Assembly: GCA_947501605.1 (NCBI GenBank)
Contig: CANMWZ010000007.1
Coordinates: 1-64,000 of the forward strand
DNA: 64,000 nt
Reading direction: 5' to 3'
Origin: Planctomycetota bacterium
GTDB taxonomy: Bacteria > Planctomycetota > UBA1135 > UBA2386
Position numbers and translations under genes: made by a program. Below are positions 1 to 64,000 of this stretch, piece by piece. The number at the start of each line of letters is the position of its first letter. Position 1 is the first letter of the stretch. The notes under the pieces were generated by a model, which saw nothing but the letters and a program-made list of their open reading frames with translations, was not told the DNA's origin and ran no database searches.

Positions 1-49
1 TTGCCCCGCGCGCCAAGTAGACACGCACTGCCGTCGGCAAGCTCAGCAT
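1..49 (-). CDS. tnpB: IS66 accessory protein TnpB (Orf2), 5' fragment, runs off the window
   Basis: ATG at 49 overlaps the tnpA stop (ATGCTGA). Translates MLSLPTAVRVYLARGA, the typical IS66 TnpB N-terminus. Confidence 0.8.
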   Translation of the reverse strand, partial: MLSLPTAVRVYLARGA

Positions 50-360
50 GACCGGGCCAGTGCCGCCAATACGCGGCCCAGATCGCCGTCATCGAAGCCG
101 CGTGGCAGACGCAATACTATGTCGTCGCGCAAGACGATCTCGATCGCAGGTGGACGCTCGGTGGCCTTGGCAACGACCTCCACGACCTCCACGGGCACGA
201 GATCCAACGCATCCGCCGAACGGCGCCGCAGCCGACTGCGCCACCAGTAAACCGTCGCGGGAGAGAGGTCGTGCCTCGCCGCGAACTCGCGAACCGTCAG
301 CCCGCTCGACTCCTGCTCCTCGATCCACGCTCGCCACTTCGATTCCGTCGTCTTCGTCAT
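43..360 (-). CDS. tnpA: IS66 accessory protein TnpA (HTH)
   Basis: WRAWIEEQESSGLTVREFAARHDLSPATVYWWRSRL HTH and IEIVLRDDIVLRL C-terminal strands, both typical of IS66 TnpA. Confidence 0.88.
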   Translation of the reverse strand: MTKTTESKWRAWIEEQESSGLTVREFAARHDLSPATVYWWRSRLRRRSADALDLVPVEVVEVVAKATERPPAIEIVLRDDIVLRLPRGFDDGDLGRVLAALARSC

Positions 361-398
361 CCCGCGAATCGTGGGCGTGGAATCGGTGCCGAACAGAT

Positions 399-418
399 GG
401 TGTCTACCGGGTGCTTAC
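399..418 (-). repeat. IS66 left terminal inverted repeat (inner boundary approximate)
   Basis: GTAAGCAC... on the minus strand about 58 bp upstream of tnpA. The partner repeat is not in the window. Confidence 0.7.
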
Positions 419-720
419 TATGCGGTGGACGCAATCGGGCTGCCCCAGCTCCGCGTTGCCGCCAACTTCGGCGCCGAGGACCAGCCGAGGATCATCTGGC
501 TGGCGGTTCCTGGGCGGCGTTGGTCGTACCGGCGGGAGGCGGTCGACTTGCGCCCGTCATGGCGCGATGGCCGACGTGCCGGCCGCACCTACTGGGGTGT
601 TGCGAAACCACTTCTAGACAGCCCGGCCCATCCATCTCGTTGGCGGTTCTCCTGTCCGCCATCCGCAGTGGGTGCGCAATGGACCTCGCTCGCAGGCCAC
701 CGGGGACACTGATTCACCGT

Positions 721-755
721 CGGCGCGCGGCGCCGGACCGGGTGACCGCGCGCCG
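721..755. terminator. GC-rich hairpin downstream of the multicopper oxidase, possible terminator
   Basis: CGGCGCGCGG (721-730) and CCGCGCGCCG (746-755) form a perfect 10-bp inverted repeat. No strong U tract follows. Confidence 0.35.
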
Positions 756-781
756 GTTCTCAATCGGCCGCTGCCGTTGGC

Positions 782-3250
<2,469 letters not shown>

Positions 3251-3396
3251 AAGACTGTCAGAATGCAGTCGCTGGCCGAGCGCTGCGTTGCCGTCGAGAG
3301 AAGGTACTGCTCGTTGAAGGTACGAAGCTACGGAAGGAATCATGAGGTGCGCTGTGGTTACAGCCGGATGAGGGCTGTCGGGATATGCGTGTCAGA

Positions 3397-3455
3397 TGCG
3401 CTAGTCTGGGGTCGAGACTGACGCACTGCGCTAGTCTGGGGTCAGGACTCGCGCA
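3397..3455. repeat. Two imperfectly palindromic 29-bp units in tandem (30-bp period)
   Basis: TGCGCTAGTCTGGGGTC is identical at 3397-3413 and 3427-3443. Each unit has the form TGCG..AGTC..GACT..CGCA. Confidence 0.85.
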
Positions 3456-4015
3456 TACGACAACAGGAGTAGGGGCAACCTAATTGCAAGCGCTTTTGGC
3501 GTCAAGTGGAGGTCCCTAGGAGGAGGTGGTGGCGTTGCTTTGGGTTGGCACTACGGGGCAGCGGTCTACTGCGCAGGCTGTTGGACGTGATCGAAGTTGC
3601 GTTTGAGGGAAAGCAGCGTGAAGCACGACGGCAATGTCGTTGTTCCGCATTTGCTCCATGCGACGCTGAGGCCCATTCGCGGCCTACAAGTGGTTTCACA
3701 ACACCCAGGCGGTTGCGGCCCGTAGGTCGGTCGATGCGCTGCACCGCGAAGTCGTGGCGGAATCCACGGATTGCGCTACGAGCTCGCTCAGTGCTCTCGA
3801 GCTTCGTTGCTCGAAGCTGCTCGTAGACCAATCGGGAAACCACTGCTGACATGCGGCCGGAACCTCTGAGGAATGCCAATCAAGTTCGCTCCTCACTCCC
3901 ATCCAGATGCAGCAGTGACAACGACAGCTACAGATCTTGTGGCACCGGCTACCTGCAGTTGGCTTGCGGCGCAGCGAGCCAGGGTGGGCCCGCTGGACGT
4001 GGAGGCCCGCCTAGC

Positions 4016-5158
4016 TCACACGCTCGCGGTCGGGATCTCTTCGTAGACCGTCGTGCGCTGAACTGGCTCGTAGCCTGCTTCGCGGATCAAGTGCTGAAGT
4101 TCGAAGGCAGTCAGCGCCTGAGGCTCCGTCGTGCCGGCGTCGTGGGTGATTTTCTCTTCGGTCACGGTGCCGTCGAGGTCGTTCGCGCCGAACGAGAGGG
4201 CGGTTTGCGCGGACTCCTGCGTCAGCATGATCCAGTAGGCCTTGATGTGCGGGAAGTTGTCGAGCATCAACCGACCGACTGCGATGCTGCGCTGGTCGAG
4301 ATGGCCCGTGGTGACGTGGCCAAAGTTCTGGAGGTCGGTGTGGTAGGGCCAAAAGGCGAGCGGGATGTAGGCCATGAATCCGCCGCACTCGTCCTGCAGT
4401 TCGCGCAAGCGCATGAGATGCGTGACGCGCTCCTCGGCGCGCTCGATGTGTCCGTACAACATCGTCGCGTTCATCTTGAAGCCGTGTTGCTGGACCTTGC
4501 GCGCCGTTTGGAGCCAGCGATCGGGGCCCATCTTTTCGCGGAAAACAGCTTTGTGGACCCGGTCGACGAGCACCTCGGCACCGCCACCTGGGCAACTGCC
4601 GAGTCCGGCATCGCGCAGGTCGGCAAAGACCTCGTCCTCGGTCTTGCCCGAGATGTTGAGCATGTGCTCGATCTCGACCATCGTGAAAGCCTTGACGTGG
4701 ATGTCAGGTCTAGCGCGCTTTGCCGCGCGAACCACGTCGAGGTAATACTCGTAGGGCATCGTCGGGTGGATGCCCGCGACCATGTGCACCTCGGTGACCG
4801 GGCGGTGCAGTTGTTCGCGCACCTTCTGCTCAACGATCGCAGGTGTCATCAAGTAGGCGCGCTCTTCACCTTCCTTGGCCGCAAACGCGCAGAACTTGCA
4901 GCTGTAGATGCAGACGTTCGTGTAGTTGACGTGCTGGTTGACGTTGAAGTAGGTCTTGCGGCCATGCTTCTGCACCCGCACGCGGTGGGCCAGGAGACCA
5001 ACGGCGGCGAGGTGGGGCGTTTCGTAGAGGCGAACGCCGTCCGCAAAGGAAAGGCGCTCTCCGGCTCGGACCTTGTGATCGATGTCGCCAAGCCCGGCGT
5101 GGGAGATCAGTCTGGTCGCCAGGCTCTCGTCGAGGTGGGCGTAGGCGAAGTCCATCAT
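4016..5158 (-). CDS. mqnE: Aminofutalosine synthase (radical SAM, CofH/MqnE family)
   Basis: NYTNVCIYSCKFCAF, PGGGAE, TMLYGHIE, HIKAYWIML and ANDLDGTVTEEKI motifs. Translationally coupled to mqnC. Confidence 0.9.
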   Translation of the reverse strand: MMDFAYAHLDESLATRLISHAGLGDIDHKVRAGERLSFADGVRLYETPHLAAVGLLAHRVRVQKHGRKTYFNVNQHVNYTNVCIYSCKFCAFAAKEGEERAYLMTPAIVEQKVREQLHRPVTEVHMVAGIHPTMPYEYYLDVVRAAKRARPDIHVKAFTMVEIEHMLNISGKTEDEVFADLRDAGLGSCPGGGAEVLVDRVHKAVFREKMGPDRWLQTARKVQQHGFKMNATMLYGHIERAEERVTHLMRLRELQDECGGFMAYIPLAFWPYHTDLQNFGHVTTGHLDQRSIAVGRLMLDNFPHIKAYWIMLTQESAQTALSFGANDLDGTVTEEKITHDAGTTEPQALTAFELQHLIREAGYEPVQRTTVYEEIPTASV

Positions 5159-6351
5159 GCGTTGGCCTCCGACACGACGGCCTTCTTCTGTCCCGGCGGG
5201 TTGCCAAACCGGTCGGTTGGCGGTGTCGCAACTGGTTCGTACATCATGTTGCGCCGCTGCGGTACGAAGCCGGCGTCCTTGATGTGTCGTTCGATCTCAG
5301 GGATCGAGGTTGGGTGGGTGCAGCCGGCGGAGCTGACGACGTTTTCCTCGAGCATTGCCGAGCCAAAGTCGTCGGCGCCCATCGACAGGCCGATCTGGCA
5401 GGTCTTCATTCCTTGCGTCACGAAGCTCGATTGGATGTGCGGCACGTTCTGCAGGTAGAGGCGCGACAGGCTGAGCGTGCGCAGATATTCAGCCACGGTC
5501 GTCTTCTTGCCGCCGTTTGGTTGCAGCATCTGGTCGCCCATCACGGTGTTCTCTGGTTGGAATGTCCACGGGATGAAGGCCGTGAACACGGCGCACTCGT
5601 CCTGGAGCTCGCGGATGCGCGTCAGGTGCTCGATGCGTTCGTGGTCGTTCTCGACGTGACCGAACATCATCGTCGCAGTGCCTTTGCCGCCAAGCGCTGC
5701 CCACTGGCGAAAGACCTCGAGCCATTCTTCGGTCGTGGCCTTCTTGGGGGCGATGATCTGGCGCACGCGCTCCACCAGGATCTCGGCGCCACCGCCAGGA
5801 ATGCTGTCGAGGCCGGCAGCCCTGAGGTCGGCGAGGATCTCACGCACCGGGCGCTTCTCGAGCTTGCTCAGGTGGGTGATCTCGGGCGGGCTCATGCCGT
5901 GGATCCAGACCTGGGGGTAGCGTCGCTTCAGGTCGGTGAACAAGGACGCGAACCACTCGCTCGTGAGCTTGGGATGGTGACCGCCTTGCAGCAGCACTTG
6001 GATGCCGCCCTTCTGCACCAGTTCTTCGACTTTCTGGTAGATGACCTCGCGCGGCAGCACGTAACCCTCGGCATCGCCGGGCCGGCGGTAGAAGGCGCAG
6101 AACCCGCAGTCCGTAACGCACACGTTGGTCGGGTTCAGGTTTCGATCGACGATGTACGTTGCGCGCGGCTTGCCATCCGCATGCACCGGGTGCAGGCGCA
6201 TGCGCACGTCGTTGGCGAGGAGGCCGAGCGACGGTTGGTCGAGGCCGCGGTAGAGCACGAGGGCTTCGGCCGCGGACAGGGCGCCGCCGGCAACTGCCTT
6301 CTCGCTGTGGTCGCGAAGGCGTACGGGATCAAGGACTGCCGGGGAAGTCAT
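5155..6351 (-). CDS. mqnC: Cyclic dehypoxanthine futalosine synthase (radical SAM)
   Basis: TYIVDRNLNPTNVCVTDCGFCAFYR, QVLLQGG, TMMFGHVE, FIPWTFQPENT and DDFGSAMLEENVVSSAG motifs. True start is likely ATG 6351, not 7230. Confidence 0.9.
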   Translation of the reverse strand: MTSPAVLDPVRLRDHSEKAVAGGALSAAEALVLYRGLDQPSLGLLANDVRMRLHPVHADGKPRATYIVDRNLNPTNVCVTDCGFCAFYRRPGDAEGYVLPREVIYQKVEELVQKGGIQVLLQGGHHPKLTSEWFASLFTDLKRRYPQVWIHGMSPPEITHLSKLEKRPVREILADLRAAGLDSIPGGGAEILVERVRQIIAPKKATTEEWLEVFRQWAALGGKGTATMMFGHVENDHERIEHLTRIRELQDECAVFTAFIPWTFQPENTVMGDQMLQPNGGKKTTVAEYLRTLSLSRLYLQNVPHIQSSFVTQGMKTCQIGLSMGADDFGSAMLEENVVSSAGCTHPTSIPEIERHIKDAGFVPQRRNMMYEPVATPPTDRFGNPPGQKKAVVSEANA

Positions 6352-6490
6352 GGGTGGGGGAGGAGGGTAGGACGAGCGGGCTCGCGGTTGAAGAGCGGGC
6401 GCGTGCTTCTGTTGCCGCGGGCATCGGTCTCTGTTGGCCGAGGGGCGGAAGCTGGGGTTCGGCCGAAGGGCCCGCCCGGTTGCGGTCGGT

Positions 6491-6976
6491 TCAGCGCCCC
6501 TCGTTTGCGTCCGGGACGCGCTGCCAGTGGAACTCCAGACGCTGCGTGCTGCCGTCGCCGGCGTCCACGACGGCGTGCATCGCCTCGCCTGTGCGCACGT
6601 AGAGAATGCGCTTGGGAAAGTCGTGCTCTGGGTTGGTGAACGTGGCGGTGCCGGGCGCCGAGGCCACCAGCCGAAAGCGTGTGCTCCTGCCCGGGCCATG
6701 ACTGGCCTCGTAGTCGATGGCGTCGCCTTCCAGGTAGAGGCAGAGGAGTTCGAAGGCGGCCAGCTTGCCTGCTCGAGTCGAGCGGTTGACGCCGTGCATT
6801 GTGGCTCCGGCGGGTTCTGCCCAGGCCTCCTCGTTGACCTCGCCCTTGGTTTCGCTGCGCCAGGTACCGCTGAGAAAGCGCACCGCGGCAAACGGATCGG
6901 GAGTTCGACTCGGCTCGGGGGCGCCGGCGCAGGCGGCGAGTAGCAGACCAAAGCACGTTGCGGGGCGTAGTGACAT
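6491..6976 (-). CDS. DUF6265-like lipoprotein
   Basis: Lipobox LLAAC. FLSGTW...EEAWAEPAGATMHG and FTNPEHDFPKRILY motifs resemble DUF6265. Confidence 0.75.
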   Translation of the reverse strand: MSLRPATCFGLLLAACAGAPEPSRTPDPFAAVRFLSGTWRSETKGEVNEEAWAEPAGATMHGVNRSTRAGKLAAFELLCLYLEGDAIDYEASHGPGRSTRFRLVASAPGTATFTNPEHDFPKRILYVRTGEAMHAVVDAGDGSTQRLEFHWQRVPDANEGR

Positions 6977-7078
6977 CGCCGGAGTGTGCCCCTGGGGCTG
7001 AGCACCGGCAACCACTCAAGCCTGTTCCGATCGACTGCCGAGCCCTCGACCGCCGTCGCGCGGTATCCTCGGTCGCCC

Positions 7079-9325
7079 ATGCGCTTGCTCCTCACGCCGC
7101 TCATCGTGCTCGTCGCGACCGTGCCCTTGCGCAGCCAGCAGGAGCCGGAAGCTTCCTGCTGCCACGAGGAGCATCCGGTGCTGCTGCCATTGCCGTCGGA
7201 CGCCACGGACAAGGAGCGTTGGTTGCGCAAGATTCACGATGACGCGCCGAACGATGCCAGCAACATCTATCTTTCGACCCGTTATCTCGACGAATGGCGC
7301 ACTCGGCTCGCGGCGCTGCCTCCCGACGCATCGTTGACCGATCGCTTTTCGCTGCGCTGGTCGCTGTCACTCGGGCTGGTGCGCATCGGCGAGCTTGAAG
7401 AGGCCATTGCGCTGTGCGCCCAGTGCCTGGAATTGTGTGAGGCCAACCCGGAGGCGGCCAAGAGTTGGTTGCCCGAGGTTCTCTTCCGGCTTGCAGCGGC
7501 GCACTTCCGGCTGGCGGAACGCAGCAACTGCATTGCCCGCCACAACGCGGAGAGCTGCATCTTCCCGCTGTCGGCTGCGGCCGTGCATGCGGATCGCCGC
7601 GGCGCCGAGGCCGCGCGCGATCTGCTGGTGCGATTGCTCCAGACGGAAGGGAGCGATCTACGGCTCGAAGCGACGTGGCTGTTGAATATCGCCCATATGG
7701 CACTTGGTAGCTGGCCGGAGAGCGTGCCGCCGGAGTATCGCATTTCGGCGGCGGCATTGACCCCTGAGGTGGAGTTGCCGCGCTTTCGCGAACGCGGCGG
7801 CGAGCTCGGGCTGTCGCCTCACACGCGGGCCGGCAGCGTCGTGCTCGACGACTTCACCGGCGACGGCCGCCTTGACGTGCTGCTGTGCTCGATGGACCTC
7901 GACCGGCCCCTGCGACTCTCGCGCAATGACGGCGATGGGAGCTTTACCGACGTCACCGAGGTGGCGGGGCTGTCGCGTCAACTCGGCGGTTCAGCTGTCG
8001 TGCAGGCGGACGTGGACAACGACGGTCGCCTCGATGTCTTGGTGCTGCGCGGCGGCGGCATGTTCTCGAGCTCGGCTTTTCCGTGCTCCTTGCTGCGGCA
8101 GGATCAGCCCGGCCACTTCGTCGACGTGACGGCGGCCGCGGGTATCGAGGTCGCGGCCCCGACGCGATCGGCGGCGTTTGCGGACATCGATCGCGACGGC
8201 GACCTGGATCTCTTCGTCGGCTACGAGTCGGAGCGCCTCGCCGCTGGCGTGCGCTTCCCGAGCCGGCTCTACCGCAACGACGGCACCGGCCGATTTCTCG
8301 AAGTGTCGCAGGCGGCGGGGCTAGACAGCTCAGATCGCGTTGTCGGCGCCGTCTTCGGCGACGTCGACAACGATGGCGACGCCGACCTTTTCGTGTCGAA
8401 CTTCCTGGCCAAGAACCGCCTGTTCATCAATCGCGGGGACGGGACGTTCGTCGAAGAAGCCAAAGCGCGTGGGGTCGACGGTCCGGACGCGAGCGGCCCA
8501 TGCGGCTTCTTTGACCACGACAATGACGGCGACTTGGACCTCTTGGTCACCTATCAGCATCACTATCGCCAGATCCGTTCCGTCGCGGCATTCTACATCG
8601 ACCACGCTGTCGAGGACGAAGCGCAGCGGTTGTACGAGAATGACGGCAACGGTCACTTCGTCGATGTCGCGGCGCAGCGAGGAATGCGGCGCGTGCTCAT
8701 GGCAACGGGTGTCAACTTTGGCGATGTCGACGCCGACGGCAACCAAGATGTGTATGTGGCGACCGGCGCCCACGACTTGGCGGCGCTGTTTCCCAATGTG
8801 TTGCTGCTCGGTGGCGCCCGGTTCCGCGACGCGACCTTTGCCGCCGGCGTGGGGCACCTGCAGAAGGGCAATGGCGTGGCCTTTGGCGATCTCGACGACG
8901 ATGGCGATCTCGACCTCGTCTGCCAAGTCGGGGGCTACTTCCAGGATGACTCGTTCGGCGACGTCTGTTTTGAGAACCCGGGCCACGGTCGACATTGGCT
9001 GACGTTGGACCTGGTCGGTGCCACCGACAACCGATTCGGCGTCGGGGCGCGGATCACGGCGGTCGTGGCGTCAGCGGATGGGACCGAGCGGCGAGTCCGA
9101 ACGACAGTGGGGTCAGGGGCGTCCTTGGGTTGCAATCCGCTGCGCGCATTCTTGGGTCTCGGCGATGCACACGTGCTGCGATCGCTGGAGATTGTGTGGC
9201 CTGCGACTGGGGGCGTGCAGCGCCTCGAAGGCGTGGCTATGGGTGGAGCGATCCGGGTGCGGCAGGGGCAGGACCGGTGGGAGCAGGTCGATCGGCCGGC
9301 GGTGCGGCTAGGTGGCAAAAGGTGA
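7079..9325 (+). CDS. Secreted CRTAC1-family protein (TPR + FG-GAP/VCBS repeats + ASPIC/UnbV)
   Basis: Signal peptide, repeated DxDxDGxLD motifs, HLQKGNGVAFGD, and C-terminal NRFGVGARITAV...GLG...LEIVWP. Confidence 0.88.
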   Translation: MRLLLTPLIVLVATVPLRSQQEPEASCCHEEHPVLLPLPSDATDKERWLRKIHDDAPNDASNIYLSTRYLDEWRTRLAALPPDASLTDRFSLRWSLSLGLVRIGELEEAIALCAQCLELCEANPEAAKSWLPEVLFRLAAAHFRLAERSNCIARHNAESCIFPLSAAAVHADRRGAEAARDLLVRLLQTEGSDLRLEATWLLNIAHMALGSWPESVPPEYRISAAALTPEVELPRFRERGGELGLSPHTRAGSVVLDDFTGDGRLDVLLCSMDLDRPLRLSRNDGDGSFTDVTEVAGLSRQLGGSAVVQADVDNDGRLDVLVLRGGGMFSSSAFPCSLLRQDQPGHFVDVTAAAGIEVAAPTRSAAFADIDRDGDLDLFVGYESERLAAGVRFPSRLYRNDGTGRFLEVSQAAGLDSSDRVVGAVFGDVDNDGDADLFVSNFLAKNRLFINRGDGTFVEEAKARGVDGPDASGPCGFFDHDNDGDLDLLVTYQHHYRQIRSVAAFYIDHAVEDEAQRLYENDGNGHFVDVAAQRGMRRVLMATGVNFGDVDADGNQDVYVATGAHDLAALFPNVLLLGGARFRDATFAAGVGHLQKGNGVAFGDLDDDGDLDLVCQVGGYFQDDSFGDVCFENPGHGRHWLTLDLVGATDNRFGVGARITAVVASADGTERRVRTTVGSGASLGCNPLRAFLGLGDAHVLRSLEIVWPATGGVQRLEGVAMGGAIRVRQGQDRWEQVDRPAVRLGGKR

Positions 9326-9384
9326 CGGAAAGGGCAGCGGGGGATGGAACTTTTCGCGAATGCGGCACGTCCCCTGCCTGTGCA

Positions 9385-9410
9385 CTTGACCGGGCCCCCG
9401 TCGTGCGTAC
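9385..9410 (+). promoter_or_regulatory. Putative promoter CTTGA-N14-TGCGTAC, copy 1
   Basis: The same motif, spacing and distance to the start codon recur at 10203-10228 upstream of the paralogous gene. Confidence 0.5.
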
Positions 9411-9471
9411 GAAGGCGATCTGACCGCAGCAACCCGCGGTCCGGTTCGTCGTGTGCGACCAGGAGTTTGCC

Positions 9472-9918
9472 GTGAGCCAGGAATCGGTGGCGTCCGTAGA
9501 GCCGGTGCCGACGCGCGTGCGAGGGCGCCGCAGTGCGCTGTTCGGCGTCTGTGTCGCATTTCTGGGAGGCGCGGGCTTTGGTGCTGTGAGCGGCTTCTTT
9601 GTCGGGCGGGCCGAGGAAGCCAGGGCCGAGGGCTCCGGCGAGGAGTTGGCGCAACTGCGCTGGCTCGCGACCGAGGCGTCCGAGGACGAGCTCGTGGCAC
9701 AAGCATGGGGCTTCTTGTTGCAGGTCAACTGCAACTACCGCGAAGACGAGGTCCTCTGGCGTGGGGTCGACCGGCTGGTGCACGCGTTGCCGGCGCGCGC
9801 TGCCGACAAGGAGACGCGCCGCATTGCGCGCTTTGCTGAGCAGGTCATTCAGGGTGCTCAGGAAGGTCGGCCGAACGAGGCCGCCGTGCTCCTTCGAGTT
9901 CTTGGGGGTGTGCAGTGA
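9472..9918 (+). CDS. Hypothetical membrane-anchored protein, paralog 1
   Basis: AGGAG RBS before GTG 9472. Twin Arg followed by a hydrophobic helix. EELAQLRWLA...DEVLWRGVDRL is shared with 10292-10738. Confidence 0.75.
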   Translation: MSQESVASVEPVPTRVRGRRSALFGVCVAFLGGAGFGAVSGFFVGRAEEARAEGSGEELAQLRWLATEASEDELVAQAWGFLLQVNCNYREDEVLWRGVDRLVHALPARAADKETRRIARFAEQVIQGAQEGRPNEAAVLLRVLGGVQ

Positions 9919-10048
9919 GACGACGTGCGCTGACCCTGGAAGCAGTTGCGGCGAGCGTCCGTGGCTGCGGCTGTGCCTCGCGGTCGTTGGCGACGCCCCG
10001 GGCTCTCCGCGGAAGCGCTAGCGCCGGTTCCGAGTCAGCTCGGTGCCC

Positions 10049-10081
10049 TCGACTGGGTCTTCGACTGGGCCCTCGACTGGG
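10049..10081. repeat. TCGACTGGG x3 with a 12-bp period
   Basis: Copies start at 10049, 10061 and 10073. Confidence 0.8.
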
Positions 10082-10202
10082 GTGGCTCGGCCCCGTCCGC
10101 CGACGAGGTGTGGGGCCCCTTCTGCGCGATCCTCGTGATGATGCCCCCTGCCCGGAGCGGAGGGATCGTCGCCAAGTTCTGACACAGCATTGGCGTGCCG
10201 AT

Positions 10203-10228
10203 CTTGAACGATCGGTGCGGATGCGTAC
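10203..10228 (+). promoter_or_regulatory. Putative promoter CTTGA-N14-TGCGTAC, copy 2
   Basis: Mirrors 9385-9410. The motif ends 64 nt before the start here versus 62 nt in copy 1. Confidence 0.5.
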
Positions 10229-10291
10229 CACTGCTGCCGTCCCTTCGCAGCGGCCCGCCAGAGGGTCCCTGTCCGTGCCAAGGAGTCTGCC

Positions 10292-10738
10292 TTGAAGCTC
10301 GAACCCGTCTACCTCGTCGAACCACTCCCCGAACCGGAGACGCGCTCGCGACGCGCGTTCCTCAGTGTCGGAATCGCGTTTGCGATCGGAGGTCTCGTTG
10401 GGTTCTACCCAGGCCTTCGGCTTGGCCGCGGGGAGGCTCGCGGCGCAAGTGGGGTGGATGAGGAGCTTGAGCACCTCCGGTGGCTTGCGGTAGAGGCGCC
10501 TGTGGCGGAACTGCGCGCTGAAGCTGGCTACTATCTCCACCTTCTCGGGTGGAAGTACTCAGACGAAGAGTTGCTCTGGAGAGGATTCGATCGTCTGGCC
10601 GCTGATTTGCTCGCGAGCCCTTCGACGCGAGAGCGGGTCGAGCTGGCGAAGTTTGCTAGTGCAGTTGCAGGTCAGTCAACTATCGGCGGGTCGGCCAGTC
10701 GCGCGCACTTGCTCGGGGCGCTTCGAGCGATCAAGTGA
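10292..10738 (+). CDS. Hypothetical membrane-anchored protein, paralog 2 (Tat-like SRRAFL)
   Basis: AGGAG RBS before TTG. SRRAFL followed by a hydrophobic helix. EELEHLRWLA...DEELLWRGFDRL. Confidence 0.75.
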   Translation: MKLEPVYLVEPLPEPETRSRRAFLSVGIAFAIGGLVGFYPGLRLGRGEARGASGVDEELEHLRWLAVEAPVAELRAEAGYYLHLLGWKYSDEELLWRGFDRLAADLLASPSTRERVELAKFASAVAGQSTIGGSASRAHLLGALRAIK

Positions 10739-11001
10739 TGCAGCAAGGCGGGGGCGAACTTAGGGGGCCTTCTTCGGCTCCTACGGGAACCACCATCGAG
10801 GTGACCGTTACCACGCCGGATGCGAGCGTTCAGGTGGTTGTTGGCGGGCTAGCACCCAAAACTTACCCCGTGCAGGACGGCAAAGTGCAGATCCCGGTTC
10901 CTGCTGAGGCGGCTCCCGGATCCTACTTCCGAGTTGTGGTTGGGAAGCGCAAGAGCTTTAAGTTCTTGCTGGTTGAAGTGACGGGAGCATTAACACCCTA
11001 G
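10735..11001 (+). CDS. Small beta-rich (Ig-like) hypothetical protein
   Basis: Start overlaps the upstream stop (GTGA). Alternating beta-strand patterns such as TIEVTVT, VQVVVG and FRVVVG. Confidence 0.65.
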   Translation: MMQQGGGELRGPSSAPTGTTIEVTVTTPDASVQVVVGGLAPKTYPVQDGKVQIPVPAEAAPGSYFRVVVGKRKSFKFLLVEVTGALTP

Positions 11002-11011
11002 CGGAGACATC

Positions 11012-12094
11012 ATGAAGTCTTTTCTTGTATCGGCGCTCATCTGTGTCCTTGTCCAGGCTGCTCTAGTGGCTCAGCAGCACATCGTCGTGCCTTCAGCGTA
11101 CACGGCGGCAAATGGTGAATCTCGGGCGCTCGTGCCTGGGATCATGAGCACGTGCCGCGAGCAGTTGTTGGTTGGGGCAGGACACTTGGTAGTAATGCAA
11201 GGGCAAGTCATCGAGGCTATTGAGTTCAGGCGACATGCATTCAGTGAGCCATTTGGTTCTGGCTCCGCATTCCTGACGGTGAGTTTGTCCACGACTGGGG
11301 CCGACCCACTTGCAACGTCGGCGGTGTTTGCTGTTAACTCCGGCCCTAACGAGGTGCAAGTTTTCAGTGGCACGGTTGCAGCCCCAGCTTCGCCCGATCC
11401 AGGTGCTGCGGTTGTTCCGTGGACTGCGAACAATGTGGTCCGGATTGCCCTCCAAACCCCGTTTGTTTATAGTGGAGGCACTTTGTGTGTGGATATTATT
11501 GGAACGGCCATTTCTGGGGCGTCATCGTCATTTTGGACTGCAGACGCTGCCGTGGCCAGTTCCGACGGGTCTGCTTTTGACATGGGGCCAGGAACCGGTC
11601 CTCAAGCGAACTCGCTTGGTCAGTGGAGTTACATCCGCAAGAGCGAGTTGTCGCCTGGTAGCGATGTTGAGATGTCGGCATATGGGCAGGTCAACTCGTT
11701 GTGTCTTGCAGTTCTTGGTCGTCCATCTGCTGCGCCGATCCCCTTGAACACGATGGGCATTGGCGCCCCCGGTGCAATGGCATACATCGATGAAGTGTAT
11801 CAGACGAGCTTGGTCATGCTGCTGCCGCCGGATGTGCCGGTGTATGCTGGTGGAATTGGATACTGGGATTTGTGGTTGCCCAATCAGTCCTGGATTCTCG
11901 GTGCAGATTTGGCGACGCAGTGGTTGGATCTGATAACATGGGATGTGAGTAATGGGATTCGCTGGACTGTTGCAACGGCTGCTCCGACCTTGGGAATGGC
12001 GCAGGTGACTGGGTCTCCCCTTGACAGCGTCGGCCAGCGCACCGTGAACGTCGCCCATATCGTCCGGTTCGAGTACACCCAGTCCGGCAACTGA
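11012..12094 (+). CDS. Secreted hypothetical protein, low-GC
   Basis: GGAG RBS and signal peptide (..AALVAQ). Contains a LWLPN...LATQW...VSNG domain resembling the C-termini of other secreted proteins in this window. Confidence 0.8.
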   Translation: MKSFLVSALICVLVQAALVAQQHIVVPSAYTAANGESRALVPGIMSTCREQLLVGAGHLVVMQGQVIEAIEFRRHAFSEPFGSGSAFLTVSLSTTGADPLATSAVFAVNSGPNEVQVFSGTVAAPASPDPGAAVVPWTANNVVRIALQTPFVYSGGTLCVDIIGTAISGASSSFWTADAAVASSDGSAFDMGPGTGPQANSLGQWSYIRKSELSPGSDVEMSAYGQVNSLCLAVLGRPSAAPIPLNTMGIGAPGAMAYIDEVYQTSLVMLLPPDVPVYAGGIGYWDLWLPNQSWILGADLATQWLDLITWDVSNGIRWTVATAAPTLGMAQVTGSPLDSVGQRTVNVAHIVRFEYTQSGN

Positions 12095-12138
12095 GCCTTC
12101 CGAGTTACCTGCGCGCGCGAGTCCGCTACACTCGCGCG

Positions 12139-14028
12139 ATGTTCGTGCCGGGTCTCTTCTTCCAGTCCAGCATGCTCGCCTTGGCATTCGCGGCGACCGC
12201 GAATGCACACGGCGGCCAGTACCGAGGTCCAGGATCCGCCCCACCACCACCCGTGACCCCGGGCGGCGGCCCGACCACAGGGCCAAGGCCCGAGTCGGCC
12301 ACTGGTACCAACTGGCAAGCCTGGTGGGAGCACAACAAGGAGGACTTGCTCCAGCCGCGTGGCACGATCGCCGGCCCCGTCAGCGGTTCCGACGAGTTCT
12401 ACCTCGGCGCGCGTCGGCCCAACGAGTTGCGGGGAACGCAGCTACCGTCCGACGCCGATCGGCGGGATCTGATTGCGGCGGCGTTGCAGCAGACCCTGCG
12501 CGAGAGCACCGATCGCGACGTCACGACGGCGTGCATGATTGGTCTCGCCAAAGTTGGGCTCGATGTGCCCCCCAGCAAGTTGTCCGAGTTGTTCGCGCTC
12601 CGCTTGCGCGAGCCCAACCAGGAGGTGCGCGAGACTGCCGCGTTGGCGCTCGGCATCGCTGGGCTCCAGGACGCGTGGCCAGCGCTGGCTTCGTTGCTTC
12701 GGGGCGACGAGGGCGGGCGCAAGTTGGCGGGTGGGCGGGAGGAGGTGCCCGAGCGTTCGCGGACGTTTGCAGCTTGGTCGCTCGGTCTGCTCGCGGGCCG
12801 TAGTACCGATGCCAAGCAAAAGCAGCATACCTTTGAGCTGCTGAGCAGCCTGCTCAGCGATCCCGGCGAGCGAAGCCGCGATCTGCGTGTCGGGCTCATT
12901 CACGCGCTCGGGTTGCTCGCGCCCAACGCCGAGCGCAGCGCTGCCGAGCGGATGTTGCTCTATCGCATCGTCGACGCGCTCTGGGCTTTTTACGAACAAG
13001 ACCTCGGCAAGGGCAATCAACTGGTCCAAGCGCATGTGCCGACGGCCGTCGTGCGCCTGCTGGGTCGTGGTAACAGCGCCGCCCACCAGCGCGCCAAAGA
13101 GCGCATGGTCCGCGAACTCACTGCCCCGGGGCGCAGCAATGAGCTTCGCGAATCGGCGGCACAGTCCCTCGGGGCCCTGTGCTTGCCGCAGGAAATCTGC
13201 GCCGAGGACGCGGTCTACGCCAAGGCGCTGCTCCACTACTACGAGACCGGAACCGACCAGCAGACGCGTTACTTCGCCATTGCCAGCTTGGGTCGGATCG
13301 GCGGTGAGGCCAATCGGCAGGCGCTACTGCGTGTCTACCCCGGTGCCAATCGCGCGACGGAGCGCCCCTGGGTTGCCATCTCGCTCGGGCTGATTGCGCG
13401 CCAGCGGTTGCTGGCGATGCCTGACGTTGTGGATGTCGATCTAGGGCGCATTCTGCTGGACGATCTTCGGGATATCGACGTCGACACCACGCGCGCGGGC
13501 ATCGCGCTCGCCCTCGGCCTCTGCGCCTATGAGCCAGCGGCTGCTGACATCCGCGGGCTGCTCGCATCCAAGACCAATAGTGATACTGCCATCGGCTATG
13601 TCACGCTGTCCTTGGCGCTACTCGGGGATCGCGCCGCCGTGGCCGATATCTCCGATCTGATGCGGCGGTCGTTGCGCCGCCCGTTCGTACTCCAACAGTG
13701 CGCGCTCGCCCTCGGCAGCCTCGGCGATACTGGGGCAGTTCCGGTGCTCGTCGAGATGCTGTCGCAGAGCGAGAGTACGGCGACGTTGGCGGCGATCGCC
13801 AGCGCGCTCGGCGAACTGCGCGATCGGCGGGCCATCGAGCCGTTGCTCCGAGCACTGCGGGACAAGGACCGTTCGATGCTCGGGCGTGCATTCGTCGCGG
13901 CGGCGCTGGGCGGTGTCGGCGACAAGGACGTCCTGCGCTGGAACGCAGCAATTGCCCGCGACGTGAACTACGGCGCCTTGGTGGACACGTTGGGTAACGG
14001 CAGCACCGGCGTGCTGGACATCCTTTGA
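12139..14028 (+). CDS. Exported HEAT/PBS-lyase repeat protein
   Basis: Signal peptide (ANA-HGG). Repeated VRETAALALG / ALALGSLGD / AIEPLLRAL HEAT-like units. Confidence 0.85.
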   Translation: MFVPGLFFQSSMLALAFAATANAHGGQYRGPGSAPPPPVTPGGGPTTGPRPESATGTNWQAWWEHNKEDLLQPRGTIAGPVSGSDEFYLGARRPNELRGTQLPSDADRRDLIAAALQQTLRESTDRDVTTACMIGLAKVGLDVPPSKLSELFALRLREPNQEVRETAALALGIAGLQDAWPALASLLRGDEGGRKLAGGREEVPERSRTFAAWSLGLLAGRSTDAKQKQHTFELLSSLLSDPGERSRDLRVGLIHALGLLAPNAERSAAERMLLYRIVDALWAFYEQDLGKGNQLVQAHVPTAVVRLLGRGNSAAHQRAKERMVRELTAPGRSNELRESAAQSLGALCLPQEICAEDAVYAKALLHYYETGTDQQTRYFAIASLGRIGGEANRQALLRVYPGANRATERPWVAISLGLIARQRLLAMPDVVDVDLGRILLDDLRDIDVDTTRAGIALALGLCAYEPAAADIRGLLASKTNSDTAIGYVTLSLALLGDRAAVADISDLMRRSLRRPFVLQQCALALGSLGDTGAVPVLVEMLSQSESTATLAAIASALGELRDRRAIEPLLRALRDKDRSMLGRAFVAAALGGVGDKDVLRWNAAIARDVNYGALVDTLGNGSTGVLDIL

Positions 14029-14882
14029 GATCACGGCGCTCCGCCTTGCTCCGCGCCTTGGTCTTGCCAGCGCTGGCGCATTTGCTCCTGCTCCAGGCCT
14101 GTGCGCTGTCGGCGCCGCCAGCAGAGTCGCTTCTTGCGGGGGCGGCAGCGACGGCCGCCGTAGATCCCGCGATGGCAGAGCTCGACCAGTTGGCGAACTC
14201 CGCGCTGCAGCGGAGCCGCGACGCCTTGACGGACTTCGACCAAGCCCTCGTGGCCGCATCCTTGCTGTTCCAGGCAGCGGACGCGCGCATGCAGCGGGCG
14301 ACGTTGGCGGTGCTGCTCGACAACGCGAAACCCGACGTCAGCACCATTCTCGGCCTCGACGCCCGCATCGGCGACCCGTCGCGCACCGAGATCCTGTCGC
14401 TGGCGACGGCAGGGCTCGAAGTCAGCAAGCGCGCTGTTGCGGCGGATCCTGCACGCGCGGCGGCGCAATTGCAGCTTGCTCTACATCTGTCCTTGGTGTC
14501 CTGGGCCAACGGCGCAGCGCGCAGCCTGTTCGCCGGCTATGGTCCGCGTCTCGTCGATGCAATCGACTGCGCGATCGCTGCCGACGCGACGATCGACGGA
14601 GGGGCACCCTTGCGCCTGCAGGGGCGATTCCGGAGTCAGGCCCCATGGCCGTACCGCGACCTCGCGCTTGCTCGTTCCGTCCTCTCGCGCGCGGTGGAGT
14701 TCGCGCCAATCGTCGTCAACCACTTGTTCCTCGGTGACGCCCTTTGGCTCGATGGCGAAGAGGCTGCAGCAATCGCACAATGGCAGGCTGCCACCATGGC
14801 AAACGGCAGCGAGTCGACACGCTGGTCCGACGAGTTGTTGCGCGAACTCGCCAAGGCGCGACTGGCCGCTGCGGGCAAGTGA
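14025..14882 (+). CDS. Helical TPR-like putative lipoprotein
   Basis: Start overlaps the HEAT gene stop. LLQAC lipobox-like motif and C-terminal TPR-like HLFLGDALW...AAIAQWQAA. Confidence 0.6.
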   Translation: MRSRRSALLRALVLPALAHLLLLQACALSAPPAESLLAGAAATAAVDPAMAELDQLANSALQRSRDALTDFDQALVAASLLFQAADARMQRATLAVLLDNAKPDVSTILGLDARIGDPSRTEILSLATAGLEVSKRAVAADPARAAAQLQLALHLSLVSWANGAARSLFAGYGPRLVDAIDCAIAADATIDGGAPLRLQGRFRSQAPWPYRDLALARSVLSRAVEFAPIVVNHLFLGDALWLDGEEAAAIAQWQAATMANGSESTRWSDELLRELAKARLAAAGK

Positions 14883-15066
14883 CGGTTTGCATGGGGGGCT
14901 TGTGATCGCCATCGGCAGCGACGTTGGCGGCACCAAGTCGAGGCCATGGCCCTGGCTGCTGACGGAGTCGGCAGAGGCGAACCGCCGAGCATCGCAGTGC
15001 GACCGAGTCAGCACGGGGATTCGTCGGGCGTCCGCAGCGCCGCATGGTTCTGGCGGCTGCCGTGGT

Positions 15067-16626
15067 TCAGCCCTTCAGCTTCTTGAGCTTCTGGATGGCG
15101 CCGAGAACGTTCTTGCTCGACGTGTCGCGTGAACCCGTGCGGTTCTCGGCAACGCCCTTCTGCGCGTCGGGTGTGGCATTGGGAGCGGGCTGCGGCACGA
15201 CTGGGGTGTAGCCGCTGCCGCTCGGCGCCGCCGAGCCGGTAGTGGTTGCTGCTGCTTCGGGAGCTCGGACGGCCGCGGGTTCGCTTGCCGGCTCCGCCAG
15301 TGTTGCGACGGTGGCCATCGCGGGGTTGTTCTGTGGCGTCGAGGTTGGCTTGCTGGTCGTCATGCCGCCGCGGACTGCCTGTTGGATGTAGGCGACCGAA
15401 GTAGCCAGGCCCGCCATCTCGCGCTGGATGTCGCGAACGGTGTTTTCGAGGCCGCCCAGTTCCTTGTTGCGCACCTGGTCGACGGTGTTCGTCAGCTTGC
15501 CCATGGTCAGGTCGACCATCTTCTCGATGCGCTGAACTTCCTGTGCGACCACGTCCTGGTGCGCGAGCTGCTCGAGCTTCTTGCCGTGCTGTTTGTGCGT
15601 GTCTTCGAGGCGGAGCAGGCTCTTGCGCAGTTCGCTGTCGTCCTGACGCTGCGCCAGAGAAGTGATCGTCGCCTCGACCCGGACCAGCTGCTGTTGCAAA
15701 CCGGCTTCCGAGGGCATGCGATCGCTAAAGGACATCAACGTGCGTCGCAGATCCGCGATCATCTCGCCGACCTTGGTCTCGATCGGGCCGAAGTCGACGT
15801 GCTGTGGTCGCGAGGCGTTCTCGATGCGGGTGAATCCCTGTTGCACGAGCTCGCCGAAACTGTCGAGCTGCTGCTTCAGCTGCGTGAGCTGTGCCGCGAC
15901 GTCGTTGCCTTGGGTGCTGATCTCCATCAAGGGCTTGCCGTACATCTTGAGCGCACGCGAGATGTTGCCGACCTTCTCGTCCTGGCGCTCGAGTGCGGTG
16001 AGAACGCGCGCGAGCTCTTCGCCCTCTGCTGGTGGTCGCTCGGCGCTGATGTGGTGTTGCTCGACCAAGAACTGCAAGTTCTCCTGCAGTTCCGTCTGCG
16101 TCAGTTGCTGACCTTGCGCGAGTTCTTCGATCCGGGTCTGCACGACGGCTTGCTGCTTGCGGATGGTCGACAGGATGAAGGTCACGGCGCCGAGCACCAA
16201 GAGCACGGCACCGTCGATTCCTACGGTCTGCAGCATGGACTGGACCGAGGCCGAGCTGCGGAGTGCTGTGGCGGCGATGCCGAGCCCCATCAGGAGCACT
16301 CCGAGCATGCGACCGAGGCCGCCGTTCGAAGGCTTCGCAGCGTTTGCCTGTTGCCGTGCACGGCGGCGGGACATCGGCGCCATTTGGTCGTCTTCGGCCT
16401 TGGGTTCAGGAACCAACTCCGGATCGGCCTCGCCCGTGCGGTCGATTTCGAGGTCCGCCACGTCGTCGATCGGCCCCTCGTCCTCGGTCTCCTCCTCGAC
16501 CTTCGGCATCGGGGCGTTCTGCTTGCCGAAGCTCGACCGCGGTGGCGTCGCGCCGGATGGGGTAGGCCCCAGCAAGGCGTTGAGCATTTCTTCGGCCGAC
16601 TTGTGTTCGTTTTGCTTGCTGTTCAT
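15067..16626 (-). CDS. Hypothetical membrane protein with a long coiled coil
   Basis: Acidic disordered N-terminus, two TM helices, a long Q/L/E heptad region, an Ala/Pro/Thr linker and a short basic C-terminal helix. Codon usage favours this strand. Confidence 0.8.
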   Translation of the reverse strand: MNSKQNEHKSAEEMLNALLGPTPSGATPPRSSFGKQNAPMPKVEEETEDEGPIDDVADLEIDRTGEADPELVPEPKAEDDQMAPMSRRRARQQANAAKPSNGGLGRMLGVLLMGLGIAATALRSSASVQSMLQTVGIDGAVLLVLGAVTFILSTIRKQQAVVQTRIEELAQGQQLTQTELQENLQFLVEQHHISAERPPAEGEELARVLTALERQDEKVGNISRALKMYGKPLMEISTQGNDVAAQLTQLKQQLDSFGELVQQGFTRIENASRPQHVDFGPIETKVGEMIADLRRTLMSFSDRMPSEAGLQQQLVRVEATITSLAQRQDDSELRKSLLRLEDTHKQHGKKLEQLAHQDVVAQEVQRIEKMVDLTMGKLTNTVDQVRNKELGGLENTVRDIQREMAGLATSVAYIQQAVRGGMTTSKPTSTPQNNPAMATVATLAEPASEPAAVRAPEAAATTTGSAAPSGSGYTPVVPQPAPNATPDAQKGVAENRTGSRDTSSKNVLGAIQKLKKLKG

Positions 16627-16870
16627 CGTGATGTCCCGCGCCGGTCGTGCGCTGCTTCGAAGGAGTGCCTACTCGGTCGATCGGCCTCGAGGCCTTCGCC
16701 GCGTGCTGCCGGAACTTGGGGTTCTTGGCGGCAACCGTGCGAGGGGGCGAGGTGCGCTGCGCCATGGTCGGCCAGCTCCTGGTCTCGTCCGTGGATCGAC
16801 CACCAGACGCAGGAGGGTGAAGCGGCCCCGTTGCAATCGGGGGGGCAAGCGCGGAAAAAAGGACGCCTGG

Positions 16871-18640
16871 ATGTCACGCAAACTCAAGGGCATCGCCGCC
16901 GCCCCCGGTATCGCCATCGCGCCCTTGGTCCACTTCCATGGGACGTTGGACTCCATTCCGACCTGGAAGGTCGCGCCTGAGGGCGTGGACGCCGAGGGCC
17001 GGCGGCTCGACGAGGCGATTGCCGCGGTCGGCCGGTCCATCGTGGCCCTTCGCAGGGAGCTGGCAGACGCCCTCTCGAACCACGACGCGCGCATCTACGA
17101 CGCGCAGGTCAGCATTCTCAATGACCCAACGTTCCGCAGGGATGCTGTCCGTGAGATGACCCTGCATGGTTGCAACGTCGAGGTGGCGCTGCAGCGGGTC
17201 GTGGAGCGATACGAGGCGGTGTTTCAGAACATGGCCGAAGCGCCGATGCGCGAACGCGCGGCCGATGTCCGTGACGTCGGTCGGCAGCTGGTCGCAGCGC
17301 TCATGGCCAAGGACCGGTCGAAGTACACAGCCCACGGCCGCGACTACCTGTTCGCTGCCGACGAGTTCCTGCCGAGCGACGCGGGCATTCTCGACCGTGC
17401 GCACTTGCGAGGCATCGTCACGGCGCACGGTGGCAAGTACTCGCACGGCGCCATCCTTGCGCGTTCGCTCGGAATTCCGGCTGTCGTCGGTGTCGACGAT
17501 TTGATGTCGAAGGTGCCGAGCGGGACCACCGTCGTCCTCGACGGCAACAGCGGCGTCGTCATCGTCGACCCGAGCGCCGAGGAGTTGGCTCAGTACCAAC
17601 TGCGGCTGAGGGAGCAACGCGGCATCGACTCGCGCGTTGCGGAGGTGCGATTTCAGCCCGCGGTCACGCTCGACGGTTGCGAAGTATCCCTGTTCGCCAA
17701 CGTCGAGGGCGTACGCGACCTCGAGACTCTGGAGGCGGAAGTCATCTCCGGCATCGGACTGTTCCGCACGGAGTTCGCATTCATGGAACGGCGGCAGTTT
17801 CCGACCGAGGAGGAACAGGTTGCGATGTACCGGCGGGCCATGGCCGGTAGCCGCGGCAAGCCGGTGACGTTCCGCACGCTCGACGTCGGCGGTGACAAAC
17901 CACTGGGCTACTTCCGCACGCCCGACGAGCGCAACCCGGTCCTCGGGTGGCGCGGTCTGCGGTTGTGCCTCGACTGGCCGGACATTCTCTACACGCAGTT
18001 GCGGGCCATCCTGCGCGCCAGCGCCCTCGGCCATGCGCGCATCCTGCTGCCCATGGTTACGACTCGCAGCGAAGTCGTGCGCTGCCGCCAGGTGGTCGAG
18101 CAACTGCGCCAGGACCTTCGCTCGACGGGCGAGAAGTTCGACGAGAACATCAAGTTCGGGATCATGGTCGAAGTGCCGGTGATCGTGCCGGTGCTCCCCG
18201 AGATCCTGCCGATCGTCGACTTCGTCTCGGTCGGTACCAACGACCTCGTCCAGTACCTGCTTGCGGTCGATCGCGACAACCAGCGCGTGGCCAAGATGTA
18301 CGACCCGTTTCATCCGGGCGTCCTGCGCGTACTGGACCAGATTGTTCGAGCGACGCAGGCCGTCAACAAACCGGTGTCCATCTGCGGCGAGATCGCTGGC
18401 GACCACTACTTCACGCCGTTGCTGCTCGGCATGGGCTACCGGGAACTTTCCATGGCGCCAGTATTCTTGCCGAGGGTGAAGCTGACGCTACGGAGCTTCT
18501 CGATCGCCGAGTGTCAGACGTTGGCACAGCAGGCGATGGCACTCGATTCAACCACCGCGGTGCGCGCGCTGATCTCGGACCAGGTGCGCGAACGCTGGTC
18601 GCGCTTCCTCAAGGCGGGACCAGAGGATGCATCGGCATGA
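16871..18640 (+). CDS. ptsI: Phosphoenolpyruvate-protein phosphotransferase (PTS enzyme I), no GAF domain
   Basis: Phospho-His motif GGKYSHGAILARS, GIGLFRTEF, RTLDVGGDK, ERNPVLGWRG, SVGTNDLVQY and SICGE. Start placed at ATG 16871. Confidence 0.93.
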   Translation: MSRKLKGIAAAPGIAIAPLVHFHGTLDSIPTWKVAPEGVDAEGRRLDEAIAAVGRSIVALRRELADALSNHDARIYDAQVSILNDPTFRRDAVREMTLHGCNVEVALQRVVERYEAVFQNMAEAPMRERAADVRDVGRQLVAALMAKDRSKYTAHGRDYLFAADEFLPSDAGILDRAHLRGIVTAHGGKYSHGAILARSLGIPAVVGVDDLMSKVPSGTTVVLDGNSGVVIVDPSAEELAQYQLRLREQRGIDSRVAEVRFQPAVTLDGCEVSLFANVEGVRDLETLEAEVISGIGLFRTEFAFMERRQFPTEEEQVAMYRRAMAGSRGKPVTFRTLDVGGDKPLGYFRTPDERNPVLGWRGLRLCLDWPDILYTQLRAILRASALGHARILLPMVTTRSEVVRCRQVVEQLRQDLRSTGEKFDENIKFGIMVEVPVIVPVLPEILPIVDFVSVGTNDLVQYLLAVDRDNQRVAKMYDPFHPGVLRVLDQIVRATQAVNKPVSICGEIAGDHYFTPLLLGMGYRELSMAPVFLPRVKLTLRSFSIAECQTLAQQAMALDSTTAVRALISDQVRERWSRFLKAGPEDASA

Positions 18641-19332
18641 CCGCGCGCGGCCTGCGGCGCGGCAACTGGTCGGTGCAAGAGCTCGAGCGGTTGCGACTGT
18701 TACTGCCGCAGCGAGGGGTCGAGGGCACGGCTGCGCTGCTGCGTCGTTCGCCCGAGAGCGTGCGCAAGCGTGCGACCAAGTTGTGGAAGGGCAGCTTGCG
18801 CCGAGGTGAGTGGACGGACGAGGACGAGGCGGTGCTGCGCAGCGCCTGGGGTGCGGTCGATCCGCGGCTGCTCGGCGTGATACTTGGTCGACCAGCTGCC
18901 GACGTTTCGCGGCGCGCTGCGGCCTTGCGCGCCGCCCGCCGGACTGGTTCGTGGTCGCATGCCGACCTCCAGGCCCTGAAACGGCTGTACGGCACGCGAT
19001 CTGGCTCCGACCTTGAAGTGTGCCTGCAGCGTTCCGTCACGGACATCGAGACGCAGGCGAGTCGCATGTGCTTGCGCAAAGACAAGCGATTTGCGAAGCA
19101 GCAGCGACGCAGCGGTGGCTCGACAACGGCACCGCGTTGGACGCCTGCCGAGGTCCAGAGGTTGCGTACTACCTACGCAGACCGCGAGAACATCGTCGTC
19201 GCCCGGCTACTAGGGCGCTCGGTCGCCAGCGTGGCCAACAAAGCCTGGCAGCTCGGTTTGCAAAAGAGTGCGGCCGTCCTCGAACGGATCGGGCGGACCA
19301 ATGTTGCGGTGCGCTTTCGCGAGCTGGGCTGA
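18637..19332 (+). CDS. Protein with four Myb/SANT-like HTH repeats
   Basis: ATGA overlap with ptsI. Repeats GNWSVQELERL..LRRSPESVRKRA, GEWTDEDEAVL..LGRPAADVSRRA, GSWSHADLQAL..LQRSVTDIETQA and RWTPAEVQRL..LGRSVASVANKA. Confidence 0.8.
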   Translation: MTARGLRRGNWSVQELERLRLLLPQRGVEGTAALLRRSPESVRKRATKLWKGSLRRGEWTDEDEAVLRSAWGAVDPRLLGVILGRPAADVSRRAAALRAARRTGSWSHADLQALKRLYGTRSGSDLEVCLQRSVTDIETQASRMCLRKDKRFAKQQRRSGGSTTAPRWTPAEVQRLRTTYADRENIVVARLLGRSVASVANKAWQLGLQKSAAVLERIGRTNVAVRFRELG

Positions 19333-19419
19333 TCTGCTGCTCCCGGTCCATGAGGTCGCTGCCATCGGCTGGTGGCGGTGGTCGGAGGGGTGGGGGTCTG
19401 TCGGTTCATGGCGAGATCC

Positions 19420-19448
19420 CTCAATCTGCGACGGCCCTCGGTCGATGA
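19420..19448 (+). promoter_or_regulatory. Putative sigma28-like promoter CTCAA-N16-GTCGATGA
   Basis: Same motif class as 27724-27752 and 32662-32690. Lies about 50 nt upstream of the STAS gene. Confidence 0.45.
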
Positions 19449-19495
19449 GGGCGAGCAGGTCGGAGATCCCGGCCCTGCTACCGCTCGAGGGAACC

Positions 19496-19894
19496 ATGGA
19501 AATCGTCGGCAAGAAGAGCCAAGGCCTGTCCGTCACGACGCTCAGTGACGACAAGACCGCCATTATCTCGTTCAACGATCGCAGCCTGAACTTCTACGTG
19601 ACGGACTCGTTGAAGGAAGCGTTGAAGGAGACGATCAACTCGAAGATCGAGGCTGGCTTCCAGCACTTCATCCTCAACCTCGACAACGTGAAGATCATCG
19701 ACTCCTGCGGAGTCGGGCTCATCATCGTGGCCAACAACGTGACGGCGTCGAAGAGCGCGAAGCTCTACTTGAGCAACATCAAGCCCTTCATCGTCAAGAT
19801 CTTCGAGATCATGCGGATCAGCAAGCACCTGTCGATTTTCGAAAACGAAGACGGCGCGTTGCAGGCGATCAAGAACATAAACGTCGGCAAGTGA
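19496..19894 (+). CDS. STAS-domain anti-sigma-factor antagonist
   Basis: ILNLDNVKIIDSCGVG with the conserved phospho-Ser, and IFEIMRISKHLSIF. GAGGG RBS before ATG 19496. Confidence 0.88.
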   Translation: MEIVGKKSQGLSVTTLSDDKTAIISFNDRSLNFYVTDSLKEALKETINSKIEAGFQHFILNLDNVKIIDSCGVGLIIVANNVTASKSAKLYLSNIKPFIVKIFEIMRISKHLSIFENEDGALQAIKNINVGK

Positions 19895-19974
19895 GTCGAG
19901 GTTGACGCACCCGGGGCCGGCCGGGCGCGCATGGCCTTCTAGTCGTCGGCCGGCACTTGGTGGCACTGACGGCG

Positions 19975-21558
19975 ATGGTGAGTGAGCAGACCCGATTCCT
20001 CGTGGTCGACCAAGTCGTCGCCGTCGGCGACGCGACGGGCTTCACCGTGCCCGGCCTCCCTCGTCCTGCGCGTGCGCGCGGGGTCGCAGCTGCAACGGTG
20101 GCACTTTCCACCGGGGACGTGCGTGTGATGGTCCTCGATGAGCGATTGCCCGATACGGAGCTTCGGGCGCTTGCCAGTCTGGGGCAGCGGCGCGGCGTGG
20201 TCGCTGTGCTCGGTGTCACGGAAACAACGGTGTCGTCGTGCCAGCGCGCCCTTGCCGCAGGGTGCCGGGCGGTGCTGCAACGCCACGATGGCGTCGATAG
20301 TGTCGATGCCATTTTGACGCTCGCCGACGAGTGTCATCGCCAGTTCGTCGTCGATCGGCAGGATTTCACCACCCTGAACAGCCGATACGAGACCCTGCGC
20401 CAACGTACTGCACAGCAGGCGGAGCGCTTTCAGGAGATCCAGGAGACCTTCTTCCTCGATCTGTCACGCGTCATGACCATCATCAGCAACATCATGGACG
20501 GCATCGTGTTCGTGGACCGCGACGGCAACGTCACGCTCCTCAACCCGGCTGCTGAGGACCTGTTGGGGGTGAAGGCGTTCGCAGCTGTGGGCAAGCCGAT
20601 GCAGGACATGCTCGGTCGCGGCGAGCTCCTCCCTGTGCTGATCGCCGATCATCAGAAGATGGTCGAGCTACGCGAGACAGTGCAGACGGTCGAGGTGCAT
20701 CACAGTGAGCAAGACCTGCTCTACATCAAGTGCATCACCAGCCGCGTGTTCGACTATCGCGGTCAGCCAGCCGGCTCGCTGTCGGTGTTGAAGGACGTCA
20801 CGGCCGAGTTCAAGACCGACCAGCTGAAGAACCAGTACCTGTCGATCGTCGCGCACGAGTTGCGCACGCCGCTGACCGGCATCAAGACGTTCTCGACGAT
20901 GATGGTGAAGGGCAGCCTCGGACCGCTCACCGATCGCCAACACCGAGTCGTCGAGTCCATCCGTGAGCAGAGCGATCGTCTCGAACACCAGATCGACAAG
21001 CTGATCAACCTGGGGCATCTGGAGTCCGACGGCTATGGCCAGGACCGTGAGGCATTCAGTGTTGGCGACCTGTGCGCTGGCCTCTTGTCGCCGTTCGAAC
21101 AGCCTGCTCGCGATCGCCGCATCACGTTGTCGCTGGAATGCGACGTGGACGAGCACCAGGCCGTTCACGCGGACCGAGCGGATCTTCGAAGGGCCTGTCA
21201 GGCGCTGATCGAGAATGCCGTCAAGTTCACTCCGGACGGCGGCCTAGTGGCCGTTCACGTCAACCGTGACGACAAGGGGCGCGCCCGATTCTCGGTACGC
21301 GACTCCGGCATCGGCATCGATCCACGCTACCACCGGCGCATCTTCGAGAAGTTCTTTCAGGTGGAGGATCCGCTGACGCGTCATCACGGCGGCGCGGGCC
21401 TCGGGCTGTTTGTGGCCAAGGGCATCATCGAGGCTCACGGCAGCCGCATCGAAGTGTCCAGCAAGCTCGGCTCCGGCGCCGAGTTCGCATTCGTCTTGCC
21501 AGAACATGCGACCGCCGTCTCGCTGGCGATCGCATCGAACGATCCACTCAAGGGCTGA
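19975..21558 (+). CDS. Cytoplasmic PAS-domain sensor histidine kinase with a degenerate N-terminal receiver-like region
   Basis: PAS (DGIVFVDRDG..LNPAAE), H box HELRTPL, N box ENAVKFT, DSGIGI, IFEKF and GAGLGL. Start uncertain (19957-19978). Confidence 0.9.
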   Translation: MVSEQTRFLVVDQVVAVGDATGFTVPGLPRPARARGVAAATVALSTGDVRVMVLDERLPDTELRALASLGQRRGVVAVLGVTETTVSSCQRALAAGCRAVLQRHDGVDSVDAILTLADECHRQFVVDRQDFTTLNSRYETLRQRTAQQAERFQEIQETFFLDLSRVMTIISNIMDGIVFVDRDGNVTLLNPAAEDLLGVKAFAAVGKPMQDMLGRGELLPVLIADHQKMVELRETVQTVEVHHSEQDLLYIKCITSRVFDYRGQPAGSLSVLKDVTAEFKTDQLKNQYLSIVAHELRTPLTGIKTFSTMMVKGSLGPLTDRQHRVVESIREQSDRLEHQIDKLINLGHLESDGYGQDREAFSVGDLCAGLLSPFEQPARDRRITLSLECDVDEHQAVHADRADLRRACQALIENAVKFTPDGGLVAVHVNRDDKGRARFSVRDSGIGIDPRYHRRIFEKFFQVEDPLTRHHGGAGLGLFVAKGIIEAHGSRIEVSSKLGSGAEFAFVLPEHATAVSLAIASNDPLKG

Positions 21559-21561
21559 ATC

Positions 21562-21936
21562 ATGGAACGCACTGTTCTCATCATCGAAGACGAGAAGTTG
21601 ATCATCGTCTCTACCCAGATGGTCCTCGAGGCCGCGGGCTTCCGCGTCGAGTCGGCCACCAACGGCGAAGATGGCATCGCCAAGGCGAGGTCGTTGACTC
21701 CCGATCTCATCCTACTCGACATCATGATGCCGGGCATCGATGGATGGGAGACGCTGACACGCTTGAAGCGTGACCAGGCGACGGCCAACGTCCCCGTGAT
21801 CATCTTCACTGCACGCGAGCACGCTCGTGGGCACCAGAAGAGTGCGGAGATGGGCGCAGCGGATTACTTCCGCAAGCCCTTCGAGCCTGACGAGCTCATC
21901 GAGCTGGTCGAGAAGCACGCGGCGCAGAAGGCCTGA
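21562..21936 (+). CDS. Single-domain response regulator (CheY-like)
   Basis: LIIEDE, DLILLDIMMPGIDG, IIFTA and RKPF motifs. Confidence 0.93.
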   Translation: MERTVLIIEDEKLIIVSTQMVLEAAGFRVESATNGEDGIAKARSLTPDLILLDIMMPGIDGWETLTRLKRDQATANVPVIIFTAREHARGHQKSAEMGAADYFRKPFEPDELIELVEKHAAQKA

Positions 21937-21952
21937 ACGGAAAGGCGCTGCC

Positions 21953-22891
21953 GTGAATCGCGAAGAGTCTGATGCTCCGTACCGGAGACTGGTCACTTCG
22001 CTATGGGTGCTCGTGCGCACTGCGTCGATGCGCAGTGGCAATGACGAACTCGTAGGCGCCGCCGAGTCCTGCTGGCAGCGGTTCAGCGCGGCATTGCTCG
22101 GCGAGTCGCACTTCGTGCTCCAGGAGCGCAACGGCGCACTGTACGCGAACGGGATGAGGATCCGTCCCGACGTGGCGAGCTTCGCTGCGACGGCTGGGAT
22201 AATCGCGCTGCTGCAAGACAACACGATCAGTGATCTCTTGCTGATGGCCTCGATCCAGCCGCAGGATCTGATGACCTTGGCTCGGTGTTGGGCTGGGGCA
22301 AGCCGCGAGAGTGACCTCGATCTCGAGTTGCGTCACCAGGGATGCGCCGGCATCCACATCGCGCACAGCTCGGTCGAAGCCAATGCCCAGATTGACGACA
22401 CGGGATCGACTCGCGTTGCGGTGCCGCCATCGCAACTCGGCGCGGTATTCACGATGCAGCGGTTTGCGCTCGCCCTTGGGCGGCGTGGTCCGTTGTCCGG
22501 AGTCCGCGCCCGCGCGGTCTTGCAGAACGTGCTGCACCGAATGCTGCGCCAAGAAAGCGGGCTACAGCCACTCGAGCGGATTCATGCAAGTGGTGCGGCG
22601 CAGGCAGAGGCCGTGCGCGCCTGTGTGCTCGCGGTCCGCACTGCCGAGGAGCTGGGCTGGAACGACGAACGCAGCCTCGATGCTGGCATGGCGGCGCTAC
22701 TCGGTGCAACCGGCAGAGGCTCGCTCGACGTCGAGGTCGCAGAGCTGGCCCGTGCTTCCGTGGGAGTCGCGGCCTTGATCGTCGCCAGCGATGCGCCGAT
22801 CTCGGCGCTGGAGCAACTGCATCAGTACGGTCAGCTACCGCTGCAGGTCGGCGAAGCGATGGAGTTGGTGCTGGGCTCAGCGCGCAGCTGA
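21953..22891 (+). CDS. Hypothetical protein resembling the N-terminal part of HD-GYP proteins, catalytic motifs absent
   Basis: GTG start after the receiver gene. LQERNGALYANGMRIRP and late AVRACVLAV..AEELGW..LDAGMAALL resemble an HD-domain entry, but there is no HD or GYP motif. Confidence 0.55.
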   Translation: MNREESDAPYRRLVTSLWVLVRTASMRSGNDELVGAAESCWQRFSAALLGESHFVLQERNGALYANGMRIRPDVASFAATAGIIALLQDNTISDLLLMASIQPQDLMTLARCWAGASRESDLDLELRHQGCAGIHIAHSSVEANAQIDDTGSTRVAVPPSQLGAVFTMQRFALALGRRGPLSGVRARAVLQNVLHRMLRQESGLQPLERIHASGAAQAEAVRACVLAVRTAEELGWNDERSLDAGMAALLGATGRGSLDVEVAELARASVGVAALIVASDAPISALEQLHQYGQLPLQVGEAMELVLGSARS

Positions 22892-23551
22892 GCGTCTCTC
22901 GCCCTCGATCCGCTGCATCGCCGAGTCGATGCGCGCGTCATCGAATCGGGCGCACCGCAGCACTTCGCGAATTGCATCGGGCGTGGCGCCGAACTGGATC
23001 GCACCGCGCGCGTGCGCCACCAGCTGCGGTATCTGGTCGAGCACGGCCAGAGCGCCGGTGGCGAGCAGTTCGCGCGTGAGCAGATCGAGGCCCTTGCGGC
23101 AGAGGATGCGACCGTACGCGGCCTCCAACACGAAGTCGTGAAAGTCCTGATGGAACGACGCCAGCTTGTTGCGCACGGCTTCGTCGTTCTTGCCATAGAT
23201 CGCGGCAAACAGCGCGCGCCCTTGTCGAAAGTGATCTTCCACAGGCACGCTGAGGCCGGTCGACGGTTCGGTCCGTGGCCATGCTTCTTGGAACTGCTCG
23301 AAGGCGGTCACGACTCTCGGGAAGCCGAAGAACAGCGTCGCCTGCATCAAGGCTTCGTCGAACTCCGCGCGGACGAGCGCACGCTCGCGCGCCGCGCGGA
23401 TCGAGGCGCGGAACAGCTCCCAGTCGGCTGGTTGGATGGCGACCACGCAGAACAGCAGCAAGCGCGTTCGGGCGTCGAGATTGGCCCGGTCAAGATCGAT
23501 CTGCACGTGCATGCCCGCAGTCATACCGGCGTCGTGCTGTTCGCGCCGCAT
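22877..23551 (-). CDS. Carboxymuconolactone decarboxylase/AhpD-like family protein
   Basis: EALMQATLFFGFPR, AAYGRILCRKGLDLLTRELL and QLVAHARGAIQFGAT motifs. Start may be 23524 or 23512. Confidence 0.8.
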   Translation of the reverse strand: MRREQHDAGMTAGMHVQIDLDRANLDARTRLLLFCVVAIQPADWELFRASIRAARERALVRAEFDEALMQATLFFGFPRVVTAFEQFQEAWPRTEPSTGLSVPVEDHFRQGRALFAAIYGKNDEAVRNKLASFHQDFHDFVLEAAYGRILCRKGLDLLTRELLATGALAVLDQIPQLVAHARGAIQFGATPDAIREVLRCARFDDARIDSAMQRIEGERRSAAR

Positions 23552-23567
23552 GCGGACCGTCCAAGGG

Positions 23568-24413
23568 TCAGAGCATCCGCGCTTCGCGAATCTGCGCCAT
23601 GATCTTGGTCATGACCTCGGGTGCCAGCTGCAGGGCTTGCAACGAGTCGTCGTCCAAGACGTCGCCGCGGTAGCCGCCAGGTGTCTCCGCGGCGGCTCTA
23701 TGGGCCAGAGTGTTGGCGGACTTGACGATGAACGAGCGCGCCCAGTCTGCGGGTTCGACAGCGGGGCTGTGGTGGTAGGTCACGGCTGCCTGGACCGAGT
23801 CGGCGAGCTTCCAGCGTCGAGCCAGCATGCCACCGACGTGAGCGTGGTTGAAACCAAACACCTCGCCTTCGGCAATCGCCAAGGGAACCTCGTGCTTGCG
23901 CGAGAACTTGAGGGCCTCGCCGAATTTGCGGTTCTGCGCGTCGATCAGGATCATCTTGCCGATGTCGTGGATCAGCCCACAGGTGTAGGCATCGTCCTTC
24001 GTCATGGACTTCGCCGCGGGCGAATGCTCGACGATCAGTTTGCAGGCAACTGCCGCTTTGAAGCTGTGGTCCCAGAGCCACTTCACATCGAGCCCTTCGC
24101 ATTCGTTCTGGTCGCCAAAGGTGCTCATCACCGACGCCTGCACGACGAGGTTCTTGATGACCTTGAGTCCGAGGATGGAGCAGGCGAGGTTGATCCCGGA
24201 TACGGGGTTTCGCAAGCCGTAGAAGGGACTGTTCACCAGGCGCAGGATGCGTGTTGCGATGGCCGGGTCCTTCTCGATGACCGTCGCGGCATCACGTGCC
24301 GAGCCATCCGGCGAGTCGAAGATCTTCGTGATCTCAGTGAGGATCGTCGGGATCGTCGGGATGTTGACGGTGCCGTCGATGAGATCTTCGAGCTCAGCGG
24401 TGGTGGTGATCAT
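23568..24413 (-). CDS. HDOD-domain protein
   Basis: IPTIP, DPAIATRILRLVNSPFYG, LWDHS, GLIHDIGK and HAHVGGMLARRWKL motifs. Confidence 0.9.
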   Translation of the reverse strand: MITTTAELEDLIDGTVNIPTIPTILTEITKIFDSPDGSARDAATVIEKDPAIATRILRLVNSPFYGLRNPVSGINLACSILGLKVIKNLVVQASVMSTFGDQNECEGLDVKWLWDHSFKAAVACKLIVEHSPAAKSMTKDDAYTCGLIHDIGKMILIDAQNRKFGEALKFSRKHEVPLAIAEGEVFGFNHAHVGGMLARRWKLADSVQAAVTYHHSPAVEPADWARSFIVKSANTLAHRAAAETPGGYRGDVLDDDSLQALQLAPEVMTKIMAQIREARML

Positions 24414-24541
24414 GGACGTCTCATGGCTCTTTTCGTCGAGCCGTGAACTCGACTTGACCCGACCTCGCAGCTTCGGTCGGCGTGAGATCTTGTGCTCCTG
24501 CACGGTCGGCTAGTGACGGTGCGAAGCTCGAAGGCCGGGCT

Positions 24542-25276
24542 TCACCTCGTGGCAGTGAAGGCCTGGTCCTCATATCGGGTCCGCCTGAGCGTCTCCGCCA
24601 CTTCAGCCTCGGTGGACCTGAGTGTGCTCGGTTCGAGGTTCATGGACAGCGCGGCCGCGAGTTCTGCCGCCAGTCGTCGTCGCAGTTCTGGGAGCGATGG
24701 GATCGGCGCCATGTCGACGATGGCTGCGACGAAGGGCGTCAGCGACGGGCGCTCGATCACCAGCGAGCCGTGGTGCAGTACGCGCGGGCCGCGACTCGTG
24801 CGAAGTCGACGTTGTGCCGAGCCACACAGCTTGCGGCCGTTGCGGTCCACGATGTCGTGGCGGCCGGGGACCGCAAAGCACCAACGGTCCTTGGGGCGGG
24901 CGCCGGGCGGCGGGCCGTGTTCGAGACGCGTGCACAGCACCCCGATCGAGGCGACGGCGCGGACGATGGCGTCATGTAGCAAACCGTAGCTGGCATCGAC
25001 GCTTGCCGGCAGCAAGTCGGCGTCGAGGGCCAGCGCAAACGTGACTTCCTCGCCATGGTGGATCGCGCCGCCGCCGGTCAGGCGGCGCACGATCGACGTG
25101 CCAGGTGGAACGTCGTCGAAATCCTGCAGCCGTTGGAAGTAGCCGAGCGAAACGGCGTGCGGCGCCCAGTTGTAGAGCCGTAGTGCGGCGGGCGAATCCC
25201 CGAGCAGCAGGGCTTCGTCGCGCGCCATGTTCGCAGCCGCCTGAGCTGCCGCCTCGTCGATGTACCGGAGCTGCAC
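24542..25276 (-). CDS. Lipoate-protein ligase / octanoyltransferase (LipM/LplA family)
   Basis: NMARDEALL, VSLGYFQ, RRLTGGGAIHH and GRKLCGSAQRR motifs. Adjacent to gcvH. Confidence 0.88.
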   Translation of the reverse strand: MQLRYIDEAAAQAAANMARDEALLLGDSPAALRLYNWAPHAVSLGYFQRLQDFDDVPPGTSIVRRLTGGGAIHHGEEVTFALALDADLLPASVDASYGLLHDAIVRAVASIGVLCTRLEHGPPPGARPKDRWCFAVPGRHDIVDRNGRKLCGSAQRRLRTSRGPRVLHHGSLVIERPSLTPFVAAIVDMAPIPSLPELRRRLAAELAAALSMNLEPSTLRSTEAEVAETLRRTRYEDQAFTATR

Positions 25277-25298
25277 GCTGGCGTCGCGGCGACTCGCG

Positions 25299-25676
25299 TC
25301 AGCCTTCCGCGGCGCAGTGGGCGTCGTAGGCGGTGCCGCTCATCAGGTCGGCCGACTTGCCGGATACGCGCACCTTCAACATCCACGCTTTGCCAAACGG
25401 GTCCTCCGACAGCCACTCGAGGTTGTCGGGCAGGTCCTTGTTGACCTCGAGCACATCACCGCTGACCGGCGAGTAGATGTCGCTCACGGCCTTGACGGAC
25501 TCGATCTCGCCGAACGACTCGCCGGCGGTCACGTTGGTGCCCTTGTTGGGCAAGTCGAGGAAGACGAGATCGGACAGGTGCGAGACTGCGTAATCGGAGA
25601 TTCCGATCGTCGCGACATCGCCGTCGATCTTGCACCACTCGTGGCTCTTCAGGTAACTGCGGTCGTTGGGTCGCAT
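25299..25676 (-). CDS. gcvH: Glycine cleavage system H protein
   Basis: SHEW, GISDYA and lipoyl-Lys motif ESVKAVSDIYSPVSG. Confidence 0.96.
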   Translation of the reverse strand: MRPNDRSYLKSHEWCKIDGDVATIGISDYAVSHLSDLVFLDLPNKGTNVTAGESFGEIESVKAVSDIYSPVSGDVLEVNKDLPDNLEWLSEDPFGKAWMLKVRVSGKSADLMSGTAYDAHCAAEG

Positions 25677-25684
25677 GAGAGGAT

Positions 25685-26791
25685 TCAGCGGGAGCGCTTG
25701 TAGAAGGGCAGACTGGTCACCGTGCAGGGCTCGTGCTTGTCCTTCACCAGGAACGTCAGCTGCGTGCCAGGAGCGGCGAATTCATTGCGAACGTAGGCAG
25801 TTGCGATGTTGGTTTCCAACGTCGGCGAGATGTTGCCAGAGCAGACCTGGCCGATCCTCTTGCCGTCGGCGTGGATCTCGTAGCCTTGGCGGGGGCAGCG
25901 CTTGCTCACGGTGGTGATGCCGACGAGTTTGCGGCCCGTGCCACCATTCTGCTGCAGTACTTCGAGAGCCTGGCGGCCGACGAAGTCGTGGGTGAACTTG
26001 ACGGCCCAGTCGAGACCGGCTTCGAGGGGGTTGGTGGTCTCGTCGATCTCGTGGCCGTAGAGCGGCATCCCGGCCTCATGTCGCAGCGTGTCGCGGGCAC
26101 CGAGGCCGATCGGTTCGAGGCCGTCTTGTCGCCCTGAGGCGAAGAAGGCGTCCCAGACTTTCGTCGTGAGGTGCTGTGGCGTGTAGATCTCGAAGCCGTC
26201 CTCACCGGTGTAGCCCGTGCGCGAGATCTCCATGGTGGCGCCACAAATCGTGCCGCGCGTCCAGGCGTAGTACTTGAGTGACGCCAAATCGGCGTCGGTC
26301 AGGCGCTGGGTGATCTGCTGTGAGAGAGGGCCTTGGATCGCGATCATGCCGAGCGCTTCGGTCTGGTCCTCGACGCGCACGTCAAAGCCCTTCGCGACGC
26401 GGTGCATGATCTCCAGATCGCGGGCGGCGTTCCCGGCGTTGATGACGACGAAGAACTCCTTGCCCTTCGACGCCCAATCCGCTGGCTCGCGGTACACCAG
26501 GATGTCGTCCTGCGTGATGCCCTGTTCATTCAGGATCATCGCGTAGCGGATGCGTCCGGGCAGAATCTGCGAGGCGTCGTTCGTCTGCAACTTCTGCAAG
26601 AAGGCCTCGGCTTCTGGCCCGCGCACGCGGACGCGGCCCATGTGGCCGAGATCGAAGAGCCCGGCCTTTCCACGCACGACCCGAGCTTCGTCAAGGATGC
26701 CGCGGTACTGCACCGGCATGTTCCAGCCGGAAAACGGCACGATGCGAGCGCCGAGGCTCGCGTGAACGGATTTGAGGGCGGTGTCGCGCAT
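25685..26791 (-). CDS. gcvT: Glycine cleavage system aminomethyltransferase T
   Basis: FSGWNMPVQY, GLFDLGHMG, SRTGYTGEDGFE and GLGARDTLRHEAGMPLYG motifs. Confidence 0.96.
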   Translation of the reverse strand: MRDTALKSVHASLGARIVPFSGWNMPVQYRGILDEARVVRGKAGLFDLGHMGRVRVRGPEAEAFLQKLQTNDASQILPGRIRYAMILNEQGITQDDILVYREPADWASKGKEFFVVINAGNAARDLEIMHRVAKGFDVRVEDQTEALGMIAIQGPLSQQITQRLTDADLASLKYYAWTRGTICGATMEISRTGYTGEDGFEIYTPQHLTTKVWDAFFASGRQDGLEPIGLGARDTLRHEAGMPLYGHEIDETTNPLEAGLDWAVKFTHDFVGRQALEVLQQNGGTGRKLVGITTVSKRCPRQGYEIHADGKRIGQVCSGNISPTLETNIATAYVRNEFAAPGTQLTFLVKDKHEPCTVTSLPFYKRSR

Positions 26792-26882
26792 GGCGGTTCT
26801 GCGAAGCGACGCACTCTACGGACGAGCTGCTGCGAAGGCACGCGTGCGGTTCGGCTCTATCCCGCATCCCGCCGGCTCCGCT

Positions 26883-27521
26883 TCAGCCGCCAAGCCGGCG
26901 AGCGAGCTCATCGTAGTCCGCAGTCCGCACGTCATCCTGTCGAAGCGGCGGCAGCGAGCGGAAACGGTCGCGCTCGTTGATCGAGAGGAAGTCATCCCGT
27001 CGATGGCGACGCGGGGCGTCGGCCGCGCGCCCCGTGTGGCCGCCGTCCGAGTAGACGCCTGGCTCTTGCTGCCCCAACTCCGTTTGCGGCAGTTCGAACA
27101 GCGGACCGAACTGCTGCAAGTCCTCGAGGTTCTCGGTTGGGACCTCCGCACTGCGGACGGTGGAGCGGCGGGCGATTCCGTGGTTGCCAGGTCGAACCGA
27201 GCGCCACGTGGCCCGCTCTCCAGTTTCCTCGAAGGGCGACCCAACAAAGCGAGCCTCGACGCCTTCGGCAGCCGGCCGCAGCTTGGAGAAGCGCTCGGGA
27301 TCGACGGCGCGCGCATTGCTCATCTCGCGGCGATAGCCGGAGAAATCGCCCTCGCCCAACGCAATCCGACCAAGATGGACGTACGCGGTGAACTCGTCCC
27401 CACCGAGTCGCAGCACTCGTTCGAATGCGCGGCGCGCGGTCGCGTGCCGGCCGAGCCGGAACGCGATCCGTCCGCCAAGGCTGGCAGTGGCTGCAGTAAG
27501 CCGCTTCAGCAATCGCGCCAT
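26883..27521 (-). CDS. Hypothetical protein with an N-terminal TPR-like pair
   Basis: ARRAFERVLRL..AYVHLGRIALGEG TPR-like segment. GGAG before ATG 27521. Divergent from the DUF4388 gene. Confidence 0.65.
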   Translation of the reverse strand: MARLLKRLTAATASLGGRIAFRLGRHATARRAFERVLRLGGDEFTAYVHLGRIALGEGDFSGYRREMSNARAVDPERFSKLRPAAEGVEARFVGSPFEETGERATWRSVRPGNHGIARRSTVRSAEVPTENLEDLQQFGPLFELPQTELGQQEPGVYSDGGHTGRAADAPRRHRRDDFLSINERDRFRSLPPLRQDDVRTADYDELARRLGG

Positions 27522-27723
27522 CACTCCGAACATCGCGGGAGGACCTTAGAGCCCGAAGGCAGCGGTGGCAAGGACCCCACGAAAGCCGGGTGGGGACCGA
27601 GAATCCGGCCGATGGCATGGTGCGATGAGGGCACCGGATCGGTGTTCGGCATGCGCCGCGGCGGTTTGCCGACTGGCGTGATCTGTAGCCCGCGGGGCGA
27701 TGCCACCGTCCGCCGCGGCTTGC

Positions 27724-27752
27724 CTCAACGCCTGTGCACCGCACAGCCGATA
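27724..27752 (+). promoter_or_regulatory. Putative sigma28-like promoter CTCAA-N17-GCCGATA
   Basis: Lies 50 nt upstream of ATG 27802. Same motif and spacing at 32662-32689. Confidence 0.5.
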
Positions 27753-27801
27753 CCCCACAGATCCGCCGGAGCACGTACCGCTCCGCTGGGCACACCGTCA
27801 C

Positions 27802-30800
27802 ATGGCACTCCGAGGGGATCTAGCAAGCGTCGACCTGGCTCAGGTCTTCCAAATGCTTGCGCTCAACAAGAAGACGGGGCTGCTGAGCATTCAGTCGCCT
27901 CGGCTCTGGGAGATCCTCTACTTCCACCCGCGCGGCGTCACCCTCTACTACAACCCGCATACGTTGCTGGATCGCTCCCTCCAGACCTTCGTACGCGTGG
28001 GTCGGGTGCAGCAACGGGCGATCGACGAAGTTCGTGACCACGCCGGCCGCAATCAGTTGGAGCTCTGGGACTCGCTCCTTGCGGGTGGCTACCTGACCGA
28101 GGAAGAGCTGGTCGCTCAGGTCCGCTACGAGGTCGAAGAGGAGATCTACGACCTGTTCTTCTGCCGCGACGGGCGCTTCGAGTTCCTCGAGGGCAAGTCC
28201 GAGCTATCCGAGCGCCCCGGCGTCGTGGATCAGCGGTTCTTCTTCAATACCGAGAGTGTGATCATGGAGGCTGCCCGTCGCATCGACGAGTGGTCCTACA
28301 TCGCCGAACGCATCCCCGGTGGGCTCGAGGTTTACCGCAAGGTCGGCCGCAGCAAGGCGCCCGACAAGGTCGGCGAAGAAGGGGCCATCGTCTTCGACTG
28401 CGTCGATGGTCGCCGGACGGTTGCTCGAATCGTCGAGGTGTCTGGCCTCTCGAACTTCGTCGCGTTCAAGATGCTCAGCCAACTGCTCGACGCCGGGCTG
28501 GTCGAGCCGTTGGATCCAGACCATCTGGTGAAGCACGGTCAGGCATGCCTTCGCGAGAACCGGCCCGAGGACGCAGTCAGCCTGTTCGAGAAGGCGATCG
28601 AGTTGGAGGTTGGCCTGCCCGAGGCGCATTCTCTGGCGGCGCAGGCCTATGAGCAGGTTGGGCACTTCGAACTGGCCGTCTACCATTTGAAGTGCGAGGC
28701 CGAGTACCGCATCGCCGCGGGCGATCGCCGCACGGGCGCCCAGCGATTGCATGCTGCGACCCAAAAGCTGCCGACCGATCTCGGGGCGCGTGAGCGGCTG
28801 GTGGAGGTTCTGCTCGCACACCACGATGCGCGATTGCCTGACTTCGACGCGGTGGCAGAAGGGAAGACGCTGGTCGATCTCTGGATGGCTGCTGGTGACC
28901 TGCAGCGCGTGCGCGGGCTGCTGGAGCGCTTGCTGACGGTGCGGCCGGACGACATCGAGCTGAAACGACAACTCGTCAACGTCCACACCAAGGCCGGGGA
29001 TCAGGCCCGCGTGGTCGAGCTCTATGAGTCCATTGCCAAGACCCTGGTCGCGGATGGCCGACCGATCGAGGCTATCGCCAACCTGCAGAAGATCCTGATG
29101 CTGGACCGGTCGCGGCGCGATGTCGCTGACCAAGTGCGCGTGCTCTATGCGCAGGACGAGCGTTCTCGCCGCCGTCGTCGTTCGTTGGCGACTTTGGGCG
29201 CCTTCTGCCTCTTGATCGTCGCACTTGCCATCGCGTTCAACGTCTACGACCAGACCGCCATCGTCGAGTTGGACCAGATCGATGTTGCGGCGATGGTCGC
29301 TAGCGATGACTACGACCAAGCTGCGGCCGCCTACGAGGAGTTCCTCGTCAAGTACCCATTGACCACGGCGTCAACCAAGGCGCGGGCTGAGTTGCTGCGG
29401 ATCGACGGTCTACGACAGAAGCGCGAGGCCGAACTCGATGCCCAGAGGGCTGCGACCGACGTCGAGCGGCAGCACCTGCGCAGCGACTACCGGAGCCAAT
29501 GGCGACGTCACCGCGAGCTGTTCCAGTCCGGGCGTCCCGAGGAGGCGCTCGCAGTGGTAGAGAACGTCCGCAAACTGGTCTCGCGCGCTGGTTCGCAGGA
29601 CGACATGGCGTGGGCGCTCGAGGAGCAGGTGGACAAGACCCTGGCGATGTTGCGCGACTTTGTCAAGAAGTCCGGAGACCTCGAGGTCCGCCGCGCCGAA
29701 GCGCTCGCTGCGGGCAAGATCCAGGACGCGTGGGCGATGTCCGTCGAGCTGCAGAAAGGCTATGAGATCACGGCGGCTGCCCGTCGAACGCGCATTCCCG
29801 TGCAGCTCGATTCGCGCCCGCAAGGGGCCCGAGTGCTTCGCGATGGTGTGCCGTTGATGGCGACGGTTGGCGGCAAGAGTGTTCCGGTCACGACTCCGAC
29901 GATCCTGCAGTGCGGGATGGCCACGGAGAACTACTCGCTCGAACGCGACGGCTTCATTGCGGCAACGTTGACGGTGCTGGCGACCAAGCAGGCGCGCCTC
30001 GAGATTCCGCTCGCGGTCATTCCGGCTCATCGGGTTCACTTCGACCACGCGGTGCAGACCGAGATCGGAACTTCGGGGGACTGGGTCGTCGCCGGCCTCC
30101 GCAACGGTCGTCTCGGCATCGCCTCAGCGCGGAACGGCAAGGTCCTGCGCGTCGTCGAACTCGGTGGGCTTCGCGACGTCGAAGGCGCCCCAGTCGTCAG
30201 CGGCGACCGGGCTTGGTACCTGACCAACGAAGGCACGCTCGAGTCCGTTCGCCTCGACACCGGGGCGATGGCGCCAGGGTGGCCGATTCAGTTGCCGACC
30301 CCCTCGATCAGTGGCCTCAGCTTGCGCGACGGTCGGCTGCTCTACATCGATCGCGAGAACGTGGTGCACTGCATCGATCAGGCGAGCGGCCGCACCTATT
30401 GGAGTCGCTCTCTCGATGGTGCCCCCGTCGGCCCCCCGGTTCTCGAGCGTCGCGTTGCCCGCGTCGCACTGGCCGACGGCCGCATCGTCGGCATCGACGC
30501 AATCGACGGTCGCGTTACCGGCACGCTGAAGGCTCCATCCGGTCTGTCGACGCGCCCACTGGCGTCCGAGGACCAGCTATGGTTCGGCTGCACCGACAAT
30601 CGCATTCGCTCGATGGACGAACGAACTGGCCGCGTCCTTTGGAATGTCGATGTCGGTCGCACGCCAGCGGACGGCGAGGTCGTGGTGGCGAGGACCGCCG
30701 TCGCCGTGCTCGCTGCAGGCGATAACCTGCGGCTGCTCGATCGCACGACCGGCAAGCAACTCGCCGAGACCAAGCTGTCAGGGACGCTGGTGTCGATGCG

Positions 30801-31008
30801 CCTACACGGAAACACCCTGCTGACTGTCGCGCGCACGCCGCGCGACAACCGCCGCGAGGCGCGCGACCTGTTGCAGGCGCGCGATGCGTCCACGCTGGCG
30901 ATGCTCTGGGAATACGAAGACGAGGGCACGTTCCTCGGTGGCCCTGGTACCGACGGCACGTACGTCGGAGTTGCCGGGGCTGACGGGGACGTGGTGCTGT
31001 TGCGATGA
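27802..31008 (+). CDS. Trans-envelope protein: DUF4388 (PatA_N) + TPR + TM + PEGA-like + PQQ/BamB-like beta-propeller
   Basis: MALRGDLASVDLAQVFQML..KTGLL and VIMEAARRIDEW (DUF4388); TPRs; TM LGAFCLLIVALAIAF; LDSRPQGARV..TTP (PEGA-like); repeated D..TG..LW propeller motifs. Confidence 0.85.
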   Translation: MALRGDLASVDLAQVFQMLALNKKTGLLSIQSPRLWEILYFHPRGVTLYYNPHTLLDRSLQTFVRVGRVQQRAIDEVRDHAGRNQLELWDSLLAGGYLTEEELVAQVRYEVEEEIYDLFFCRDGRFEFLEGKSELSERPGVVDQRFFFNTESVIMEAARRIDEWSYIAERIPGGLEVYRKVGRSKAPDKVGEEGAIVFDCVDGRRTVARIVEVSGLSNFVAFKMLSQLLDAGLVEPLDPDHLVKHGQACLRENRPEDAVSLFEKAIELEVGLPEAHSLAAQAYEQVGHFELAVYHLKCEAEYRIAAGDRRTGAQRLHAATQKLPTDLGARERLVEVLLAHHDARLPDFDAVAEGKTLVDLWMAAGDLQRVRGLLERLLTVRPDDIELKRQLVNVHTKAGDQARVVELYESIAKTLVADGRPIEAIANLQKILMLDRSRRDVADQVRVLYAQDERSRRRRRSLATLGAFCLLIVALAIAFNVYDQTAIVELDQIDVAAMVASDDYDQAAAAYEEFLVKYPLTTASTKARAELLRIDGLRQKREAELDAQRAATDVERQHLRSDYRSQWRRHRELFQSGRPEEALAVVENVRKLVSRAGSQDDMAWALEEQVDKTLAMLRDFVKKSGDLEVRRAEALAAGKIQDAWAMSVELQKGYEITAAARRTRIPVQLDSRPQGARVLRDGVPLMATVGGKSVPVTTPTILQCGMATENYSLERDGFIAATLTVLATKQARLEIPLAVIPAHRVHFDHAVQTEIGTSGDWVVAGLRNGRLGIASARNGKVLRVVELGGLRDVEGAPVVSGDRAWYLTNEGTLESVRLDTGAMAPGWPIQLPTPSISGLSLRDGRLLYIDRENVVHCIDQASGRTYWSRSLDGAPVGPPVLERRVARVALADGRIVGIDAIDGRVTGTLKAPSGLSTRPLASEDQLWFGCTDNRIRSMDERTGRVLWNVDVGRTPADGEVVVARTAVAVLAAGDNLRLLDRTTGKQLAETKLSGTLVSMRLHGNTLLTVARTPRDNRREARDLLQARDASTLAMLWEYEDEGTFLGGPGTDGTYVGVAGADGDVVLLR

Positions 31009-31033
31009 GCCATCGCCGTACGGGGAGGGAACA

Positions 31034-32134
31034 GTGAATCTGATCCAACGACTGAAGATCTGGAAGGAACTACGCCGTCTCGAGCAACGAGTACGCGAGG
31101 AGCCGTCGCCGTCGACCTTCGTCGACTTGGGGCAGGTCTTCATCAACCTCGACATGCTCGAGCGCGCGCTGCAGGTCGCTGATGACGGCCTCCTACTCTT
31201 CCCGGACTCTGCCGAGCTACAGAAGTTGCTCACCTTTGCCCGGCGCGGCGTGGATCGCGGCCGCATCGACGAGCTGCGCGCCCGACTCAACAAGTCGGCT
31301 ACGGCCAAGCTCTACAGCGAGCTGGTGCAGATCTACCTTGAGTCCGGTGACCAGGGGGCGCTGCATGCGAACTGCGAGGAGTGGAGCGTTCGCTTCCCGA
31401 ACGATCCAGGGCCCTGGCTCGCGCTGGGTCAGGCCCGACTGGGCAACTACTACCGTAACATCTCGGCCCGCGAAGGCGCCGACGCGGTTCAGTGCCTCGA
31501 GCGGGCCATTGGTCTCGACCCGTCCGCCACACGCGCGCGTGTGCTGCTGGCCGAGATGCTGTTCCGCATCGGCGCCACCAATCGTGCGCGCAGCTTGCTG
31601 GATGCCATGCCGACCGACCAGGATGACAGCGAACTGCAGAACCTCCGCCGCCAGGCAGTAGCTGCTCGTTCTCTGGGTAGCGACATCGACGCGCTGCTGC
31701 GCAACGCCGAAGAACAAGGTCTCCTGCCCAACGCGCCGCCAACGGCGGCCGTCGCCGCCGCGCGCTCGGAAGACGGCATCGGCTCGATTCGCGACGCGCT
31801 CGCCGCCATCGCGGAGATGCCAGGCGTTCAAAAGGCGACCTACATCCGCGGGACCCGAGCGCTCGTGAAGGGTGACATCAAGGATGGCAAGGATCCGTTC
31901 CTGAGAACCGTGCGCGTGGTGGCAAAGGCTGGCCACCGGTTCAGCCGCCGCCTCGATATCGGCAGCTTCAAGCGCGGCACCCTGCAAGGGCCGTTCGGTG
32001 TCATCTGCATCTGCTGCTACGGCGAGGTGCTCGCTGCAGTCCAGTGCGATGCGTCGGCGCCGACCGATCGGATCCTTGCCGAACTGCAAGAAGTAGTCGC
32101 CAGCTCGCTCTACGCGATGGGAGTGTCGCCGTGA
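31034..32134 (+). CDS. TPR protein with a C-terminal roadblock/LC7-like domain
   Basis: GGAGG RBS before GTG 31034. TPR motifs, then IRDALAAIAEMPGVQKATYI...RRLDIGSFKRGTLQGPFG (roadblock-like). Confidence 0.75.
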   Translation: MNLIQRLKIWKELRRLEQRVREEPSPSTFVDLGQVFINLDMLERALQVADDGLLLFPDSAELQKLLTFARRGVDRGRIDELRARLNKSATAKLYSELVQIYLESGDQGALHANCEEWSVRFPNDPGPWLALGQARLGNYYRNISAREGADAVQCLERAIGLDPSATRARVLLAEMLFRIGATNRARSLLDAMPTDQDDSELQNLRRQAVAARSLGSDIDALLRNAEEQGLLPNAPPTAAVAAARSEDGIGSIRDALAAIAEMPGVQKATYIRGTRALVKGDIKDGKDPFLRTVRVVAKAGHRFSRRLDIGSFKRGTLQGPFGVICICCYGEVLAAVQCDASAPTDRILAELQEVVASSLYAMGVSP

Positions 32135-32493
32135 ACCCGATCCAAGAGACTCTCGACGATCTCCGTCGCACCGCCGGCGTAAAGGCCTGCATGCTCGTCA
32201 TGGCCGACGGCCTCGTCGTCGCCGAGGCCCTGGGCGCTCGCTACCGCGAAGATGTGATCGCCGGCCTGTCGTCCTACTTGTCGATGACGGCCAACAAGGC
32301 GCTCCACGAAGGCGGACTAGGCTCCTTCGAGACGTTCACGCTGCACGCCGCCCACGGCAAGGCCGTCTTCTGCGACATCGGCGAGAGCTTCCTGGTCGTC
32401 CTGCTCGACCAGTTTGCGGACCTCGAGGCCGGTCGCAGCGAGATCCAGGGCGCCGTTCAGCGTCTGCGGCGCAGTTCTCGCCTCGGCTCCTGA
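32131..32493 (+). CDS. Roadblock/LC7 domain protein (MglB/MglC-like)
   Basis: GTGA overlap with the upstream gene. LDDLRRTAGVKACMLVMADGLVVA...GLGSFETFTLHAAHGK. Confidence 0.85.
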   Translation: MNPIQETLDDLRRTAGVKACMLVMADGLVVAEALGARYREDVIAGLSSYLSMTANKALHEGGLGSFETFTLHAAHGKAVFCDIGESFLVVLLDQFADLEAGRSEIQGAVQRLRRSSRLGS

Positions 32494-32661
32494 GCGAGGC
32501 GGTCTTGGCGCCGCCTTGCCGCCGTCGCCACTCGCGCCAACACGGCGCGGATGTGGCGTCGTAGCCACTACTCGGCATCGACCGTTCCCGGCGCCGGGGC
32601 TAGCCGTCGGCCCCGTTCTAGAACGGGGTGGAGCAGGATGCCGACTGCCTTGGATCTTTCG

Positions 32662-32690
32662 CTCAAGCAAAGGTGCGGGAAAGGCCGATC
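32662..32690 (+). promoter_or_regulatory. Putative sigma28-like promoter CTCAA-N17-GCCGATC
   Basis: Located in the intergenic gap before mglA. Identical spacing to 27724-27751. Confidence 0.5.
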
Positions 32691-32775
32691 ACCGATCGAC
32701 GACCCGAGCTGGCGGCTCCGTGCTGGAGTCCGTGGAACCGAGTCGTCTCACCGCCTGCTGGGAGTGACCTGATTC

Positions 32776-33813
32776 ATGGTCCAGATCAACTTCGCACTGA
32801 AGGAAGTCAACTGCAAGATCGTCTTCTACGGCCCGGGTATGAGTGGCAAGACCACCAACCTCGAGATCGTTCATCAGAAGGCGCCTGAGGAGAACAAGGG
32901 CGAACTGACGTCGATCTCGACCGATGGCGACCGCACGCTGTTCTTCGACTTCATGCCACTCGACCTCGGCAACGTGGCTGGCATGCGAACGAAGTTCCAG
33001 CTCTACACGGTGCCTGGTCAGGTCTACTACAACTCGACGCGCAAGCTCGTGCTTCAGGGTGTCGACGGAGTCATCTTCGTCGCCGACTCGGATCCGGAGA
33101 AGATGCCGGAGAACATCGAGTCGTACCAGAACTTGATCGAGAACCTGACCGAGTACGGCAAGGACGTTCGCGAGCTGCCGCACGTCATCCAGTACAACAA
33201 GCGCGATCTGCCGAACGCGATGTCGGTCGAAGAGATGGACCGCCACTTGAACAAGTTCGGCGTGCCGACCTTCGAAGCGGTTGCTTACACCGGTGAGGGT
33301 GTGTTCCCGACGCTGAAGACGCTGGCCGGAATGGTGCTCGAGAGCATCGACCGCATGGACAGTCGCAACACCCGGCGCCCAACCGCGGAGGCCGCGCCAC
33401 GCGCTGCGGCGCCGCGCGCCGCCGCTCCGGCTCCCGCACCTGCTCCGGCTCGGGGTGGGGCACCGAAGCCCGCCGCCGGGCCGATGAAGAAGGCTGGAGC
33501 ACCAGCAGCCCGGAATGCACCAGCGCCGCAGAAGGCAGCCGCCGCGCCAGCTGGCGCCGCGCGTCCGGCCAAGAGCCAGGCGCTGGCTCCAGCTCCGAAG
33601 GGCAAGGCTCCGGCTGCGCGTCCAGCGACGCCCAGTCACGCCTCGCCGGCACCAGCCGCTGCCGTCCGCCGCCCAGGGACACAGGGTCGCCCGGCGCCGA
33701 CGCTGCAGAAGGCCAAGAAGGGCGGTGCCGGTGTGATCATCGGGCTGTCCGTCCTGTTGCTCGCCGCCGCTGCCGGCGTCGTCTGGTTCTTCACTCGCGA
33801 AAACCTGCTGTGA
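32776..33813 (+). CDS. mglA: MglA-family small Ras-like GTPase with a Pro/Ala linker and C-terminal TM helix
   Basis: KEVNCKIVFYGPGMSGKTTNL, DRTLFFDF, FQLYTVPGQVYY and QYNKRD motifs. About 150-aa extension ending GVIIGLSVLLLAAAAGVVWFF. Confidence 0.92.
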   Translation: MVQINFALKEVNCKIVFYGPGMSGKTTNLEIVHQKAPEENKGELTSISTDGDRTLFFDFMPLDLGNVAGMRTKFQLYTVPGQVYYNSTRKLVLQGVDGVIFVADSDPEKMPENIESYQNLIENLTEYGKDVRELPHVIQYNKRDLPNAMSVEEMDRHLNKFGVPTFEAVAYTGEGVFPTLKTLAGMVLESIDRMDSRNTRRPTAEAAPRAAAPRAAAPAPAPAPARGGAPKPAAGPMKKAGAPAARNAPAPQKAAAAPAGAARPAKSQALAPAPKGKAPAARPATPSHASPAPAAAVRRPGTQGRPAPTLQKAKKGGAGVIIGLSVLLLAAAAGVVWFFTRENLL

Positions 33814-33829
33814 CCCGGAGGGCGCTGCC

Positions 33830-34348
33830 ATGACCAACCCCAAGAAAATGACGCGCAACGACAAGCTGCGTCACGACCGGCTCACCTTCTACAAGGACGA
33901 CATCGAGCAGATTGACAAGCTGCTCGCCGAGTTCCTGCGGCTGTCGGGCGCAAAGTGCGCGCTCCTCATCGACAAGGAAGGTCACCTGGTCACGAAGCGC
34001 GGTGAACTCCGCACCATAGACATTGACACGATCTCGGCGCTTGTTGCCGGGTCGTTTGCAGCGACCAAGGAGATGGCTCGGCTGCTCGGTGAAGAAGAGT
34101 TCACAGCGATGTACCATCAGGGTGAGCGCGACAACATCCAGCTCGGCCTCGTGGGGGATCGCACGCTGCTGACGATTCTGTTCGATGATCGCACGACGGT
34201 GGGCATGGTCCGCCTCTACGCCAACGAGACCGCAAAGAAGCTCGCGGACATCTACAAGGCGTCGATGAACCGCCAAGGCGATGACCCTGGTCTCGGCGAG
34301 GCCTACGGCCAAGACGCGAAGAAGTCGCTCGACAAGTTGTTCGACTGA
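33830..34348 (+). CDS. mglB: MglB roadblock-domain protein (GTPase-activating partner of MglA)
   Basis: AKCALLIDKEG, ISALVAGSFAATKEMARLLGEEEF..HQGERDNI and FDDRTTVGMVRL match MglB. Confidence 0.9.
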   Translation: MTNPKKMTRNDKLRHDRLTFYKDDIEQIDKLLAEFLRLSGAKCALLIDKEGHLVTKRGELRTIDIDTISALVAGSFAATKEMARLLGEEEFTAMYHQGERDNIQLGLVGDRTLLTILFDDRTTVGMVRLYANETAKKLADIYKASMNRQGDDPGLGEAYGQDAKKSLDKLFD

Positions 34349-34827
34349 CGACTGCCGCAGCGATCAACGACGCGCGATCTTCCATGCACGCGGCGCGCAC
34401 CTCGAGCGATCGGGGTGCGCGCCGCGTGTGCATTCTGGATGGTCGTTGCGTCCTGTGTGCCGCGTGTCGTTCGGGCGCGTCGATTCTCGCTGCGATGCGA
34501 GTCCGCGCGATCGAAGTCCCTGCATGCGGCATCCTGCAGCAGCATCGCGGCGCCAAAAAGTTGGAGATTCTCGAAGAAAAATCGCAGTCCACCTCGAGGC
34601 CGTGTCGAGGCCATAAATGATGGCGATCTTCTCTGGATAGAATCGAGAAAAATAGCGATTCGCAAATCAATCGAAAAGCGCGTGAGCGAGGTATGTGCCG
34701 GTGGCTGCGGAGTTTCCGGTGAATCTCGAATCACCATGCGCCGATCTACATCGGAGATCAGGCGCGGGTCTGCTTCGCCGTGTTGCGCCCACCCCTTGAT
34801 CCCACAACCCTAAACAAGGACTGAGAC

Positions 34828-34908
34828 ATGGCTGCCAAGAAGAAGACCACGAAGAAGGCGACGAAGAAGGCGACGAAGAAGGCTGGCAAGAAGAAGGCCA
34901 AGCGCTGA
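34828..34908 (+). CDS. 26-aa Lys/Ala-rich histone-H1-like small basic peptide (not in ORF track)
   Basis: AAGGA RBS. Translates MAAKKKTTKKATKKATKKAGKKKAKR* with all Lys codons AAG. Followed by two hairpins. Confidence 0.7.
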   Translation: MAAKKKTTKKATKKATKKAGKKKAKR

Positions 34909-34949
34909 ACCGCCAGTAGGAGCCTTCGGGCTCCGAACCAAAGCTTCAT

Positions 34950-34983
34950 ACGAGGCCCGGACTTGTCCGGGCCTCGTTCTTTT
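34950..34983 (+). terminator. Intrinsic terminator
   Basis: ACGAGGCCCGGA-CTTG-TCCGGGCCTCGT stem followed by TCTTTT. Confidence 0.8.
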
Positions 34984-35064
34984 GTGGGGCGTGGGTTGCG
35001 CGGTTGCCCGAGTTCCCTGCCAGCCTTCCCCGCAGCCCTGCAATCCTCTCGCGCTTCGCCGGCC

Positions 35065-35091
35065 CAGAGTCAGTTGGCAGAGTCAGTTGGC
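35065..35091. repeat. 13-bp perfect tandem duplication CAGAGTCAGTTGG x2
   Basis: Copies at 35065-35077 and 35078-35090, just past the metG stop. Confidence 0.75.
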
Positions 35092-35115
35092 CCCGCCCCG
35101 CGCAGCGGAGGGGAA

Positions 35116-37161
35116 TCAGTGCAGCCGGTGACCGGGCTTCGCGCCGCTGTCGGGCGACAGCAGGAAGGCTTCGCCATCGCCGCCAGCCGCGATGACCATG
35201 CCTTCGCTCAGGCCGAACTTCATCTGCCGTGGTGCCAGGTTGGCGACCATCACGACTAGGCGGCCGACGAGTTGTTCTGGCTGGTAGTAGGCCTTGATGC
35301 CGGCGAATACCGTGCGTCGCTCCGTGCCACCAAGGCTCAGCGTCAGCTTCAGGAGCTTCTTGGCTTCTGGCACCGCTTCGGCGGCCACCACGAGCGCGAT
35401 GCGCAAGTCGAGCTTGGTGAAGTCGTCGATGGCGATCGTCGGTTGCAGCGGTTCGGCCAACAGCGGGCCACCGTCGTCAACCGTCGACGCGGCGGCAGGC
35501 GGTGGAGTGGGGGCAACAGCCTCGGCCGCAGCCTTGGCCGCGGCGAACATCGCTTCGAGCTTCTCGGGTTCCATGCGGGTCATCATGTGCTGGAAGCGCG
35601 CGACACTTCGGCCAACAAGCGGCGTGGTGACCTGGTCCCAGCGGGTGATCGGTTCGCCCAACAACGTGCCAGTCTTGGCGGCCAGGTCCGGCAGCACCGG
35701 CGACAGGTAGACGCAGATCTGGCGGAAGAGGTTGAGGACGACCGTGCAGACGTCCTGCAGCTCTTTCGACCTGCCTGGGTCCTTCTTGATCGTCCACGGC
35801 GCCTTGTGCTCGACGTACTCATTGGCCGCGTCGGCCAGCACCATGCACAAGCGCGTCGCTTCGCGGTAATCGCAGGCCTCGTAGGCTGCGGCAATAGCCT
35901 CGCTCTGCGCCGCTGCACGTGCGAACAGCCCGCCGTCGTCCGGATACGTCGCCGAGAGGCCGGTGGTCTCGACGAATCGCGCGGATCGGCTTGCCAGGTT
36001 GACGACGCGGCCGACGAGGTCGCTGTTGACCTTGCCAACGAACTCGTCTGGCACGATGTCGAGGTCGTCGATCCTGGGGCCGAGTTTGCTGGCGTAGTAG
36101 TAGCGGAGGAAGCTCGGGTCGAGCTGGTCGAGGTACTGTCGCGCCGTCACGAAGGTGCCGCGCGACTTCGACATCTTCTCGCCGCCGACGCGCAGGAAGC
36201 CGTGGATGTGCACCCGCTTGGGCAGTTGGTAGCCGCCAACGTGCAGCATCGCTGGCCAGAACAGCGTGTGGAAGTACGTGATGTCCTTGCCCAGGAAGTG
36301 CACGACCTCGCACTCGGGGTTCTTCCACCAGCGATCCAGCGAGTCGCCCTTGGCCTTGCACCACTCGGCGGTCGCGGCGATGTAGCCGACGGGCGCGTCG
36401 AACCAGACGTACCAGAACTGGTTCTTGGCGTCGGGGATCTCGAAGCCGAAGTACGGCTCTGGCCGCGACACGTCCCAGTCCTGGAGCGGCTTGTCGAGGA
36501 AGTGGCCAGCCAGGTAGTTGGCGATCTCTGGCTGTAGCGCACCGCTCCGCTGCGTCCATGCGGTCAGGAAGTCCTGGAGTGGCGTCAGTTGGACGAACAG
36601 TTGCTTGCTGGGCCGCAACTCGGGCGTGGCGCCACTGTGCACACTGCGAGGGTTGACCAACTCGGTCGCGGCGTAGGTCGAACCGCACTTCTCGCAGTTG
36701 TCGCCGTACTGGTCTGGGGACGCGCATCGTGGGCAAGTGCCCCTTACGAAGCGGTCGGCGAGGAAGGTCTTCTGCTGCGGGTCGTAGAGCCGCTGCACTT
36801 CGCGCTCCACGACCATGCCGCGCTGGCGCAACGCCTGCCAGATGCCTTTGCAGACCTCGTAGTTGGTTGCGCTGTTGGTCGAGCCGTAGTGGTCGAACGA
36901 CACGCCAAAGGCCGCGAAGTCGCGCTGGTGCTCGTCGCTCGATGCGGCAATGAGCGCTTCGGGCGAACGCCCTTCCTTCTGCGCCCGGATCATGATCGCC
37001 GTGCCGTGAGTGTCATCGGCACACAGGAAGGCGACTTGGTGACCGCGCAGGCGCTGGAACCGCGCCCAGATGTCGGTCTGCAGGTACTCGACGAGATGAC
37101 CTAGGTGGATCGAGCCGTTGGCGTACGGCAGGGCGCTGGTGACCAGGATCTGGCGCGACAT
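35116..37161 (-). CDS. metG: Methionine--tRNA ligase with C-terminal tRNA-binding domain
   Basis: [15 protein letters not shown], Zn knuckle, YVWFDA, KMSKS and C-terminal [15 protein letters not shown]. Confidence 0.97.
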
Positions 37162-37363
37162 CGGGGCGGTAACCTTAGCTGCCGCCTCAGCTGTCCGCAT
37201 CCATGCCATCGGCGCTTCCTCCGCGCCGCGTCTCAGGGGAGCGGGTCGCTTTGGCTTGCGGCATCTGCCGAACGGATTGTGGCGAAGTGGTTGGCTACGA
37301 CCGGCCCGCCTTCCCTTGTCCGTCAGGCCCTCGTATCCTCCCCGCCCTCACACCGAGCCGAAC

Positions 37364-38533
37364 ATGACCGACCAATACAAGGCCCTCGACTTCTACAACG
37401 TGGACGAACTCTACTCGGACGAGGAGCGGATGATCCGCGACACGGTCCGCGCCTGGGTGTCGGACCGGTTCATGCCCGTGATCGAGGAGCACAATCGGGC
37501 GGCGACGTTTCCGACGCACCTCATCCCCGAACTCGGCGAGCTGGGTGTCTACGGCGCTTCGCTGACGGGCTATGGCTGCGCCGGCCTGTCGCCGATGGCA
37601 AGCGGGTTGATCTGCCAGGAACTCGAGCGCGGCGACTCAGGGCTGCGCTCGTTCGTCTCGGTCCAGGGATCGCTTTGCATGTATCCGATCTGGGCGTGGG
37701 GCACCGAAGAGCAGAAGCAGAAGTACCTGCCGGGTATGGCCGCTGGCCGCATCATCGGCTGCTTTGGTCTGACCGAGGCCGACTTCGGCAGCAACCCAGG
37801 CGGCATGTTGACCAAGGCGGTCAAGGACGGCGATCACTTCGTACTGAATGGCAGCAAGTACTGGATCACCAATGGTTCGTGCGCCGACGTCTCGATCGTC
37901 TGGGCCAAGCTGGACGGGGCGATCCGCGGCTTCCTGGTCGACAAGGGCACGAAGGGCTTCGAGGGGCGCAGCATCAAGAACAAGTTCTCGTTGCGAGCGT
38001 CAGACACGAGCGAACTCATCCTCCAAGACGTCCGCATCCACAAGTCGCAGATCCTTCCCGGCGTCGAGGGTCTGAAGGGACCGCTCGGTTGCCTCACGCA
38101 GGCGCGCTACGGCATCTCGTTCGGCGCGATTGGCGCGGCGCAGGCAGCCTTTGACGAGGCCTGCCGCTACAGCCAGATGCGAATCATGTTCGACAAGCCG
38201 ATCGGTCGGTACCAGTTGGTGCAGAACAAGCTGGTCTGGATGGCCGCGGAGATCACCAAGGCCCAGCTGATGTGCTGGAAGCTCGCGAAGATGAAGGAGA
38301 ACGGCACGATGCAGCACTGGCACGTGTCGATGGCCAAGCGCAACAGTTGCTGGATGGCACTCGAGTGCTGCCGCCTCGGCCGCGACATCCTCGGCGCCAA
38401 TGGCATCACGGACGAGTACCAGATGATGCGCCACATGTGCAATCTGGAGTCGGTCATCACCTACGAAGGCACGCACGACATCCACGGCCTGATCATCGGT
38501 CGCCAGCTGACGGGCCTCGACGCGATCATGTGA
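37364..38533 (+). CDS. gcdH: Acyl-CoA dehydrogenase, glutaryl-CoA dehydrogenase-like
   Basis: ELERGDSGLRSFVSVQGSL, CFGLTEADFGSNP, KFSLRAS and RHMCNLESVITYEGTHDIH motifs. Confidence 0.85.
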   Translation: MTDQYKALDFYNVDELYSDEERMIRDTVRAWVSDRFMPVIEEHNRAATFPTHLIPELGELGVYGASLTGYGCAGLSPMASGLICQELERGDSGLRSFVSVQGSLCMYPIWAWGTEEQKQKYLPGMAAGRIIGCFGLTEADFGSNPGGMLTKAVKDGDHFVLNGSKYWITNGSCADVSIVWAKLDGAIRGFLVDKGTKGFEGRSIKNKFSLRASDTSELILQDVRIHKSQILPGVEGLKGPLGCLTQARYGISFGAIGAAQAAFDEACRYSQMRIMFDKPIGRYQLVQNKLVWMAAEITKAQLMCWKLAKMKENGTMQHWHVSMAKRNSCWMALECCRLGRDILGANGITDEYQMMRHMCNLESVITYEGTHDIHGLIIGRQLTGLDAIM

Positions 38534-38621
38534 TCGCGGCGTCGGCGCGTTCGCGTCATCGCCGCGCCCGCGAACCCGCGGCAGGGAACAACTCCAGCGA
38601 CGGGCTGCTACGCTCTCGGCC

Positions 38622-39179
38622 ATGGGCAAGGTCCGCGCCGAGATCGATGACGCGTTGCGCGCATTCTTGAACGCGCAGCACCTGTTTTTCGTTGCCACGG
38701 CGCCGAGTGGCGATGATGGCCACGTGAATTGCTCGCCCAAGGGCGGCGAAGCCCTCCAAGTTCTCGGTCCGACGACGGTGGCCTACGTCGATCGCGTCGG
38801 CAGCGGCATCGAGACGATCGCACACTTGCGCCAAAACGGGCGCATCGTGGTGATGGTGTGTGCGTTCGATGGCGCGCCTCGCATCGTGCGACTACACGGC
38901 CGGGGCTCGGTGCTGGAGCCGAACGACCCCGTGTTTGAGTCGCTGCTATCGGCGTGGGGCACGGTCCGACTGGGTGTGCGCAGCGTGATCCGAGTCGAAG
39001 TCGCCCGGATCTCCGACTCGTGCGGCTTCGGTGTGCCGCTCTACGCCTACGAAGGCGAGCGCGACACGATGGCGAAGTGGTGCGAGAAGAAGGGCGCAGA
39101 AGGTGTCGCTGCCTACGTGCGCGAGAAGAACGCCACCAGCCTCGATGGGCTACCTGGGATGCGATCGTCGGTGGACTGA
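38622..39179 (+). CDS. Pyridoxamine 5'-phosphate oxidase family FMN-binding protein
   Basis: FFVATAP..HVNCSPKG, GSGIETIAHLRQNGRI and SCGFGVPLY motifs. Confidence 0.88.
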   Translation: MGKVRAEIDDALRAFLNAQHLFFVATAPSGDDGHVNCSPKGGEALQVLGPTTVAYVDRVGSGIETIAHLRQNGRIVVMVCAFDGAPRIVRLHGRGSVLEPNDPVFESLLSAWGTVRLGVRSVIRVEVARISDSCGFGVPLYAYEGERDTMAKWCEKKGAEGVAAYVREKNATSLDGLPGMRSSVD

Positions 39180-39310
39180 GTTGCCGCTGCCGCCGGTCTG
39201 CGCTTGGATTCCTCGTACCTCGTCGAAGGGGGCTAGCGGAGGACTTCGCCAGAGGGAACCGTGGTCAGAGGGGCGCGTCCTCTTTGGGCGCACAGAGGAG
39301 TGCGGGAGCA

Positions 39311-40894
39311 TCACTCGCCAACTCGCACCAGGACCAGCGAGTCGAAGCGGAACCAGGCCTTGCCGACGAAAGCGTGCACGTCGCAGGCGAGCTCGACGCT
39401 GCGCTGAAACTCGCCGACCTCGAACTCGCAAACCAGGGGCGTCCAGTTGGCGTTGCCCGACAGCCGCGCGCTAACGCCGTCACCGGCGCGAAGGCACACG
39501 CCGCCGTGCTCGGTGCCATCCTGATCCTTCGCCGGCGAGTCAACGTCGGCGCAGCGCGCTGTGCCGCGCAGCTCGTAGCGCCCTTTGCCAAGCAGCACGT
39601 GGGTGCGCCACACACCGCGACGCGGTTCCTCGCCCCGGTCGATGCAGTGGACGTACAACGAGGTCGCGCTCTGGAAGCTCTTCTTCGCGATCTCGACCCG
39701 CTCCGTCTCCGCCGCCGGGTGCCAGTTCTTCTGCGGCAGCGGCCTTCCGATCGTCAGTTGCAGCGGCTTCGGCTCGGGCGCCTTGACTTGCACTTGCAGG
39801 TCGCGGTAACGCGCCGCGAGACGCTGGCGGAGGCTCGTGACGGCATCGGCGTGCGCGCGCGCGCCGTCCTCGTCGATTGCCTTCCACTGCGCTTGCAGGG
39901 AGTCCGCGATCGCGTCGAGTCGCGCGCGCAGCGTGTCGGGCGCGAACAGCGGCAACAGGGCGCGCAGTCGCTCGCGGTAACGCTTGCGCAGCGCCGGCTG
40001 CTGCATGACGGCGCTGGCGACGATGGCAGGCGGGTGTTCGAGGATCGAGGCCTCGGTGTCCTGCAGCAGTTGGTCCATGCCGTGCGGCAGGAAGCAGGCG
40101 CGGCCGCCGGTAGGGAGGAAGAGGCGGAAGTTGTTGGCGTTGCGGGTGTAGCCATCCCAGTGGCCGAGCATTGCCTCGAGCGCGGCGAAGTCGAGGAATC
40201 GGTCGAGGTCGAGCGCGGCGTCGAGCTGCTGCAGGCGGTCGCGGTTCACACCGCTGCAGTGCGCTGCAAGTGCGCGCAAGTCACTGTGGTCGTCGGGACC
40301 ATCGCCAGCGTCTTTCTCGAGGTCCTGATCGACGTCCTGGCAGAAACCACCGTCGTAGAGGTTGCCCGCCTGGTCGCCGAACACCCGGCGCACGAACTGC
40401 TGATCGAAGGCCTCGCGGAACACGTAGACACCGAGGTCGCGGTTGCCTTCGCGCACCCGCGCGTGCGCCACCCGCGGTGCCGGGTAGCCGGCGCGCGCGA
40501 ACACCTCGTGACCGAGCCATTCAGAGAGGCGCGAGTCGTCTTGGATGCCATTGTTCAGGTGGAAGCGGCGCAGTCCGTGAAACGCACCCGTGCCACCGAA
40601 CTTGCCGAAGTGCACGGTGAATCCCGGCCGATCATCGAACTCCCGCGTGCTGCCGGCGGCGCCCTTCAGCTTGATGCCGACTGGCGAAAACGTCGTCCCG
40701 TCGAGTTGCAGCGTCGCTGTTACATACTCGCGCGGGCGCTCGCGCAGGTCCTGTCGCGAAGCCTCGGTCAGTTCGATGTGGACCTGCACGAACGGCAGCT
40801 TGGCAAAGAAGGCGCGGGCCGGATCCTCGCCCATGGCGGGCTTCTGTGGCGACGCCAGCAGCAAGCCTCCGAGCAGCGCACAGGAGAGGAGCAT
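39311..40894 (-). CDS. Secreted CotH kinase family protein
   Basis: Signal peptide, IKLKGAAGS, FHGLRRFHLNNGIQD, HWDGY..NNF and FLPHGMDQ motifs. Confidence 0.85.
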   Translation of the reverse strand: MLLSCALLGGLLLASPQKPAMGEDPARAFFAKLPFVQVHIELTEASRQDLRERPREYVTATLQLDGTTFSPVGIKLKGAAGSTREFDDRPGFTVHFGKFGGTGAFHGLRRFHLNNGIQDDSRLSEWLGHEVFARAGYPAPRVAHARVREGNRDLGVYVFREAFDQQFVRRVFGDQAGNLYDGGFCQDVDQDLEKDAGDGPDDHSDLRALAAHCSGVNRDRLQQLDAALDLDRFLDFAALEAMLGHWDGYTRNANNFRLFLPTGGRACFLPHGMDQLLQDTEASILEHPPAIVASAVMQQPALRKRYRERLRALLPLFAPDTLRARLDAIADSLQAQWKAIDEDGARAHADAVTSLRQRLAARYRDLQVQVKAPEPKPLQLTIGRPLPQKNWHPAAETERVEIAKKSFQSATSLYVHCIDRGEEPRRGVWRTHVLLGKGRYELRGTARCADVDSPAKDQDGTEHGGVCLRAGDGVSARLSGNANWTPLVCEFEVGEFQRSVELACDVHAFVGKAWFRFDSLVLVRVGE

Positions 40895-41218
40895 GGTTGG
40901 GACTGGGAGTTCGAAGGCGTGGTGGTCCGGCGCGCCAGCGCGCGAAGCCGGCCGTAGCAGGTGGTGCTTTGGGCAGCGTTTTTAGCAGCAATGCCGCCGT
41001 CTGCACGCGCGCCAGCGTACCGGCGCGGGGTCTTTCCGACCGTCGGCTTCGTCGCGCGCGGCCTCGACGGCACTGCCGGACCATGATGCGTCGTACCCAA
41101 CCGCTGCGGGAGGCCTGTTGGCCCGTGCCGTTGCGGCAGTGGTCCTGTTGAGCCTGTCGCCGCGCACTCGACGCCCGTGCCGCGACTGCCGCGCAGGCCG
41201 ATTACGAGGGTTCGCGCC

Positions 41219-41908
41219 TTACTTGGTGGCGCCGTTGCTCGCGAACGAGGCCTCGCACTTCGCGATCAACTCGAGCGCATCGCTACGCGAGCCGAAACCG
41301 GAGCAGGTGAGCTTGCCTGGACCCTTGTAGTTCTGAAACCACGTCTTCAGGATCGAGGTGACACCAGGGTAGTCGCGTTCGAGACCGGTCAGGTCCTCGA
41401 GTTTGCCCAAGGGCCCGGCAGCGTCGACCGCGAGCACCTTGTCGTCGGTCTCGCCGTTATCGACCAGATGAATCAGGCCCAGGACCTTCACCGACTTGAT
41501 GGTGCCGCGCGGCATCGATGGGCCGAGTACGAGGATGTCGAGCGGATCACCGTCGCCACCCATGGCTTTGCCGAGGATCGCGCGCGGGACGATGCCGTAG
41601 TTGGTTGGGTAGCCAAGGTACTCGACCACGCGGGGGGCGCCGTCCTTCTGGTCCCAACGCATGATGCCGTCGAGCTTCACTTCCCACTTCTCGTTGGTTC
41701 CGCAGGGGATCTCGACGACGGCGTTCACGGTGTGCGGGCCCGTCTTGGCTGGAAAGTCGCGCAAGAAGTCGTGTGGGGCTTTGATCGTCAAGGGGTCGGC
41801 GAACGACAGGCCTGCGCTGAGCGGCACCGTGGCAGGAACGGGCTTCGGATCCTGGACGAAGAATGGCAGCGATAGAGCTGCGAGAACGGCGGCGAGGCGG
41901 AGGATCAT
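41219..41908 (-). CDS. ppa: Family I inorganic pyrophosphatase with an N-terminal signal-like extension
   Basis: VVEIPCG..K, YPTNYG, DGDPLD, DNGETDDK and WFQNYK motifs. Confidence 0.88.
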   Translation of the reverse strand: MILRLAAVLAALSLPFFVQDPKPVPATVPLSAGLSFADPLTIKAPHDFLRDFPAKTGPHTVNAVVEIPCGTNEKWEVKLDGIMRWDQKDGAPRVVEYLGYPTNYGIVPRAILGKAMGGDGDPLDILVLGPSMPRGTIKSVKVLGLIHLVDNGETDDKVLAVDAAGPLGKLEDLTGLERDYPGVTSILKTWFQNYKGPGKLTCSGFGSRSDALELIAKCEASFASNGATK

Positions 41909-42056
41909 GTGTGTGTGCGGCGGCGCCGCGGTGTTCTATCGTCCGCACCCCGGCAGAGTCTGGATGCGCAGTGGCAGCGCGGCTTTGGGTCCGTAGGATC
42001 GGGCGTCCGCGGGCTGCTCAGGTGGCGGCGCCGCCCATTCCACGGATCTGCAAGCT

Positions 42057-43118
42057 ATGAAGTACCTCGCGCTCTCGCTGTTCCTGCTCTGCCCGACGGG
42101 TCGTCTGACCGCGCAAGACCTCCCAAAGCTCTACCTCGTGACCGTCGATGGTCGGCAAGAGCAGGTGCAGCCGCTGTCGCTCGATGGCGACAAGGTTCGC
42201 TACAAGGTGTTCGTGCTCGGCGGCGAGATGACGACGACGCGCCGCCTGACCGACTTCACGCCCGAGTCGGCCTTCGCATTCGAGGCTGCGGTCACGGCGC
42301 CGAAGTCGTTCGCGCAGCACTTCGCGCTCGCGAAGAAGGCAGCGACGATGGGCTTGTTGCCACAGGCCGGCACGCAGGCTCGCGCGGCGATCGGTCTCGC
42401 CAAGGGCACGCTGGACGAGGCCGCGAACGTTGGCGCCGTCCGCACGTGGGGTGCAGACATCGTCGAGGCCAAGTGCAAGGAGGCGATTGCGCAGAAGGAC
42501 GTCAAGTCGGCGCAGCGCGCTCTGGGCATCCTGACCTCGCGCCTCTCTGACCAGCGGACCGACGAACAGCTCGCCGCCCTGTCGACCGCAGTCGAGGCCC
42601 TCGAACTCGCCGCCAGCGATGCAAAAGAAACAGCGCGGCAGCAAAAACTCGACAGCAAGGCCCGCGAGAGCCTGCAGCGCAAGCTGAAGCCAATCCGCGA
42701 CAAGGTTGCGCAAGGCGACAAGCTGCAGAGCCAAGCTTTCGCGAAGTCGCGCAACACCTCGCAGTCCGCCAAGATGTGTGAGCAGTCGATCGAGGCCTAC
42801 AAGTCAGGGTGGAAGGGGCTCGAAGACCTGACCAAGCAACTCGAGACCGACGCCGAGCTCGCCAGCGAAGCCAGCGAACTGGCTTCGCGCATCCACGACA
42901 ACGGCATCCGCTCCGCACTGCACGCCGCCAACATGTTGACGGTGCAAAGCGACTTCAAGGGCGCACTCGATTGGACGAACCGCATCCTCAAGTTCGATCC
43001 GAAGAACGAGGACGCGAAGGCGATGATGCAGACGATTCAGCTAGCCGAGGCCGATGCCAGCGAGAGCTGGCGCTGGAACTGGCACGTCGTCGGGGACCGC
43101 CCGCGTCCTCGGCAGTGA
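42057..43118 (+). CDS. Secreted helical/TPR-like hypothetical protein
   Basis: Signal peptide. C-terminal TPR-like DFKGALDWTNRILKFDPKNEDAK. Confidence 0.75.
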   Translation: MKYLALSLFLLCPTGRLTAQDLPKLYLVTVDGRQEQVQPLSLDGDKVRYKVFVLGGEMTTTRRLTDFTPESAFAFEAAVTAPKSFAQHFALAKKAATMGLLPQAGTQARAAIGLAKGTLDEAANVGAVRTWGADIVEAKCKEAIAQKDVKSAQRALGILTSRLSDQRTDEQLAALSTAVEALELAASDAKETARQQKLDSKARESLQRKLKPIRDKVAQGDKLQSQAFAKSRNTSQSAKMCEQSIEAYKSGWKGLEDLTKQLETDAELASEASELASRIHDNGIRSALHAANMLTVQSDFKGALDWTNRILKFDPKNEDAKAMMQTIQLAEADASESWRWNWHVVGDRPRPRQ

Positions 43119-43143
43119 CGCGGCGCGGTCGTTGTCGCCGTGA

Positions 43144-45156
43144 TCACACGCCGATGCGGTAGCGCACGCCGTTGCTGAGCACGAGCCCGAATGCATTCGC
43201 GGCGTTGTCGTGGGCCCAAGCCTGCAAGAACACCGGCAGCCCGACGAAGACAGGATCATTGGGGATCGCCAGCGAGTACTGCCCGACTCCGGGTCCGATC
43301 GTCGTGCACAGCGAAAACGACGTGATCGCCGCGTCGTGGTAGAGCACGCAGGTGGGCATGCCCAAGGCATCGAGCGGGAGTGGCAGCGGGATGCCGTTGG
43401 CGATGCTGTCAGACAGCCCGATCGCCATCACTGCGCTGCGCCCTGCAGGCACGTTGGTGACGGTCGACACGGCTACTGCTCCGAGGCGCGGGAGGGCGGT
43501 GGCAACCGGCTGCAGCGTGAGCACCGGGGTCCCGCAGCCGGCTCCAAAGGCCACGGCCTCCGCTCCCGCACGCAGTCGTAGGATCAGCAGCTGGCCGCCT
43601 TGAACGGACGAGGTAGTGGCGAGCGCCGCATTGGTCGTGTGGTCCTGCGCCGTCAACAGGAGCACGGTCTCGCCAGGTCCTGCCGGCACGATGCCGCTGA
43701 CGTCGCAGAGTCCCGAGCTCTCCTTGCTGTCACTGTGCGGCGCGATCGCACCCGGCGTGCCGCCGTTGACGGCGAGTTCGCCCCAGAGCGCGGGATCGAA
43801 CTTGAGCAATGGGATCAGGGCATCGGTTGCGAGGTCGTACATCCAGACCTTGCCGAGATACGTCGTCGAGCCTGGATCCTCCTGCAGGTAGACGCGGCCA
43901 TCCGCGGTCGCGGTCAGGTTGTCGAGCATCTGGACCTTCTGCTGGTTCTTGCTGCCATCGATCAGGAGATCGATCACGCCGCCGAGTGCAGGGTTGGTCA
44001 AGTCTTCAAACCGCAGGCGCCACAGTCGCGACATGCCGGTCTGGGTGGTGCCGGTCGCGCCGATCGTCCGGTTGCTGCCGGTGTTGGTCACGGTGTCCAG
44101 GCGATCCGTGGTGGCGAAGTAGAACTCGCGGGGATTGGCTGGGTTCCAATGGCCGTCTTCTGGGCGTGAGAAGGCAGTCGAAGACAATGCGCTGAGCGAG
44201 AATCGCATGCCGCTCGCGATTGTGGTTGTGCGAGTGGTGGTGTTGGCAATCTCGCTGGCGATGGCACCGACGCGTACGAAGGACAGCGTGCCGCCAGTGA
44301 GGCCAGCGCGATCGACCACCGTGCCGGCCACACTCTTCTGGCCCACGTAGACCGCGATCGACTGCGCCATGATGCCAGAGCCACCATCATTGGTACCGAT
44401 GACGATGGTCCGCGGCTGCGCGAAGGGGTTGGCCAGCAGGTTCTCGAACGCGCCGACGCCGGTTAGGCCCGAGCCATTGGTCGAGAGGTTGAAGCCTGGC
44501 AGGATGTATGTGGTGCCCTTGTCGATGCCGGTCGCAATGTTCGCGAACGCATAGCCGGTAGGGCCGCCTTCCTCGCCATTCATGAAGATGCGATCCGGAG
44601 TGCCGAGTCCGCTTGCGGCGTCGAAGAACGCAGTGATGGGCGCGAGATCGGCGGAGCACGGGCGGTTGATGGCGAGACCGTTGCCGGTCAAGGCATCATG
44701 GACGACGCCGGCGCCGTCGATGACGCGAACGATCAGGTCTTCACCCGACACCACACCCAACGTGGTCTTGTCGATGATCAGTTCGGACACATAGGCGCCG
44801 CGGGCGCCATGGCGGCGAACGACCCCGGCGGTGGTCGAGTGCTCGTGGTTGCACAGCAGCGTGAACGTGCCGTCGCCATTGTCGTAGGCCCCGAGGCCGT
44901 CGGGTGTGCCGCCGATCTCGTAGGTCACTCCGGTTGCCGCACCCGTTCGCTGCACGAGGTCGGTCGCAGTTGCGATCGACGTCACGTTGGTCACGACCAA
45001 AGGCGGCGCGTTCGCCACGAGGTAGGGTGCGCGCGAGGAACTCGGCCCCTGGACGTGGACCTGAGCGCCGGCGCCGACGGCGCTGACTGCAATTGCCAGC
45101 AGCGACAGCACGGAGCGCGGACACTGATGACGGCACGGGATTGCGAGTGGTTTCAT
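43144..45156 (-). CDS. Secreted PhoX/DUF839-like beta-propeller protein with a C-terminal accessory domain
   Basis: PDGLGA..NHE, FEN, FSRPEDG, LDNL, QEDPG and ESSG motifs resemble PhoX-type phosphatases. Confidence 0.65.
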   Translation of the reverse strand: MKPLAIPCRHQCPRSVLSLLAIAVSAVGAGAQVHVQGPSSSRAPYLVANAPPLVVTNVTSIATATDLVQRTGAATGVTYEIGGTPDGLGAYDNGDGTFTLLCNHEHSTTAGVVRRHGARGAYVSELIIDKTTLGVVSGEDLIVRVIDGAGVVHDALTGNGLAINRPCSADLAPITAFFDAASGLGTPDRIFMNGEEGGPTGYAFANIATGIDKGTTYILPGFNLSTNGSGLTGVGAFENLLANPFAQPRTIVIGTNDGGSGIMAQSIAVYVGQKSVAGTVVDRAGLTGGTLSFVRVGAIASEIANTTTRTTTIASGMRFSLSALSSTAFSRPEDGHWNPANPREFYFATTDRLDTVTNTGSNRTIGATGTTQTGMSRLWRLRFEDLTNPALGGVIDLLIDGSKNQQKVQMLDNLTATADGRVYLQEDPGSTTYLGKVWMYDLATDALIPLLKFDPALWGELAVNGGTPGAIAPHSDSKESSGLCDVSGIVPAGPGETVLLLTAQDHTTNAALATTSSVQGGQLLILRLRAGAEAVAFGAGCGTPVLTLQPVATALPRLGAVAVSTVTNVPAGRSAVMAIGLSDSIANGIPLPLPLDALGMPTCVLYHDAAITSFSLCTTIGPGVGQYSLAIPNDPVFVGLPVFLQAWAHDNAANAFGLVLSNGVRYRIGV

Positions 45157-45216
45157 GCGTTCCTCTGGGCGAGCGGGGGCTCGCTACCGAACATCATGCC
45201 GCACGGTCGCCCGCCG

Positions 45217-46287
45217 TCACCGAGCCATCGTCGGGTAGTCGGTGTAGCCCGCCGCCCCTTGGGTGTAGAAAGTCTTCGGGTCAGGCGGATTCAGCGGCGC
45301 CTTGGCGCGGATGCGCGCCGGCAGATCCGGGTTGGCGAGGAACGACGTTCCGAACGCGACGGCGTCGAGTCCGCCCTGATCGATGGCCGCATTGGCCTCG
45401 TCCGGCGTGTATCCCATGTTGCCGACGAGCACGCCGCGATAGGCGCGACGCACCGGCGTCAGCAGGTCACCTTTCTGCTTGCCGAAGAAGTCGGCGCGCA
45501 TCAAGTGCACGTAGGCGAGAGGGTAGTCGTTGAGGGCGCCGGCGACGAACGTCGCGAGACCGATCGGGTCGCTGTCCATCATGCTGTTGTAGCTATTGAG
45601 TGGCGATAGCCGAACGCCGACACGATGCGGTCCCCACTCGGCCGTGGCTTCGCCGACGACCTCCATCAGCAAGCGGGCGCGGTTCTCCTTCGTGCCGCCG
45701 TAGCGACCGGCGCGTTGGTTGCTGCCGTCCCGCAAGAACTGGTCGATCAGGTAGCCGTTGGCAGCGTGCACCTCGACACCGTCGAAGCCTGCGGCCTTGG
45801 CATTCGCGAAGGCGCGGCGGAATCCGGCGACGATGCCAGGAATCTCGTCCTCGCCGAGCACTCTCGGTACTTCGTACGGCTTCTTGCCTTGCGGCGTGTG
45901 CGTCTGCGAATCGGTGATGGCGAGCGCGCTCGGACCGACCGGCTGTTGACCGTCGTTCAGGAGCGAATGCGTCGCGCGGCCACCGTGCCACACCTGCAAG
46001 AAGATGTGGCCGCCGGCGCGGTGGACGGCGGAGGTCACGAGTTTCCAGCCTTGCACGTGTGCGTCGCTGTGGATTGCCGGTTCGCGCCAGAACGCTGAGT
46101 TGCCGGGTGAAGCCATCGTCGCCTCGGCGATCAGGAGGCCACCCGTGGCGCGCTGCGAGTAGTACTCCGCCATCAGGGCGTTCGGGACGTGGTCGGCGTC
46201 GGCGCGACTGCGCGTTAGGGGAGCCATCCAAATGCGGTTTTGCAGTCGAAGCGTGCCGAGGGAGATCGGGGTGAACAGGTCGGTCAT
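45217..46287 (-). CDS. nemA: Alkene reductase (Old Yellow Enzyme, NemA-like)
   Basis: MAPLTRSRA, QVWHGGR, EVHAANGYLIDQF, ANPDLP and FYTQGAAGYTDYP motifs. Confidence 0.9.
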   Translation of the reverse strand: MTDLFTPISLGTLRLQNRIWMAPLTRSRADADHVPNALMAEYYSQRATGGLLIAEATMASPGNSAFWREPAIHSDAHVQGWKLVTSAVHRAGGHIFLQVWHGGRATHSLLNDGQQPVGPSALAITDSQTHTPQGKKPYEVPRVLGEDEIPGIVAGFRRAFANAKAAGFDGVEVHAANGYLIDQFLRDGSNQRAGRYGGTKENRARLLMEVVGEATAEWGPHRVGVRLSPLNSYNSMMDSDPIGLATFVAGALNDYPLAYVHLMRADFFGKQKGDLLTPVRRAYRGVLVGNMGYTPDEANAAIDQGGLDAVAFGTSFLANPDLPARIRAKAPLNPPDPKTFYTQGAAGYTDYPTMAR

Positions 46288-46428
46288 GGCGGAAACAGTC
46301 GTGATGCTGATGGTTGTGGCAACGATAAGTTGGGCGGCAGCGTAGGCTTAGCTTGCTCGTGGATCAAGGCGCGAAGTAGCGGCGGCTCTGTCGCTCTCGC
46401 CGCCGTTGCGGCGATCGCGACTGGGGCC

Positions 46429-48288
46429 TCACTTAGCTGTCGATGCGGCGAGCGCGGCCTTCAGCGACTCGACTCCGCCGACCACAGGCAGCGTCAGTGT
46501 CGTCGCATCGAGATCGATGGTGACCTTCGCGCCGGGCTTTGGCCAGAGTGTGAACTCGCGATCGCTGGCGAAGATCATCAGCCCGAGCTGTTCGCCGGTC
46601 GCAATCACTTGGTCGTCCGGGTTGAGATCGAACGACAGCTCGTAAGACTTGCCCTTGATCAGCGGTTCGCCAGCCCGGATCGACTTCGCGTTCTGCGGGT
46701 CCGCCCAGCCACGGGTGATGAGGTCGTCCGTGATGCGGCGCGAGTCGGTCCACGGCAGCGACACCAGCCACACCGACAGGTTGGTCGCGGGCTGATCGCA
46801 GGCCAGCTTGATCGTGATGCGCGCGGTGCCGGAGACATGGACCGGGGCCGTGAATGCAGGCAGCGCGAACAGCAGGCGGTGCTCGGACTTCTCCTCGCTG
46901 GCGAGTGCACCGCCAGCCAGTTCGACGTCGTCGACCAGGGTTTCGGAGCCCTGGCCACTTTGTTTCACCAGCAGCAAGGCGCCCGTCGCGTTGCCACCTT
47001 TGCCGAGGTGCAGCGTCACGGGCGCCGCCTCAGGGTTCGGGTAGTCCGCGTAGGCCGTTGGCGAGCCATTCTTGTCGCTCTCGCGCACGATCCAGGCCTT
47101 CGGGTCCGTTTCGATGCCGTTGTCGACATCGAACAAGAAGCGCGTGAACCAGCGGTTGACCATCGCGAACGGTGGATCGCCGCCATGCGCCGACTGGTGA
47201 AAGTAGGCCATGCATGGCACGCCTTTCTGCTTCAGCGCGGCGTAGAAGAGGACCGTCTGCTCGGGCATGACGTTCCAGTCGTTGAAGCCATGGGCAACGA
47301 GCGTTGCCGCCTTGTAGTCAGAGAGCTTCTCGAGGTAGTCACGAGCGGCCCACCAGTCGCTGTAGTCGCCGGTGATGCGGTCCGCGTTCTTGGCGAGGTC
47401 CGCGTCGCGAACGTGCTCGATGCACCAGTCGCGCTTCTTCGGGTCGCCGCTGGCGATGAAGTCGAAGAGCACGTCGACGTCCTCGCCGAGATATCCACCG
47501 GGACTGCGCACCAGGCCATTGCTGCGGTAGTAGCGATACCACGAGGTCGCGGGGGCGACCGGGATGATGGCCACGAGTCCTTCGACACCGGTCGTCGCTG
47601 CGGCGACCGGCAGCGTGCCGTTGTACGAGGTGCCGATCATCGCCACCTTGCCGGTACACCAATCGGCCTTGATCTCCTCGTTGCCGTCGCGCGTCGTAAA
47701 ACCCTTGGCGCGACCGCAGAGCCAGTCGATCACCGCCTTCGGTGCTTGCGCTTCGTTGTCGCCCCCGATTGTCGGGCAACCTTGCGACCAACCAGTTCCT
47801 GGCGAACATGAGTGCACGACCGCGAGGCCGCGTGGCAACCAGCGAGCGGTCAGCGGGTCGTTGTTGGCGATCATGCCCGGCTTCTTGCCAAAGCCGATCG
47901 GCGCCATCGTCGCGCGCTGCTTCGGCTGCTCGCCGAGGTCGTGCTTCACGTCCCAGTAGTAGCTCGTGTCCATCGGGCCGTTGCCCGCGAAGTACGGGCT
48001 GGTCTCGTAGATCACCGGCACCTTCAGCCCCTGGGACTTCGTCTGCGATGGTCGCGTCACGTCGACGTGCATGCGGTCTTGCTTGCCGTCGCCATCGGTG
48101 TCGAACGGCGTCTCCACGAACAGGAACTCGCGGATCCACTCGCGGCGGTTGGCGAAGGCCTCATTTGCCGCCAACTGGCCGTCCTGGATCTCGTGGGTTG
48201 CGTTCGCAACGGTCGCGTCCTGGGCTCGGACGGCGGGGCTCGCGCAGAGGGCGGCGAGCAGGAGGCCAACGATCGGGAAGTGGCGCAT
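46429..48288 (-). CDS. Secreted Xaa-Pro dipeptidyl-peptidase (S15, PepX-like)
   Basis: Nucleophile motif GTSYNG, ETSPY, GGYLGEDVD, HGFNDWNV and QSAHG. Signal peptide. Confidence 0.88.
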   Translation of the reverse strand: MRHFPIVGLLLAALCASPAVRAQDATVANATHEIQDGQLAANEAFANRREWIREFLFVETPFDTDGDGKQDRMHVDVTRPSQTKSQGLKVPVIYETSPYFAGNGPMDTSYYWDVKHDLGEQPKQRATMAPIGFGKKPGMIANNDPLTARWLPRGLAVVHSCSPGTGWSQGCPTIGGDNEAQAPKAVIDWLCGRAKGFTTRDGNEEIKADWCTGKVAMIGTSYNGTLPVAAATTGVEGLVAIIPVAPATSWYRYYRSNGLVRSPGGYLGEDVDVLFDFIASGDPKKRDWCIEHVRDADLAKNADRITGDYSDWWAARDYLEKLSDYKAATLVAHGFNDWNVMPEQTVLFYAALKQKGVPCMAYFHQSAHGGDPPFAMVNRWFTRFLFDVDNGIETDPKAWIVRESDKNGSPTAYADYPNPEAAPVTLHLGKGGNATGALLLVKQSGQGSETLVDDVELAGGALASEEKSEHRLLFALPAFTAPVHVSGTARITIKLACDQPATNLSVWLVSLPWTDSRRITDDLITRGWADPQNAKSIRAGEPLIKGKSYELSFDLNPDDQVIATGEQLGLMIFASDREFTLWPKPGAKVTIDLDATTLTLPVVGGVESLKAALAASTAK

Positions 48289-48378
48289 GCGAGGACTGGA
48301 TCTCGGTTGAGTCCGCGCAGGATAGGCCGGCAGTCCGCACGCCGCGACAGTCCGGCGCGCGGGGATTTGCCCTCGGCC

Positions 48379-48852
48379 TCAGAGGTGGGCCGGTTGGTAG
48401 GTTCCGGCGAGCCGTTCTGGCTTCGAAGCCGCGATTTCCTTCTCGGTCAGCGCGATGCCCTGGACGAAGACGTCAAAGCCAAACATCGCCGGGCCGAGCC
48501 GGAAGACGAGGCCGCCGATGTCGACGCCCGTGGCGACCACCAGATCGGCCTTCAACAGCGGCGGCAGCTGGGGCAACTGCACCGTCCCGCCATCGAGCGC
48601 CGCAATCAAGACGCCGACGAACGGCGTATCGATCGGGGTCACCTGCAGCTTGGCGAACAGGTCGCCCTGCCGCCGCAGGCTCAGGTCCGCCTGCAGCGCC
48701 ACCGGCGGCTCGACCTGCTTTGGCGGCAGCGGCTCCACGGGCGGCGCCTGGGGGATCGCGATCGGCACCTTGGCGATGCCGATCTCGTAGCGCTGTGCGC
48801 ACAGCGGCAGGGCGAGGGCGGACAGGAGAGCGAGGGACAGCACGGTCTTCAT
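48379..48852 (-). CDS. Small secreted hypothetical protein
   Basis: Signal peptide MKTVLSLALLSALALPLCAQ. C-terminal VFVQGIAL...ASKP. Confidence 0.7.
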   Translation of the reverse strand: MKTVLSLALLSALALPLCAQRYEIGIAKVPIAIPQAPPVEPLPPKQVEPPVALQADLSLRRQGDLFAKLQVTPIDTPFVGVLIAALDGGTVQLPQLPPLLKADLVVATGVDIGGLVFRLGPAMFGFDVFVQGIALTEKEIAASKPERLAGTYQPAHL

Positions 48853-49009
48853 GATTCGTTGCGAGTGGTTGTTTGTGGGCGGGGGTCCGAAGTGGACTGA
48901 TGCACGAGGGGGAAGCGCTGCTGCGCCGTAGGTCCTGACGGCGAAATCCGCGCGGTTGGCCTGCATACTGTTTGCCCCCCGGACTCGATCGAGCCCTGAC
49001 AGAAGACCC

Positions 49010-51631
49010 ATGGACGAGCAGAAACAGACCTACGACCCCGCTGCGATCGAACCGCGTTGGCAGCAGTTCTGGCAGGAGCGCAAGGTGTTCCGCACGCCGA
49101 ACCCCGGCGACCGCGACTTCGACCCCAAGAAGCCGAAGTTCTACGTGCTCGACATGTTCCCGTATCCGTCGGGTGCTGGGCTGCATGTCGGCCACCCCGA
49201 GGGCTACACCGCGACCGACATCGTCGCGCGCTACCAACGGCAGAAGGGCTGCAACGTTCTCCACCCCATGGGCTGGGACGCGTTCGGTCTGCCGGCCGAG
49301 CAGTATGCGATCCAGACCAACACGCATCCGGCGGTCGCGACCAAGAAGAACATCGACAACTTCCGTCGCCAGTTGCAGCGACTCGGCTTCAGCTACGACT
49401 GGGATCGCGAGATCAGCACAGCGGACCCGAAGTACTTCCTGTGGACGCAGTGGATCTGGAAGCAACTCCACGCCCGCGGACTCGCCTACGAGTCGAATGC
49501 GCCGGTTTGGTGGTGCGAAGCGCTCGGCACGGTCCTCGCCAACGACGAGGTTATCAACGGCAAGAGCGAGCGCGGTGACCATCCATGCGAGCGGCGGCCG
49601 CTGCGTCAGTGGGTGCTCAAGATCACCGACTACGCCGAGCGCCTCCTCGCCGATCTCGATCGCGTCGACTGGTCCGATGCGATGAAGGCGATGCAGCGTG
49701 AGTGGATCGGCAAGAGTGAAGGGGCCGAGATCGACTTCCTCGTGCATGGCCACGTCGGCACGAAGGTGAGGGTGTTCACGACGCGGCCCGACACGCTGTT
49801 CGGGGCGTCGTTCATGGTGCTCTCACCTGAGCATCCTCTGGTCGCTTCGCTCACGACGCCGCAGCAGAAGGCGCAGGTCGAAGGCTACTTGCGGGCAGCG
49901 GCGGCCAAAAGCGAGCTGGAGCGCACCGAACTCAGCAAGGACAAGACCGGCGTGTTCACCGGCGCCTATGCGCAGAACCCGCTGTTCTTGGACGGCGACG
50001 CGCGCGGTCGCATCCCCATCTGGATCGCCGACTACGTGATCGTCACCTATGGCACCGGCGCGATCATGGCCGTGCCTGCTGGCGACGAGCGTGACTTTGC
50101 CTTCGCCAAGAAGTTCGCGCTGGCGATTCCGGGCATCTTCGCGCCGCAGACCGCAGACGAGGCGACGGATGCAGCCATCGCCAGCGGCGCCCAGTGCTGC
50201 ACCGACGAAGTGCCGTTCGCGGCGCATTGCACCAGCGCCGACGGCAAGGTTGCGCTGGCCGGCTTGTCGATGCCGGAAGCCAAGCGTGCGGTGATCGACT
50301 ACTTGCAGCAGCGCGGGATCGGCGTGCAGAAGGTGACCTACCGCCTGCGCGACTGGTTGTTCAGTCGACAGCGCTACTGGGGCGAACCGTTCCCGGTGTT
50401 GCACACCAAGGACGGCGTCGAGCTCGTGCCCGACTCGCAACTTCCCGTTCTGTTGCCGCACATGGACGACTTCAAGCCCGGCGGCGTGCCGGAGTCGCCG
50501 CTGATCCGCGCCCGCGCCTGGGTCGAGACCAAGGACCAGAGCGCAAGGCCGGCGCAGCGTGAGATCAACACGATGCCCGGCGCGGCCGGGTCGAGCTGGT
50601 ACTTCTTGCGTTTCTGCGATCCGCACAACGAACGCGAGTTCTGCAGTCGCGCCGCGAGTGACTACTGGTTGCCGGTCGATCTCTATGTCGGTGGCACCGA
50701 GCACGCCGTGGGCCACCTGCTCTACTCGCGCTTCTGGACCAAGGTGTTGCACGACCAAGGTCTGGTGCGGCACCAAGAGCCGTTCTTGAAGCTCTACAAC
50801 CAAGGCATGATCCAGGCGTTTGCGTTCCAGGACGCGCGTGGCGCAGTGGTCCCGACAGCGCTGACGAAGGAGCAGGGCGACGAGGTCGTGCACGCCGAGA
50901 GCGGCGAGAAACTCACCCGCATCGTCACCAAGATGAGCAAGCGCTACGGCAACGTCATCAACCCCGATGACGTGGTGAACGAGTACGGCGCCGACACGCT
51001 GCGGCTGTACGAGATGTACATGGGGCCGCTCGCCGACAGCAAGCCCTGGAATCCCAAGGACGTGCCCGGCGTGCACCGCTTCCTCGGTCGCGTCTGGCGC
51101 CTGTGCGTCCCCGAGGACTTTGCGATCGGCGCGGTTCACGCGCACCTGCATCAGGACCGCGACAGCGATCCAGAACTCGAGAAGGCGCTGCACCGCTGCA
51201 TTGCCAAGGTCGAGGGCGATATCGGTCGCATGGCGTTCAACACCGCGATTTCCTCGATGATGATCTTCGTCAACGAGGCGACCAAGCGACCAGACGCGTT
51301 GTCGCGCGGCCAGTTGCTCCGCTTCGTGCAGATCCTGTCGCCGTTTGCGCCGCATCTCGCGGAGGAGCTCTGGCAGCGCCTCGGTGGGGCGGAGCTTCTG
51401 GCGTATGCGAAGTGGCCGTCGTTCGATGCCAAGCTGCTGGTCGACGACGAGGTCGAGATCGCCGTCCAGATCCTCGGCAAGGTTCGGGGCCGCGCGGTCG
51501 TAGCGACCAATGCCGACCAGGCCACCATGGTCGCGGCCGCGAAGGCTGCAGTGGCGCAGCACCTCGAAGGCAAGACGATCGTGAAGGAGATCGTGGTGCC
51601 GAAGAAGCTGGTCAACTTCGTCGTGAAGTAG
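49010..51631 (+). CDS. leuS: Leucine--tRNA ligase
   Basis: MFPYPSGAGLHVGH, FTTRPDT, GTGAIMAVP, DWLFSRQRYWG and KMSKR motifs. Confidence 0.97.
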   Translation: MDEQKQTYDPAAIEPRWQQFWQERKVFRTPNPGDRDFDPKKPKFYVLDMFPYPSGAGLHVGHPEGYTATDIVARYQRQKGCNVLHPMGWDAFGLPAEQYAIQTNTHPAVATKKNIDNFRRQLQRLGFSYDWDREISTADPKYFLWTQWIWKQLHARGLAYESNAPVWWCEALGTVLANDEVINGKSERGDHPCERRPLRQWVLKITDYAERLLADLDRVDWSDAMKAMQREWIGKSEGAEIDFLVHGHVGTKVRVFTTRPDTLFGASFMVLSPEHPLVASLTTPQQKAQVEGYLRAAAAKSELERTELSKDKTGVFTGAYAQNPLFLDGDARGRIPIWIADYVIVTYGTGAIMAVPAGDERDFAFAKKFALAIPGIFAPQTADEATDAAIASGAQCCTDEVPFAAHCTSADGKVALAGLSMPEAKRAVIDYLQQRGIGVQKVTYRLRDWLFSRQRYWGEPFPVLHTKDGVELVPDSQLPVLLPHMDDFKPGGVPESPLIRARAWVETKDQSARPAQREINTMPGAAGSSWYFLRFCDPHNEREFCSRAASDYWLPVDLYVGGTEHAVGHLLYSRFWTKVLHDQGLVRHQEPFLKLYNQGMIQAFAFQDARGAVVPTALTKEQGDEVVHAESGEKLTRIVTKMSKRYGNVINPDDVVNEYGADTLRLYEMYMGPLADSKPWNPKDVPGVHRFLGRVWRLCVPEDFAIGAVHAHLHQDRDSDPELEKALHRCIAKVEGDIGRMAFNTAISSMMIFVNEATKRPDALSRGQLLRFVQILSPFAPHLAEELWQRLGGAELLAYAKWPSFDAKLLVDDEVEIAVQILGKVRGRAVVATNADQATMVAAAKAAVAQHLEGKTIVKEIVVPKKLVNFVVK

Positions 51632-51740
51632 GCGCCTCACCGGGGCAGCGTCGCGCCATCGACGCGACGCGGCGGCTGAGTCGAAGCCACTGCTTCGAGT
51701 TTTTTTGCACCCTCTCGGCGCCGCCGTGGATTCTGTCCAT

Positions 51741-52256
51741 GTGGCCGAACCCAGGACCATCGCCGAGCAGGACGTGACGCGCCTCGTGCAAGTGCACCAG
51801 GTGGCGGTCTGGCGCTATCTGCGCTACCTCGGCGCGACTGCGGAGCTTGCCGATGACCTCGTGCAGGAGTCCTTCTTGCAGTTGCTGCGGTCGCCGTACG
51901 AAGATCGCGGCGATGCTGCGTGCGCGGCATGGCTTCGCACGGTCGCGCGCAATCTGTACGTGAAGTCGTTCCGGCGCCCGCCGTTCGAGGCCGCCGAGCT
52001 CGATCAGATCGAGGCGGCCTGGGCGACCTTCGCTGAGGACGACAGCGGCGACGAGCGACTACGTCGGTTGCAAGCGTGTCTCGAACACCTCGACGGGCGA
52101 GCGCGACAGGTCGTGCGGCTGCACTACGAAGAACGGCGCTCGCGCCGCGACATCGGCATGCGTCTTGGCATCGGCGAGGACGGGGTCAAGTCGCTGTTGC
52201 GGCGAACGCGCACCGTGCTGCGCGCCTGCATCGAACGGAAGGGAGAGGGAGCATGA
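51741..52256 (+). CDS. ECF sigma-70 family RNA polymerase sigma factor
   Basis: ADDLVQESFL and WLRTVARN (region 2). VVRLHY..SRRDIG..GVKSLLRR (region 4). Confidence 0.9.
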   Translation: MAEPRTIAEQDVTRLVQVHQVAVWRYLRYLGATAELADDLVQESFLQLLRSPYEDRGDAACAAWLRTVARNLYVKSFRRPPFEAAELDQIEAAWATFAEDDSGDERLRRLQACLEHLDGRARQVVRLHYEERRSRRDIGMRLGIGEDGVKSLLRRTRTVLRACIERKGEGA

Positions 52257-53971
52257 ACGAGTCTCACGATCGCGACGATGCGCCGCAGGCCTGGGCCGAT
52301 CGGGCCATCGACTCGGCGCTGTACGAGTTGCACGGGAGCAAGCCGCCGGACCTGTCGACCCGCGTGCTGCAAGCGCTTCGCGAGTCACCGCGCGGGCCGT
52401 TGCCCGCACTCTTGCCATCCGGGCGCCGCGAAGCGCGCGCCGGGCAACGGACACTCGCCGCGTCGGTCGCGCTGCTGTTCGTCTTGGCCACGACTTGGTG
52501 GGCGGTATCGGCATGGTCCGGCCACGAGGACCTCCGCAATGCCGATCGGCTGTCGGCGGTGCTCGAATTGGGTGTCGTGCGCGGTGACTTCGAGTGCATC
52601 GAAGTCGTCGAGGTGCTCGGGGTTCCGAGCCCTCGTTCTGAAGTGGTGCTTGCTGGATCCACGGGTTCGTTCACGGCGCGCGCCGGCAATCGCCTGCGCA
52701 GCGCAGGCTCGTCGTTGGCCCGTTTGGGGCCGTTTGGCGCAATCGAGGTCAGTCCTGGTACGGAGTTGGAGGTTCGTTCGATGGAGTTGTCGTTGAAGCA
52801 AGGTGTGGTGGTCGCGTCGGCATTGACGCTGTCTGTCGTCGTTGGCGTCGTGACGTGGCATTCGCTGACGCGCGGAGAGACGGTCCAAGCGGGCGAGTCC
52901 GTCCGCATGGAGGCTGGTCCCGAGAGCAACGCGTCGCTCGTCGCGGAGAACTCGGCCTTGCGCCAGCGGCTCGATGAGCTCGAACGGGAGCGCACCGAGA
53001 TCAGCGCGGAGGCGCAGCGAACGAAGGCCACCCCAGAGCCGGTTGCTCTGAAGGCCGACATGCCTGTCGATGCGGCTCCGACTCCGGCGCAGGGCGCGCT
53101 GTTCTCGGACGAGCGTTATCCAGGCCTCGACTCGATCGACTGGAGCACCGTCGGCACCGTGACCAGTGAGATGGGGCCAATGCTGGTGCAGTTGATGGTG
53201 GAGATGGAGAAGACGGGCGAGATGTCTACCGAGCTCGCGGTCAAGATCCAGGCGCTCAACAGCAAGCTGGTCGAGCAGGTGCCGGCGATGCTGAAGGCAG
53301 GCATGCCGGGCTTCGGTCCAAACGGCGCCTACACCCATCCGCTCGTCGTGGCCAATGTGTTGGGTGCGACACTGCAGGCGTCTGGTCAGCCACTCAATGA
53401 CTCGCAGCGCGCAGCGATCGCAGGGTTGGCGCGTGCTTTCGGTGTCGAGAACCAAGGCATCGCTGATCAGTCGCGCGAGTTCGAACTCGAACACCTGATG
53501 GCGGAGTCGGAGATGAAGGACCGCTTCTACCAGGAGGTCTCGACGCTGCTGACGCCGGAGCAGTTTGCGCAGGTCTACCCGAACGGCGCTACCGGTTACG
53601 ACGGTGTGAGTCTGTTCAGCTCCAGCTTGATGACGCGGCCGTACAGCGAACCCGTGCCCGCTAGCAACGCCGGGGACTTTGCGCGCATCGCCAGCAACAA
53701 GATTGGCGAGCAACTGGGTCTCGACGAATCGACGTCGCGGCAGGTGCGGTCGGTGGTGGAACGCATGGCCAGCGCGGCACCGGAGCTGTGGCGCGACAAG
53801 GGCACTGCAGTGGAAACCAAGCTGCGCATGCTGAAGTCGGGCCGCACGCCGGCGGCAATGCGTCAGCAGTTGGCGATCATGCGTGAGATCCAGCGTCAGG
53901 TGCCGCTGACTGCCGAGCAGAAGCGCCAGTTGTCGTCGATGAAGCACGTGCTGGTTCCGCTGCCGCGGTAG
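52253..53971 (+). CDS. Putative membrane anti-sigma factor with a large extracytoplasmic domain
   Basis: ATGA overlap with the ECF gene. Short N-terminal helical domain (PPDLSTRVLQAL), a TM helix, then a FecR-like beta region. Confidence 0.65.
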   Translation: MNESHDRDDAPQAWADRAIDSALYELHGSKPPDLSTRVLQALRESPRGPLPALLPSGRREARAGQRTLAASVALLFVLATTWWAVSAWSGHEDLRNADRLSAVLELGVVRGDFECIEVVEVLGVPSPRSEVVLAGSTGSFTARAGNRLRSAGSSLARLGPFGAIEVSPGTELEVRSMELSLKQGVVVASALTLSVVVGVVTWHSLTRGETVQAGESVRMEAGPESNASLVAENSALRQRLDELERERTEISAEAQRTKATPEPVALKADMPVDAAPTPAQGALFSDERYPGLDSIDWSTVGTVTSEMGPMLVQLMVEMEKTGEMSTELAVKIQALNSKLVEQVPAMLKAGMPGFGPNGAYTHPLVVANVLGATLQASGQPLNDSQRAAIAGLARAFGVENQGIADQSREFELEHLMAESEMKDRFYQEVSTLLTPEQFAQVYPNGATGYDGVSLFSSSLMTRPYSEPVPASNAGDFARIASNKIGEQLGLDESTSRQVRSVVERMASAAPELWRDKGTAVETKLRMLKSGRTPAAMRQQLAIMREIQRQVPLTAEQKRQLSSMKHVLVPLPR

Positions 53972-54048
53972 CGCCGCCGCCGCTCTGCGCGAGAGGGAGA
54001 GGATTGCGCCCCTTCTGCCTCTCGCCCGCGCAGCTATGCTGCGCCGTC

Positions 54049-56805
54049 GTGCGCACGCTTCCCCTCGCCGTGTTTGCGGCCGTCCTCGCCGCCTTCGCCG
54101 CTGCCGCGGTTCGAGCCCAGGACAGAACAGCGACCGCCGCCACCGACTGGTGGGCGTACCGTCCGCTCGTGCGACCAGTGGTGCCCAACGTTGGTGTGCA
54201 CCCCTTCGTCCGCACGGATCTCGATCGCTTCGTGCTGCACGACCTGCGCGCGCAAGGCCTCGAGCCGTCACCGCCCGCGTCACGCGCCGCGCTGATCCGC
54301 CGTCTGACCTTTGATCTGACCGGACTGCCGCCCACGCCCGAGGACGTCGCCGCGTTCGTGCAGGACCAGCGCGACGCGGCCTATGCCGAGCTCGTCGATC
54401 GACTGCTGGCCTCGCCGCAGTACGGCGTGAAGTGGGGACGGCACTGGCTCGATCTCGTGCGCTATGCCGAGACCAACAGCTTTGAACGCGACAGCGTGAA
54501 GCCGGCGGTGTGGCGCTACCGCGACTGGGTCGTCGACGCCTTCAACTCCGATCTCCCCTACGGTGAGTTCCTGACGCAGCAACTCGCTGGCGACGAGATC
54601 GAAGGCGGCCCGGTGTCGGCGTTGGTCGCGACGGGTTTCTATCGCCTCGGCTTGTGGGACGACGAACCGACCGAGCCACTGCAAGCCGTCTACGACGACT
54701 TCGACAGCATTGCGGACACGGCGGCGCGATCGATGCTGGCGATGTCCATGGGCTGCGCCCGCTGCCACGACCACAAGAAGGACCCGATCAAGGCCAAGGA
54801 CTACTACGCCTTCCTGTCGTTCTTCGAGGGCTTGGCGCCGTACCGCCCCACGAGCGGCGGCACCGGTCTGTCGGTCGAGCACTTCGCGCGCCGGGTGCCG
54901 CCAGACGGCGCGCTCGCGGCGTTCGAGCAGCAACGCGCGGCGTTCCTCAGCAAGCGCAGCGACGACACCGCGCGCATCATGAGCTTGGCGGCCGAGGACT
55001 ATGGGCGTCTCGACGCCGTGGCGCGGGTGCAGCGGCTCCGGCGCGAGCGCGGCTCGCTGGTCGCTCGCTACGCGCTGGATCGCAGTGACTCGAGCAAATG
55101 GCTCGATGAGGTGGCGGGGCAACACGGCTTGGTCGAGGGTCAAGTCGTGCCGGTCGAGGGCCACCGCGGTTTGGGTGGGCGATTCGATGGCGACGATTGC
55201 GTCGTCCTGCCGTTGCTGGTGCACGATTCGTTCACGATCACTCTGCGGCTCAAGACAACGCACCATGGGCCTGGGCGCGAAGACGACCAGCGTTGGTTCA
55301 CGGGAACTGGCCTCGTCGATGGCGAGGTTTCGGGGATCGTGCGCGACTTCGGCCTTGCCTGGCATGACGACGGCAGGGTGGTGGCTGGTACCGGGGATCC
55401 CGAGACGTTCGTCTCCGGACCGTCCGGCTATGCCGATGGACAGTGGCACCACGTCGCGTTCACGCGCGATCGCGGCACGGGGCGCATCGGTCTCTACTGC
55501 GATGGCGTCTTGGTCGACGAGGCCATCGGCAGCACACAGAAGCTCGACGCGCCGCCGCGGCTGGTGGTCGGCAGGATGCAGCCTGGCGGTGCGGGGTTTC
55601 GCGGCGATCTCGATGATGTCTGCTTCCATTCGCGGGCGCTCAGTGCGGCTGAAGTGTTTGCCGACGCGATGACGCTGCCCGGCGGCATCGTCGCGGCCGA
55701 GAGTGCGTCGCTGGCGGCAGCCATGAGCGTTGCCGCTGGTGGGCGGCCCCCCGAGCTCGCGACCATCGAAGTGCTGTGCGCGCGCGAACGCGGGGCCACG
55801 CCCGAGCCGAGTTTCGTGCGCGTTCGCGGCGATGCGCGGACCAAGGGCGAAGCCGTCGAGCCCGCGTTCCCCTGGGTGCTCGGAGCCGCGCCGCCGGCGA
55901 TCGTGCCGCCGAAGGACGGTCGCTCGTCGGGTCGGCGCACGGCGCTCGCTCGTTGGATCACCGCCGCCGACAACCAGCTGACCTGGCGCGTGATCGCCAA
56001 CCGGCTGTTCCAATACCACATGGGTCGCGGAATCGTGCGCTCCGCCAACGATTTTGGCCGCCTCGGAGACCTGCCGACGCATCCGCTGCTGCTCGACTGG
56101 CTCGCCTGCGAAGTCTTGGAACGGGGCCAGAGCCTGAAGGCGATGCACCGGTTGCTGGTGTCGTCGGGGACTTACATGCAGGCGTGCGCGCCCGATGACG
56201 CAAAGTTCCGCACGGATCCGCTGAACGATCGGCTGTGGCGATTCGATCGGCGGCGGCTCACAGCCGAAGAAGTGCGCGACTCGATGCTCGCGGTCGCCGG
56301 TGTCATCAACGTGGAGCTCGGTGGCGAGAGCGTTTTCCCGCCACTGCCGCCGGCGGTGCTGGCGACGGCATCGCGCCCCGACGAAGCCTGGGGAACGGCC
56401 ACCAAAGAGCAGGCCGCCCGCCGCAGTCTCTACGTGCACGTGAAGCGCTCGTTGCTCGAGCCGTTGCTGTCGGGGTTCGACATGGCGGATACCGACTCGT
56501 CGTGCCCGGTGCGCTACGCGACGGTGCAGCCAACGCAGGCGTTGATGCTGTTGAACGGCGATTTCGCCCACCAGACGGCGCGACAGTTTGCCGAGCGGTT
56601 GCAGCGCGAGTCCTCGGACGTGCGCGCTCGCGTCGAGCGAGGCCTCTGGCTCGCTTTGCAGCGCCCGCCAGTCGAGTCCGATGTGGAACGGTTGTGCGCG
56701 CTAGCAGCCGACCTGCAGCGGGACTTCGGCAAGACAGAAGCAGAAGCACTGCAGCGTGTGTGTCTCCTGTTGCTCAACTGCAACGAGTTCCTCTACCTGG
56801 ACTGA
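54049..56805 (+). CDS. Planctomycete DUF1549/DUF1553 (PSCyt2/PSD1) protein with a LamG-like insert
   Basis: LIRRLTFDLTGLPP, YGVKWGRHWLD, CARCHDHK, NDFG..PTHPLLLDWLA and RRLTAEEVRDSML motifs. DGQWHHVAF LamG-like insert. Confidence 0.92.
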   Translation: MRTLPLAVFAAVLAAFAAAAVRAQDRTATAATDWWAYRPLVRPVVPNVGVHPFVRTDLDRFVLHDLRAQGLEPSPPASRAALIRRLTFDLTGLPPTPEDVAAFVQDQRDAAYAELVDRLLASPQYGVKWGRHWLDLVRYAETNSFERDSVKPAVWRYRDWVVDAFNSDLPYGEFLTQQLAGDEIEGGPVSALVATGFYRLGLWDDEPTEPLQAVYDDFDSIADTAARSMLAMSMGCARCHDHKKDPIKAKDYYAFLSFFEGLAPYRPTSGGTGLSVEHFARRVPPDGALAAFEQQRAAFLSKRSDDTARIMSLAAEDYGRLDAVARVQRLRRERGSLVARYALDRSDSSKWLDEVAGQHGLVEGQVVPVEGHRGLGGRFDGDDCVVLPLLVHDSFTITLRLKTTHHGPGREDDQRWFTGTGLVDGEVSGIVRDFGLAWHDDGRVVAGTGDPETFVSGPSGYADGQWHHVAFTRDRGTGRIGLYCDGVLVDEAIGSTQKLDAPPRLVVGRMQPGGAGFRGDLDDVCFHSRALSAAEVFADAMTLPGGIVAAESASLAAAMSVAAGGRPPELATIEVLCARERGATPEPSFVRVRGDARTKGEAVEPAFPWVLGAAPPAIVPPKDGRSSGRRTALARWITAADNQLTWRVIANRLFQYHMGRGIVRSANDFGRLGDLPTHPLLLDWLACEVLERGQSLKAMHRLLVSSGTYMQACAPDDAKFRTDPLNDRLWRFDRRRLTAEEVRDSMLAVAGVINVELGGESVFPPLPPAVLATASRPDEAWGTATKEQAARRSLYVHVKRSLLEPLLSGFDMADTDSSCPVRYATVQPTQALMLLNGDFAHQTARQFAERLQRESSDVRARVERGLWLALQRPPVESDVERLCALAADLQRDFGKTEAEALQRVCLLLLNCNEFLYLD

Positions 56806-56810
56806 CGCCG

Positions 56811-58277
56811 ATGACCTTCCCCGACCCTCGCAACACGTTTTGCGGCCGTACTCGCCGCGAGTTCCTGTGGCAGCTCGGCGCCGGCTTCGGCTCGCTGCCG
56901 CTGCTCGACCTGCTGGCTGCGGATGCCCGGCGCGATGGCCGCGGTTCGTCGCTGGTGCTGCCGCACGGGGACCCGATGGCGCCAAAGCAGCCGCATTTTG
57001 CACCGCGCGCCAAGGCTGTGATCTTCCTGTTCATGTACGGCGGCCCGAGCCAGGTGGACACGTTCGACTACAAACCAAAGCTCTACCCGCTCGATGGCAA
57101 GACCATCGACATCGACACCAAGGGCCGCGGCGGCAGCAAGCGCCAAGGGCGCGTCGTCGGGCCGAAGTGGAACTTCAAGCCCTACGGCCAGTGCGGCAAA
57201 CACGTGTCGGACCTGTTCCCGCACCTTGCGCACTGCGTCGACGACCTCGCGTTCGTGCACAGCATGTATGCCGAGTCGCCGCTGCACGGCTCGGCGATGT
57301 TGATGATGAACAGCGGTCGCATCCTGACCGGCGCGCCGTGTCTGGGCAGTTGGGCGACCTACGGCCTCGGCACGCAGAACCAGAACCTGCCTGGCTTCGT
57401 TGTCATGCTCGACAAGACTGGTGGCCCGATCAGCGGTGCCAAGAACTGGAGCAGCGGCTTCATGCCGGCGGTCTACCAGGGGACCGTCCTCCGCCCGCAC
57501 GGCGAGCCGATCCTCGACCTCGACGTGCAAGAAGGCATGTCCACTGCCGAGCAGCGACGCATCCTCGACGCGCTGCGGGAGCAGAACGAGTCGCACGCAG
57601 CCGTGCGGCACGACGACACCGAGCTGGCGGCGCGCATCCACAGCTACGAACTCGCCTATCGCATGCAATCGAACGCCCCCGAGGCGATCGACCTCGCGAG
57701 CGAGAGCGCCGCGACGCGAACGATGTACGGGCTCGATGATCCGCGAACGCAGGACTTCGCGCAGAAGTGCATCCTGGCCAGGCGGCTGGTGGAGCGCGGC
57801 GTGCGCTTCATCCAGATCTACTCCGGCGGCAATCACAACGATCACAACTGGGATGCACATGGCGATCTGGTCCTGAACCACACCCTGCATGCGGGCGCCA
57901 CGGACAAGCCCATCGCCGGCCTACTCGCGGATCTGAAGCAGCGCGGTCTGCTCGACTCGACGATCGTGGTCTGGGGCGGAGAGTTCGGGCGACAGCCGAC
58001 GGCAGAGTATGAGCACGGCACTGGCCGCGACCACGACTCGGCCGGGTTCACCATGTGGCTCGCCGGTGGCGGCATCCGCGCCGGTGTGTCTGTCGGGGCG
58101 ACGGATGAACTCGGCTACCGCGCGGTGGAACGGCCGTTCCACGTGCGCAACCTGCACGCGACGATCCTGCGGCAGTTGGGCTTCGATGCCAATGCGCTCT
58201 CGTATTCGCACGCCGGGTTGCAGCAGAAGCTGGTGGGTGTTGCCGGGGCTGATCCGATCCACGAACTGTGCAGCTGA
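56811..58277 (+). CDS. DUF1501-domain protein (Tat-like signal)
   Basis: TRREFL, IFLFMYGGPSQVDTFDYKP, ARRLVERGVRF, WDAH and GEFGR motifs. Confidence 0.93.
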   Translation: MTFPDPRNTFCGRTRREFLWQLGAGFGSLPLLDLLAADARRDGRGSSLVLPHGDPMAPKQPHFAPRAKAVIFLFMYGGPSQVDTFDYKPKLYPLDGKTIDIDTKGRGGSKRQGRVVGPKWNFKPYGQCGKHVSDLFPHLAHCVDDLAFVHSMYAESPLHGSAMLMMNSGRILTGAPCLGSWATYGLGTQNQNLPGFVVMLDKTGGPISGAKNWSSGFMPAVYQGTVLRPHGEPILDLDVQEGMSTAEQRRILDALREQNESHAAVRHDDTELAARIHSYELAYRMQSNAPEAIDLASESAATRTMYGLDDPRTQDFAQKCILARRLVERGVRFIQIYSGGNHNDHNWDAHGDLVLNHTLHAGATDKPIAGLLADLKQRGLLDSTIVVWGGEFGRQPTAEYEHGTGRDHDSAGFTMWLAGGGIRAGVSVGATDELGYRAVERPFHVRNLHATILRQLGFDANALSYSHAGLQQKLVGVAGADPIHELCS

Positions 58278-58296
58278 GCGCGGCAGCGCCACGCGT

Positions 58297-58563
58297 TCAG
58301 TTGATGCCCGGCGGCTTCGACTCGAGTTCGCCGAGTCGTCGTTCTTGCGAGAACATGTCGAGCGCGACCATCGCCGCGATCCATCGGGCCGCGTCGTCGG
58401 GGCTGCCGCGGACCAGTTCGCGAGCGACCTGGACGAAGGCCCGGAAGGAGATCCCGGTGCCGTCCGAATGCGCCAGCAATTGCGCACCAAAGGATGCCGC
58501 CGGTTCGGCGCACAGTTGTCGCAGTGCGATTTCTGGATCGCACCAACCCTGGTTCTTGATCAC
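58297..58563 (-). CDS. Small hypothetical protein
   Basis: GAGG upstream of GTG 58563. Lies downstream of the selenoprotein gene on the same strand. No recognisable motif. Confidence 0.45.
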   Translation of the reverse strand: MIKNQGWCDPEIALRQLCAEPAASFGAQLLAHSDGTGISFRAFVQVARELVRGSPDDAARWIAAMVALDMFSQERRLGELESKPPGIN

Positions 58564-58676
58564 GCTTTCGTTCCTCGCTCACGCAGTGTCGGGGGTCTCG
58601 TGCCGCTGTCGCAAGAGCGCGGTAGTCGGCGCAAGAGAGGACGCTCGGAGGGGGGCGGTCGGGCGCCGCGGATCCG

Positions 58677-58916
58677 TCAGCGCCCTTCTCGGGTTCGCGC
58701 AAGGTCCGCCACGAAAGCAGTGTCGTCGGGGAAGTCGTGCTCGCGGTTCTTCTTGTCCCAGAGCAGGGCGCCGTCGACCGACACGCGAAAGTCGCCGCGC
58801 CCTCCTGGCATGACCTCGACCATACTGCCAGGGAAACGGGTGCGGATGGCAGCGGCCAGACCGGCCGCGCGGGGTTCGTAGTTTCAAACCGTGCAGTAGT
58901 CGATGCGGACATTCAT
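58677..58916 (-). CDS. SelT/SelW/SelH (Rdx) family selenoprotein, in-frame TGA read as Sec
   Basis: MNVRIDYCTV-U-NYEPRAAGLAAAI...GGRGDFRVSVDGALLWDKK...FPDD. CxxU motif with TGA at 58884-58886. 79 aa in total. Confidence 0.85.
58852..58868 (-). promoter_or_regulatory. Bacterial SECIS-like hairpin
   Basis: mRNA GCGGCC-GGUCU-GGCCGC begins 15 nt after the UGA. The G-containing apical loop resembles bacterial SECIS elements. Confidence 0.7.
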
Positions 58917-59365
58917 GCAATGGAGGCTACGGGCTAGCGGGGCTTTGTCGAGATCGCCAAGGGCCACGCGGCTCGGTCTTGCACTGGCGAGCGCTTGGTA
59001 CGGAGTGCTCGAACGGGGGTGCAGGCCGTGCACCATGCCGGGGCACAGGGCGGCGTAGGCTGCCGGGGTGCCGGTCCGCGAGTTCTGGCGCAGCTGGGGG
59101 CGAACGCACCGGTCCAACGGCCGCTCGGTGAAGGCTCGTACGGGAGCGTTGGTGCTGCGCACCGCGACGGCGCTTGTTGGCTGCAGCCGCCGCGGCGCAC
59201 CAACACGATTCCTCTACAGCGGCTTCGCGTTTGCCCATCCCCGTTGCCGTGCCTCGGGCGTCGACTTCGGGCGCCGACTTCGGATGCTGCCAATGCGCGG
59301 ATCGCAAGGTCCGTTGTTCGCGCCGTGGTGGCACGGCTCGTCCCGAGTAGGCTCATGCGCCGATC

Positions 59366-60502
59366 GTGAGCGCCGTCGAACCTACAGCTCCACCGAGGCC
59401 GCCGGCGCTCGACGAAACCGTCAGTCGCAAACTGCGAGCGCTGTCGTTGCTCGGCATCGTCATGGTGGTGGTTGGTCACGCGCCGTCCTACCGCGACCCC
59501 GCGGCGCCCAGTGATCGCACGCTGTGGTTCGGGTTCTTCGAGCGGTTGTTCACCGACGCATTGCCGCGCGTCGTCGTGATGATGTTCTTCGCCATTGCGG
59601 GCTTCCTGTTCTGCTTTGGCCACAACGGCACCTGGGTCGTGCATCGGCGGAAATTCGCCGCGCGGACCCGATCGTTGCTGGGGCCGTACCTGTTGTGGTC
59701 GCTGCTCGGCCTCTTGCTCTACCTCGCGCTGCAGTCGTTGCCGGTGACCGCCGCGTGGTTTGAGAACTCGTCGCGCAAGCTGACGGACAAGACGATCGGT
59801 GAGTTGGCGATGCGCCTGTTGTTCGAGCCCATCCCGTACCAATTGTGGTTTCTCCGCGATCTGTGGTTGATGGTGCTGCTGTCGCCGCTGTTGCTCGCGC
59901 TCCTGACTCGCTTCGGCGTCGTCGTGATCGTGGTGTTGGCGGTGCCGCACCTGCTGGATCTCGGCGTGTCGAGTCCGTTGTCAACGCGCCTGTTGACCGG
60001 CGATGCCTACTTCTGGTTCGCATTCGGCGCCTGGTTTGCCGTTCGGCGACTGCCACTGGTGTACGACGTGAAGTGGGCGCCGGTGTGGCTTGCAGTTCTG
60101 CTGGCAGTGGCGTCGGGGCGAGCGTGGCTGCTCGCGAACGCAACTTGGCGCGTCGATACGCCGTTTGCCGAGACCCCGGACCTGTGGTGGTTCAAGGGTG
60201 TCCACCTCGTCGGCGTGCCCGCGTTGTGGGTGATCTACGACCGCTGGTTGCGCTGGATGGAGCGACCGTTCTGGTTGCGCATCAGTGGCTACGCGTTCTT
60301 CGTGTTCGCGGCCCACGAGCCACTGATGAGCATGTTGCGCAAGCCGCTGATGCGTTGGCTCGGCACTGGCGACGCGATGCACGCGTTGCAGTTCGGCCTC
60401 ACGCTGTTCGGCACTCTGGCGATCGTGCTCGGCTGCGGCGTTCTGTTGCGCCGCTTCGCGCCGTCGGTGTTTCTGTTCGTCTGCGGCGGCCGCGGCGCGT
60501 AG
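59366..60502 (+). CDS. Acyltransferase family 3 (OafA-like) membrane protein
   Basis: LRALSLLGIVMVVVGH, VMMFFAIAGFLF, LLGPYLLWS and YQLWFLRDL motifs. About 10 TM helices. Confidence 0.88.
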   Translation: MSAVEPTAPPRPPALDETVSRKLRALSLLGIVMVVVGHAPSYRDPAAPSDRTLWFGFFERLFTDALPRVVVMMFFAIAGFLFCFGHNGTWVVHRRKFAARTRSLLGPYLLWSLLGLLLYLALQSLPVTAAWFENSSRKLTDKTIGELAMRLLFEPIPYQLWFLRDLWLMVLLSPLLLALLTRFGVVVIVVLAVPHLLDLGVSSPLSTRLLTGDAYFWFAFGAWFAVRRLPLVYDVKWAPVWLAVLLAVASGRAWLLANATWRVDTPFAETPDLWWFKGVHLVGVPALWVIYDRWLRWMERPFWLRISGYAFFVFAAHEPLMSMLRKPLMRWLGTGDAMHALQFGLTLFGTLAIVLGCGVLLRRFAPSVFLFVCGGRGA

Positions 60503-60518
60503 CTGGTGGCGGTGGCGA

Positions 60519-61472
60519 TCAGCGGAAGTTGATCACGTGAGCGTTGGTGATCGTGCAGAGGCCGTTGCGGGCGTTGGTCGAGATCGTGCCGCCCTGGAGC
60601 CACACGGACTGGCCGGCCCACACCGATTGCACCGTGAAGCTCAACGTCGGGCTCGGGCCGTTGCTCGGCAGGATCGAAATCGGCAGCGCCACGATCGCTG
60701 AGGCTCCAAACCATGTGTCCGCCAGCGGGCCGATCGGCGTCTGGCCCGTCGGCAGCACGTCGGCGACGATCAGGCAGAAGGTGTTGCCCTCGGTGTCGAA
60801 GGGCGAACGCAGCGCGGCGCGGACGACGTTGCCGGCCACCGCGTTCTTGATGTCGACCTGGTCGAGCGTCGTGTTGGCGCCGATCGCGGTGCCGAGTTCG
60901 CAGTCTTCGAGCGAGCCGGGGTGGGCCGACGGGCTGATCACGGTTACTTCGATGCCGAGGTTGGCATCGAGGTCGGTGTTATCGCTGTAGAAGCTGTCGG
61001 GCACGCAGACGAACAGGTGCACGGTGCCGGCTGGTACCCTGACGTTGATCTCGTTGGCATAGCCCGTCCGGCTGATCCAAAAGTCCTGCGCGATGTCGCG
61101 CGGGAGATTGCCCACCGACGTCCCGGTCGTCGGCACATAGGCTGGGCCGGCGGCGATGGGTTGTGGCAAGCGGTTCTGGTTGTCGGGTGTCAACAACACG
61201 CCGGTTGCTGCGAAGCAGCCGACCATGTCGCGCAGCACTTCACCGGAGATGCCGTTGTTCCACTCGCCGACGCAGCGCAGCTTGAGCCAGTTGCCGGGGA
61301 CGACACCGAAGGCGCCGATCGGCAGGGACCATGCGTTGGTGGCGCCGCTGTCGGCATTGGTGCGATGGAACGTGTTGGTGGGTACGAGTGGAAAGATCTG
61401 TTGCGCCGTGGCGGTGGCAGCCACGAGCAGCATCGCCAGCGCGACGCTGCTGGAAGGGAGTTGGGAGCGCAT
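60519..61472 (-). CDS. Secreted hypothetical protein
   Basis: Signal peptide (..AATATAQ), DSFYSDN motif and C-terminal VWLQG...ITNAHVI. Start placed at ATG 61472. Confidence 0.75.
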   Translation of the reverse strand: MRSQLPSSSVALAMLLVAATATAQQIFPLVPTNTFHRTNADSGATNAWSLPIGAFGVVPGNWLKLRCVGEWNNGISGEVLRDMVGCFAATGVLLTPDNQNRLPQPIAAGPAYVPTTGTSVGNLPRDIAQDFWISRTGYANEINVRVPAGTVHLFVCVPDSFYSDNTDLDANLGIEVTVISPSAHPGSLEDCELGTAIGANTTLDQVDIKNAVAGNVVRAALRSPFDTEGNTFCLIVADVLPTGQTPIGPLADTWFGASAIVALPISILPSNGPSPTLSFTVQSVWAGQSVWLQGGTISTNARNGLCTITNAHVINFR

Positions 61473-61649
61473 GTGTGCAGGTCCTGGGGTGGAGGTCAGA
61501 TGGTAACGGATACGAAAAGCGTGTGCTGACGGCTGCAGCAGCACCTGGGTCTTGGGTGAGCGCGGCGTCGGCGACTCTGGCTGTGGGGCGTAGTGGTTCG
61601 ATCGCGGCGAGTTGTCACGGGGCGCAAAGAAGGAAAGGTCGATGCCATC

Positions 61650-62843
61650 TCAGGAACGCCTCCGTACGGCGGCATAGGTTGCGAGCAGTCGGGCCGCGTC
61701 CTGCGCTGGCGTGAAGTGCTGCAGGTAGCGCGCGCGCGCACCGCGGCCCAAGCTTGCTGTGAGGGCGGGATCCTGGGCCAACAGGTCCATGGCCGCAGCA
61801 AAGGCCTCGGCATCGCCGGCTGCCACGCGCAGGCCGGAGGTCTCGTCGACGACTTCTTGGAGGGCGCCGATCGAAGAGGCGATGACCGGGCGACCCGCGG
61901 CAAATGCCTCGATGGCCGTGAGTCCAAAGGTCTCGTACCAGATGCTCGGCAGCAGCACGGCGGTGGCCGCGGCCATGTGGGTCTGCAAGTCAGCGGGCGT
62001 CAACTGGCCGAGCAGCGACACCCGGCCGCCGAGCCCTCGTGCCATCGTCTCCAGTCGCCCGCGCTCGGGCCCCTCGCCGGCGATCTGCAGTCGCCAGGGT
62101 GCACGTGCGTGTCGGCAGGCTTCGAGGAGGACGTGAACGCCTTTCTCTTCGACCAGGCGGCAGGCGACGAGGAACACTGGCGGTCCGCCGTCGGCGCGCT
62201 GTGCCAGTGCCGCCGCAGCCGGTTCGCCGGGGTCCTCGCACGACAGCCACTTCGTCTGCACGCGGTCCGCAGCGAACCCGGCGTCGAGGAACTGCTGGCG
62301 CGCAAACGAGGTCGGCACCAGGATGCGGTCTATGCGGTGAAAGGTCGAAAGCGCGCGATGCAGTGCCGTTCCGACGAACCTCGTGCTGCTGCCGACGACG
62401 CCGCGGTAGCAGCGGTGCGCGATCCCTGACCAAGGAAGCGAGCCCTTGCAGTCGGTGCAGATCGCGCCATCGCGGAAGAACACGCCGTTGAGGCAGAACA
62501 GATAGAAGTTGTGCGCGGTGAAGACCGTTGCCACGCCTTCGCGACGAGCCGCAGCGAACACCGCAGGCGACAGCAGCGGCCAGACGTTGTGGGCGTGCAC
62601 GACGTCGGGCCGGTGTTGGCGACAGAGCGCGCGAACGCGGCGATGGGCCGACAGCGACCACGCGTTGCGCAGGGGCAAGGCGAGCTTCTCGAAGAAGCCC
62701 ATGTCGCGGATGGCGTCGTTGTGCGCCGCCTCCTGCACCACCGTGACGCCCGGCTGCGCTGCGAGCAACCGCGCTTCTCGTTCGGCCGCAGCCGACTCTC
62801 CGCCCCAGACTTGATAGTGGTTGTGGAGCCAGAGGATCTTCAT
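61650..62843 (-). CDS. Glycosyltransferase family 4
   Basis: HNHYQVWGGE, HAHN, RLVEEKG and PSIWYETFGLTAIEAFAAGRPV motifs. Confidence 0.92.
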   Translation of the reverse strand: MKILWLHNHYQVWGGESAAAEREARLLAAQPGVTVVQEAAHNDAIRDMGFFEKLALPLRNAWSLSAHRRVRALCRQHRPDVVHAHNVWPLLSPAVFAAARREGVATVFTAHNFYLFCLNGVFFRDGAICTDCKGSLPWSGIAHRCYRGVVGSSTRFVGTALHRALSTFHRIDRILVPTSFARQQFLDAGFAADRVQTKWLSCEDPGEPAAAALAQRADGGPPVFLVACRLVEEKGVHVLLEACRHARAPWRLQIAGEGPERGRLETMARGLGGRVSLLGQLTPADLQTHMAAATAVLLPSIWYETFGLTAIEAFAAGRPVIASSIGALQEVVDETSGLRVAAGDAEAFAAAMDLLAQDPALTASLGRGARARYLQHFTPAQDAARLLATYAAVRRRS

Positions 62844-63982
62844 TGGCGACCTCCGCAGAGGGCCACGAAACCGGCGGTTGCCTCAGCGCCGAGGCGTGCG
62901 GGCGAGAATCGCGTTTTGGCGATGTCGTAGGCCCGAGCCGCAAGCGCGGTGCGTTGGGCGGGATCGCTTGCGAGCGCATCGATCGCCGCTGCCATCGCCG
63001 GGACATCGCCCGGAGGCACCAGCACTCCAGCTTTGCCGTGGTCCAACGCCGAGCGGACATCCCCAACGTCGGTACTGACGATGGGGCGCTTCAGCAGCAT
63101 CGCTTCGAGCACGGCCAGCGGGAGGCTCTCGCGCAGCGACGCATAGACAAAGAGATCCAAGGCGCCAACCGTTGCCAGTGTGTCTCGCGGCTCCTGGCGA
63201 CCGATCACATGGATGCGACCCGCCGCGCGCGGACTCGCTGCCAGGCGGCGGAGGTTGGCCTCTTCGTCGCCGTAGCCCAGCAGGATCGCATGGACTCGCT
63301 TCTCCGCGCAACGGAGCACTGCTTCGGCGAGCAAGGCGTGGCCCTTTGCCGGGTGCAGCCGCGCGTGCATGCCCACGGCGAAGGCGCCAGCAGGAAGCCC
63401 GAGTGCAATCCGCGCCGCCGCGCTCTGCTGTGCGGCATCCCCGACGATGGCGGGGTCCAGTGCGTTCTGAAAGCAACGCAGTGTGACTCGCGACGGCAGC
63501 CCTCGACGGACGTCCGCTACGGCGCGCTGCGATCCGACCCAGACTTCGTCGGCGCTGCGAATGCACATGCGGTCCATGAACTCGAACGCGCGAATTCGTG
63601 CCGAGCCTTCGCGGCCGACCCAACCGTGGACATGTGCGACCCATGGGACACCGAGCCCGCGCCGCGCGCCGGCGAGCCGGCACAGCAAGTCGCAGCGCAT
63701 GTCGTGGCTGTAGACCGCGGCGGCGCCGGTCGTTCGGATCAGAGCTCGCAGCGCTGCGATTGCAGGGCGACTGCGCCGGGCGCCGTGCCACGCGATCGTG
63801 TGGTGCTGCAAGTGCGTCAGCCGGCTGGAAGTGAAGTGCACCGACGACGGCTGACCTGCAGTTGCGACTTCGACCAGAACGGGTTCGACGCTGGCGCGGT
63901 CGAAGTGAGCGAGCATCGTCTCCAGCAACCGTCCGGCGCCGCAGACTGGGAAGTAGTTGGCCTTGAGCACGAGCACTTTCAT
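62840..63982 (-). CDS. Glycosyltransferase family 4
   Basis: ARLHPAKG and SLRESLPLAVLEAMLLKRPIVSTDVG motifs. ATGA overlap with the downstream GT4 gene. Confidence 0.92.
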   Translation of the reverse strand: MKVLVLKANYFPVCGAGRLLETMLAHFDRASVEPVLVEVATAGQPSSVHFTSSRLTHLQHHTIAWHGARRSRPAIAALRALIRTTGAAAVYSHDMRCDLLCRLAGARRGLGVPWVAHVHGWVGREGSARIRAFEFMDRMCIRSADEVWVGSQRAVADVRRGLPSRVTLRCFQNALDPAIVGDAAQQSAAARIALGLPAGAFAVGMHARLHPAKGHALLAEAVLRCAEKRVHAILLGYGDEEANLRRLAASPRAAGRIHVIGRQEPRDTLATVGALDLFVYASLRESLPLAVLEAMLLKRPIVSTDVGDVRSALDHGKAGVLVPPGDVPAMAAAIDALASDPAQRTALAARAYDIAKTRFSPARLGAEATAGFVALCGGRQ

Positions 63983-64000
63983 GTCGCGCCCTCTGGGTGG

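Follow-up and report, generated by a model that had tools for sequence, protein, structure and literature searches.

The closest described relatives of the locus considered here are the Group 1 MglA/MglB modules of Myxococcus xanthus and Thermus thermophilus (PDB 5ymx, 6h17, 6izw and 3t12). In the accessible text of the survey by Wuichet and Sogaard-Andersen (PMC4316618), Group 1 MglA is defined by an intrinsic arginine finger beside the G2 threonine, the motif TVPGQ and an mglB gene within four genes; that text excludes sequences longer than 240 aa and makes no mention of Planctomycetes. The available part of a report on Myxococcus (PMC9481161) describes MglA as cytoplasmic and diffuse when GDP-bound, and the MglA/MglB pair as served by additional roadblock-fold and TPR proteins (MglC, RomY, RomR-RomX and SgmX). 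The C-terminal helix of Myxococcus MglB is presented in the accessible text of another (PMC6785124) as the element for exchange activity.

The DNA analysed here (the window) is a stretch of 64,000 nucleotides from a Planctomycetota bacterium (GenBank assembly GCA_947501605.1, contig CANMWZ010000007.1). It encodes an MglA of 345 aa that shares with the Group 1 modules the G domain, Arg53, TVPGQ, NKRD and an adjoining MglB with a C-terminal helix region, but adds an extension of 150 residues with a predicted transmembrane (TM) anchor. The Planctomycetota form also stands apart in its gene order, mglA then mglB, and in the two extra roadblock genes and the gene for a DUF4388 membrane protein beside it. 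This tailed MglA is real and conserved in Planctomycetota, and apparently undescribed in the searchable literature: no tailed or anchored MglA was found in the literature searched (the supplements of PMC4316618 and subscription papers lie outside it), nor in the accessible text of PMC11135422, PMC3495828, PMC3521125 and PMC3791482. The features of the locus are as follows.

27802..31008, + strand: first gene of the operon, 1068 aa, DUF4388 (PATAN)-TPR-predicted TM segment (about 461-479)-PQQ-type beta-propeller (Pfam; hydropathy 2.49)
31034..32134, + strand: 366-aa protein with TPR repeats (about 1-230) and a C-terminal roadblock-fold domain (about 246-361) (Pfam TPR, HHalign, model, Foldseek)
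32131..32493, + strand: stand-alone roadblock/LC7 protein, 120 aa, its start overlapping the stop of the preceding gene
32776..33813, + strand: mglA with C-terminal extension (P0001), 345 aa (open reading frame, PDB match)
32776..33372, + strand: G domain of MglA, residues 1-199, last helix 176-199 (PDB match, invariant columns, AlphaFold model)
33373..33726, + strand: linker of MglA, residues 200-317, low-complexity, basic, Pro/Ala/Lys/Arg, predicted disordered (composition, model)
33727..33798, + strand: predicted TM helix of MglA, residues 318-341 (hydropathy, AlphaFold model, conservation)
33830..34348, + strand: mglB, 172 aa, including an acidic C-terminal helix region (Pfam Robl_LC7, profile against PDB)

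An MglA with a C-terminal extension

The Myxococcus MglA structure (5ymx) matches residues 3-192 of the protein with an E-value of 5e-73 and the Thermus structure matches with 1.5e-66; the next PDB matches are Rab27B, Arl8, Sec4, Arf and KRas at 1e-5 or worse (Rab/Ras 1e-4 to 1e-5). Many homologues are automatically annotated as 'signal recognition particle receptor subunit beta', a label that was rejected because the PDB match is MglA. As a preliminary description of this DNA had claimed, the GTPase motifs are intact: G1 (GPGMSGKT), DRTLFF, TVPGQ (with Gln82) and NKRD are all present, together with Arg53 and Thr54. The protein has the sequence hallmarks of Group 1 (Arg53/Thr54, TVPGQ and a coupled mglB) and lies outside the survey's size rule for single-domain proteins of 150-240 aa; by sequence it is a variant with a Group 1 G domain rather than a Group 1 member in the sense of the survey.

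The in-frame low-complexity linker of about 120 aa and the hydrophobic C-terminal helix of the preliminary description are borne out by composition, hydropathy and structure prediction. Residues 198-317 (120 residues) comprise 44 Ala, 25 Pro, 11 Arg, 10 Lys and 10 Gly, with 21 basic residues against a single acidic one. In an AlphaFold model built from a 60-row alignment, residues 200-317 are coil with a pLDDT of about 50-60, and a helix spans 318-341 (pLDDT 92-93 in blocks 321-340), preceded by a Lys-rich stretch and followed by four residues. The top 19-residue Kyte-Doolittle window is 320-338 (mean 2.55, seven residues after it), and the six highest windows all fall within 317-340, pointing to a single C-terminal segment. 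The N-terminus is a strand of the G domain (PDB match and model) and, judged by hydropathy only, has no signal. The helix is rich in Ala and Gly and its TM call comes from hydropathy; throughout, "TM" denotes a 19-residue stretch whose hydropathy is at least 1.6, joined for the 345-aa protein by the helix of the AlphaFold model.

The preliminary description had also raised a missed stop near 33360. An assembly error or lost stop would mean a true protein of about 195 aa, with the tail an intergenic read-through. An open stretch of this length is not rare at this GC content (645 of 5000 shuffles, or 13%, of 33352-33810 are stop-free), so the length of the open reading frame was discarded as evidence for the tail; a second reading frame across 33352-33810 is likewise open, and GC3 falls from 0.86 in the G domain to 0.68 in the linker. 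However, GC3 is back at 0.86 in the TM codons, and contigs of four other runs, from other studies as well, show no differences and no indels over their spans, the junction of G domain and linker included. These are assembled contigs rather than raw reads: X8 (31000-34325) and X9 (33134-33878), and from RNA libraries X12 (33024-33636) and X10 (33339-33731, which starts only 13 bases ahead of 33352). None of X8, X9 and X12 is flagged as a possible source, and the RNA-library contigs carry neither strand nor level and are not taken as a sign of transcription. A stop right after the G domain occurs in 0 of 97 complete Planctomycetota loci; nor is there one in any of the 120 best homologues, in a comparison that permitted proteins of 189 aa. 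Because independent assemblies are identical and the tail is conserved in homologues, the tail is genuine coding sequence and not a lost stop; read-through, whose likelihood is negligible, is refuted by this conservation.

Predicted membrane anchors of the long MglA proteins

The G-domain homologues of the protein are labelled Planctomycetota, and in 103 of the best 120 (query included) a hydrophobic helix lies no more than 30 residues from the C-terminus. Sixteen, of 214-299 aa, end inside the linker (three labelled partial), and none is a bare protein of 195 aa. The remaining one, P0067 (495 aa), is fused to a roadblock domain and has MglA, tail and MglB in one frame, either as a natural fusion or through a lost stop. 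An MglA match was found in 37 of 41 related genomes, in a few only through a paralogue or fragments, and a G-domain match at E <= 1e-30 in 118 of 201 genomes across the phylum, paralogues included. Most genomes of the phylum sample have one to three MglA-family matches; G047, G076 and G109 have 7-11 each.

A set of 110 loci was assembled from 30 in related genomes and 80 chosen towards the top of the 150 phylum-sample rows listed; 97 are complete and free of N, the remainder being open at a contig end (10) or containing runs of N (3). The Planctomycetota counted are kin and the counts are not independent. The G1, RT, TVPGQ and NKxD motifs are present in 110 of 110 loci, and R53 and T54 do not vary in any of the 42 aligned rows. 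The conservation of the tail anchor, which the preliminary description had left to be checked, is evident in the complete loci: 92 of 97 encode a TM helix, which lies no more than 30 residues from the C-terminus in 83 and is followed by a longer outer tail in nine. These TM-bearing proteins are spread over 42 family codes, and their linkers measure 80-269 residues (median 124.5). Outer tails, of 40-140 low-complexity residues past the helix, were seen in L042, L048, L053, L084, L088, L089, L090, L093, L107 and L122, mostly from two family codes (f20 and f29).

The hydrophobic end might not be a permanent anchor but a protein-binding helix, or it might be cleaved (by an intramembrane protease, for instance) and so free a soluble MglA that would cycle like that of Myxococcus. 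The helices are rich in Ala and Gly (31 of 92 contain an AAAG-type motif and 20 of 92 contain GxxxG), which would suit packing or cleavage, and the long disordered linker would be open to proteases. This reading is nevertheless quite improbable, given a median hydropathy of 2.6 and a median of six residues after the helix in the 92 orthologues. In 77 of the 92 the flank ahead of the helix is more basic than the one behind it (the two are equal in nine), a positive-inside asymmetry that fits a cytoplasmic G domain. Within the family (16 loci) identity is 89-98% in the G domain, 26-51% in the linker and 31-69% in the last 32 residues, so that the end of the protein drifts in sequence and keeps its hydrophobicity. 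Finally, its exchange in relatives for an amphipathic lipid-binding motif fits plain membrane attachment.

That exchange is seen in TM-less proteins both inside and outside the phylum. The five of 97 complete Planctomycetota loci without a TM helix encode proteins that end in a basic, Phe-rich stretch. A sample of named genomes consists of the best 80 MglA loci among the matches listed (600 stretches). Fourteen are Planctomycetota loci (11 TM, one long without TM, two open) that overlap the 110-locus set and are not added to it, and 66 are from elsewhere (48 short, 16 long without TM, two open); among these matches no TM-tailed MglA was found in the 64 complete loci outside Planctomycetota. 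The 48 short proteins among the matches listed have 192-209 aa, belong to Myxococcota, Desulfuromonadia, Gemmatimonadota, Acidobacteriota and others, and have mglB upstream in 39 cases and downstream in none. Ten long TM-less proteins with the order mglA-mglB (Zixiibacteriota, Ignavibacteriota, one Acidobacteriota and one unassigned) have amphipathic tails and form one clade in a quick G-domain tree (SH-aLRT 99).

By a criterion fixed after viewing the sequences, 18 of the 22 long TM-less proteins have two or more Phe/Trp and four or more Lys/Arg among their final 20 residues (p <= 0.002 for each by shuffling); L128, L134, L163 and L177 fall outside it. The hydrophobic moment of the amphipathic ends is 0.36-0.86, a weak test in which the shuffle p for L102 is 0.155. 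The MglA of L127 ends in PGFLKRLFGNK. The membrane-targeting helix of Escherichia coli MinD ends in KGFLKRLFGG according to the accessible text of two reports (bioRxiv 10.64898/2026.10.05.756812; PMC3189734), and its membrane binding is described as weak and reversible in that of a third (PMC6803595). The TM-less relatives thus end in a motif nearly identical to the MinD/FtsY helix, but in these relatives it sits on a Ras-like GTPase after a long linker, and in the 345-aa MglA a TM helix takes its place. That two unrelated anchors share the same place behind a similar linker is the strongest argument that the job of the tail is membrane attachment; attachment, rather than one type of anchor, appears to be the feature kept across long MglA. 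Long proteins of another kind, L163, L177 and L173 (382-450 aa), have extensions that end beta-strand-like and acidic, with no membrane motif. Clusters of long MglA-like proteins exist in Myxococcota, Acidobacteriota and Zixiibacteriota.

In the quick tree 40 Planctomycetota rows fall in one clade (SH-aLRT 98) with the TM-less rows at two places inside it. The branch joining this clade and the amphipathic-tail clade is supported at 91 and includes short forms and other long ones as well. A single TM clade is not rejected by the AU test (p 0.087), and the tree is compatible with either gain or loss of the TM helix and with either ancestral anchor.

The tail-anchored small GTPase of the preliminary description is a prediction well supported by conservation, hydropathy, charge asymmetry and the MinD-like replacement in relatives. 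Tail-anchored membrane proteins are established in bacteria according to the accessible text of PMC3087755, in which the word GTPase is absent. MglA resembles them in its predicted single C-terminal TM segment and in having, by hydropathy, no N-terminal signal.

Rab and Ras proteins carry a lipid anchor on a C-terminal prenylation cysteine, and lipid-anchored Rabs are extracted from membranes. Miro and SR-beta have a TM anchor, and Rag sits on Ragulator, a roadblock scaffold. The analogy with Ras/Rab drawn in the preliminary description holds for the layout of a conserved G domain, a hypervariable spacer and a membrane anchor; it fails for the cycle, as a TM helix cannot cycle off the membrane. 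MglA also differs in having TVPGQ instead of DxxGQ and no prenylation motif (its lone Cys is residue 13). A G domain at the membrane, a variable spacer and roadblock/longin partners are common to MglA and these eukaryotic GTPases, among which SR-beta, Miro and Rag-Ragulator may be nearer analogues than Rab. The likeness to eukaryotic GTPases is one of analogy, the G domain belonging with bacterial MglA.

The operon around mglA

From gene content and synteny, the mglA locus is a conserved five-gene unit (DUF4388-TPR-TM-propeller, TPR-roadblock, roadblock, mglA, mglB), in which three genes encode proteins of roadblock fold and one a membrane protein with DUF4388. The order of mglA and mglB was correctly given in the preliminary description, and what has to be given up is the two-gene pair, with two further roadblock genes and the DUF4388 gene lying upstream. 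mglB begins 16 bases past mglA and is followed by metG at this locus; it is downstream of mglA in 95 of 99 loci and upstream in none. The roadblock gene is found upstream in 96 of 110 loci, and the TPR-roadblock gene in 90 of 110; in 40 of 80, the roughly 8 kb fetched also encode a homologue of the first gene's DUF4388 protein. A gap of 282 bases (32494-32775) between the roadblock gene and mglA is a possible regulatory region; the gap is 100-600 bases in the same family and nearly absent in other families, where the roadblock start lies about 360-400 bases upstream. Divergent from the first gene of the operon is a 216-aa TPR protein (26883-27533, - strand).

MglB scores E 6.5e-29 against NF052242, below the cut-off, and its family profile aligns with Myxococcus MglB in the PDB at E 6e-41 over positions 12-169 of 170, the C-terminal helix included. 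On this profile evidence the product of 33830-34348 is a true MglB orthologue. At residue 185, the second of the basic positions in helix alpha5 of MglA, the family mostly has Gly, Ala or Ser, and the pocket for the C-terminal helix of MglB may differ from that of Myxococcus. Pfam finds only two roadblock genes in the whole genome, 32131-32493 and mglB. The roadblock fold of the TPR protein comes from HHalign (97.9% to the roadblock family, E 3e-13) and from a model with a pLDDT of 91.6 that Foldseek matches to archaeal roadblocks (7f8m, rmsd 2.8; 7yh1, rmsd 2.6). The stand-alone roadblock family matches archaeal roadblock structures at E 1e-17 and MglB at 5e-4 or worse. Additional roadblock-fold and TPR proteins beside the MglA/MglB pair recall MglC, RomY, RomR-RomX and SgmX of Myxococcus; the stand-alone protein scores far better against archaeal roadblocks than against MglB, and the TPR-roadblock fusion is a different architecture.

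Candidate outputs of the module

The reading somewhat favoured here is that of a membrane-tethered MglA/MglB switch, with a predicted inner-membrane anchor, that would likely signal through the DUF4388 protein to type IV pilus motors. It starts from what is observed, namely intact Group 1 catalytic motifs followed by a linker and a hydrophobic C-terminal helix, all conserved. The protein is very probably tail-anchored with its N-terminus inside, so that a flexible basic linker, which may also hug anionic lipids, tethers the G domain on the cytoplasmic side. By orthology, a dimer of the downstream MglB would quite probably be the GAP of MglA, and its C-terminal helix would promote exchange, as it does in Myxococcus. 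Synteny makes the roadblock and TPR-roadblock proteins plausible co-regulators or a scaffold, with roles like those of RomY and MglC. Whether the output would be control of PilB/PilC through DUF4388 is an evenly balanced call.

The predicted anchor argues against the soluble, relocating MglA of the Myxococcus polarity module. GDP-bound MglA with a TM anchor would stay on the membrane, so that its position would be set by the sites of its GAP and exchange partners and not by relocation from cytoplasm to pole. Lacking the cytoplasmic route of Myxococcus, it would carry spatial information through its nucleotide state at each place and through slow diffusion along the membrane, and the linker would provide reach.

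The case for the pilus comes from the amphipathic-tail clade, in which pilB lies directly after mglB in 9 of 9 loci (nine of the ten members, L127 being left out), pilT comes next in 8 of 8 loci with DNA, and upstream genes encode DUF4388 in 3 of 4 and TPR proteins in 4 of 4 loci tested. A longer operon in Ignavibacteriota and Zixiibacteriota (L125, L126, L133, L135, L136, L137, L142, L143 and L147) reads DUF4388, small ORF, TPR, roadblock-containing ORF, roadblock, amphipathic-end mglA, mglB, pilB, pilT. According to the available text of bioRxiv 10.1101/2021.06.11.447907, PATAN (= DUF4388) binds PilB1 and PilC in Synechocystis, and mglA/mglB homologues are often near PATAN genes. The first gene of the operon shares DUF4388 with the cyanobacterial pilus regulators but has no receiver domain and is fused to TPR, TM and beta-propeller regions; its target may differ, since the predicted outer beta-propeller is absent from the cyanobacterial PATAN-receiver proteins. 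The source genome (91% complete) encodes four PilT above the cut-off, PilM, MreB, FliG, six DUF4388 proteins and four full-length PilB/GspE-like ATPases, all of which score below the PilB cut-off of 675.65 bits (667 for the best). Co-occurrence with PilM was dropped as evidence for a pilus: of the 201 genomes in the phylum sample, 178 have PilM and 118 have MglA. Pilus control is the best-supported output of the module, at about even odds.

It is possible, if doubtful, that the same tethered switch has another job in Planctomycetota and, off the pilus operon, relays an outside signal to envelope growth, to the choice of division site or to membrane remodelling in cells that lack FtsZ. Behind mglB in Planctomycetota, a PilB/PilT-like ORF was found in 0 of 41 cases (crude ORF picking, E <= 1e-15); the 41 ORFs include five DUF4388 proteins and two Mur-ligase genes, the latter favouring an envelope role. 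In the 91% complete source genome, FtsZ was not found and MreB is present, nor was GltJ (NF033761), the sole marker searched of the Agl-Glt gliding machinery that is an output of the Myxococcus module; the first gene of the operon, with its beta-propeller, TM and TPR/DUF4388 regions, is receptor-like. Set against these points are the related clade, whose nearly identical operon is tied to pilB-pilT, and the tested pilus-motor role of DUF4388 in the accessible text of bioRxiv 10.1101/2021.06.11.447907. Moreover, MglA is not a phylum-wide division gene, since 83 of 201 genomes have no match.

A broader proposal, tentative and rather unlikely as a whole, is of an all-membrane unit in which a receptor-like DUF4388 protein and a Ragulator-like set of three roadblock proteins would serve an MglA whose anchor is swapped between a reversible amphipathic and a permanent TM form. 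Off the pilus operon in Planctomycetota, such a unit might pattern the membrane by local GTP state alone, a eukaryote-like mode evolved independently.

The sole other MglA homologue in the source genome is a 560-aa protein in which a G domain of 46% identity is fused to a HisKA/HATPase histidine kinase (G000:C22:53950-55632, - strand, equal to L191:2451-4133). Most members of the family have similar second MglA matches of 560-740 aa.

A length cut-off of 240 aa kept the tailed MglA family out of the reference survey. The MglA proteins studied so far all work by movement between cytoplasm and pole, and this large natural family, predicted to be tethered by either of two interchangeable anchors, would show that the same enzyme can be run as a membrane-resident switch. 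MglA with no anchor, a weak anchor or a permanent anchor offers a ready comparison for the effect of membrane binding on Ras-like pattern formation. For uncultured Planctomycetota, a group with a cell biology that has hardly been explored, the locus described here suggests a regulator of polarity or of pili.
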